In this document: one piece after another, positions 1 through 22,251 of the stretch
Numbering within the stretch: position 1 is the first letter of the stretch
How the letters are laid out: each line of letters opens with the position of its first letter
DNA from: Candidatus Aenigmatarchaeota archaeon
GTDB lineage: Archaea > Aenigmatarchaeota > Aenigmatarchaeia > QMZP01 > QMZT01
Reading direction: 5' to 3'
Assembly: GCA_043808015.1 (NCBI GenBank)
Contig: JAZDFI010000013.1
Coordinates: 1 to 22,251 of the forward strand
DNA: 22,251 bases
The notes under the pieces: model-generated
Databases searched by the model: none
Seen by the model: only the letters and a program-made list of their open reading frames with translations
What the model was told of the DNA's origin: nothing
Program-made: the position numbers and the translations under genes

Positions 1-444
1 AGCGCCCAGTCGGCCTGCCTGACCGGCTCCAACGTAACGCTCTACAACAAGTGCGCGAACGCCATGGCCGACAACATGAGAATCACGCTGGTCGAGAATA
101 GCGAGCTGGCCAACTTCCTCGACAGCGAAAACATAACCCAGGTGACCGGCGACCAGAACAAGATACTGCTCGTGCAGAAAGGCTCAGGCCTGCCGGGAGC
201 GGTAATAAACTACAACATCGAGGGCATCGGCAAGGGCAGGACTGCATGGGTGTCGAACATGACGGCCATAAACGGGGACTACAGCAACTTGATAAAAGCG
301 ATAGTCATGTGGGCCGCGGGCAGCGAATACTCGCCCGTGAAAGCTAATCTCAACCAGCCCGTCACAGCCTTCATGTACAAGTCGCTGGGCAACGACATGC
401 AGCAGAACGCGAAAATAATTCTCGAGATAGACTACATCTACTGA
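1..444 (+). CDS. Hypothetical protein, C-terminal part (5'-truncated by the window edge)
   Basis: Frame 1 is open from base 1 to TGA at 442-444, so the Met at 64 is probably internal. Host-like codon usage; no family recognised. Confidence 0.6.
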   Translation, partial: SAQSACLTGSNVTLYNKCANAMADNMRITLVENSELANFLDSENITQVTGDQNKILLVQKGSGLPGAVINYNIEGIGKGRTAWVSNMTAINGDYSNLIKAIVMWAAGSEYSPVKANLNQPVTAFMYKSLGNDMQQNAKIILEIDYIY

Positions 445-466
445 AAGCCGCAAGCCGCGCAACATT

Positions 467-474
467 TTTAAATA
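467..474 (+). promoter_or_regulatory. Putative TATA box for aIF-1A (leaderless transcript)
   Basis: TTTAAATA ends 19 nt upstream of ATG 493; no SD before the ATG. Confidence 0.45.
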
Positions 475-492
475 AGGCTGCCAATACTTGTT

Positions 493-804
493 ATGGTTTT
501 CCACAACAAAGAGGGCGAGTATTCTGAGGTAGTAAGGGTGCGCATGCCCCGCGGCACCGAGATCATCGGGGTCGTCGAGGAGATGCTGGGCTCGGGGCAT
601 TTCAGGATAAGATGCAACGACAAGTTCACGCGCATGTGCAGGGTGTCCGGCAAATTCAAGCGCAAGCAGTGGATACGGCCAGGGGATGTCGTATTAGTCA
701 GGCCGTGGGTCGTCGAAATCAACGAGAAAGGCGATGTGGTCTGGAAATACAGGCGCGCGGAAGTCGAGTGGCTGAGACGAAAGGGAATGATGCCGAACGT
801 CTGA
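493..804 (+). CDS. eif1a: Translation initiation factor aIF-1A
   Basis: OB-fold signature GVVEEMLGSGHFRIRCNDKFTRMCRVSGKFKRKQWIRPGDVVLVRPW...KGDVVWKY. Confidence 0.95.
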   Translation: MVFHNKEGEYSEVVRVRMPRGTEIIGVVEEMLGSGHFRIRCNDKFTRMCRVSGKFKRKQWIRPGDVVLVRPWVVEINEKGDVVWKYRRAEVEWLRRKGMMPNV

Positions 805-861
805 GCCGCGTTTTCTAGCGAAACTCAAATATTTAAGTTTGCGTAAGAACTAAATCTCTTT

Positions 862-1362
862 ATGATTGATGAGGTAAAAATCCCGGACATACGAAAAGGC
901 GTCCTCATAGGGCCCGAAGGCGACGTCAAGAGGAACATAGAGAAGCGCACGCACACGACCATAACCGTCGACGACGCCGTCGAAATCAGCGGCGAGCCGC
1001 TGGACGTATTGAAGGCGAAGGAAATCGTCAAGGCAATCGGCCGCGGCTTCGCGCCGGACAAGGCGCTTAAGCTCATGAGCGACGACTATCGGCTGGTCAT
1101 CATAAGCCTCGGCCACGAGAGCGAGAATCTCATGAAGAGGACGCTCGCCAGGGTGATAGGCAGCGACGGCAAGGCGAGAAAAACGCTGGAACTCCTGACC
1201 ACGACGGACATATGCGTGTACGGCAAAACAATTTCTATCATAGGAAAGTGGGACAACGTTGACAAAGCGAACGAAGCGTTGGAGCTGCTCATAGAGGGCA
1301 AGCCTCATGCCTATGTCTACAAGAGAATCGAGGGCCAGAACGAAGGGGACGAAAAGGAATGA
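862..1362 (+). CDS. KH-domain RNA-processing protein (archaeal Dim2/Pno1/Krr1 family)
   Basis: Two KH units (LIGPEG, VIGSDGKARKTLE), AIGRGF motif and C-terminal GKPHAYVY; conserved position upstream of top6B. Confidence 0.9.
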   Translation: MIDEVKIPDIRKGVLIGPEGDVKRNIEKRTHTTITVDDAVEISGEPLDVLKAKEIVKAIGRGFAPDKALKLMSDDYRLVIISLGHESENLMKRTLARVIGSDGKARKTLELLTTTDICVYGKTISIIGKWDNVDKANEALELLIEGKPHAYVYKRIEGQNEGDEKE

Positions 1363-3104
1363 GGAAAGGCGCGGAGGAAATGGCCAGGGACCAGAGGGAA
1401 ATCTCGGTCTCGGAATTCTTCGAGAAGAACCGCCATCTTCTAGGGTATGACAACAAGGCGAAAGCGCTTCTCATGATTGTTAAAGAAGGCGTAGACAACT
1501 CGCTTGATGCGACCGAAGAGGCGGGCATACTGCCTGACATTTACATAGGGGTAAAACAATTGGCCGAGGAGAAATACGAGATAGTCATAAAGGACAACGG
1601 CCCCGGCATCGTGGAGAAGCAGATAGGCAGGATTTTCGGCAAGCTGCTCTACGGCTCCAAGTTTCACAGGCTCAAGCAGTCGAGAGGCCAGCAGGGCATC
1701 GGCATCTCGGCAGCGACGCTTTACACCCAGCTCACCACGGGCGAGCCGCTCGAAATACGAACGTCGACCGGCGACGGGAATATTTTCAAATACAAGATAA
1801 AGGTCGACGTGCGCAAGAACGAGCCCATCATACTTGAAAGCGCTACGGAAGCCGGCGATGGCTGGCGCGGCGTGCAGCTGAAATTCGTGACCGAAGGGAT
1901 ATACAGGGAGCACAAGCAGTCGATCGCTGAGTATGTAAAACAGACGGCGATAGCGAACCCCCATGCACACATAGTCTTCGAGTCGCCGACAGGCAGGGCG
2001 GAATACAAGAGGGCGATAGAGCACATGCCCGCCGAAGCGAAGGAGATAATGCCCCACCTGCACGGCGTCGAGCTGGGCGTCTTCACCCGCATGCTGAGGG
2101 ACACGCAGGCGCGCACGTTCGTCAGCTTCCTGACCAGCGAGTTCACCAAGGTCGGAAGAGTCACGGCAAAAGACATATGCCAGAAATCCGCCGTCGAAGA
2201 ATCCAGGAAGCCGAGGAAGGTTACGGACGACGAGGCGAGGAGAATAATAGAGGTCATCAAGACCGTCAAGCTGCTCAAGCCGCCGACTGACTGTTTATCG
2301 CCGCTCGGCGAGGAAGTCATAAAGGAGAGCCTGAAAAAGGAGCTCGCACCCGAATGGGTCGACGCGGTGACGCGGCCACCTGAAGTGTACCGCGGCTGGC
2401 CTTTCCAGATCGAAGTGGGCATCGCCTACGCCGGCTCGATAGCGGAGCCGAAGGTCATGCGCTTCGCGAACCGGGTCCCCCTGCTGTATCAGCAGGGCGA
2501 CTGCGCCATAACGAAATCGATAGCGGATATCGAATGGAGGCGCTACGGGCTGGCGAATTTCGTGAAAAACAACACGGACAATCCCGAGCCGGTCGTGATA
2601 TTCGTGCACCTGTTCTCGGTCTGGGTCCCGTTCACTTCGGAATCGAAGGAAGCCATCGCATCATATCCGGTCATAATCAAGGAGATAAAGCTCGCGCTGC
2701 AGGAATGCGCGCGCAAGCTCGGCCTTTACCTTTCCGGCAAACGGAGAGGCGAATATCACCTGCAGAGGATGGCGACGTTCGAGCGCTACGCAGACGAGAC
2801 TGCGAACGCCCTTTCCGAGCTGACTGACGTCAGCAGGGAAAAAATAAAGAAGGATATTTTCGAGCTCATAAATTCGAAAAAACATAAATTAACGGAGGAA
2901 GAAAATGGAGAAAACCAAGGCAGCAGAGTCGAAGCAAACGAGGGAAGCGATAGAGGCGAGGAAACTGCACGACCTGGGAAAGGACGTATTAAACCAGATA
3001 GAGAAAAAGGAAAGCCCAAAAATAGAGTTTCCGGTCAGGTCACTCTCGAACATTTACTTCGACGAGAAGAACGGCCTGATCCAGCTGGGGGACAAGAAGA
3101 GTGA
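1359..3104 (+). CDS. top6B: DNA topoisomerase VI subunit B
   Basis: EFFEKNRHLLGY, GHKL motifs KEGVDNSLDA, DNGPGI, GSKFH..QSRGQQGIGIS; transducer RFANRVPLLY and VPFTSESKEAI. ATGA overlap with the KH gene. Confidence 0.97.
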   Translation: MRKGAEEMARDQREISVSEFFEKNRHLLGYDNKAKALLMIVKEGVDNSLDATEEAGILPDIYIGVKQLAEEKYEIVIKDNGPGIVEKQIGRIFGKLLYGSKFHRLKQSRGQQGIGISAATLYTQLTTGEPLEIRTSTGDGNIFKYKIKVDVRKNEPIILESATEAGDGWRGVQLKFVTEGIYREHKQSIAEYVKQTAIANPHAHIVFESPTGRAEYKRAIEHMPAEAKEIMPHLHGVELGVFTRMLRDTQARTFVSFLTSEFTKVGRVTAKDICQKSAVEESRKPRKVTDDEARRIIEVIKTVKLLKPPTDCLSPLGEEVIKESLKKELAPEWVDAVTRPPEVYRGWPFQIEVGIAYAGSIAEPKVMRFANRVPLLYQQGDCAITKSIADIEWRRYGLANFVKNNTDNPEPVVIFVHLFSVWVPFTSESKEAIASYPVIIKEIKLALQECARKLGLYLSGKRRGEYHLQRMATFERYADETANALSELTDVSREKIKKDIFELINSKKHKLTEEENGENQGSRVEANEGSDRGEETARPGKGRIKPDREKGKPKNRVSGQVTLEHLLRREERPDPAGGQEE

Positions 3105-4026
3105 ACGCCTGTATTTTAACGTCGCCCACACCAGGAAGTTCATGCAGACCCTCATGGTCGCGGCGGAATGTAAGAAGATACGCGAGCAGGGCGTAACCAC
3201 TACGATTCGTGACCTTTACTACGCGCTCAAGCGCACGATTCCGGGGACTAGGGAAAACACGTTCGAGGAGCAGGACGAGAGCGACCCTGTCATCGAAGAT
3301 CTCGAAGCGATGCTCAACTCGCTGCGAGAGAACCTGAATCTCAAAGCGGACCGTAAGGGCTACATGGCGGGAAATGTGATGCTTAACGACATGGGCGACA
3401 GGATAAACTGCGCCAAGATGGGCAGCTCCGGATGGGCGATACCCAGCAACGTCGAGAGCGACGTGATAAAGTTCGAGGACGTGAAAGCCGACTACGTGCT
3501 GGTCATAGAGAAGGACGCCGTGTGGCAGAGGCTCAATGAAGACAAGTTCTGGAAGAAACATAATTGCCTTATAATCACGGGCAAAGGGCAGCCTGCACGA
3601 GGCACGCGCCGCCTCATAAACAGGCTGCATCATGAACACAACCTGCCGGTCTACGTGATGTGCGACGCGGACTGCTACGGATATTATATTTACTCGGTAA
3701 TCAAGCAGGGCTCGATCAATCTTTCGTTCCTTTCGGACAGGCTGGGCACGCCTGACGCCAAATACATCGGGCTGACGACTCTGGACGTCGAGAAATTCGC
3801 TATTCCGCACAACGTGACCATAAAAATGACCAATCTCGACGTCAAACGCACGAAAGAGCTTATGCAATACGTGTGGTTCAAACCCAAGGAGTGGCAGAAG
3901 GAGCTGAAGAACATGCTGCACTTCAACCACAAGCTGGAGCTTGAAGCGCTCTCGTCGAAGGGAATAAAGTTCATCTCGGAGAAATACCTGCCGGAGAAGA
4001 TAAAGCAGGAAGACTTCCTGCCTTAA
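2905..4026 (+). CDS. top6A: DNA topoisomerase VI subunit A (Spo11 family)
   Basis: Catalytic TIRDLYY, TFEEQDESD, TOPRIM VIEKDA, TGKGQP, DADCYG, KLELEAL. Confidence 0.97.
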   Translation: MEKTKAAESKQTREAIEARKLHDLGKDVLNQIEKKESPKIEFPVRSLSNIYFDEKNGLIQLGDKKSERLYFNVAHTRKFMQTLMVAAECKKIREQGVTTTIRDLYYALKRTIPGTRENTFEEQDESDPVIEDLEAMLNSLRENLNLKADRKGYMAGNVMLNDMGDRINCAKMGSSGWAIPSNVESDVIKFEDVKADYVLVIEKDAVWQRLNEDKFWKKHNCLIITGKGQPARGTRRLINRLHHEHNLPVYVMCDADCYGYYIYSVIKQGSINLSFLSDRLGTPDAKYIGLTTLDVEKFAIPHNVTIKMTNLDVKRTKELMQYVWFKPKEWQKELKNMLHFNHKLELEALSSKGIKFISEKYLPEKIKQEDFLP

Positions 4027-4040
4027 CAAAATACCAGACC

Positions 4041-4448
4041 TTACCGGTTATAATATTCTCTATTTTCAAGTCTTCTAAGATTATTTTCCATGTCGCTTTC
4101 ACGTATAATGCTCTTCATGCTGTCCGTGTTCATGAGACGTTCTTGCTGCCATTTTTGTATTTTTCTCTTTATTCCCTTGTAACCGCATTTTACGCCGCAC
4201 AACACACCATAAGCTGCCAGGGTACCCAGCACTATAAGCGACCCTTTGCCCAAAACATCCATCGTCTCAGCGCTAAGCGGCGGTATCAGTGGCTTGAAGT
4301 TCGGGTTCTCGGGTAGGCCCACGAGCTTTTTTGTCTGCTGGAGCTGCACGTTTTTAGCAGCGTAAATTCCATGTATATCGCCAGTCCTGAAATAATCACT
4401 CATGCCGCTGTTATCGTTCAAAACGACAGGATATTGTGATATGCCCAT
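4041..4448 (-). CDS. Hypothetical protein with one predicted transmembrane helix
   Basis: 135-aa ORF filling the gap between top6A and tRNA-Asn. Hydrophobic SLIVLGTLAAYGVLCGV is followed by a basic stretch; TTTATAAA at 4484-4491 lies upstream. Confidence 0.6.
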   Translation of the reverse strand: MGISQYPVVLNDNSGMSDYFRTGDIHGIYAAKNVQLQQTKKLVGLPENPNFKPLIPPLSAETMDVLGKGSLIVLGTLAAYGVLCGVKCGYKGIKRKIQKWQQERLMNTDSMKSIIRESDMENNLRRLENREYYNR

Positions 4449-4574
4449 AAAATCACTCGATTTTAACAGTTTTGTTTCAAGAGTTTATAAATGTTACTAT
4501 ATAGTAGTTAATATATTTAATGTGATGAAGCCGCAGAACCTTTTTATTGCTGGCGCGGTTTAATTGATACTATT

Positions 4575-4678
4575 GTCCCGGTAGCTCAGCTGGCAGAGCG
4601 TTCGGCTGTTAACCGAAAGGTCGCACATGAGCTGGGGAACCATCTCGTGGACTAAAGGTTCGAATCCTGCCCGGGACG
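4575..4678 (+). tRNA. tRNA-Asn(GTT) with a 31-nt intron at position 50/51
   Basis: Acceptor GTCCCGG/CCGGGAC plus G73; D-arm GCTC/GAGC; anticodon arm TTCGG-CTGTTAA-CCGAA. The T-arm GCAGG-TTCGAAT-CCTGC is restored only after removing 4625-4655. CCA not encoded. Confidence 0.95.
4625..4655 (+). other. BHB-type tRNA intron (T-stem, 50/51)
   Basis: Central helix GGTC(4619-22)/GACT(4650-53), bulges GC^A and AA^A, inner helix CATGAG/CTCGTG. Confidence 0.88.
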
Positions 4679-4685
4679 TTAAAAA

Positions 4686-4715
4686 TGAGGGCTAACGCAC
4701 CCTCAATTTATTTTT
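4686..4715 (+). terminator. Hairpin plus T-tract after tRNA-Asn
   Basis: TGAGGG(4686-91)/CCCTCA(4700-05) inverted repeat followed by ATTTATTTTT. Confidence 0.45.
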
Positions 4716-4764
4716 GTTAGAAATAGTTACATTAAGTTATATTTTTCCTAAACTCATTATAAAA

Positions 4765-5565
4765 ATGGAGCTTGAATTGAAAAGTGTTGAATTCAGTGTT
4801 TTTGACAAACGTAGAAAAATCTCATTGCCGCACACTCTAAATTCAAATTTAGCTGAAGATATCGGGATACAAATAGGGGATGGTTGTTTGTGCAGAGGCA
4901 AAAAAGATTATACAATAATTTGCAGTTTTAATGCGATAGAAGACAAATACTACGTTGATAATTTTGTCATCCCTCTGAAAACAAAACTTTTCAAAAACGT
5001 GAATTTGATAAAAAACGCTAGATTTGGAGAGATGAGAATAAAAATAGGTTCCAAAGCTATATTCGATTTTTACACAAAGATTATCGGTCTTTCTTTTGGA
5101 AAGAAAGATCATGTAACTATACCGAAAATAATATTCAGAAATAAAAACAACACTATAGCTTGTTTAAGAGGTATCATTGACACGGATTTTTCTATCAGTT
5201 TCAAAAAAAGACACAAAAACATTCATTATTATCCTGTCATATCAGCGAACTTCAAAAGCAAAGAACTTGTTATACAGCTTAGTAAAATTTTTAAAGATTT
5301 GGGATTAAAAGTTCATACGGAATATGATTACGAGAGGTTTGATGAAAGATTCGGGGAGATAATAACACACTATATTTACTTGAAAGGTAAGGATAACTTA
5401 GAAAAATGGTGGGATATCATAGGAAGCAACAATCATAGACATATAACCAAATATAAAATTTTCAAGAAGTTTGGCTATTGCCCACCTAGGATAAATATCA
5501 CAGAAAGGTTTAAAATGATAAAATCTGGTGTTAGTAATAACCTTTTTGAATCTTACACCCAATAA
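4765..5565 (+). CDS. Free-standing LAGLIDADG homing endonuclease (two motifs)
   Basis: Motif 1 LAEDIGIQIGDG, motif 2 ACLRGIIDTDF; Lys-rich; markedly AT-rich relative to host genes. ATG 4765 preferred over TTG 4714. Confidence 0.88.
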   Translation: MELELKSVEFSVFDKRRKISLPHTLNSNLAEDIGIQIGDGCLCRGKKDYTIICSFNAIEDKYYVDNFVIPLKTKLFKNVNLIKNARFGEMRIKIGSKAIFDFYTKIIGLSFGKKDHVTIPKIIFRNKNNTIACLRGIIDTDFSISFKKRHKNIHYYPVISANFKSKELVIQLSKIFKDLGLKVHTEYDYERFDERFGEIITHYIYLKGKDNLEKWWDIIGSNNHRHITKYKIFKKFGYCPPRINITERFKMIKSGVSNNLFESYTQ

Positions 5566-5571
5566 AAGACC

Positions 5572-5850
5572 ATGGAGCTTTTCGACGTGGTCGACAGGCA
5601 CTGCAACATCCGCTTTCTCAAGACCAACTGTAACTTCAGGGAATGCGGGAAGCCGCCTGAGAAGGAAATGCTTATTTTCGAGATGACCATGAACACGGCC
5701 AAGAAGAAGGACATAATTTCCCTTTACCTCTGCCGTGAACACTACAGGGAGATGGAGAAAGCGCTGGAAGGCGTTATCGGCAGGTTCAGGAACGGCCGCG
5801 TCTACAGGATAAAGCAGACGGACGATACGATAGACGTGATTAAATATTGA
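5572..5850 (+). CDS. Small hypothetical protein, putative Zn finger
   Basis: CNFREC...LCREH (C-x4-C...C-x2-H); host-like GC and codon usage. Confidence 0.65.
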   Translation: MELFDVVDRHCNIRFLKTNCNFRECGKPPEKEMLIFEMTMNTAKKKDIISLYLCREHYREMEKALEGVIGRFRNGRVYRIKQTDDTIDVIKY

Positions 5851-5874
5851 TTAAATAACAATACAAATTATTTT

Positions 5875-6657
5875 ATGGATTATATTGTCACATTAAACGA
5901 TGTGCTGAAAATCTACAAATCACAAAAAGCAGGCGAGATGGCTTTGAAACCTTATAAAAAATGGTTTCCTTTAAAGCCCTCACCGGAGTTAGCAGGCGTA
6001 GTTGCCGATTTGATATGTGACGGTCACCTTCAGGGCAGTCCAAAATGGAGAATAGATTTTACCTTCAAAATCAACGAAGAAAAGCTGAGATTCGAAAGAA
6101 AAATTGAAAAAATATTCGGTGTTAAAGGAAAAGCGAGGCCTTGTTATTCCAACGTGTGGGGAGAAAGTTACAATTATGGTGTGAATTGCAAACCCCTAGC
6201 TAAAACCCTTTTTATGTGCGGGGTTCCCAGCGGCAACAAGGTATTGGGAAATTTCGCTTTTCCGGCATGGATTCTTGAAGATAAAAATTATTTCAGAGAA
6301 TTCACGAAAAGATTTTATAATTGCGAGGGCACATGCTGGGGAGGTAAAAGTCCGGGTATAGGCTTTGAGATGTGGAAAGAAGCTGGTAAAATCGACAATT
6401 TAAAAGAATTTTTGGAAGTCATAAGATGTGGCCTGAAAAAATTTTTCGATATAAAAACAACGGAAATTTTCACGACAAGTTCCATGCATGCGAGAAAAGA
6501 TGGCTATGTGACAAAGCCTCTGAGATTTTATATAAAAAGAAAAGAGTCTATATTTAAATTCTATAAAGATATAGGATTTGAATACGAAAAACAAAATAAA
6601 TTGAAAAACATAATAGAAAAATGGGGCAGAACCTCTGTGGGAACTGAAGTGCCATAA
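5875..6657 (+). CDS. Free-standing LAGLIDADG homing endonuclease (two motifs), 3' end overlapping tRNA-Phe
   Basis: Motif 1 LAGVVADLICDG, motif 2 EFTKRFYNCEG, typical C-terminal FYKDIGF..KQNKL; AT-rich; TTAAATA boxes upstream. Confidence 0.88.
   Translation: MDYIVTLNDVLKIYKSQKAGEMALKPYKKWFPLKPSPELAGVVADLICDGHLQGSPKWRIDFTFKINEEKLRFERKIEKIFGVKGKARPCYSNVWGESYNYGVNCKPLAKTLFMCGVPSGNKVLGNFAFPAWILEDKNYFREFTKRFYNCEGTCWGGKSPGIGFEMWKEAGKIDNLKEFLEVIRCGLKKFFDIKTTEIFTTSSMHARKDGYVTKPLRFYIKRKESIFKFYKDIGFEYEKQNKLKNIIEKWGRTSVGTEVP
6643..6657 (+). other. BHB-type tRNA intron in the acceptor stem (4/5), 15 nt
   Basis: Outer helix CT(6635-36)/AG(6659-60), central helix GTGG(6637-40)/CCAT(6652-55), bulges GA^A and AA^C. 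Excision gives GGGACAG, the exact complement of CTGTCCC. Confidence 0.78.
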
Positions 6658-6684
6658 CAGTAGCTCAGCCCGGGAGAGCGCTCG

Positions 6685-6723
6685 AGTGAAACGGATTTGA
6701 CAAAAAAACCGTTTTATGGCGAA
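6685..6723 (+). other. BHB-type tRNA intron in the anticodon stem (30/31), 39 nt
   Basis: Outer helix AG/CT, central helix CGCT/GGCG, bulges CG^A and AA^G, 9-bp inner helix GTGAAACGG/CCGTTTTAT. Confidence 0.9.
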
Positions 6724-6802
6724 GCTGAAGACCGATAGGTCGTGGGTTCAAATCCCACCTGTCCCATATTTTATTTTTATTCTTTCCATCGAATCATTCT
6801 CT

Positions 6803-7861
6803 ATGAAAAAGATCGCCGAAGGAAAAGCGAAGCTTTACGTTCCCGAAGAGTCGCTCACGAAGGATTCTGAAACGTTCTACAATCCGGCCATGGAGCATCA
6901 GCGTAACGTGACCATCGCTGTCGTCCGCCTCGCCGGCTCGAAGGAAGCGCTCGATCCACTGGCGGCGACCGGGATTCGCGGAATCCGCCTGCTAAAGGAA
7001 GCGAACGTCGACAGCGTCGTTTTCAATGACGCCAGCCCGGCTGCGATAAAGCTCGTGCGCAGGAACATCGCTCTCAACAAGATAAAAAAGTCCTCTTATG
7101 AAATCTCCAGGAAGGACGCGAACGAACTTTTCCTCGAAAAAAGGCGCTACAACTTCGTCGACATAGACCCTTTCGGCTCGCCCATCAAGTTCCTGAGAAG
7201 CATCTCTTATGCGCTCAGGAAGGACTCGCTGCTCGGAGTGACGGCGACGGATTCCGGCGCGCTCGCAGGGAAATTCGCTGACGCCTGCTTCAGGCGCTAC
7301 GGCGTTTTCGTATGCTCGACTGACTTCCCGAAAGAGCTGGGCGTGCGCGTGCTCATCACGTCGATACTCAAGAATCTCGCGACGCACGACATGACTTTCG
7401 AGCCTCTGTATTCGCACGCGAACCATTATTTCCGCGTGATAGGGCGAATATCGTACGGGCCGGACAAGAACGTCTCCAAAATAAAAATGGTTTCCTACTG
7501 CCCCAAATGCCATAACAGGAAAATCGGCGTCGAGAGCGTATGCGACAACTGCAGAGGCGAGATGCGTCACATCGGTCCCATATGGACTGGTAAAATTCAC
7601 GACCGCGAATTCTGCAAACGCTTGCTGGAAACGTTCGAATTTCCGGGTAAAAAGGAGATAGAGCTTGCCGCGGAGGCGATAGACCACCCCTTCTACTACG
7701 ACCTGCATGCGCTAGCGCAATCGCTCAAGACCAGCCCTCCGCGCATGGAGAAGCTGATAGAAAAGCTGAGGGTGAAAGGCTTCGAGGCGTCGAGAACGCA
7801 CCTGGAGCTCAGGGCCGTAAAAACCAATGCGCCGTTAAAAGAGCTGAAAAAGCTGTTATAG
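6803..7861 (+). CDS. trm1: tRNA (guanine26-N2)-dimethyltransferase Trm1
   Basis: EGKAK, FYNPAMEHQRN, LAATGIRGIR, VDIDPFGSP, VTATD, ELGVRVL, CxxC..CxxC, GPIWTG, ASRTH. Start moved to ATG 6803 because 6716 lies inside the tRNA. Confidence 0.95.
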   Translation: MKKIAEGKAKLYVPEESLTKDSETFYNPAMEHQRNVTIAVVRLAGSKEALDPLAATGIRGIRLLKEANVDSVVFNDASPAAIKLVRRNIALNKIKKSSYEISRKDANELFLEKRRYNFVDIDPFGSPIKFLRSISYALRKDSLLGVTATDSGALAGKFADACFRRYGVFVCSTDFPKELGVRVLITSILKNLATHDMTFEPLYSHANHYFRVIGRISYGPDKNVSKIKMVSYCPKCHNRKIGVESVCDNCRGEMRHIGPIWTGKIHDREFCKRLLETFEFPGKKEIELAAEAIDHPFYYDLHALAQSLKTSPPRMEKLIEKLRVKGFEASRTHLELRAVKTNAPLKELKKLL

Positions 7862-7865
7862 TTCG

Positions 7866-8252
7866 TCACTTGACCGCGTATTGGCGATAAATGCTTTTCA
7901 GTTCCGGGATGTTGGTGCAGCCGCTCACCATGGGTTCTATTATTCCGGAAATAATAAACGTGATATTTTCTGCTGCGCCATATGGGTTGTCGAAGAACTC
8001 GCCTTTTTTTACTATTCCATCCAAAGGATGCATGACCGAGTATTTGACATGGACACCATTCAGACGCGGCCTGATTTCCACAGACGACCTTAATGTGCTG
8101 TTTTCCGGGACCCTTTTGAGCTCCGTTTCGCTGCCGGAATATAATGTTATCCAGCCCATGTCCTCAAAAAATTTCTTATAACCAGTACCCGTGAAACCCG
8201 TGCCTAAACATCTGTTGAATTTCTTTAGAGCGGGGTCAACCAGTAAAGTCAT
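7866..8252 (-). CDS. Hypothetical protein
   Basis: 128-aa ORF filling the space between the tfb and trm1 3' ends, co-oriented with tfb; no family recognised. Confidence 0.55.
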   Translation of the reverse strand: MTLLVDPALKKFNRCLGTGFTGTGYKKFFEDMGWITLYSGSETELKRVPENSTLRSSVEIRPRLNGVHVKYSVMHPLDGIVKKGEFFDNPYGAAENITFIISGIIEPMVSGCTNIPELKSIYRQYAVK

Positions 8253-8277
8253 AATGAAAAATAAAGCGGGAGAAGCT

Positions 8278-9264
8278 TTAATCCACGAGCTCTTCTTCTT
8301 CCTTGACCTTTTCCTCTACTTCTTCCTTTATGCCAAGGCGCTCGACTATCTCCTTGTAACGATTTCGAATGGTTACTTCAGTCACGCCTATCGCATCAGC
8401 GACTTCGCGCTGCGTCTTTTTCTTGCCTTCAAGGACTGCTGCGATGTATAACGCCGCAGCCGCGACGCCTATCGGACCCTTGCCGCTCGTCACGTCGTAG
8501 CGCATCGCTTCGTCAAGGACCTTGACAGCCTTGACCTGGATTTTCTCGTCCAGACCAAGCAGGGAGCCGAATCTCGGGATGTAATCCTGCGGCTTTGCCG
8601 GAAGTATGCGGATGTCAAGCTTCCTGGAAATATAACGGTATGTCTTGCCGATATCGCGCTTGGCGATGCCTGAAGCCTTCGAAATCTCGTCCAGCGTCCT
8701 CGGCGCGCCTTCCTCACGGCAAGTCGTGTATAGTAACGCCGCGATTATCGATTCGGTCGAGCGGCCGCGTACCAATCCCTTTTCGACCGCTCTTTCATAA
8801 AGTTTCGCGACCTTCTCGTGAACCGCTTGTGAAAGATTCAAGTATGAAATGAGCCTCTGCAGCTCTGAGAATGCGAAAGAAAGATTGCGATCCTTCGACT
8901 TTATCAGTCTCTTGTGCCACTTGGAGAGCCTGTAGTATTGCGCGCGCTTTTTCGCAGCGACCTTGAACAGCTCGCCTCGCCCCTTGCCAATTTCCGTCGT
9001 CAGCCCCTGGTCGTGCTTCGTCACTGTAAGTGGCGCGCCTGTTCTCACGCGTCGCGAGCGCTGGCTGTCGTCGAACGCTCTCCATTCCTGGGTAGTGTCA
9101 ATTATCGAAGAATTAATAACAAGACCGCAGCTGCCGCATGTCATCTCGCCGCGCGAAGTATCATAACGTAAATTAGAAGATTTGCACTCAGGACACTTCT
9201 GCTTTTTGTCATCAGATTTGCACTCAGGACACTTCTGCTTTTTGTCATCAGCTTTTGGGCACAT
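8278..9264 (-). CDS. tfb: Transcription initiation factor IIB (TFB)
   Basis: Zn ribbon CPEC..GEMTCGSCGLV, B-reader EWRAF, two cyclin repeats (GLVRGRS, PRTLDEI, TSGKGP, TQREVADAIGVTEVTIRNRYKE). Confidence 0.97.
   Translation of the reverse strand: MCPKADDKKQKCPECKSDDKKQKCPECKSSNLRYDTSRGEMTCGSCGLVINSSIIDTTQEWRAFDDSQRSRRVRTGAPLTVTKHDQGLTTEIGKGRGELFKVAAKKRAQYYRLSKWHKRLIKSKDRNLSFAFSELQRLISYLNLSQAVHEKVAKLYERAVEKGLVRGRSTESIIAALLYTTCREEGAPRTLDEISKASGIAKRDIGKTYRYISRKLDIRILPAKPQDYIPRFGSLLGLDEKIQVKAVKVLDEAMRYDVTSGKGPIGVAAAALYIAAVLEGKKKTQREVADAIGVTEVTIRNRYKEIVERLGIKEEVEEKVKEEEELVD
9178..9251. repeat. Perfect 36-bp tandem duplication inside tfb
   Basis: AGATTTGCACTCAGGACACTTCTGCTTTTTGTCATC at 9178-9213 and 9214-9249, plus AG; encodes DDKKQKCPECKS twice. 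Confidence 0.95.
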
Positions 9265-9323
9265 GTTACTCCCTTTAAGTGATTATAGTAAGATAAACGT
9301 TAATATATCTTATAGTTTACTCA

Positions 9324-9331
9324 TTTATAAA
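9324..9331 (-). promoter_or_regulatory. Putative TATA box of tfb
   Basis: TTTATAAA with A-rich BRE-like CAAATC upstream on the minus strand; SD-like AAAGGGAG before ATG 9264. Confidence 0.5.
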
Positions 9332-9423
9332 GATTTGTATGGTTCAGTGTATACTACTCCGCGACCTCTCGCATGCATGATATCGGTTTTGCGTGTTACG
9401 CCTCGGGAGTGTCTTATTATTAG

Positions 9424-9439
9424 CCAAAGTATTTATAAG
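9424..9439 (+). promoter_or_regulatory. Putative BRE/TATA of aIF-5A
   Basis: CCAAAGTA-TTTATAAG upstream of ATG 9480; SD GAGGT at 9469-9473. Confidence 0.55.
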
Positions 9440-9479
9440 CGCAGGTTAATATTACTAAATTAAGTTTTGAGGTATCTTT

Positions 9480-9869
9480 ATGAGCGAAAAGGTAGTAACA
9501 GTGAAAGACTTGAAGCCGGGATCTTACGTCATGATAGATGACGAGCCCTGCAGAGTTCTTAAGATATCCACGTCAAAACCGGGCAAGCACGGCGCTACGA
9601 AGGCGCGAGTCGAGGCGGTCGGCGTGTTCGACGAAAAGAAGCGCACGCTGATGAAGCCGACTTCCGCTAGCTGCAACGTGCCGATAATCCTCAAGAAGGG
9701 GGCGCAGGTCATTTCCATATCAGGCAACATGGCCCAGCTCATGAACCTCGAGGATTACGCGATGTTCGACTGCGAGATTCCTGCGGATCTTAAGGACAAT
9801 ATCCAGCCCGGCAAAGAAGTGGAATACTGGGAAATAGGCGACAGGAAAGTAATAAAGCAGGCCAGATAA
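9480..9869 (+). CDS. eif5a: Translation factor aIF-5A
   Basis: Hypusine-site motif SKPGKHGATKAR; size and two-domain layout fit. Confidence 0.97.
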   Translation: MSEKVVTVKDLKPGSYVMIDDEPCRVLKISTSKPGKHGATKARVEAVGVFDEKKRTLMKPTSASCNVPIILKKGAQVISISGNMAQLMNLEDYAMFDCEIPADLKDNIQPGKEVEYWEIGDRKVIKQAR

Positions 9870-9989
9870 GGCGAAACACCCGCAATTTCTCCCTTGTTTA
9901 TTTGTAATATTATTGTTTTGCCGTTCGTCAAGTTTAAACAAAAGTCTTATATACCCTTCGTTTTTTAATAATATCAGGTGATTTGTTTG

Positions 9990-10061
9990 ATGCTTGAAGA
10001 TGAGGGTGATGAGCCGGGTGTTGGAGAAGACGAAGAGACGGAAGAAGAGGAGGACCTCTAA
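9990..10061 (+). CDS. Putative 23-aa hyper-acidic micropeptide MLEDEGDEPGVGEDEETEEEEDL
   Basis: Below the ORF-track cutoff. BRE/TATA CAAAAGT-CTTATATA (9939-9953) and SD AGGTGAT (9976-9982) precede ATG 9990; TAA at 10059-10061. Confidence 0.55.
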   Translation: MLEDEGDEPGVGEDEETEEEEDL

Positions 10062-10068
10062 CACCTAA

Positions 10069-10482
10069 TTAATTTTTCTTATTTTTTATAATATTGCTAG
10101 TCTTGTAATCGCCGAGCTTTTCTTTTATCCTAATCACTTTGCATGCAATACCTTCCTCGGCCAGGAGTTTCGCTAGCGCTTTCTCGTCGGCCTTCTGGTC
10201 GTGACCCAGCGCTATGATGTCAGGACGCTCGTCGCGCACGACTTTCATGAAGTCGCGCTCGTCGCCTATCACGACTTTGTCCGCGATGGCAAGGCGCTCT
10301 ACACCGGCTTTCCTCATCTCCTGCGACGCGAGCTCGTATTTCTTCGTGCGGCGCGCGGTCCTGTCGCTGGCTATCACGACGACAAGATAATCGCCCAGCG
10401 CTTTCGCTTTTTTCAGAAAGAGCTCGTGGCCCGGGTGAACGATATTAAACACTCCGCCGGCTAGAACTTTCGTCTGTTTCAT
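10069..10482 (-). CDS. ribL: Archaeal FAD synthetase (cytidylyltransferase family)
   Basis: AGGVFNIVHPGH (HxGH), LVVVIASD, RPDIIALGHDQ, KTSNII. Confidence 0.8.
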   Translation of the reverse strand: MKQTKVLAGGVFNIVHPGHELFLKKAKALGDYLVVVIASDRTARRTKKYELASQEMRKAGVERLAIADKVVIGDERDFMKVVRDERPDIIALGHDQKADEKALAKLLAEEGIACKVIRIKEKLGDYKTSNIIKNKKN

Positions 10483-10506
10483 AAAGAACTCTTCTATTTT
10501 TGCCTT

Positions 10507-10683
10507 TTATTTCTTAAGGCTCATCGCATCGACAGGGCAGAAGTTCACGCAGGCAGCGCAGTTGACGCATCTCTTCGCGTCGCATTCTATGCCGTGCTCG
10601 GTGAGGTCCAGCGCTAGCTTCGGGCAGACTGCCACGCATCCGCCGCATCTGAGGCATTTTGCTTTGTCGGTTATCGCAACCAT
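10507..10683 (-). CDS. 2x[4Fe-4S] ferredoxin
   Basis: CLRCGGCVAVCP and CVNCAACVNFCP. The start could alternatively be 10689 or 10692. Confidence 0.92.
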   Translation of the reverse strand: MVAITDKAKCLRCGGCVAVCPKLALDLTEHGIECDAKRCVNCAACVNFCPVDAMSLKK

Positions 10684-10766
10684 AAACATCACTTAATTTA
10701 TTCAATAAGTCTATTTTTAAACCAAATGCTTAAATATTTGAAATATCCGGAGCGAAAGGTGATGTC

Positions 10767-11699
10767 ATGGCAGAGGGTTACGGTTTCGGCAAAATCATTT
10801 TATTCGGCGAGCACTTCGTCGTATACGGGCTGCCGGCGATAGCGTCGGCCATAGGAGATAAAACCATCGCCACAGCCGAGAAGGCGAGAAAATTCGAGCT
10901 GGTCGATAAAAGGCCCGCGACGGATGGTTACAAGATAACCAAGAAAGACGAGATGAACCGTTCCATGAAGCTCATACTCGACTTCATGAAAGTCGACGTG
11001 GTTAAGACGCCGGTCAAAATCACGCTCTCCGGACGCCTGTTCTGCACGAGCGGCATAGGGGCGAGCGCCGCGATGGCGACGTCGATTGCCCGCGCCTTCT
11101 CGGAACATTTCAATCTAAACCTTAGTGATGAACAGGTGAACAGGATTTCATACGAGGGCGAGAAAGGCTCGGCAGGCACGCCGTCGGGCATCGACAACAC
11201 GTGCGCGACTTACGGCGGATTGTTATGGTTCGAGAAGAACCTGAAAGGCGGCGAGAACAAGATGGAACTGATAAAGGCCAAGAAGCCGATAGAAATCGTG
11301 CTAGGCAATACCGGCATCTCTCAGGAGACGAAGCTCGTCGTCGAGGACGTTAAGAAAGCGAGGGAGTCGGATCCCAAGCGATACGACCGCATATTCAGCG
11401 ATTACCTGAAGCTTGTGAAGGAAGCGAGAGGCGTTATCGAGCGAGGGGACATCAAAAGGCTCGGCGCGCTTATGGACGAGAACCACCGCCTATTGAAAGA
11501 AATGCGTCTTTCGTGCGTCCAGGCAGAAGATATAATAAGCGTGGCGAAAGCGAATGGCGCGGCTGGCGCGAAGATAACCGGGACGGGGCGCGGCGGGTAT
11601 GTCATACTGCTCACGCCGGGAAAAGCGGTTCAGGACAATGTAGCGAAAGCGATAGAGGCGAAGGGTTACAAAACGCTTAAGACGGAAATCGGCGTTTAA
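10767..11699 (+). CDS. mvk: Mevalonate kinase
   Basis: GHMP motifs GKIILFGEHFVVYG, SGIGASAA, GTPSGIDN, GAKITGTGRGG; SD AGGTGA. Confidence 0.93.
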   Translation: MAEGYGFGKIILFGEHFVVYGLPAIASAIGDKTIATAEKARKFELVDKRPATDGYKITKKDEMNRSMKLILDFMKVDVVKTPVKITLSGRLFCTSGIGASAAMATSIARAFSEHFNLNLSDEQVNRISYEGEKGSAGTPSGIDNTCATYGGLLWFEKNLKGGENKMELIKAKKPIEIVLGNTGISQETKLVVEDVKKARESDPKRYDRIFSDYLKLVKEARGVIERGDIKRLGALMDENHRLLKEMRLSCVQAEDIISVAKANGAAGAKITGTGRGGYVILLTPGKAVQDNVAKAIEAKGYKTLKTEIGV

Positions 11700-11812
11700 T
11701 ATTCGACGATTGGCGTCTTTCAACAATTTAAAATAAGAACCCAATTTTTCTATTAAGATTATTGAATATTATCAAACACATCAAACGATTAAAGGAATTT
11801 AGGGTGATTTTG

Positions 11813-13093
11813 ATGAACATGAGGGAATTCGTTGATTTGCTGGACAAGAAGGGACTGCTTGTAAAAGTCAAAAAACCAGTCGATACCAAATACGAGATTT
11901 CAACCATAGTCAAGATGCTCGCGGGCAAGCCCGTGCTTTTCGAGCACGTAAAGGGACACGACATGCCGGTCGTATCGAACGTCTGCTCGACTCGCGACCT
12001 AGTATGCCTAGGCCTCGATATTGACAAGAAGGACCTCATAGCGAAACTCACGCATGCGATCGAGAACCCGGCGGAGCCGACGAAGAAAGTGTCGCACGAA
12101 TACCACGAACTGGAATGCGACCTCAGCAAACTCCCGATTCTGACTTATTATCCAAAGGACGGCGGGCCGTACATCGCGTCCGGCATAGCCGTCGCGAAAG
12201 ACGCGGAGCACGGAGTAAACGCTTCGTATCACCGCGCCATGATTCTCGGCAAGGACAGGATGGTGCTGCGCATTCTCGAACGCCACCTGAACGAATACAA
12301 GAAGCGCGGGCTCAAGGAATTCGCCTTCTGCATCGGCAACCCGACCACAGTTCTGATTGGGGCTGCTATTTCGGCTGAACTGGGCAAGAATGAGCTGGCG
12401 ATAGCGAACGCGCTGAATGAGACGAACGTTATCGAACTGAACGGGCACGTCGTGCCTGAAAGCGAAATAGTGATGATATGCGAGTTCACCGGCGACGTCG
12501 CTGACGAAGGGCCATTCCTCGATTTGACGGAGACGTTTGACATCGTCAGAAAACAGTCTGTGGTGCGCGTCAAGAAAATCTACGCGAAGAAAAACGCGAT
12601 TTTCCACGCGCTGCTGCCGGGCGACCTTGAACACAAGATTCTCATGGGCATGCCGCGCGAGCCGACGATTTTCCGCGAGGTTGCGAAGGTATGCGACTGC
12701 CGCGACGTTTACATAACGCCAGGCGGCTGTTCATGGCTGCACGGAGCGGTCAAGATTCACAAGAAGCACGAAGATGACGGGCGCAAGGCTATCGAGGCGG
12801 CTTTCAAAGGCCACGCCTCGATGAAGCACGTGTTCGTTGTCGACGACGACATAAACATTGAAGAGCCGAAGGAAATCGAGTGGGCGCTGGCGACGCGTTT
12901 CCAGGGGGACAAGAACATGGTGGTGAAGACGAAGGAAAAAGGCTCGTCCCTCGACCCGTCCTCGGATATGGCGACGCGCGAAACGACCAAAGTCGGCTTC
13001 GACCTCACGAAGCCGCTCGTCTCGAAGGGCAAGGATTTCAGCAGGCCCGAGCTGCCGATGAAAATAAATCTCGATGACTATCTGGTAGAATAA
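11813..13093 (+). CDS. UbiD-family prFMN decarboxylase, likely trans-anhydromevalonate 5-phosphate decarboxylase
   Basis: DGGPYI, NASYHR, EGPFLD, EHKILMGMPREP, GGCSWLH, VDDDINI, WALATRFQ, GSSLDPS; MVA-cluster context; SD GGGTGA before ATG 11813. Confidence 0.88.
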   Translation: MNMREFVDLLDKKGLLVKVKKPVDTKYEISTIVKMLAGKPVLFEHVKGHDMPVVSNVCSTRDLVCLGLDIDKKDLIAKLTHAIENPAEPTKKVSHEYHELECDLSKLPILTYYPKDGGPYIASGIAVAKDAEHGVNASYHRAMILGKDRMVLRILERHLNEYKKRGLKEFAFCIGNPTTVLIGAAISAELGKNELAIANALNETNVIELNGHVVPESEIVMICEFTGDVADEGPFLDLTETFDIVRKQSVVRVKKIYAKKNAIFHALLPGDLEHKILMGMPREPTIFREVAKVCDCRDVYITPGGCSWLHGAVKIHKKHEDDGRKAIEAAFKGHASMKHVFVVDDDINIEEPKEIEWALATRFQGDKNMVVKTKEKGSSLDPSSDMATRETTKVGFDLTKPLVSKGKDFSRPELPMKINLDDYLVE

Positions 13094-13096
13094 GAG

Positions 13097-13429
13097 ATGG
13101 GTGTGATGCGTATGCTTACCGCTGGAAAGGGGAAATATAAAGTCTGGCTGAAGGAAGCGAGACAAGGCAAGGATGTAATCCTTTTCCTCGGCGGCGGCGA
13201 GAGGACGCATATCGGCTCTGTGGTCGTTTGCGCCCCAGGCAAGCCGGCGAAAGTGCTCAACCGCAAAGGACATTACGACTGGATGGTCGCCATACCCATA
13301 GCGGAGAAAAAAAGCAGGAAGACGAAGAAGGCGGTCGTCTGCATCGCCGGGATTCATGTTAACAATGCCAGCAAGAAGGAAATAGAAATTCTCAAGAAGA
13401 ACTGCAAGGCAATTGAAAACAAAATCTGA
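13097..13429 (+). CDS. LpdD-like putative prenylated-flavin chaperone
   Basis: GKDVILFLGGGERTHIGSV, GHYD, VVCIAGIHVNNASKKEI resemble the LpdD/PAC-like family; directly downstream of the UbiD gene. Confidence 0.7.
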   Translation: MGVMRMLTAGKGKYKVWLKEARQGKDVILFLGGGERTHIGSVVVCAPGKPAKVLNRKGHYDWMVAIPIAEKKSRKTKKAVVCIAGIHVNNASKKEIEILKKNCKAIENKI

Positions 13430-13459
13430 GAAACTAAAAACAATATCGAGGGGTGGATT

Positions 13460-14638
13460 ATGTATCTCACTAAAGAACAGGAACATATGCTCAACGGCGG
13501 TCATGGCGAAGTCGTCGAAAGGCAAATGAGGCTTCTTGTCCGTCTTGGCGAAATATACAAGGCCGAAAAGATGATAGACGTCGGCTCCGTGCAGGTCGCC
13601 GGCGTTTCGTACAAGTCGATAGGCGACCCCGGCCTAGAGTTCCTGGAGGACATTGCAAACAAAGGTGTGAAAGTGAAAGTGCTCACGTTCCTCAATCCGG
13701 CCGGCATCGACATGGAGAGCTGGAGGGAAATCGGCTTCCCGGAAAGCTTTGCGATGATGCAGAAGAAGGTGATGGATGCGTTCGAGAAGATGGGCATCGT
13801 AATGTCGGCGACTTGCACGCCATATCTCGCCGGCAATCTCCCTCGTTTTCGCGAGCACATCGCATGGTCCGAGAGCTCGGCTGTCTCATTCTCGAATTCA
13901 GTGATTGGCGCGAGGACGAACCGCGAAGGCGGGCCGTCCGCGCTGGCGGCTGCGATATGCGGCTTCACTCCGAACTACGGCCTGCACCTCGACGAGAACA
14001 GGAAGCCCCATATGATTGTGAAAGTCGATGCGAAGCTGGAATACAACTCCGATTTTGGCGCGTTAGGCTACCATATCGGCAAGATAGCCGGCAGCAAGAT
14101 ACCATATTTCACCGGCATAAAGAACGCGAATACCGACAATCTCAAAGCGCTCGGCGCTGCGATGGCGGCGAGCGGGGCCGTCGCGCTTTATCATGCTGAA
14201 GGCCTTACGCCGGAAGCGGGCATGATGGACACGAAAGGCCTCGAGACAATCGAGGTTGGCGAGAAAGATCTGAAGGAAGCGTACGCGAAGCTCAACACGG
14301 GCAAGGACCCGGACCTCGTCGTTGTCGGCTGCCCGCACGCGTCTCTAAGGGAGATAATAACGATCGCGAAAAAGCTCGAGGGCAAGCATCTGAAAAAGCC
14401 GCTGTGGATATGCACTTCGCGCGTCATGAAAGACGCCGCAACACGCATGGGCCTTACGGCGACAGTCGAGAAAGCGGGAGGCAAGATAGTCGCGGACACG
14501 TGCATGGTCGTATCGCCCATCGAGGAAATGGGCTTCAAGACTACAGGCGTCGATTCAGGTAAAGCTGGTAACTATCTTCCCGGCTTCTGCAAGCAGAGCG
14601 TCGTTTTCAAAAACATCGACGATCTGATAAAAGGATGA
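13460..14638 (+). CDS. Phosphomevalonate dehydratase large subunit (aconitase X, DUF521)
   Basis: MYLTKEQE, QVAGVSYKSIGD, TCTPY, AWSESSAVSFSNSVIGARTNREGGPSALAAA, GCPHAS, DTCMVVSP. Confidence 0.93.
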   Translation: MYLTKEQEHMLNGGHGEVVERQMRLLVRLGEIYKAEKMIDVGSVQVAGVSYKSIGDPGLEFLEDIANKGVKVKVLTFLNPAGIDMESWREIGFPESFAMMQKKVMDAFEKMGIVMSATCTPYLAGNLPRFREHIAWSESSAVSFSNSVIGARTNREGGPSALAAAICGFTPNYGLHLDENRKPHMIVKVDAKLEYNSDFGALGYHIGKIAGSKIPYFTGIKNANTDNLKALGAAMAASGAVALYHAEGLTPEAGMMDTKGLETIEVGEKDLKEAYAKLNTGKDPDLVVVGCPHASLREIITIAKKLEGKHLKKPLWICTSRVMKDAATRMGLTATVEKAGGKIVADTCMVVSPIEEMGFKTTGVDSGKAGNYLPGFCKQSVVFKNIDDLIKG

Positions 14639-14648
14639 TGGTGATGTT

Positions 14649-15047
14649 ATGACGAAAGAAATTTTGAAGGGAAGGAGCATCTCGCCCGGCAAGGTTGAAG
14701 GTGAAGCGATAGTTTCGAAGACGCCTCTCGGGTTCTACGGCGGCATCGACGCGAAAACGGGCATCGTCATCGAGAAGGGTCACGAGCTCGAGGGAAAGAA
14801 TGTCAAGGATAAGATTCTCGTTTTCCCCACAGGCAAGGGCTCGAAGGTCGGCTCGTATGTAATTTACGGGTTGAAAAGGAACGGCGTCGCGCCGAAAGCG
14901 ATAATCAACAAGGAGACGGAGACTATCGTCGCTACGGGCGTGATTCTCGCCGGCATACCGTGCGTCGACCAGATAGACATAGACAAGCTGGCCACGGGCG
15001 ACAAGCTGAAAATCGACGCGACTAAAGGAACGGTAGAGCATGCGTGA
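14649..15047 (+). CDS. Phosphomevalonate dehydratase small subunit (AcnX swivel domain, DUF126)
   Basis: GRSISPGKVEGEAIVS, GGIDAKTG, GKGSKVGSY, APKAII, IVATGVILAGIP. Confidence 0.93.
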   Translation: MTKEILKGRSISPGKVEGEAIVSKTPLGFYGGIDAKTGIVIEKGHELEGKNVKDKILVFPTGKGSKVGSYVIYGLKRNGVAPKAIINKETETIVATGVILAGIPCVDQIDIDKLATGDKLKIDATKGTVEHA

Positions 15048-15615
15048 CGCTCCTGTCAAAAAAGAAAGAATCATAGTCGGCATTTCCGGAAGCTCCTGCG
15101 CCATACTTGGCGTGCGCTTTCTTGAGACCGCGAAAAAGCTCGGCCTGGAGACGCATCTCGTGATAAGCGAAACTGCAGAGAAAATCATAGAGCACGAAAC
15201 CGGGCTTAAGGTCGGCGACGTGAAAAAGCTCGCGAGTAAAGTTTATGGTTACAGGGATTTGTTTGCACCCATTGCTTCTGGTTCTTTCCAGACGAAAGGC
15301 ATGGTCATAATACCGTGCAGCATGAAGACGCTCGCAGGCGTCGCTTCCGGCTATTCGGACAATCTTATGCTGAGAGCGGCGGACGTCTGCCTTAAAGAGC
15401 GGCGCAAGCTCGTGCTGGTCGCGCGCGAAACTCCGCTGAGTCTGATACACATCGAGAACATGAAACGCGTCACGCTCGCTGGAGGCGTAATCCTGCCACC
15501 TGTCATGACGCTCTATGCGAAACGGAAAAACATAGAAGACCTTACGAATCACGTAATCGGCAAGACGCTCGATGCTTTAGGCATAAATAATGATGCATAC
15601 AAAAGATGGAACTGA
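15040..15615 (+). CDS. ubiX: Flavin prenyltransferase UbiX
   Basis: IVGISGSS, APIASGSF, PCSMKTLA, RAADVCLKERRKLVLVARETPL. Confidence 0.95.
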   Translation: MRDAPVKKERIIVGISGSSCAILGVRFLETAKKLGLETHLVISETAEKIIEHETGLKVGDVKKLASKVYGYRDLFAPIASGSFQTKGMVIIPCSMKTLAGVASGYSDNLMLRAADVCLKERRKLVLVARETPLSLIHIENMKRVTLAGGVILPPVMTLYAKRKNIEDLTNHVIGKTLDALGINNDAYKRWN

Positions 15616-15626
15616 AAGGTGATTTC

Positions 15627-16193
15627 ATGAAAATTCAAAAGGCCGAGATGTTCAACCTGAAGGCAGCGAGCGATAAAAGCAAACCGGACGAGATATTGAA
15701 AATTCTTGACATAAAATCTGGTCAGGCCTTGGCTGACATAGGCTCCGGCGGCGGCTATTTTGCGATGAGATTCGCCGAAGCTGTCGGCAGGAATGGTATA
15801 GTGTATGCTGTGGACGTCAACAAGGAATTTCTAGATTACGTCATGGAAGAGTCCGGAAAGAAGAAAATTGAAAACATAAAGCCGGTCCTCTCGGACGGCG
15901 AGACGGCAGGCCTTCCGGAAAAAGGCATTGACCTCGTTTTCATGCGCAACGCCTACCACCACATACCGAAAAGGGTGGATTATTTCAGGCGTGTTGCGGG
16001 TGCGTTGAAAGGCAACGGAAGGATTGCAATTGTTGAGCGCATTAAGGGCGGCTTCAGTTTGCGCTCGCTTTTGGGGCATTTCGTGGACAAGAAAAAAATA
16101 ATGAGCGAGATGAACGACGCGGGATACGATCTCGCCAAAGAATATGACATACTTGCTAGGCAGTCTTTCATGGTTTTTAAGCCGAAAAAATGA
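15627..16193 (+). CDS. Class I SAM-dependent methyltransferase
   Basis: ADIGSGGGYF (motif I), VYAVDVN, DLVFMRNAYHHI, LKGNGRIAIVE; SD AGGTGA before ATG 15627. Confidence 0.88.
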   Translation: MKIQKAEMFNLKAASDKSKPDEILKILDIKSGQALADIGSGGGYFAMRFAEAVGRNGIVYAVDVNKEFLDYVMEESGKKKIENIKPVLSDGETAGLPEKGIDLVFMRNAYHHIPKRVDYFRRVAGALKGNGRIAIVERIKGGFSLRSLLGHFVDKKKIMSEMNDAGYDLAKEYDILARQSFMVFKPKK

Positions 16194-16202
16194 ATTGATA
16201 TT

Positions 16203-16982
16203 ATGAAAAATCTGGTATTCGTCAAGCTCGGCGGCTCGCTGATAACCGACAAGTCGAGGCCATACACCGCGAGGCATGACGTGATAAGGCGATTGTGCAA
16301 GGAGATACACGAGGCGCGCTCTGAAAAGGATTTCCCGCTGCTCGTAGGCCACGGCGGCGGCAGCTTCCCGCACGTGTCCGCACAGAAATACGAGACGCAT
16401 AAAGGCGCTATTCGCAGCGACAGCTGGGAAGGCTTCGCGAAAGTCCAGGACGACGCCGCGCGGCTCAACAGGATAGTAGTCTCGTCGCTCATGGAAGCCG
16501 ACGAATACGCCGTCTCGATACAGCCGTCCGCATCCTGCACGGCAAGGAACGACCGCATAATCGGATGGCACATGACGCCCATTCAAGTCGCTCTCTCGAA
16601 GGGGCTGATACCAGTGCCGCATGGCGACGTGTGCATCGACGACGTCAAAGGATGCTGCATCATATCCACGGAAGAGATTCTTAACTTTCTCGCGAAAAAG
16701 CTCAGGCCGGAGCGCATAATCATGGCTGGCAAAACCGATGGTGTGCTCGGTCATCTGGGAGAGACGATAAAGCGGATTGACAGGAAAAACTACGCTGGAA
16801 TTATCGACTCGCTCTCCTCGTCGGACGGAATCGCGGACGTGACGGGAGGAATGGCCCAGAAAGTCAAGACGTCGCTGGTCATGGACTGCGAAGTCGAAAT
16901 AATAAACGGCATGAAACCCGGCATGCTCAGAAGAGCGCTGCTAGGGGAGAGAGGGCTGGGAACCATTATTAGCGGAAAGTGA
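16203..16982 (+). CDS. ipk: Isopentenyl phosphate kinase
   Basis: Amino-acid-kinase fold: VKLGGSLITDK, GHGGGSFPH, PVPHGDV, DVTGGMAQKV, GTII. Confidence 0.93.
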   Translation: MKNLVFVKLGGSLITDKSRPYTARHDVIRRLCKEIHEARSEKDFPLLVGHGGGSFPHVSAQKYETHKGAIRSDSWEGFAKVQDDAARLNRIVVSSLMEADEYAVSIQPSASCTARNDRIIGWHMTPIQVALSKGLIPVPHGDVCIDDVKGCCIISTEEILNFLAKKLRPERIIMAGKTDGVLGHLGETIKRIDRKNYAGIIDSLSSSDGIADVTGGMAQKVKTSLVMDCEVEIINGMKPGMLRRALLGERGLGTIISGK

Positions 16983-18008
16983 ATGATGATAATTATGCAT
17001 TCTGATAAAAAGTCCGTCACCAAGTCGCGCAAGGACGACCACATACGCATATGCCTTGAGAAAAACGTCGAATTCGCGAAGTCGAACGGCTTCGACCGCG
17101 TCGAGCTGGAGCACAGCGCGTTACCGGAGATTGAGAGAAGCGACATCGATTTGTCCACCATGTTCCTCGGCAAGAAGTTCCGCTATCCGCTTTTCATAGA
17201 GGCGATAACCGGCGGAACGGAACAGGGGGAGCGCATAAACAAAAACCTTGCACGCGCAGCGGAACAGCTTGGAATTGGCATGGGAGTTGGTTCGCAGCGC
17301 GCGATGCTGGAGGACGCGAAGGCGACTAGAACGTATGCGGTTCGCGATGTCGCTCCTGGCATATTCCTTCTCGGCAACATAGGCGCGGCGCAACTGAGTA
17401 AATACGACACGTCCCGCGTGCTGGCGCTGGTCGATGCGATAAAGGCTGATGGCCTGGCAATCCATCTCAACGTCGCGCAGGAACTCGCCCAAAAAGAAGG
17501 GGACAAATCATGGAAGGGGGTTTATGATGACATAAAGGCGCTGTGCGCCAAGTCAAAAGTCCCGATAATCGCGAAAGAAACCGGCTGCGGCATTTCGGGA
17601 AAGCTTTCGAAATCGCTGGTCACGGCAGGCGTGAAGGCAATCGATATAGCCGGCGCGGGCGGGACTTCATGGGTCAAGGTCGACAGCCATCGCACCAGCG
17701 ACGATGTGAGCCACATCGCGGAATGGGGCATACCTACAGCGACTGCGCTGAAGGACGTCGCTAGCGCTGTCAAAGTCCCGATAATCGCTTCCGGAGGCAT
17801 ACGCAACGGCGTCGATGCCGCTAAGGCGCTAGCGATGGGAGCCGACTTGGTCGGCATGGCCTTGCCGCTGCTGAAACCGGCGACTGAATCTTCCGAAAGT
17901 GTTAAGAAATATCTGCAAAAAATAATCTCGCAGCTTGAGGATGCGATGTTCCTGGTCGGCGCGAGGAACGTGGCCGAGTTGAAGAAAGTGAAAGTCACTT
18001 ACGTCTAG
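16983..18008 (+). CDS. fni: Type 2 isopentenyl-diphosphate isomerase (FMN-dependent)
   Basis: RKDDHIRICL, AITGG, MGVGSQR, NIGAAQL, HLNVAQE, KETGCG, AGAGGTSW, WGIPT, ASGGIRNG. The start may be 16995. Confidence 0.96.
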   Translation: MMIIMHSDKKSVTKSRKDDHIRICLEKNVEFAKSNGFDRVELEHSALPEIERSDIDLSTMFLGKKFRYPLFIEAITGGTEQGERINKNLARAAEQLGIGMGVGSQRAMLEDAKATRTYAVRDVAPGIFLLGNIGAAQLSKYDTSRVLALVDAIKADGLAIHLNVAQELAQKEGDKSWKGVYDDIKALCAKSKVPIIAKETGCGISGKLSKSLVTAGVKAIDIAGAGGTSWVKVDSHRTSDDVSHIAEWGIPTATALKDVASAVKVPIIASGGIRNGVDAAKALAMGADLVGMALPLLKPATESSESVKKYLQKIISQLEDAMFLVGARNVAELKKVKVTYV

Positions 18009-18948
18009 TTTTTTTCAACACACGGAATTCAAAAACTGCAATAAAGGGAAGTGAAAATAACAATATCCATAAATAAAAACTATCACCTATCGTCAAATTT
18101 TGACTCAACGACTCAATAAATTTTGAGTCGTTTTCTTTAATTTCGATTTCTTTCGTGTCATTGAGAATAACGAAAGAAGGTATGAAAGGTATAATATCAA
18201 TTTCTATTTTTATTGTATAGTTATTTGGTCCTAAATTTTTTTCAAAAATACCACCAGAATCAGTTTTTTCAATTAAACTGGTGGAAGGTTCTTTATTCTC
18301 ATCTGGTTTTGCTTCCATGAGATGATGGCTTTTCAAAATAATTCTAGATTCAGTTGGAATTAAATTATTTGTTACTTTTACTGTAAGTCTTCCAGTTTTC
18401 ACATATTTCTCTGTTACATCATGTTGTATTCCAGTACTTTCTGTCCAAAAAACGTAAGATAGCCTTTTGCTTAAATTACCATCAGTCCATACGTCTGAAT
18501 AAAATTTTGGATTATCATAACTTACTTGGCTACCAGTAAAGGGGTCTAAATTAATCCATCTATTTTCTGAAAAAATTTCAACCCAAAAATGACGTTCTCC
18601 GTTTGTACCAACCATTCTTGCAGGTATTCCAATGGAATTTGACATTTGAATAAAAATGTTAGAAAAATCTATACAATCTCCGATTTTTGTAAAGTAAACA
18701 GCCTCTGGTATATGAAAAAACGTGCTACAGCAACTTATATTATATTTATGAAACCACCAAGCTAAAGCCAGCGCTTTTTCTTTATCGGTGCTGAGATTTT
18801 CAGTTTCCCTCAAAGCAATATTTTTATATTCTTTTTGCGCCCATAAAAACTGCCATATACAGATGAACGCGATTGAAACAATTACGACAAGAATAATCCA
18901 TAAAATTCTATTTTTATTTGTTCTTAGCCATTCCAGTGTCTTTTTCAT
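17995..18948 (-). CDS. Membrane-anchored transglutaminase-like (Cys-His-Asp) protein
   Basis: GDCIDFS, GIPARMV, HFWVEI, WINLDP; N- and C-terminal hydrophobic helices; strongly AT-rich. Confidence 0.85.
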   Translation of the reverse strand: MKKTLEWLRTNKNRILWIILVVIVSIAFICIWQFLWAQKEYKNIALRETENLSTDKEKALALAWWFHKYNISCCSTFFHIPEAVYFTKIGDCIDFSNIFIQMSNSIGIPARMVGTNGERHFWVEIFSENRWINLDPFTGSQVSYDNPKFYSDVWTDGNLSKRLSYVFWTESTGIQHDVTEKYVKTGRLTVKVTNNLIPTESRIILKSHHLMEAKPDENKEPSTSLIEKTDSGGIFEKNLGPNNYTIKIEIDIIPFIPSFVILNDTKEIEIKENDSKFIESLSQNLTIGDSFYLWILLFSLPFIAVFEFRVLKKTRRK

Positions 18949-18957
18949 AGCTATGTA

Positions 18958-19344
18958 TCACGCTGACGTGAACCTGTATCGCCTGGGAGCGAACCTGCCG
19001 TTCACGCCCGAGAATCCACATCGTTGACAGGTCATCTTGTAAAGGATTTTCCTGCCCTTGAGGTTCTTCGTGTAAATCTTCTTGAGGCCGCCGTAGCATG
19101 ACGGGCACTTGTCGATTTTTCCACCCATGCGCGTTTCAGTGACGATTTTCGTGCCGGGTATCTTGGAGAAAATGCTGCGCAGGCGGGCGCTCGAGACCGA
19201 CAGTCGCGAGTCGACCATCTTAAGCCGCATGTTGACCAGGTCCGTGAACTCGCGCAGCGAGGCGATATCTTTATGCTTCTGCATGACCTCCTTTATGACG
19301 AAAAGTATGACGTCCCTGTTGGGGACCTTGGCGCCGTCTTTCAT
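18958..19344 (-). CDS. Hypothetical basic protein with C-terminal Zn ribbon
   Basis: CPSC...CQRCG; host-like codon usage. Confidence 0.75.
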   Translation of the reverse strand: MKDGAKVPNRDVILFVIKEVMQKHKDIASLREFTDLVNMRLKMVDSRLSVSSARLRSIFSKIPGTKIVTETRMGGKIDKCPSCYGGLKKIYTKNLKGRKILYKMTCQRCGFSGVNGRFAPRRYRFTSA

Positions 19345-19377
19345 GCTTAACTTTTGAAGCCGGGATTTTTAAGACTT

Positions 19378-19689
19378 TCAGAAGCGGTAAAGGCGGTTTT
19401 TCAGGTCAATTTTGCCATTCGCTAGCGTTATGCCGTCCTTCTTCAGAAGCGCGGTCTTGGTTTTCACGCCGCCGCGGCCCGAATACCCGCCGAGCGAGCC
19501 GTCCGAGCGAATGACCTTGTAGCACGGCGTCTTTATCGGATCGGGATTGTGCTTCATGAACATCGCCACCGCGCGCGGATGCGTTCCTGTTGCTTTCGCA
19601 AGCGCCCCGTATGTCGTTATTCTGCCGCGCGGCACCTTTCTCAGCAGAGAATATACAGTTTCCCTTGCAGTTACCCTTTTACAAGCCAT
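19378..19689 (-). CDS. MGMT/Ogt-family DNA alkyl-repair protein (C-terminal domain only)
   Basis: VPRGRITTYGALA, PRAVA, TPCYKVIRSDGSLGGYS, KTALLKKDG; ATG 19689 chosen as start. Confidence 0.85.
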   Translation of the reverse strand: MACKRVTARETVYSLLRKVPRGRITTYGALAKATGTHPRAVAMFMKHNPDPIKTPCYKVIRSDGSLGGYSGRGGVKTKTALLKKDGITLANGKIDLKNRLYRF

Positions 19690-19752
19690 GTTTAAACATC
19701 TCCATTTTAGAATATATATTCCCCAAATCAATCTATTTAAATTGAGGGAATT

Positions 19753-20313
19753 ATGCTGAAAGAGCAGAGCACGAAGGACGGGATAGAGAAGAACGACGCG
19801 GTGAAGACCATAAAGGACAACGAAATCGTCCTGTTTCTCCTGCCCAATCAGAGCTACGCCGACAAGATAAAAGTCATCGCCGGAGCGGCGGCTAAAGCTG
19901 GCGAAAGGATATGCTACGTCTCGGCCAACAAGCCGTCAGAAGTCCTTTCCAATGATTTCAGCAAGAACAGCATCGATACGTCCAAGTTCTATTTCGTGGA
20001 CTGCGTCACCAAAAGCCTCAAGAACAGCGAGAAAGTCGTTTACGTTTCGTCGCCCAAAGCGCTCACCGAGATAAACATAGCGCTGAAAAAGATGATCGAA
20101 TCGTCGAAGGCGGATATGACGCTTTTCGATTCGCTTTCCACGCTTCTCATATACGAGGACTCGCACGTCGTCATACGCTTCGTCCACTCGATAATATCGG
20201 CCTTCAGGACCATGAAGTCGAAGGGCATTCTTATATCTCTCAAGGAAGAGACGCAGAGCGAGCTGATAAAAGACTTGAACATGTTCGTCGACAAAGTGGT
20301 AGAGTTGGGTTAG
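19753..20313 (+). CDS. KaiC/RecA-fold-like regulatory protein lacking Walker A
   Basis: ICYVSANKP, FYFVDCVT, SSPKALTEI, LFDSLSTLLIY, FVDKVVEL; no GxxxxGKT motif. Confidence 0.7.
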   Translation: MLKEQSTKDGIEKNDAVKTIKDNEIVLFLLPNQSYADKIKVIAGAAAKAGERICYVSANKPSEVLSNDFSKNSIDTSKFYFVDCVTKSLKNSEKVVYVSSPKALTEINIALKKMIESSKADMTLFDSLSTLLIYEDSHVVIRFVHSIISAFRTMKSKGILISLKEETQSELIKDLNMFVDKVVELG

Positions 20314-20327
20314 CTGATGGTGTGTTA

Positions 20328-22251
20328 ATGCCGGTTGGGGTAAATGGTAAAAAACACGCGCTTAGCCGCGAGGATGCTTTGCATGAAAAAATCAGGCAAT
20401 GCGCTCCCATAATCGACGCCTTCCCTGACATAGCTTATTTTAAGGACATGGAACACAGGAACGTTTTCATAAACAGGGCTTTCGAAAAATTCGCCGGCCG
20501 CAAAAAAGACGCAATCATAGGCAAGCGCGACGACGAGTTCCTGCCCAAGGCGCTGGCGACTCAGTGCATGAAAAGCGACGCCGCCGCCATGAGCGGGAAG
20601 CCCGTGCGCACTGAGGAGATTTTCAAAAACAAAGACGGCAAGACTGCATTCTTCGACACCATGAAATTCCCGCTGAAAGACGGGGACCAGATAATCGGCA
20701 TTATGGGCATAAGCCGCGAAATCACGGAGAAGAAGCGCGACGAGCACGAACTAAAGGAAAGCGAAGCTTCGTACAAGGCCATAGCCGGCAACATACCCGG
20801 TATCGTATACAGGATTCACCTGAAAGGTGAAAAAAACTTCACGGAATTTTTCAACGATAACGTGACGTCTCTGACAGGCTACCCGCCGGAGAAGCTCCAT
20901 GTGGGGGAATGCCCGATGGACCCGCTGATAATCGGCGAAGACAGGAAACATGCGATAGAGACCATCGAAAAAGCGATAAAGAACGGGCAGCCTTACAAGG
21001 TGGAATACCGCATAAAAAACAAGAATGGCGATATCCGCCACTTCGTGGAAAGGGGCAGGCCCGTGCTCGGCAGCAAGCTGAAGGCCGAACACATAGACGG
21101 CGTCATTTTTGACGTCACCCAGAGCAAAAAGGCCGATGACGCCTTCAGGAACGTCATGGACCAGTACAAATATCTATATGATGAAAGCCCCGCAGTCAAC
21201 ATAATAGTCGGCAGGGATGGCAAAATAAGGGACATAAACAGGAAGTCTGCCGAATCCATAGGATACACCCGCGAGGAAATGATTGGTAAAAGCATTTTCA
21301 GCATGATGACGCCATCCGACATAAAGAAGGTGCTGGTCGTCCTCAAAGACAGCATCATGAACAAGCCGACGCCGGAACTCGAGCTGGACATAAAGGCGAA
21401 GGACGGTTCTGTCATAAAGCTGCTTCTTTCCGAAGGCGGCACGCCAATTTATGATAAAGGGAATGCTATTGGCGTGCTGGTCACGGGTATGAACATCACC
21501 GAACACATGAAGGCGGAGAGCACTCTGGACAAGAACCAAGCGCTGCTCCGCGACATGGCGCAGATGGCGAAAATCGGCGGCTGGGAATTCTACGTGGATA
21601 CCCTCAATCAGAAATGGACCGAGGAAACGTTCCGCATCCTGGAAGTCGACTACGACGGAGTAGCTCCCAAGGTTCCCAAGGGGGTCAATTTCATCGTCCC
21701 GGAGTACAGGCTGATGGCTGACAAGGCCATCCAGCGCGCCATTAAGTTCGGCGAGCCGTACGACCAGGAGTGGGAAGTAGTAACGGCGAAAGGGAACAGA
21801 AAATGGGTTCGGGCGGTCGCGAAGGTGAATCGAACCAATGGAAAAATCACCAGCGTCTCGGGCTCGTTCCAGGACATCACCGAGCAGAAAAAAATGTTTG
21901 AAAAAATGAAGGAAAGCGAAGAGCAATACAGGTTCCTGGTCGACAGTATGCATGAAATAGCAATTATCCTCAGCAAGACCGGAACGATAATGTTTGCCAA
22001 CAGATCTTCACTGGAAACCCTTGGCTATAGCGAAAGCGAGGTTATAGGCAAATCCATAACAGGTTTCCTCACGAAAGGCTCGCTCAAGAAAGCCTTTTGG
22101 GCTATCGGCGAGGAATTCCTCGGCAATAAACAGGGAGATATGGAAGTGAATATCAAAAACAAAAAAGGCGAGATAAGAACTTTGATTATTTCCTCGGCCT
22201 CTAACCCAGTCCACAAAGACGGAAAAGTGATAGGGACGCTTGTGAACGCCA
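20328..22251 (+). CDS. Multi-PAS/PAC sensor protein (at least 5 PAS domains), 3'-truncated by the window edge
   Basis: Absent from the ORF track because there is no stop in the window. Reading from ATG 20328 gives IDAFPDIAYFKD..SREITEKK, NIPGIVYR..FDVTQSK, DESPAVN..MNITEH, AKIGGWEF..FQDITEQK, ESEEQYRFLVDSM.. Confidence 0.9.
   Translation, partial: MPVGVNGKKHALSREDALHEKIRQCAPIIDAFPDIAYFKDMEHRNVFINRAFEKFAGRKKDAIIGKRDDEFLPKALATQCMKSDAAAMSGKPVRTEEIFKNKDGKTAFFDTMKFPLKDGDQIIGIMGISREITEKKRDEHELKESEASYKAIAGNIPGIVYRIHLKGEKNFTEFFNDNVTSLTGYPPEKLHVGECPMDPLIIGEDRKHAIETIEKAIKNGQPYKVEYRIKNKNGDIRHFVERGRPVLGSKLKAEHIDGVIFDVTQSKKADDAFRNVMDQYKYLYDESPAVNIIVGRDGKIRDINRKSAESIGYTREEMIGKSIFSMMTPSDIKKVLVVLKDSIMNKPTPELELDIKAKDGSVIKLLLSEGGTPIYDKGNAIGVLVTGMNITEHMKAESTLDKNQALLRDMAQMAKIGGWEFYVDTLNQKWTEETFRILEVDYDGVAPKVPKGVNFIVPEYRLMADKAIQRAIKFGEPYDQEWEVVTAKGNRKWVRAVAKVNRTNGKITSVSGSFQDITEQKKMFEKMKESEEQYRFLVDSMHEIAIILSKTGTIMFANRSSLETLGYSESEVIGKSITGFLTKGSLKKAFWAIGEEFLGNKQGDMEVNIKNKKGEIRTLIISSASNPVHKDGKVIGTLVNA

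Follow-up and report, generated by a model that had tools for sequence, protein, structure and literature searches.

Two free-standing LAGLIDADG genes of different families, HEG1 and HEG2, each adjoin an intron-bearing tRNA gene in a stretch of 22,251 nt from a Candidatus Aenigmatarchaeota archaeon (contig JAZDFI010000013.1; hereafter the window). We give an even chance to the reading that both are selfish genes which home by way of tRNA ends immunised by introns. HEG2 most likely represents a DPANN-wide family that is dedicated to tRNA-Phe(GAA) and lies nearly always on its 5' side, as judged from comparison of related loci. HEG1 most likely belongs to a larger family located at tRNA 3' ends, here that of tRNA-Asn.

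Two Interrupted tRNA Genes Adjoin LAGLIDADG Genes

The following features of the locus were assigned:

4575..4624, + strand: tRNA-Asn(GTT) exon 1, positions 1–50 (Rfam; ARAGORN on the spliced form)
4625..4655, + strand: bulge–helix–bulge (BHB) intron of 31 nt at 50/51 in the T stem (BHB fold)
4656..4678, + strand: tRNA-Asn exon 2, positions 51–73 (Rfam; ARAGORN on the spliced form)
4687..4718, + strand: 5-bp hairpin followed by a T-rich run, 3' of tRNA-Asn (reading of the sequence; kept in locus L001)
4765..5565, + strand: HEG1, free-standing double-motif LAGLIDADG gene, 266 aa, GC 0.31
5572..5850, + strand: cysteine-rich host ORF between HEG1 and HEG2, 92 aa, GC 0.49
5875..6657, + strand: HEG2, free-standing double-motif LAGLIDADG gene, 260 aa, GC 0.37
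6623..6629, + strand: acceptor-like 7-mer within the coding end of HEG2, a degenerate copy of the tRNA-Phe 5' strand
6639..6642, + strand: tRNA-Phe(GAA) exon 1, positions 1–4 (cloverleaf/BHB reading; ARAGORN on the spliced form)
6643..6657, + strand: BHB intron of 15 nt at 4/5, its last 3 nt being the HEG2 stop codon (BHB fold)
6658..6684, + strand: tRNA-Phe exon 2, positions 5–30 (ARAGORN on the spliced form)
6685..6723, + strand: BHB intron of 39 nt at 30/31 (BHB fold)
6724..6766, + strand: tRNA-Phe exon 3, positions 31–73 (Rfam; ARAGORN on the spliced form)

Both tRNA genes were read by hand, as tRNA finders fell short on the raw window: ARAGORN called no tRNA there, and for tRNA-Phe, Rfam returned only the 3' part, with a weak tmRNA-clan match. 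The unspliced tRNA-Asn scored 49.1 bits with the Rfam tRNA model across 4575–4678. Removal of the introns left 73 nt that ARAGORN calls tRNA-Asn, and 74 nt, including a C27–U43 mismatch, that it calls tRNA-Phe. An earlier note, made from the window sequence alone, had described two tRNAs with unusually placed BHB introns, each abutting an AT-rich two-motif LAGLIDADG gene. Rfam, ARAGORN, BHB folds, protein motifs and GC content bear this out, and the three spliced junctions it gave are those obtained here. Its statement that both endonuclease genes lie outside any intron holds for HEG1, which starts 86 nt past the tRNA-Asn end, but not wholly for HEG2, because the last 19 nt of this gene span tRNA-Phe exon 1 and the entire 4/5 intron, whose final 3 nt are the TAA stop codon.

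In the minimum-energy fold, the 7-mer at 6623–6629 forms pairs with the 3' acceptor strand. As the true first exon of tRNA-Phe it would place the intron at 7/8; this candidate was rejected, since the central helix is then absent. The hairpin and T-rich run at 4687–4718 possibly form a terminator. The 92-aa ORF matched no Pfam or NCBIfam family; it is kept in L001 (89% aa identity) and L030 (56%).

The Introns Are Genuine BHB Introns

All three window introns combine a 4-bp central helix with two 3-nt bulges, at the positions that the cloverleaf predicts. The Asn 50/51 intron (central helix 4/4 bp) has an inner hairpin of −10.5 kcal/mol. The central helix is likewise 4/4 bp in the Phe 4/5 intron, which has a homologous intron in L001 and L002, and in the Phe 30/31 intron, which has an inner helix of 9 bp. 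The outer helix comprises only 2–3 of 5 bp in the window (1–5 of 5 across loci), which fits a relaxed BHB form. This form requires a broad-specificity splicing endonuclease, a gene for which is absent from the window.

Across the HEG2 family, the central helix was complete (4/4 bp) in 18 of 25 introns and had 3/4 bp in the remaining 7, compared to a 4/4 rate of 2.5% at random positions (7% with the best of three slides). Eleven central-helix types with compensatory changes were found across loci. The introns at the tRNA-Phe 5' end are genuine.

The 30/31 intron is a widespread type unrelated to the endonuclease: it recurs in tRNA-Phe of L011 and L029 and in tRNA-Lys(CTT) of L032, and in L001 its site and 3' end are as in the window while the interior differs.

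HEG1 and HEG2 Encode Predicted Nucleases

Neither HEG protein of the window matched Pfam directly at E-values up to 0.1, and NCBIfam gave no usable match; weak NCBIfam and PDB sequence matches led to intein endonuclease regions. The LAGLIDADG assignment is based on the motifs, on homologues bearing PF14528 and on predicted folds. There were 36 homologues for HEG1 and 26 for HEG2, many of them with PF14528. The two proteins share no likeness detectable by BLASTP (E = 1). Both models show a pseudo-symmetric fold with two alpha-beta-beta-alpha-beta-beta-alpha halves (pLDDT 93.9 for the AlphaFold model of HEG1, 92.0 for HEG2). The best Foldseek matches, all with a probability of 1.00, were the VMA intein endonuclease, I-Tsp061I and I-DmoI for HEG1, and the VMA intein endonuclease, PI-PfuI, I-Tsp061I and I-SceI for HEG2. 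The catalytic acids D49 and E151 of HEG2 are invariant in all 29 intact family members, and dN/dS against the L001 copy is 0.14, indicating that the catalytic residues are retained under purifying selection. Among the HEG1 motif acids, D39 is invariant and D141 nearly so in the family alignment. Motifs and models together suggest that HEG1 and HEG2 are likely active nucleases.

The HEG1 family has 662 representatives at E ≤ 1e-30, and its placement derives from the protein termini. In 12 of 180 family members, the N-terminal peptide is a translated tRNA-Phe gene, and in five the C-terminal peptide is antisense tRNA (0–0.45 in shuffles); tblastn mapped the tRNA-derived N-termini to tRNA-Phe of L017 (E 0.002). 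Such termini place the family at the 3' ends of tRNA genes. In L023, one tRNA-Phe with 4/5, D-loop and T-loop introns lies between a HEG1-like gene and HEG2.

HEG2 Is Linked to tRNA-Phe in DPANN Archaea

A scan of 185,579 species genomes with the HEG2 alignment yielded 33 loci, a count limited by the two-pattern search. Two of these (L030 and L032) run off a contig edge, leaving 31 that could be judged. The tRNA-Phe was identified by Rfam (24 of 31), ARAGORN on the raw regions and reading; Rfam misses heavily interrupted tRNA genes, which applies to the other seven. A HEG2-family gene lies within about 300 nt of a tRNA-Phe(GAA) in all 31 loci. This link is not due to chance. In 22 loci, HEG2 lies upstream and is co-oriented with the tRNA, in seven it diverges from the tRNA 5' end, and in two it lies on the 3' side.

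Intron placement follows the side of the endonuclease. A proximal BHB intron is present in 24 of the 29 loci with HEG2 on the 5' side, at 3/4 (three loci), 4/5 (14) or 9/10 (seven), and in neither locus with HEG2 on the 3' side. Among the 21 matches to other tRNAs in the same loci, two have an intron in the first 10 positions, and both represent one allele, tRNA-Asn of L003 and L004; the enrichment is gauged solely against these other tRNAs. A third gene family that abuts tRNA 5' ends is mostly found without an intron at positions 1–10. In the tree, the Aenigmatarchaeota copies of HEG2 form two separate clades with differing intron positions, and intron families track endonuclease clades, a pattern that plain vertical co-inheritance predicts as well. 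The specific pairing of endonuclease and tRNA that was to be sought in relatives thus recurs, both here and in the tRNA-derived ends of the HEG1 family, and the proposed correlation between intron position and endonuclease side is present. Intron and endonuclease occur together in 24 of the 29 loci and not in the other five, and in L001 the Asn intron is found without HEG1.

These five exceptions (L005, L012, L013, L014, and L019) carry an apparently intact HEG2 with both catalytic acids beside a tRNA-Phe without a 5' intron, which implies that immunity has another basis there or that the intron is dispensable. They are in line with an alternative in which linkage arises without intron immunity. 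The endonucleases would then home beside tRNA genes since these, being conserved, offer a target or a homology arm, the carrier would be protected by the insertion of the endonuclease gene itself or by point differences in the site, and the introns would be passengers of conversion tracts or part of the high tRNA intron load of DPANN archaea. In L012, the HEG2 stop codon overlaps tRNA positions 5–7, so that the insertion itself abuts the gene. Furthermore, the tRNA genes of these lineages generally contain many introns, including ones at 30/31, in the D-loop, at 37/38 and in the T-loop; the same genes have introns at many other positions, and the Asn intron outlives the loss of HEG1. A passenger, however, would be free to sit anywhere in the 75-nt gene, yet the commonest intron lies in the first 10 positions, facing HEG2, and is the sole intron in eight loci. 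That both 4/5 and 9/10 introns occur, even between the sister endonucleases L020 and L026, also speaks against mere passengers, and we regard this alternative as unlikely.

Overlaps and Duplications at the Gene Boundary

A further alternative holds that the introns are by-products of the endonucleases, either as spliceable repair scars and partial duplications or as shrunken remains of an intron-encoded endonuclease gene, the first exon having been re-created downstream. The HEG2 frame indeed runs into the intron; its stop codon coincides with the final 3 nt of the intron in four cases (the window, L001, L003 and L004) and falls within the intron in L002 and L017. In L003, L004, L029 and L031, a duplicated tRNA 5' strand lies shortly before exon 1, the window has the degenerate copy, and L018 has 17 nt of the tRNA 3' end duplicated downstream. 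The closest folds point in the same direction, as I-DmoI and I-Tsp061I are LAGLIDADG endonucleases encoded inside large archaeal rRNA BHB introns. Among solved structures, these come closest (TM-score up to about 0.7, normalised to target length), and they resemble HEG1 and HEG2 in fold and intron class; the latter genes, however, lie outside a tiny ORF-less tRNA intron or merely overlap it. HEG2 is also divergent in seven loci with the same intron family, which speaks against by-products, and an origin as scars would be compatible with immunity. We consider this explanation quite improbable on the whole. A HEG2 gene inside a giant intron with an upstream first exon was rejected, as none of the HEG2 genes is preceded by a copied tRNA 5' strand; this also counts against the by-product reading.

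HEG1 and HEG2 Behave as Selfish Elements

HEG1 and HEG2 are selfish elements, as seen from their foreign base composition and their decay in close relatives. The GC content of the window outside both genes is 0.52, and across loci the endonuclease genes lie below the host by 0.03–0.15 in 23 of 30 rows. Another AT-rich island of the window (17995–18948) was rejected as a third endonuclease, its gene being transglutaminase-like. HEG1 has been lost from L001 by deletion of the segment corresponding to window positions 4732–5441, while the Asn 50/51 intron is kept and identical to that of the window. In L030, HEG1 and the Asn 50/51 intron are both absent, a different 3'-proximal intron is present at 59/60, and HEG2 is broken by an internal deletion. 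In total, four of 33 HEG2 copies are broken. The split of the Aenigmatarchaeota copies into two clades fits selfish behaviour as well, and the patchy distribution of the genes, their low GC content and their decayed copies are indirect signs of homing.

These observations also bear on the possibility that the LAGLIDADG proteins are domesticated, vertically inherited host factors, acting as DNA-binding regulators or as RNA chaperones for the expression or splicing of tRNA-Phe. Constant linkage (31 of 31 loci), the low dN/dS, and the presence of WhiA and the bI3 maturase among the structural neighbours of HEG2 would suit such a role. Host factors, however, would hardly be expected to keep both catalytic acids invariant, to be broken or deleted in close relatives, to have a GC content under the host level, to be confined to the few loci of the genome scan (limited as that count is by its two patterns), or to show a tree placement that is at odds with phylum labels. 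We therefore regard domestication as very improbable.

Proposed Mechanism

In the homing reading, the target of each enzyme would be the conserved end of a tRNA gene, recognised and cut where it is uninterrupted in a genome without the endonuclease gene. Repair would then copy in the endonuclease gene along with the tRNA end beside it. The short BHB intron (4/5 or 9/10 in tRNA-Phe, 50/51 in tRNA-Asn) would split the recognition site and thereby protect the carrier. It would ride along in the conversion tract, and the host splicing endonuclease would remove it from the RNA. Cleavage of intron-less tRNA genes, immunity conferred by the intron and co-conversion of both are what we infer from the arrangement of the loci. 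The earlier note had interpreted the window as collaborative homing, and at tRNA genes this is partly supported: linkage, intron placement and the selfish character of the genes agree with it, whereas the five intron-less loci, L001, L030, the 30/31 intron, the general abundance of tRNA introns, the third gene family at tRNA 5' ends and the C27–U43 mismatch count against it.

A broader reading, which we hold only tentatively and find rather doubtful, is that non-canonical archaeal tRNA introns owe not only their spread but also their origin to homing endonucleases. Cutting at tRNA ends would favour small insertions or partly duplicated segments that disrupt the site and are still spliceable by a broad-specificity endonuclease. 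Gene conversion, both inside a DPANN lineage and from one to another, would next carry these introns along with the endonuclease gene. Positions 4/5 and 9/10 could represent the two edges of a staggered LAGLIDADG cut.

Relation to Known Systems and Significance

Collaborative homing, as described in the available portions of PMC3984707 and PMC6083498, involves a free-standing endonuclease gene beside a gene with an ORF-less intron, with immunity and co-conversion. The loci described here likewise pair a free-standing endonuclease gene with a neighbour that carries an ORF-less intron at the expected target of the enzyme, and the proposed logic is the same. They differ in that the intron is a protein-spliced BHB intron of 14–38 nt, the gene is a cellular archaeal tRNA gene and the enzyme is of the LAGLIDADG type; moreover, five of the 29 carriers lack the intron, and the cut site is a predicted one. 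SegB of phage T4 is a free-standing GIY-YIG homing endonuclease of a tRNA gene cluster; it recognises a site that contains the conserved T stem-loop motif of tRNAs, and its gene drags neighbouring tRNA genes along (available text of PMC2330249). By analogy, it may serve as a precedent for a tRNA-directed homing endonuclease encoded among tRNA genes. SegB nevertheless belongs to another enzyme family and to a phage and, as far as that text goes, lacks introns and is not dedicated to one tRNA species, unlike HEG1 and HEG2.

Mobile elements have been invoked for tRNA introns before, in a model of how introns are gained (Sugahara et al. 2012, PMC3293823) and in the proposal that introns protect tRNA genes against integrating elements (Randau and Soll 2008, cited in PMC4090602). 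Both resemble our findings in that a mobile gene adjoins the tRNA, tRNA 5' fragments are left over and the intron disrupts the site of a selfish element. In the available parts of these sources, however, they concern recombinase or integrase elements with att sites in Caldiarchaeum and Sulfolobus, with neither a homing endonuclease nor a pairing of one gene family with one tRNA. No publication on a link between homing endonuclease genes and tRNA introns was found in the accessible portions of the literature searched, including PMC4090602, PMC6125680, and PMC5829648.

This locus and its relatives offer a concrete candidate route by which archaeal tRNA introns without an ORF may arrive and move. 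If the enzymes cut intron-less tRNA genes, HEG1 and HEG2 would represent new natural LAGLIDADG nucleases with tRNA-gene targets, otherwise puzzling intron positions, e.g., in the 5' acceptor stem, would be explained, and collaborative homing would extend from phage group I introns to protein-spliced cellular introns.

Organization of the locus

Between the genes for topoisomerase VI subunit A and Trm1, the window carries, in this order, tRNA-Asn(GTT), the LAGLIDADG-type gene HEG1, a host ORF of 92 aa, the LAGLIDADG-type gene HEG2, and tRNA-Phe(GAA). Introns are named by the two tRNA positions between which they lie.

Features of the tRNA-Asn to tRNA-Phe interval
4575–4678: tRNA-Asn(GTT), 31-nt insert at 50/51 (Rfam tRNA model, 49.1 bits)
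4765–5565: HEG1, LAGLIDADG-type gene
5875–6657: HEG2, LAGLIDADG-type gene
6639–6766: tRNA-Phe(GAA), inserts of 15 nt at 4/5 and 39 nt at 30/31

The host archaeon has a G+C content of ~52%, and both genes are AT-rich (GC of 0.31 for HEG1 and 0.37 for HEG2 vs. 0.52 elsewhere in the window). The product of a third AT-rich island (17995–18948, minus strand, GC 0.31) is a transglutaminase-like protein of 317 aa (PF01841); this island is probably another horizontally acquired gene, unrelated to the endonucleases. Furthermore, positions 10767–18008 hold an archaeal mevalonate-pathway-type gene cluster, comprising a GHMP kinase, a UbiD-like protein, the large and small subunits of aconitase X, a flavoprotein, and proteins with amino-acid-kinase and FMN-dependent dehydrogenase folds.

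The two LAGLIDADG proteins

BLASTP detected no similarity between HEG1 and HEG2, and a direct Pfam match was absent for both. Each contains two LAGLIDADG-type motifs with an acidic residue at each motif end, and PF14528 is frequent in the homologues of both proteins. AlphaFold models were confident (pLDDT of 93.9 for HEG1 and 92.0 for HEG2), and Foldseek matched both with a probability of 1.00 to LAGLIDADG enzymes (VMA intein endonuclease, PI-PfuI, I-Tsp061I, I-DmoI, and I-SceI); its matches also include the non-nuclease relatives WhiA and bI3 maturase. Several lines, i.e., motifs, PF14528 in homologues, and predicted folds, thus assign HEG1 and HEG2 to the LAGLIDADG family. All 29 intact members of the HEG2 family (loci and window) retain both motif acids unchanged. 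The earlier note had located both genes outside any intron, which does not fully hold for HEG2: its frame crosses tRNA-Phe exon 1 and terminates in the 4/5 intron, whose final three bases form the stop codon.

Introns of the window tRNA genes

On the raw window, ARAGORN missed tRNA-Phe and Rfam detected only part of it. With the three inserts excised, ARAGORN called a tRNA-Asn of 73 nt and a tRNA-Phe of 74 nt, the latter with a C27–U43 mismatch. Removal of the inserts restores both tRNAs, in agreement with the earlier description of two intron-bearing genes (Asn 50/51, Phe 4/5), each beside its own LAGLIDADG gene. All three junctions have a central helix with 4/4 pairs, formed between the four exon nucleotides ahead of the final two bases of the exon and the four intron nucleotides ahead of the final two bases of the intron, with a 3-nt bulge on either side. 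Given their weak outer helix of 2–3 bp, the introns represent relaxed bulge-helix-bulge motifs.

Introns at 30/31 recur across tRNAs and lineages (window 6685–6723; tRNA-Phe of L001, L011, and L029; tRNA-Lys(CTT) of L032, 9331–9437). Their 3' ends look alike, but the window and L001 already differ by a replacement of the interior.

The HEG2 family is linked to tRNA-Phe

A genome scan with the HEG2 alignment yielded 141 pattern matches, which resolved into 33 loci (L001–L033), all from DPANN-type bins. The closest relative among these is L001, an Aenigmatarchaeota bin whose topoisomerase VI subunit A shares 97% protein identity with that of the window. L030 and L032, in which a contig edge lies inside or just past the HEG2-family gene, were left out of the linkage count. 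In 31/31 remaining loci, tRNA-Phe(GAA) lies at most ~300 nt from the HEG2-family gene; 24 of these tRNA genes were detected by Rfam and the other seven by T-arm and anticodon-loop patterns and reading. The gene is co-oriented and directly upstream of the tRNA 5' end in 22 loci, divergent with its start toward the 5' end in seven (L006, L016, L018, L019, L023, L027, and L028), and on the 3' side in two (L009, convergent and overlapping; L010, tRNA upstream). The linkage spans the entire tree of 29 intact HEG2-family proteins (maximum likelihood, quick method), in which Aenigmatarchaeota copies form two separated clades, i.e., the window with L001 and L002 (4/5 intron), and L003 with L004 and L017 (9/10 intron).

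The order tRNA-Asn, HEG2, tRNA-Phe, with both tRNA genes on the same strand, occurs in L002 (2665–3722), L021 (1727–2733), and the window (4575–6766). By bin label, this block spans three phyla, and it reflects either old synteny or whole-block transfer. Taxon labels were taken over from the records, and some of them, namely two 'Methanosarcinales' and one 'Falkowbacteria', are probably incorrect.

Introns face the endonuclease gene

A 5'-proximal intron is present in 24 of the 29 5'-side loci, at 3/4 in L011, L021, and L025, at 4/5, the group of the window, in 14 loci, and at 9/10 in seven. It is missing in L005, L012, L013, L014, and L019, and is the sole intron in eight loci (by reading). 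Both 3'-side loci have a tRNA-Phe without any intron.

The central helix is fully paired in 18/25 introns and paired 3/4 in the other seven, with 11 distinct helix types, several of which differ by compensatory changes. For randomly chosen positions of these loci, the rate of full pairing was 2.5%, or 7% with the best of three neighbouring registers, which allows for freedom in placing ambiguous junctions. Of 21 non-Phe tRNA matches from these loci, the sole case with an intron within positions 1–10 is tRNA-Asn in L003 and L004 (one allele), although this baseline is imperfect: heavily interrupted genes escape Rfam, and the proper control would be tRNA-Phe genes without a neighbouring endonuclease gene. 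Intron sequence families track endonuclease clades, and the sister endonucleases of L020 and L026 differ in the adjoining intron (9/10 and 4/5). Together, the data show that the introns are real, spliceable, and concentrated at the tRNA end facing the endonuclease gene.

The HEG1 family and tRNA 3' ends

The HEG1 family is large (662 representatives at E ≤ 1e-30 in a profile search), and its association with tRNA genes follows from indirect evidence. In its alignment, proteins P0006–P0015 and P0020 have N-terminal extensions in which the D arm, anticodon loop, and T arm of a tRNA-Phe gene can be read in translation; tblastn maps them onto the L017 tRNA-Phe gene (E 0.002–0.003, ~0.5 Mb database). 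Among 180 family proteins, N-terminal tRNA peptides derive from the anticodon arm in 12 and the T arm in nine, and an antisense-tRNA peptide lies at the end in five and at the start in one; shuffled sequences gave 0–0.45 matches per replicate. In the read-through proteins, the spacing of anticodon-loop and T-loop peptides suggests an extra 22–31 nt in the tRNA 3' half, an estimate biased by being visible only where frames stay open. One tRNA-Phe, that of L023, has introns at 4/5, in the D-loop, and in the T-loop and is flanked by both kinds of gene: a HEG1-like gene runs convergently toward its 3' end, and HEG2 diverges from its 5' end. In L032, two tRNA-Lys genes flank a HEG1-like gene. Taken together, HEG1 and HEG2 represent two endonuclease families dedicated to tRNA gene ends.

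A third gene family also adjoins a tRNA 5' end (L003 7021–7830, plus strand, with tRNA-Asn at ~7765–7858; L004 alike). In this 269-aa ORF, weak Pfam matches indicate a helix-turn-helix at the N-terminus, and the frame continues into a tRNA-Asn that has an intron at 8/9 and whose acceptor 5' strand is duplicated; the C-terminal part is closest to DUF559-type clusters (ESM Atlas score 0.90, a lead only). The family comprises 81 proteins in DPANN bins, many of which end in M/L-P-x or A-S-V-A(-Q), which would fit a frame entering positions 1–10 of an uninterrupted tRNA gene.

Invasion, decay, and duplicated tRNA ends

HEG2-family GC is 0.03–0.15 below that of the own locus in 23 of 30 rows and within 0.02 in seven. 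HEG2 is maintained as a protein, as follows from a dN/dS of 0.14 between the window and L001. For the same pair, dS is 0.22 for HEG2 and 0.20 for the 92-aa ORF vs. 0.57 for Trm1 and 0.42 for topoisomerase VI A; the low values over 5572–6657 could reflect a more recent exchange or conversion tract, which is only a hint given small counts and differing codon usage. Decay was also evident. L001 lacks window bases 4732–5441, leaving the last 39 HEG1 codons as the only remnant, and its tRNA-Asn and intron are unchanged despite this deletion. L030, an Aenigmatarchaeota bin that is more distant, lacks HEG1; its tRNA-Asn carries a different intron (T loop, 59/60), and its HEG2 has an internal deletion of ~210 bp. 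Broken HEG2-family copies were found in 4/33 loci (L024, L030, L031, and L033). Both endonuclease genes, as the data show, pass through invasion and decay.

Two further LAGLIDADG-like sequences were noted. A long ORF in L001 (14187–15956, minus strand) weakly matches both LAGLIDADG profiles (E 1.6e-5 and 1.6e-6), and the window holds different genes at this position. In L004 (4948–7437, plus strand), the topoisomerase VI subunit A gene is split by ~1.4 kb matching LAGLIDADG profiles; the insert, which the near-identical L003 lacks, resembles an endonuclease-bearing intein.

In several loci, tRNA-Phe end segments recur as short duplicated or degenerate copies beside the gene. A second copy of the 5' acceptor strand directly precedes exon 1 in the window (6623–6629, degenerate), L003/L004 (10755 and 10767), L029 (1855 and 1887), and L031 (6728 and 6737), and in L018, 17 nt of the tRNA-Phe 3' end are repeated ~75 nt downstream of that end. 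These segments may have been left behind by earlier insertion or repair events. Together with endonuclease frames that stop inside the intron, they suggest, as an alternative reading, that the introns could be repair scars or shrunken remnants of a formerly intron-encoded gene.

Discussion

Collaborative homing is known for phage group I introns (PMC3984707), and the site of the free-standing T4 endonuclease SegB includes a tRNA T-arm motif (PMC2330249). For tRNA introns, mobile-element models of gain exist (PMC3293823), introns have been proposed to shield tRNA genes from integrating elements (PMC4090602), and a 2026 preprint describes the arrival route of archaeal tRNA introns as still open. 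Full-text searches, with supplements and subscription journals outside their scope and a prior mention therefore possible, turned up no publication that connects archaeal tRNA introns with homing endonuclease genes; 'homing endonuclease' has zero occurrences in the archaeal tRNA-intron reviews among the matches listed.

Alternatively, the introns may be mere passengers. Since five carriers are intron-less, the intron cannot be the sole route of self-protection. Homing into tRNA gene ends is the most economical reading, and it matches the collaborative-homing idea of the earlier note: the enzyme would cleave a tRNA gene end as its target, the carrier would be immune through an intron that interrupts the recognition site, and this intron would travel along with the endonuclease gene by co-conversion.

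Follow-up and report, generated by a model that had tools for sequence, protein, structure and literature searches.

A probable three-exon tRNA-Phe gene with an acceptor-stem intron nested in the 3' end of a LAGLIDADG-family gene of an Aenigmatarchaeota-like archaeon

In the 22,251-nucleotide stretch of DNA analyzed here (GCA_043808015.1, JAZDFI010000013.1:1-22251; hereafter, the window), the plus-strand segment 6639-6766 is probably a functional tRNA-Phe(GAA) gene divided into three exons (6639-6642, 6658-6684, and 6724-6766). The first exon, together with the 15-nt acceptor-stem intron that would follow it, lies inside the 3' end of a reading frame of the LAGLIDADG family. This three-exon reading is based on the geometry of the sequence, on the identity of the spliced product with a natural uninterrupted orthologue, and on conservation in a relative. 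The predicted acceptor-stem intron (intron 1) is a new instance of a known intron kind, and the new aspect is its nesting in the end of a LAGLIDADG gene, along with the series of related loci to which it belongs. The placement of exon 1 within the end of a putative homing-endonuclease gene hints at how rare introns may arise. The window belongs to a DPANN, Aenigmatarchaeota-like archaeon; its reading frames match topoisomerase VI B and A, TFB, Trm1, aIF1A, and aIF5A and are archaeal by content. The features under discussion are listed below, where L003, L006, and L017 are loci of related genomes.

4575-4678, plus strand: tRNA-Asn(GUU), with a predicted 31-nt intron at position 50/51 (4625-4655); the homologue in L017 is uninterrupted.
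4765-5565, plus strand: ORF1, 266 aa, a second LAGLIDADG-type reading frame (match to 2dch, E 0.0015).
5848-5861, plus strand: remnant of the ancestral tRNA-Phe promoter, ttgattaaataaca; by eye, the same motif lies about 26 nt 5' of tRNA-Phe in L006 and L017.
5875-6657, plus strand: ORF3, a 260-aa LAGLIDADG-family protein that overlaps exon 1 and intron 1 and is missing in L006 and L017.
6623-6629, plus strand: GGGGCAG, a second possible partner for CTGTCCC, with a rival 5' site at 6626/6627.
6635-6638, plus strand: leader bases of the splicing motif; 6635-6636 form the outer helix, and 6637-6638 open the central helix GUGG/CCAU.
6639-6642, plus strand: predicted tRNA-Phe exon 1, positions 1-4, GGGA, inside the Val-Gly codons of ORF3; with the best junction, the product equals the L006 gene.
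6643-6657, plus strand: predicted intron 1, 15 nt, acceptor stem, position 4/5; identical in L003; holds the last ORF3 codons and the TAA stop (6655-6657).
6658-6684, plus strand: predicted tRNA-Phe exon 2, positions 5-30, with the remaining acceptor strand, the D arm, and the 5' side of the anticodon stem.
6685-6723, plus strand: predicted intron 2, 39 nt, position 30/31; regular bulge-helix-bulge (BHB) motif, local fold z -3.76.
6724-6766, plus strand: predicted tRNA-Phe exon 3, positions 31-73; anticodon GAA at 6727-6729, A73 at 6766.
6803-7861, plus strand: Trm1 (tRNA m2,2G26 methyltransferase), the host gene 3' of tRNA-Phe, syntenic in L003, L006, and L017.

The D arm (GCTC/GAGC) occupies 6663-6679, and the T arm with the 3' acceptor strand extends over 6742-6765; CCA is not encoded, and the trailer is T-rich. 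As had been pointed out in a preliminary description of this DNA, no contiguous 5' partner exists for the 3' acceptor strand CTGTCCC (6759-6765): TAACAG (6655-6660) stands directly before U8 (6661), and the seven bases 5' of U8, ATAACAG, allow only four acceptor pairs. The anticodon arm is also split, with CTCG (6681-6684) and G-CTGAAGA-CCGAT (from 6724) 39 nt apart, and it does not form if intron 2 is left in place. In silico removal of both introns gives a 74-nt tRNA-Phe(GAA) and restores the canonical cloverleaf, drawn by ARAGORN with a 7-bp acceptor stem, D and T arms, A73, and the GAA anticodon in a 7-nt loop. ARAGORN recognizes tRNA-Phe in this spliced sequence but makes no call before the introns are removed, and at default settings it reports no tRNA anywhere in the window. 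The earlier expectation that standard predictors would miss the gene holds for ARAGORN and partially for Rfam, whose tRNA model covers 6657-6762 with just its positions 4-67, at 29.5 bits against a threshold of 29. Since tRNAscan-SE 2.0 lengthens its candidates by 60 nt so that introns near the ends are caught, according to its description (PMC8450103), that program may find the gene. The anticodon stem contains a C27.U43 mismatch (6681 and 6736) common to the window, L003, L006, and L017.

We scanned genomes with a degenerate pattern derived from the tRNA-Phe 3' exon and obtained 22 loci, three of which (L003, L006, and L017) come from close, syntenic Aenigmatarchaeota metagenome-assembled genomes (MAGs). 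In L006 and L017, the gene order is topoisomerase VI A, tRNA-Asn, a 92-aa ORF, the promoter-like TTGATTTTTAAATAACA, tRNA-Phe, Trm1, and TFB. The tRNA-Phe genes of both are uninterrupted; ARAGORN calls them, and Rfam gives 68 and 68.4 bits, with alignments that span model positions 1-71. After removal of both introns, the window product is identical to the L006 gene at 74 of 74 positions. The 15-nt insert recurs in L003, the closest relative, where all 38 bases equivalent to 6623-6660 match the window; identity with the window is 93.1% in ORF3 and 86.1% in Trm1. The spliced product of L003 is also identical to L006 (74/74), and its unspliced tRNA-Phe reaches 29.7 bits in Rfam over model positions 4-67 only. 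Intron 1 offers no covariation, because the insert does not differ between the window and L003. The window, L003, L006, and L017 all retain the 92-aa ORF, to which no family is assigned, between tRNA-Asn and tRNA-Phe (5572-5850 in the window).

To place the acceptor-stem junction, all junctions within 3000-6660 giving a 7-bp partner for CTGTCCC were enumerated and ranked by the BHB rule. The best motif belongs to the junction of 6642 with 6658, with four of four central pairs, two outer pairs, and one inner pair. The central helix joins GTGG (6637-6640) to CCAT (6652-6655), one of its pairs being G.U; the bulges are GA/A and AA/C, and the outer helix pairs 6635-6636 with A6 and G7 (6659-6660). 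Excision of 6643-6657 had been proposed to create GGGACAG as a perfect partner for the 3' strand, and the joined sequence does pair with CTGTCCC at all seven positions, each Watson-Crick. The previous remark that the central helix requires leader bases is also borne out, as 6637-6638 enter the central helix and 6635-6636 the outer one. A second enumeration covered junctions within 4680-6650 with one mismatch allowed. A large intron or a trans-exon located farther upstream was considered and rejected, as the distant sites with a 4-bp helix fall within ORFs, are not flanked by further helices, and are about as frequent as expected by chance, with the exception of a site at the ORF3 start (see below).

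The intron had been assigned to position 4/5. A 3/4 register (intron 6642-6656) yields an identical product because an A flanks both junctions, and the choice therefore falls to the bulge-helix register alone, which favors 4/5 by four central pairs of four against two of four. The inner helix was rightly described as weak. With its single pair, intron 1 lies outside the strict hBHBh' definition (two 3-nt bulges, a 4-bp helix, and flanking helices), and its 5' site would be located in an 11-nt loop that a strict-BHB enzyme would not cut. In both the window and L003, it conforms instead to the relaxed hBH/BHL form, defined in PMC3239211 as one bulge between two helices with the other site 2 nt beyond the 4-bp helix. 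The same source assigns such relaxed motifs to broad-specificity EndA enzymes. An ORF family search of the 22-kb window revealed no gene for EndA, RtcB, or another ligase.

Chance was evaluated with 5000 mononucleotide shuffles for each null. Shuffling of 6560-6660 produced a split 7-bp partner together with a 4-bp central helix in 0.12% of the sequences, and shuffling of 6560-6653 with ATAACAG held fixed did so in 1.06%. Demanding the 2-bp outer helix as well left none of 5000 in either null. The motif energy of -1.0 to -1.7 kcal/mol is thermodynamically marginal, and the local minimum free energies (MFEs) are not better than those of shuffled sequences (z +0.73 and +0.83). Thermodynamics was also tried as an arbiter between the two candidate 5' sites and was uninformative.

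The second candidate site corresponds to an alternative reading that we consider unlikely, in which the 5' cut falls after G6626 and the 3' site at 6657/6658 is unchanged, giving a 31-nt intron (6627-6657) and a product starting with GGGGCAG and containing a G4.U69 wobble. The preliminary description had named GGGGCAG as a start that would contradict it, and this heptamer is indeed present with a 4-bp helix of its own, ATGG (6621-6624) with CCAT, fully Watson-Crick in the window. In RNAfold, the local MFE structure pairs CCAU with AUGG at 6621-6624 rather than with 6637-6640, and the fold of the 148-nt precursor pairs GGGGCAG with the 3' acceptor strand. ARAGORN also accepts this product, and the Trp-Gly codons (TGGGG) are kept in the four closest ORF3 homologues. 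The motif is nevertheless weaker, with no outer and no inner pairs, and the bases 6621-6622 would have to be included in the transcript. In L003, an A-to-T change at the equivalent of 6621 reduces the central helix to three of four pairs and removes the site from the list of complete helices. The product agrees with L006 at 73 of 74 positions, against 74 of 74 for the junction of 6642 with 6658, a comparison that separates the two by one base only.

The earlier account of the locus recognized intron 1 but missed the second intron (6685-6723) and the overlapping LAGLIDADG-family ORF. Intron 2 has a central helix CGCT/GGCG, bulges CG/A and AA/G, an inner helix of 9 bp, and an outer helix of 2 bp, and it conforms to the strict hBHBh' definition. 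In L003, the 30/31 intron measures 37 nt, with the central helix and bulge positions of the window and a different inner helix. The two introns share 23 of 37 aligned bases (62%), compared with 100% identity in the exons on either side and in the 36 nt downstream, which indicates fast change or replacement of the inner helix. The conserved central helix and bulges next to a changed inner helix imply that selection for splicing continued in both lineages. The retention of a spliceable intron in the anticodon stem of the two lineages, each of which has the acceptor insert, is an argument for a gene in use.

These observations bear on a second, quite improbable alternative, namely that the locus is a 5'-truncated relic left by the insertion of ORF3 and that Phe is decoded by another tRNA-Phe gene or with a 5' piece supplied in trans (a split tRNA). 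Such a relic would agree with the low-GC inserted DNA that adjoins the gene, with the loss of the ancestral leader TTATAC of L006 and L017, and with the weakness of the acceptor motif. On the other side, the exon bases are 100% identical to those of L003 and L006, the intron 2 BHB motif was maintained despite its altered inner helix, and the cis solution exceeds chance in the shuffles. Furthermore, the L003 assembly contains one match only to the tRNA-Phe pattern in the genome scan, and a search of 4000-7000 detected no direct repeat of the tRNA resembling an att site. A split tRNA would be unnecessary, since the cis solution lies 15 nt away.

The other tRNA gene of the window, tRNA-Asn, is interrupted by an intron with a central helix GGTC/GACT and an inner helix of 6 bp, so that the two tRNA genes contain three predicted introns, all at non-canonical positions. 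The tRNA-Asn intron is at 50/51 in the window and L003, at the canonical 37/38 in L006 (1472-1582, by eye), and absent in L017 (2512-2586; L006 and L017 in locus coordinates, minus strand). Between close relatives, introns turn over quickly. ORF1 and, on the minus strand, a 135-aa ORF without a family (4041-4448) flank tRNA-Asn, and neither occurs in L006 or L017; in L003, the part matching window positions 4731-5442 is missing. The region 4000-6700 has a GC content of 36 to 42%, compared with about 52% elsewhere. A transglutaminase-like ORF (17995-18948, minus strand) lies in another island, of 32% GC (18001-19000) in a stretch of about 52%, and is possibly foreign DNA. An integrase-type insertion was examined as a source of the inserted DNA and rejected: no att-like repeat of tRNA-Phe or tRNA-Asn occurs in 4000-7000, and no integrase family was found among the scanned ORFs.

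ORF3 is placed in the LAGLIDADG family through its homologues, as 14 of the 21 that were aligned match PF14528 (LAGLIDADG_3). ORF3 itself matches no Pfam family at E values up to 10 beyond noise, and by eye it contains the LAGLIDADG-like motifs LAGVVADLICDG and FYNCEGT. A PDB search with ORF3 gave a single weak match, 2huh (E 0.0076), which is unrelated. The reading frame lies between the promoter remnant and tRNA-Phe, and its Val-Gly codons (GTG GGA) supply the central-helix strand and exon 1, while its stop codon forms the last three bases of intron 1. Between the window and L003, ORF3 is under purifying selection (dN/dS 0.14). Synonymous divergence is 0.20 to 0.22 for the 92-aa ORF and ORF3 (0.22 for ORF3) and 0.57 for Trm1; the lower value points to later spread or gene conversion of ORF3. 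It suggests that the tRNA-Phe/ORF3 tract (5572-6802) was shared or converted later than the adjoining Trm1 (6803-7861). The last 33 codons of ORF3 show no synonymous differences from L003, against about 30 estimated over the 260 codons. The tail V-G-T-E-x-P-stop, which encodes the motif, is present in the 4 closest homologues (64 to 100% identity) and absent in the 17 more distant ones. As to origin, it is likely that a putative LAGLIDADG homing-endonuclease gene was inserted between the promoter and the tRNA, with a 3' end carrying exon 1 and the intron.

The start of ORF3 can also be connected with the splicing motif. Its ATGG (5875-5880; 1151-1156 in L003) can pair with CCAT (6652-6655) as a 4-bp helix, and this site may be the relic of a long ORF-bearing intron. 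A third alternative would make such an intron the present one: exon 1 would lie at the ORF3 start (ATGG plus 2 nt, 5875-5880), a long intron containing all of ORF3 would be removed, and the short intron would be irrelevant, a design that can be likened to the ORF-bearing introns of rRNA. The ATGG forms the same central helix with CCAT and has two outer pairs, the L003 product would begin with GGGCCAG (six of seven pairs), and a Met-Gly start is found in 12 of the 21 family members, 11 of them among the 17 distant ones. The window product, in contrast, would begin with GGATCAG, with five of seven pairs as counted by hand; the window site is missing from the list allowing at most one mismatch, and it lies at or before the likely transcription start. 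We regard this as very improbable. The least probable reading keeps the 5' end unspliced, with a short or mismatched stem from ATAACAG or with the 31-nt insert retained between G7 (6629) and U8; ARAGORN still calls tRNA-Phe (from about 6654) when intron 2 alone is removed and the MFE fold pairs GGGGCAG with the 3' strand, but only four of seven acceptor pairs form in the first form, the 7/8 junction has one of four central pairs, and we know of no tRNA with such an architecture.

For the three-exon reading, the origin of intron 1 can be carried one step further, tentatively and with less than even confidence: it is possible that the intron is the footprint of a putative homing-endonuclease gene that invaded tRNA-Phe. 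The ORF3 family would first have resided in a long 4/5 intron with its start codon overlapping G1-G3 (AUG-GGN), an overlap proposed on account of the family members that start with Met-Gly. In this lineage, the 3' end of the ORF would then have given rise to a new 5' splice site and a new exon 1, leaving a 15-nt remainder that would still be spliced. If this history is true, homing followed by ORF loss would be a route by which non-canonical introns arrive, with an ORF-bearing 30/31 intron in the related locus L022 and the ORF-less 30/31 intron of the window.

Across the 23 loci (the 22 from the scan and the window), tRNA-Phe is interrupted in four, namely the window, L003, L022, and L012, and in three of these four a LAGLIDADG-type ORF lies in or against the gene. 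Within 2 kb of the 19 uninterrupted loci, no detectable homologues were found, detection here meaning relatives of three query proteins. L022, from an Aenigmatarchaeota MAG, contains a tRNA-Phe on the reverse strand (reverse-complement coordinates about 1329-2040) that is split at 30/31 by a BHB intron of 638 nt, whose central helix is CGGC/GCCG, with bulges CG/A and AA/G, 12 inner pairs, and 2 outer pairs. This intron encodes a 234-aa LAGLIDADG_3 protein (E 1.5e-13) that is 30% identical to ORF1 of the window. The L022 reading frame is open across the tRNA 5' exon, and its stop is a TAG in the variable loop; no N-termini that translate tRNA exons were seen among homologues of the intron protein. 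Archaeal tRNA introns that contain an ORF were not described in the papers searched.

In the processing that we propose for the window gene, the precursor would start at least 4 nt upstream of G1, since the geometry of the motif implies a transcript including at least 6635-6638. As a guess, an A/T-rich tract at 6593-6602 could set the transcription start near 6623. Leader bases and G1-G2 would pair with the intron CCAU, and A6-G7 with the leader. Within this relaxed bulge-helix-loop motif, a splicing endonuclease would cut after A4 (6642) and after 6657, and the same enzyme would cut the regular BHB motif at 30/31. A ligase would join the exons, and only afterwards would pairing of the 7-bp acceptor stem and removal of the leader by RNase P be possible; the same geometry implies that cleavage and ligation precede the acceptor stem and that RNase P acts only thereafter. 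The transcription start, the cleavage, and the order of processing are inferred from the sequence.

These results have consequences for genome interpretation. Acceptor-stem introns represent an extreme of archaeal tRNA gene disruption, and the window case would extend them to DPANN; the natural intron-less orthologue in L006 fixes the tRNA-Phe product to be expected. Common gene finders can miss or truncate tRNA-Phe in such genomes, which bears on judgements of MAG completeness and on inferences of decoding capacity. Furthermore, three states are available for comparison, namely no intron (L006 and L017), a short intron beside a LAGLIDADG gene (window and L003), and a long LAGLIDADG-encoding intron (L022), and this makes a homing origin directly testable.

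In the literature searched, which mostly did not extend to subscription journals, neither an intron at position 4/5 nor a DPANN acceptor-stem intron was described, and we found nothing relevant on DPANN, tRNA introns, and LAGLIDADG in combination. Among the closest known cases is that of the Thermoproteales, whose tRNAs have introns at 3/4 (Sugahara et al. 2008, cited by Yoshihisa 2014, PMC4090602). Yoshihisa 2014 lists 30/31 among the known intron sites and treats 3/4 in Thermoproteales, the one acceptor-stem site that it names, as an extreme case, in agreement with the precedent given in the preliminary description. As in the window, an EndA-type intron lies in the 5' acceptor strand, the motif involves the leader, and splicing comes before end maturation; here, in contrast, the host is a DPANN archaeon, the bulge register points to 4/5, the intron is as short as 15 nt, and a protein ORF encompasses both exon 1 and the intron.

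A second comparison is offered by the ARMAN-2 pre-tRNA-Cys, which has a 13-nt intron at 59/60 with an hBH (BHL) motif cut in vitro by an epsilon-2 EndA (Fujishima 2011, PMC3239211). The two share a DPANN host, a very short intron, and one splice site located in a loop instead of a second bulge. The ARMAN-2 intron lies in the T loop and its enzyme is known and tested, whereas the present intron lies in the acceptor stem and is predicted from sequence. Archaeal rRNA BHB introns, as described in PMC4496867 and PMC6125680, encode LAGLIDADG homing endonucleases, and they resemble our case in that a LAGLIDADG gene is physically tied to an EndA-spliced intron; the tRNA-Phe intron of L022 has exactly this design. 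They differ from the window in that the host here is a tRNA and the ORF, which comes from upstream, reaches into exon 1 and the intron instead of being contained in the intron. Finally, an Asgard preprint (10.64898/2026.10.13.758758) reports a few acceptor-stem insertions and no link to mobile elements and calls the arrival of introns an open problem. The Asgard introns, like those described here, are in many cases non-canonical and located at BHB sites, with a few in the acceptor stem, and turn over rapidly between relatives; the Asgard study found no link to mobile elements, whereas three of the four interrupted tRNA-Phe loci considered here are accompanied by a LAGLIDADG ORF.

Follow-up and report, generated by a model that had tools for sequence, protein, structure and literature searches.

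An open reading frame (ORF) at positions 5875-6657 on the forward strand of the window (the whole 22,251-nt stretch of archaeal DNA that was analysed) was identified, from its sequence and a structural model, as a two-motif LAGLIDADG homing endonuclease gene with the family's fold, pseudo-symmetric and made of two alpha-beta domains, and both catalytic acidic residues. In the reading favoured here, to which a probability of about 60% is given, the gene is that of a free-standing homing endonuclease directed at tRNA-Phe genes, and introns that carry no ORF move with it. It is putatively inserted downstream of the promoter region and ahead of position +1 of tRNA-Phe (GAA), for which a single gene was found in this DPANN (Aenigmatarchaeota-like) genome. 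The ORF family adjoins tRNA-Phe in most of the loci recovered, across several DPANN lineages, and is strongly enriched beside tRNA-Phe genes with an intron in their first 10 nt.

A tRNA-Phe gene with two introns

The tRNA-Phe gene was found to consist of three exons on the forward strand, with the exon and intron boundaries drawn by hand. Exon 1 (6639-6642) holds tRNA positions 1-4 and pairs with 6762-6765. It is followed by intron 1 (6643-6657, 15 nt, position 4/5), exon 2 (6658-6684, positions 5-30), intron 2 (6685-6723, 39 nt, position 30/31) and exon 3 (6724-6766), the last of these comprising position 31, the anticodon loop with GAA, the T arm, the 3' acceptor strand and the discriminator A. 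No tRNA was returned by a scan of the window with ARAGORN, and Phe was absent from the 18 tRNAs listed for the whole genome by ARAGORN in intron mode, compared to 27 tRNAs above the cut-off with Rfam. A match to RF00005 was identified at 6657-6762 (29.5 bits against a gathering score of 29), spanning model positions 4-67 and interrupted in the anticodon arm by a 48-nt insert. Splicing of both introns in silico resulted in a 74-nt tRNA, including exon 1, which occurs as an exact substring in L115, the tRNA-Phe locus without introns of the same-genus genome G183; positions 6657-6684 of the window are 100% identical to this locus. Judged by its sequence, the gene is thus a tRNA-Phe, with a predicted cloverleaf and anticodon GAA, despite its two introns. 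No more than one tRNA-Phe gene was identified in the assembly, which is 91% complete, in agreement with the preliminary description of this DNA, which had taken the tRNA to be probably essential.

The genome also encodes a 395-aa EndA (two PF01974 stretches and PF02778), with which the host is predicted to be able to splice bulge-helix-bulge introns, and a candidate RNase P RNA scoring 56 bits, below the cut-off. One or more A/T-rich, TATA-like elements were identified at 5841..5858 on the forward strand, 17-34 nt upstream of the ATG of the ORF, where they flank the stop of a small ORF (5572-5850). In two loci that lack the endonuclease ORF (L114 and L115), this A/T element is again found after the stop of a homolog of the small ORF, approximately 30-39 nt upstream of tRNA +1, and it is probably the former promoter of the tRNA-Phe gene. 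Because the ORF sits between this conserved, promoter-like element and the tRNA, co-transcription of the two is plausible. A further A/T-rich stretch inside the 3' end of the ORF (~6593-6602, 37-46 nt before tRNA +1) could equally be a separate internal promoter for the tRNA.

The ORF encodes a putative LAGLIDADG homing endonuclease

The product of ORF 5875-6657 is a protein of 260 aa, the folded part of which extends to near residue 253. A search against NCBIfam matched it to the intein endonuclease part of RtcB (E 7e-11), with no match to Pfam at E <= 0.01 for the window protein; many of its 25 homologs have PF14528. Residues D49-G50 and E151-G152, presumably the two LAGLIDADG motifs as judged by eye, were found to be invariant in the 25-sequence alignment. 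The AF2 model (pLDDT 92, pTM 0.89) gave at least 142 Foldseek matches to the PDB at E <= 0.001, and the 50 listed were almost all LAGLIDADG enzymes, inteins, maturases or WhiA. The best matches were the VMA intein endonucleases, PI-PfuI, I-Tsp061I, I-DmoI and I-SceI, and the bI3 maturase and I-AniI (a bifunctional maturase) were also among the matches. The term endonuclease in the preliminary description was therefore apt, with the protein assigned to the LAGLIDADG homing type and not to the tRNA-splicing enzymes.

The pN/pS ratio of the ORF is approximately 0.15 (0.14 versus L001 and 0.16 versus L113), which indicates purifying selection. Its GC content is 0.367, compared to 0.509 for the genome, with 1.5% of 783-nt genome windows being as low. 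Broken copies with internal stops or split matches were found at other loci (L029/31, L061, L063, L066, L070, L074, L103 and L110), and at L167 a 49-residue C-terminal remnant abuts tRNA-Phe. As read from these sequences, the pattern of decay is typical of selfish genes.

Splice motifs and a second copy of the acceptor strand

Archaeal bulge-helix-bulge motifs follow a rule of two 3-nt bulges with a 4-bp helix between them, with cutting after the second base of each bulge. From sequence alone the placement of intron 1 can be shifted by one base, there being an A at both 6642 and 6657. The rule picks 6643-6657, with 3-nt bulges and a 4-bp central helix of 6637-6640 with 6652-6655, the 5' strand of which consists of leader bases -2 and -1 together with G1 and G2 of the tRNA. 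The rule was found to fit 37 loci with an intron at 4/5 and 10 with an intron at 9/10, and both introns of the window fit when examined by hand. Compensatory changes were identified in the central helix across loci (ATGG/CCAT, ACGG/CCGT, GCGG/CCGT and CTGG/CCAG). An outer helix of the leader with exon 2 (leader bases 6633-6636 in the window, completing the leader part of the motif at 6633-6640) has at least 6/7 pairs in 15/37 loci and 5/7 in the window. The preliminary description was correct in that leader bases lying in coding sequence appear to serve the bulge-helix-bulge motif; its pairing of CTGT (6635-38) with ACAG did not hold, the comparison across loci backing the 6637-6640 register. 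Folding of the intron 1 region as a single sequence (41 nt) was no better than shuffles (z = 0.68), and support for this predicted motif comes from the cross-locus comparison, not from thermodynamics.

Intron 2 was found by hand to have a canonical bulge-helix-bulge, with a helix of 6679-6682 with 6718-6721 and an inner stem of 6686-6694 with 6709-6717. The fold of this region (6672-6732) is more stable than expected (z = -3.2), with 0/200 shuffles as stable, and the related genome G073 has substitutions in the inner-stem region that are compensatory as judged by eye. RNAfold places the helix in a register slightly off the canonical motif; the canonical register was kept because it yields the verified junction.

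A second copy of the 5' acceptor strand was identified upstream of exon 1 (6623-6629), within codons W251-G252-R253, and 7/7 pairing is possible between it and the 3' acceptor strand at 6759-6765. This pairing is used in the RNAfold minimum free energy structure of 6620-6766. Among ORF-linked tRNA-Phe genes, such upstream copies were found in 9/10 of those with a 9/10 intron, 9/37 of those with a 4/5 intron and 0/14 contiguous genes; the comparison in the tRNA-anchored sample gave 9/14 versus 1/155. This distribution suggests that the copy at 6623-6629 may be functional. Two other placements involving these bases were considered. An exon 1 at 6623-6626, giving a 31-nt intron with the helix ATGG/CCAT and a G4-U69 pair, is a minority option, its helix being weakened in G073 and the L115 product being yielded by the model that starts at 6639. 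For an intron at 7/8 with 6623-6629 as exon 1, the splice motif was absent when examined by hand.

Overlap between the ORF and the tRNA-Phe gene

The last codons of the ORF, GTG GGA ACT GAA GTG CCA TAA (6637-6657), encode a C-terminus ending in VGTEVP and run through all of exon 1 and intron 1, an overlap with the tRNA gene of 19 nt. No stop is present in this frame ahead of 6655, and with the bulge-helix-bulge rule applied the TAA falls exactly at the end of intron 1. Removal of intron 1 changes the frame to GTG GGA CAG TAG, in which TAG corresponds to tRNA U8-A9-G10. Both the stop codon at the intron end and the backup stop after splicing had been proposed in the preliminary description, and the geometry is confirmed at the level of sequence. 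An identical arrangement was found in the 94%-identical loci L001, L080 and L113, and the four closest proteins all have the C-terminus VGTE[VR]P.

The overlap recurs at homologous loci, being present in 21 of 49 clusters with the ORF on the same strand as the tRNA, compared to a gap in 26 and exact abutment in 2. The distance from stop to tRNA is only 0-45 nt in many same-strand loci, and at L006 and L027 the stop of the ORF directly abuts a contiguous tRNA. Since gaps and abutments are found, and since the ORF is on the opposite strand in a further 16 clusters, overlap is not a defining feature of the family. The residues encoded in the overlap (255-260) are disordered in the AF2 model (pLDDT < 50), and the C-terminal tails of homologs vary in length and sequence. 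Due to this disorder, and to only 21 of the 49 same-strand arrangements overlapping, the overlap is read as a by-product of insertion at the 5' edge of the tRNA. A conserved splice motif resembling CCAT-AA is found at the end of most of these introns and gives TAA in one frame of three, and the exact position of the stop at the intron end is likewise taken to be a by-product. One consequence is that the last ~35 nt of the ORF would serve additionally as leader of the tRNA, as a strand of the splice motif and as a copy of the acceptor strand, and with this predicted triple role in the tRNA precursor the 3' end of the ORF could not be lost freely.

The ORF and its introns in related genomes

Comparison with two genomes of the same genus (G183 and G158) showed that they lack the sequence corresponding to 5818-6656 and 6685-6723 of the window and have a contiguous tRNA-Phe gene, which was also found in G161, of the same family. 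The ORF profile matched one of the four other genomes of the genus (G073), with no match in G158, G183 or G195. The ORF is optional, occupies a fixed site in the genome and is sporadic in its distribution, and its presence coincides with introns 4/5 and 30/31, both of which are missing in same-genus genomes without it. Relative to G183 and G158 the insert is approximately 840 nt, with the LAGLIDADG ORF as its sole gene. The possibility of an integrative element at a tRNA attachment site was set aside, as the insert is without an integrase or recombinase and no repeat of the 3' part of the tRNA was found at the Phe locus. The ORF region of the window has ~91% nucleotide identity to that of G073, similar to the flanks, and this pair therefore does not demonstrate recent mobility; the ORF could have been vertically inherited in the genus of the window since the split from G073. 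Sediment metagenome contigs include forms skipping the ORF or intron 2 beside forms carrying them. With joint sides of 20-27 letters at 80% likeness, these are a weak hint and may come from other species.

From the ORF side, 113 loci were grouped into 91 clusters at 97% nucleotide identity. A tRNA-Phe was parsed within 500 nt of the ORF in 68 of these, with 6 having long flanks without a parsed tRNA-Phe and 17 having flanks that were too short. The ORF was upstream on the same strand in 49 of the 68, upstream and divergent in 16, convergent in two and downstream in one. The intron was at 4/5 in 37 clusters, at 3/4 in 3 and at 9/10 in 10, with 3 parsed elsewhere (7/8, 10/11 and 5/6) and 15 contiguous; within this count L081, L075 and L096 were misparsed by the classifier, the first two coming out as 4/5 in separate comparisons and L096 looking like 9/10 with three of four helix pairs. 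A bulge-helix-bulge intron in the first 10 nt was thus present in 53/68 ORF-linked genes, compared to 15/167 parsed tRNA-Phe genes without the ORF. The 15 ORF-linked genes without such an intron indicate that carriage of the ORF needs no intron, and the 15 ORF-less genes that have one (13 at 9/10) indicate that introns persist, or arise, without the ORF.

From the tRNA side, 183 tRNA-Phe loci of two phyla were examined. An ORF match of >200 bits was found at 6 loci (three with a 4/5 intron, one with 9/10 and two contiguous), compared to 2 with 4/5, 13 with 9/10 and 152 contiguous among the 167 parsed ORF-less loci. The association of the ORF with the 4/5 intron (Fisher p = 2e-4) is overstated, since relatives are not independent. 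These tRNA-anchored samples, for which tRNA-like pattern matches were chosen by eye (100 of ~150 and 80 of 115 listed), omit tRNA-Phe genes with introns in the 3' half, and detection of the ORF reached ~1.5 kb on the 5' side of tRNA-Phe and 1.2 kb on the 3' side.

A second LAGLIDADG-type ORF beside tRNA-Asn

A tRNA-Asn (GTT) gene was identified at 4575..4678 on the forward strand (Rfam, 49.1 bits), with a ~31-nt insert in its T stem (~4625-4655, approximate junction) by comparison with the insert-free gene of G158. A repeat of the 3' end of tRNA-Asn was observed in G158 only. A second LAGLIDADG-type ORF (4714..5565, forward strand, conserved part from ~4762, GC 0.298) begins 36 nt downstream of this tRNA. 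Its NCBIfam match is the intein part of the V-ATPase A subunit, and it has 28 homologs with PF14528 or with names referring to an intein or homing endonuclease. It is absent from G158 and G183 and mostly deleted in G073. No likeness between the two LAGLIDADG ORFs of the window was detectable with BLASTP (E = 1.1). The layout of the Asn pair mirrors that of the Phe pair, with the ORF downstream and the insert in the 3' T arm.

Possible mechanism and alternative explanations

In the favoured reading, the enzyme would cut ORF-less, intron-less tRNA-Phe genes near their 5' end, and in repair from an ORF-bearing allele the ORF would be copied along with the introns next to it. Disruption of the recognition site, by these introns or by replacement of the leader, would protect the carrier, and the process as a whole would amount to "collaborative homing" with an archaeal tRNA intron. 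The nuclease gene was found to adjoin an intron-bearing tRNA-Phe gene and not to lie inside it, which is the layout of collaborative homing. An ORF within an intron was considered and rejected: exon 1 begins at 6639, downstream of the ORF start at 5875, and no exon-1-like sequence having a splice-motif partner was found just upstream of 5875. The 19-nt overlap and the stop at the intron end would arise passively, where the gene abuts the 5' edge of the tRNA and the frame runs on to a stop-like RNA motif, either the CCAT-AA splice motif as here or U8-A9-G10. Intron 2 lies 26 nt from intron 1, and as the two would not both interrupt a single recognition site of typical length, at least one intron would be a passenger. 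Introns that do not protect at all, being co-converted within the tract of an endonuclease directed to the 5' flank of tRNA-Phe or to the gene, or arriving later, would account for the same data and for this spacing, as well as for the 15/68 carriers with no intron at the 5' end. This is nonetheless considered unlikely, as the introns cluster in the first 10 nt beside the ORF (50/68 at 3/4, 4/5 or 9/10) and the mirrored arrangement at tRNA-Asn is easier to reconcile with a role at the cut site than with random hitch-hiking.

A further suggestion of the preliminary description was a coupling of nuclease expression to tRNA maturation through the overlap. The ORF and tRNA would share one transcript, and RNase P cleavage at 6638/6639, or splicing, would destroy or reshape the message, the overlap being selected for this. 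The overlap geometry, with no in-frame stop before 6655, would allow it, as would the position of the ORF between the promoter-like A/T element and the tRNA, the stop-to-tRNA distances that in many same-strand loci leave no space for an intergenic promoter, and the overlap or exact abutment in 21 and 2 of the same-strand clusters. However, the coupling was not supported by the remaining data and is considered improbable: a gap separates the two genes in 26/49 same-strand clusters, a shared transcript is impossible in the 16 divergent ones, the C-terminal tails are variable and, here, disordered, and the A/T-rich stretch at ~6593-6602 could serve the tRNA as an internal promoter. It is very doubtful that the protein has stopped homing and become a domesticated helper that binds the tRNA-Phe precursor and aids the folding or splicing of the 5' intron. 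LAGLIDADG maturases do assist group I introns, and the Foldseek matches to bI3 maturase and I-AniI, the purifying selection and the tight linkage to intron-bearing tRNA-Phe across lineages are in line with such a role. Maturases often lose the catalytic acidic residues, however, and here both are invariant in 25 sequences. The gene is also sporadic (1/4 other genomes of the genus) and occurs in broken copies, 15/68 partners are without a 5' intron, 15/167 ORF-less genes carry one anyway, and the enzyme that cuts such introns, EndA, is encoded in the genome.

More generally, the spread of non-canonical bulge-helix-bulge introns through archaeal tRNA genes might be due to free-standing LAGLIDADG genes, a tentative proposal given odds below even. 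Each subfamily would have one tRNA target (Phe or Asn), insert at the edge of the tRNA and bring along a short intron, itself without an ORF, by which its own target site is broken, with decay of the nuclease leaving the intron behind. From the 3' end of the gene would come both the splice motif's leader strand and an acceptor-strand copy acting as a decoy, to which the 3' acceptor strand would be bound during formation of the splice motif by the true 5' strand. If this is so, decay of the nuclease would account for many orphan 5' introns. The locus and ~70 related ones offer a concrete candidate agent beside the introns, in the form of a nuclease gene gained or lost together with them. They also illustrate, in nature, the physical entanglement of a selfish gene with a tRNA gene that appears to be single-copy and is probably essential, an entanglement that may slow loss of the ORF. 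Such tRNA genes are missed by standard finders, and annotation pipelines would label the ORF as hypothetical. No description of LAGLIDADG genes flanking tRNA genes in DPANN archaea was found in the literature, with subscription-only papers being outside the scope of the search.

Comparison with known systems

The genes of I-DmoI and I-Tsp061I sit in bulge-helix-bulge introns of rRNA genes. The protein fold, the type of intron and splicing machinery, and a conserved stable-RNA gene as target are shared with the locus described here. Those ORFs are wholly intronic, whereas in the window 764 nt separate the start of the ORF from exon 1 and the intron contributes no more than its last five codons, and in 16 clusters it is on the opposite strand.

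In cyanophage S-PM2, free-standing F-CphI adjoins the intron-bearing psbA gene, where the intron blocks self-cleavage and the nuclease mobilises the intron (Zeng, Bonocora and Shub 2009, as summarised in PMC6083498). Going by this summary, the two systems share a free-standing nuclease gene beside a gene with an ORF-less intron, and ORF and intron co-occur here. The F-CphI system, as summarised, belongs to a phage and pairs an Endo VII-type nuclease with a self-splicing group I intron in a protein-coding gene; the locus described here is in a cellular archaeal genome and pairs a LAGLIDADG enzyme, for which cleavage and protection are predicted, with a protein-spliced bulge-helix-bulge intron in a tRNA gene. 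SegB of phage T4 is a free-standing GIY-YIG homing endonuclease in a tRNA gene cluster that promotes inheritance of the tRNA region (PMC2330249). It is similar in being encoded among tRNA genes, and differs, in the accessible part of that account, in its nuclease family, in belonging to a phage and not a cell, and in the involvement of neither introns nor an overlap with a tRNA.

In a Caldiarchaeum population, the tRNA-Thr locus at which an intron was gained also has an inserted mobile element and an additional 5' fragment of the tRNA (Sugahara et al. 2012, PMC3293823). Polymorphism, intron gain with an insertion at a tRNA locus and an extra 5' tRNA piece are common to both cases, as far as the excerpted report describes them. 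That element is given there as 1.8 kb and of integrative type with a DNA recombinase, whereas here a single LAGLIDADG gene without a recombinase was found, and the extra piece is the 7-nt acceptor-strand copy just upstream of exon 1. Non-canonical tRNA introns have been described to behave as mobile sequences at the DNA level (2010 work summarised in PMC4090602), and in the portion of that source consulted the mechanism of intron gain at odd positions of archaeal tRNAs is called "still unknown", with the agent not identified. Unlike the mobile introns outlined there, those of the locus described here have a candidate agent physically linked to them.

Identity of the ORF and structure of the tRNA-Phe gene

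The ORF at 5875-6657 on the forward strand, which encodes 260 aa according to the ORF listing of the window, starts upstream of a tRNA-Phe gene and runs into it. Its protein gave no Pfam match at E <= 0.01 and was found to match the intein-endonuclease part of the RtcB model (NCBIfam, E 7e-11). A large protein collection yielded 25 homologs, of which 13 carry PF14528; residues D49-G50 and E151-G152 are invariant in their alignment. In the AlphaFold model (pLDDT 92, pTM 0.89) the last helix ends at residue 253, with residues 255-260 falling below pLDDT 50, and the Foldseek matches are LAGLIDADG enzymes (VMA intein endonucleases, PI-PfuI, I-Tsp061I, I-DmoI, I-SceI, maturases and WhiA). Comparison with the 94%-identical copies at loci L001 and L113 gave pN/pS values of 0.14 and 0.16. 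Based on these homologs, invariant motifs, the predicted structure with its matches and the pN/pS values, the ORF is a real gene under selection, encoding a homing-type endonuclease that is probably active. Its identification as the tRNA-splicing endonuclease was ruled out, the genome encoding a 395-aa splicing endonuclease elsewhere.

ARAGORN reported zero tRNAs in the window, and the Rfam RF00005 match at 6657-6762 (29.5 bits, gathering score 29) covers model positions 4-67 with an insert of 48 nt. The gene, with anticodon GAA, was delineated by hand on the forward strand as exon 1 (6639-6642), intron 1 (6643-6657; helix of 6637-6640 with 6652-6655), exon 2 (6658-6684), intron 2 (6685-6723; helix of 6679-6682 with 6718-6721) and exon 3 (6724-6766). 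The archaeal bulge-helix-bulge motif consists of a 4-bp helix between 3-nt bulges, with cutting after the second bulge base; this layout was tried on many loci, and both introns of the window conform to it. The decisive check was to join the exons in silico, which gave 74 nt that are an exact substring of L115, a locus of the same-genus genome G183 whose tRNA-Phe is contiguous and intronless. Direct sequence reading confirmed the seven codons previously described at 6637-6657. From sequence alone the borders of intron 1 are ambiguous by one base; the motif rule sets them at 6643-6657, and the TAA is therefore the end of intron 1, as the preliminary description had proposed. The second stop that it placed in the spliced frame is likewise present, namely TAG, corresponding to U8-A9-G10 of the tRNA.

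Related genomes without the ORF

The genome of the window (934 kb in 39 contigs, 90.7% complete) has four other sampled members in its genus. An ORF profile search of the genus gave a match in G073 and none in G158, G183 and G195. The gene order small ORF, tRNA-Phe, Trm1 is kept in G158 and G183, which lack the segments corresponding to 5818-6656 (ORF and intron 1) and 6685-6723 (intron 2) and have a contiguous tRNA-Phe, as does G161 of the same family. In G158 and G183 an A/T-rich TATA-like element follows the stop of the small ORF, approximately 30-39 nt before tRNA +1, and in the window the same element stands before the ATG of the ORF, which thus lies inside the former tRNA leader. The GC content of the ORF is 0.367 versus 0.509 for the genome, with 1.5% of equal-sized genome windows as low, and that of intron 2 is 0.359. 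Since tRNA-Phe genes of the phylum are, by a wide margin, most often contiguous and without the ORF, the presence of ORF and introns is read as a gain.

Linkage of the ORF family and its introns to tRNA-Phe

Relatives of the ORF were found by protein-based scans blind to tRNAs (79 metagenome and 33 genome loci), the taxa on their records being Aenigmatarchaeota, Nanoarchaeota, Woesearchaeota, Iainarchaeum-like MAGs and a small number of further groups. Together with the locus of the window, the resulting 113 loci were grouped into 91 clusters (97% nucleotide identity). In 68 of these clusters the ORF has, no more than 500 nt away, a tRNA-Phe whose 5' end could be parsed, a proximity that chance would produce about one time in a thousand for a single-copy 75-nt gene in a ~1-Mb genome. 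None was parsed in six clusters with long flanks, among which a tRNA-Phe was recognized by eye in L003 and L076, and the signature of D-arm plus anticodon in L067 and L085. Flanks were too short in the remaining 17, with Rfam tRNAs in L008 and L037. Of the 68 clusters, 49 have the ORF upstream of the tRNA gene and on its strand, 16 have it upstream in divergent orientation, two are convergent and one has it downstream. In the clusters of L088, L008 and L048, tRNA-Phe is downstream on the opposite strand, and the final 19 nt of the L088 ORF are antisense to the tRNA 3' end; L048 and L088 were parsed as contiguous at the tRNA 5' end, with L008 unparsable due to its short flank.

Introns in these 68 clusters lie at tRNA position 4/5 in 37, 3/4 in three and 9/10 in ten; for three genes the parse gave another position (two of these being really 4/5), and 15 genes are contiguous. 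Reverse sampling was performed by locating tRNA-Phe with a 3'-half pattern, which hit 124/201 genomes in the phylum of the window and 95/151 in that of G201, a MAG titled Nanoarchaeota that carries L084. From these, 100 and 80 tRNA-like matches, respectively, were picked by eye, leaving out those whose context did not resemble a T stem and two located at the start of a contig, and the ORF was sought by tblastn within ~1.5 kb. In the window's phylum, including the same-genus loci L113-L115, 80 genes were contiguous (79 without the ORF, one with a 49-residue remnant), both genes with a 4/5 intron had a full ORF, and 15 had a 9/10 intron (13 without the ORF, one with a match of 293 bits and one of 47 bits), six further genes being unresolved. 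In the phylum of G201 the genes comprised 75 contiguous ones (73 lacking the ORF), three with a 4/5 intron (one with the ORF, two without) and two unresolved. Across both phyla the 4/5 intron occurs in 3/6 loci with a strong ORF match versus 2/167 without the ORF (Fisher p = 2e-4), which, because relatives are not independent, is an indication and not a test that the 4/5 intron goes with the ORF.

The 49-residue remnant, C-terminal in the ORF family, abuts the contiguous tRNA-Phe of L167 (G148) from upstream, and the weak 47-bit match precedes the 9/10-intron gene of L161 (G128). These remnants suggest decay from the 5' side with the tRNA-proximal end kept.

Splice motifs and the tRNA leader

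For introns at 4/5, leader bases -2 and -1 together with G1 and G2 form the central helix with the 3' end of the intron. Its usual form is ATGG/CCAT; there are wobble forms (GTGG/CCAT, ATGG/CTAT) and compensated forms (ACGG/CCGT, GCGG/CCGT, CTGG/CCAG), and in eight clusters three of the four pairs are present. Further 5', seven leader bases pair with exon-2 positions 6, 7 and 9-13 (6-7 of 7 pairs in 15/37 clusters), and the base adjoining the central helix covaries across loci (A-U, C-G or G-U). The leader strands of the intron-1 motif in the window, 6633-6640, are entirely coding sequence. They support the earlier proposal that the ORF could not lose its 3' end without harm to splicing, although the predicted pairing register differs from that first described. 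The helix of the 9/10 class pairs tRNA bases 4-7 with the intron end, and its sequence changes in step with that of the acceptor (ACAG/CTGT, GCGG/CCGC, ACGG/CCGT, AAGG/CCTT).

At 6623-6629 the 5' acceptor strand (7 nt) occurs a second time. Such copies stand 3-20 nt before the first exon of tRNA-Phe genes that carry introns, further examples being L002, L003, L011, L078, L110, L128, L137, L162, L171, L205 and L214; in L162 exon 1 is present in three tandem copies. The tRNA-anchored sample has them in 9/14 genes with a 9/10 intron versus 1/155 contiguous genes, and the ORF-anchored sample in nine of ten genes with a 9/10 intron, 9/37 with a 4/5 intron and 0/14 contiguous genes. The copy may serve as a decoy partner of the 3' acceptor strand during splicing.

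Other LAGLIDADG ORFs beside tRNA genes

A second LAGLIDADG-type ORF (4714-5565, GC 0.298) starts 36 nt after a tRNA-Asn (GTT) with a T-stem insert of ~31 nt, the pair spanning 4575-5565. G158 and G183 lack both this ORF and the insert, G183 having a canonical anticodon-loop intron in its place; G073 keeps the insert, with most of the ORF deleted (4732-5441 missing). In L114 (G158) a second copy of the last ~14 nt of tRNA-Asn stands 5 nt past the end of the gene and looks like an attachment-site repeat or the scar of a lost insert. Relatives of the second ORF were found in 56/201 genomes of the phylum, in many cases more than one and up to six per genome, as free-standing ORFs of ~250-300 aa. 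Among 29 fetched loci (L301-L329), approximately 13 have a tRNA within ~150 nt, often long and intron-bearing, two ORFs are located within 23S rRNA and one is next to a 5S rRNA; rough ARAGORN calls suggest various tRNA identities.

A third LAGLIDADG-like frame of the window's genome (contig C8, 33730-34422, reverse strand) is broken by one TGA and one TAG, and an intron-bearing ARAGORN tRNA on the same strand (~33652-33818) touches its 3' end. The tRNA at 1082-1198 of contig C6 (reverse strand) is matched by Rfam over model positions 4-67 only, like tRNA-Phe, and may carry an intron in its first acceptor bases. Standard tRNA finding fails on this genome: ARAGORN with introns found 18 tRNAs versus 27 above the Rfam cut-off, many of 100-160 nt, and the set is probably rich in multi-intron genes.

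Interpretation and comparison with known systems

We favour, at a probability of about 0.6 and from sequence comparison, a free-standing homing endonuclease gene that would target the 5' part of tRNA-Phe genes and be inherited jointly with short ORF-less introns. Counted against this reading are the 15/68 carriers without a 5' intron, the 15/167 non-carriers with one, and the distance of intron 2, too great for a common target site with intron 1. That the introns are passengers with no protective role is considered unlikely, and that the ORF protein is a domesticated splicing helper somewhat more so.

A regulatory interlock of nuclease and tRNA-Phe, as first proposed, is about as doubtful as the passenger explanation. 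The overlap does recur at homologous loci (21/49 same-strand clusters, with exact abutment in two). Conserved RNA features often provide the stop, namely U8-A9-G10, U8-A9 plus the first intron base (a gap of -10 with either stop in six clusters) or, as in the window, the intron-end motif. Because of these stops, the C-terminal tails that are variable in the family alignment and disordered in the window's model, and the sixteen divergent clusters, the best explanation of the overlap is a reading frame that continues into the sequence present at the insertion edge, and the sequences give no sign of its selection as a switch.

Free-standing homing endonuclease genes, and LAGLIDADG genes within archaeal introns, are already known. 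A full-text literature search, with subscription-only papers and supplements outside it, found no account of LAGLIDADG genes flanking DPANN archaeal tRNA genes and no tie of such genes to non-canonical tRNA introns; the word LAGLIDADG is absent from the tRNA-disruption papers it found. Also known are SegB, located among the tRNA genes of a phage (PMC2330249), and a tRNA intron gained together with an integrative element (PMC3293823). The published parallel to the tRNA-Phe ORF and intron pair is collaborative homing, known from a phage (PMC6083498).
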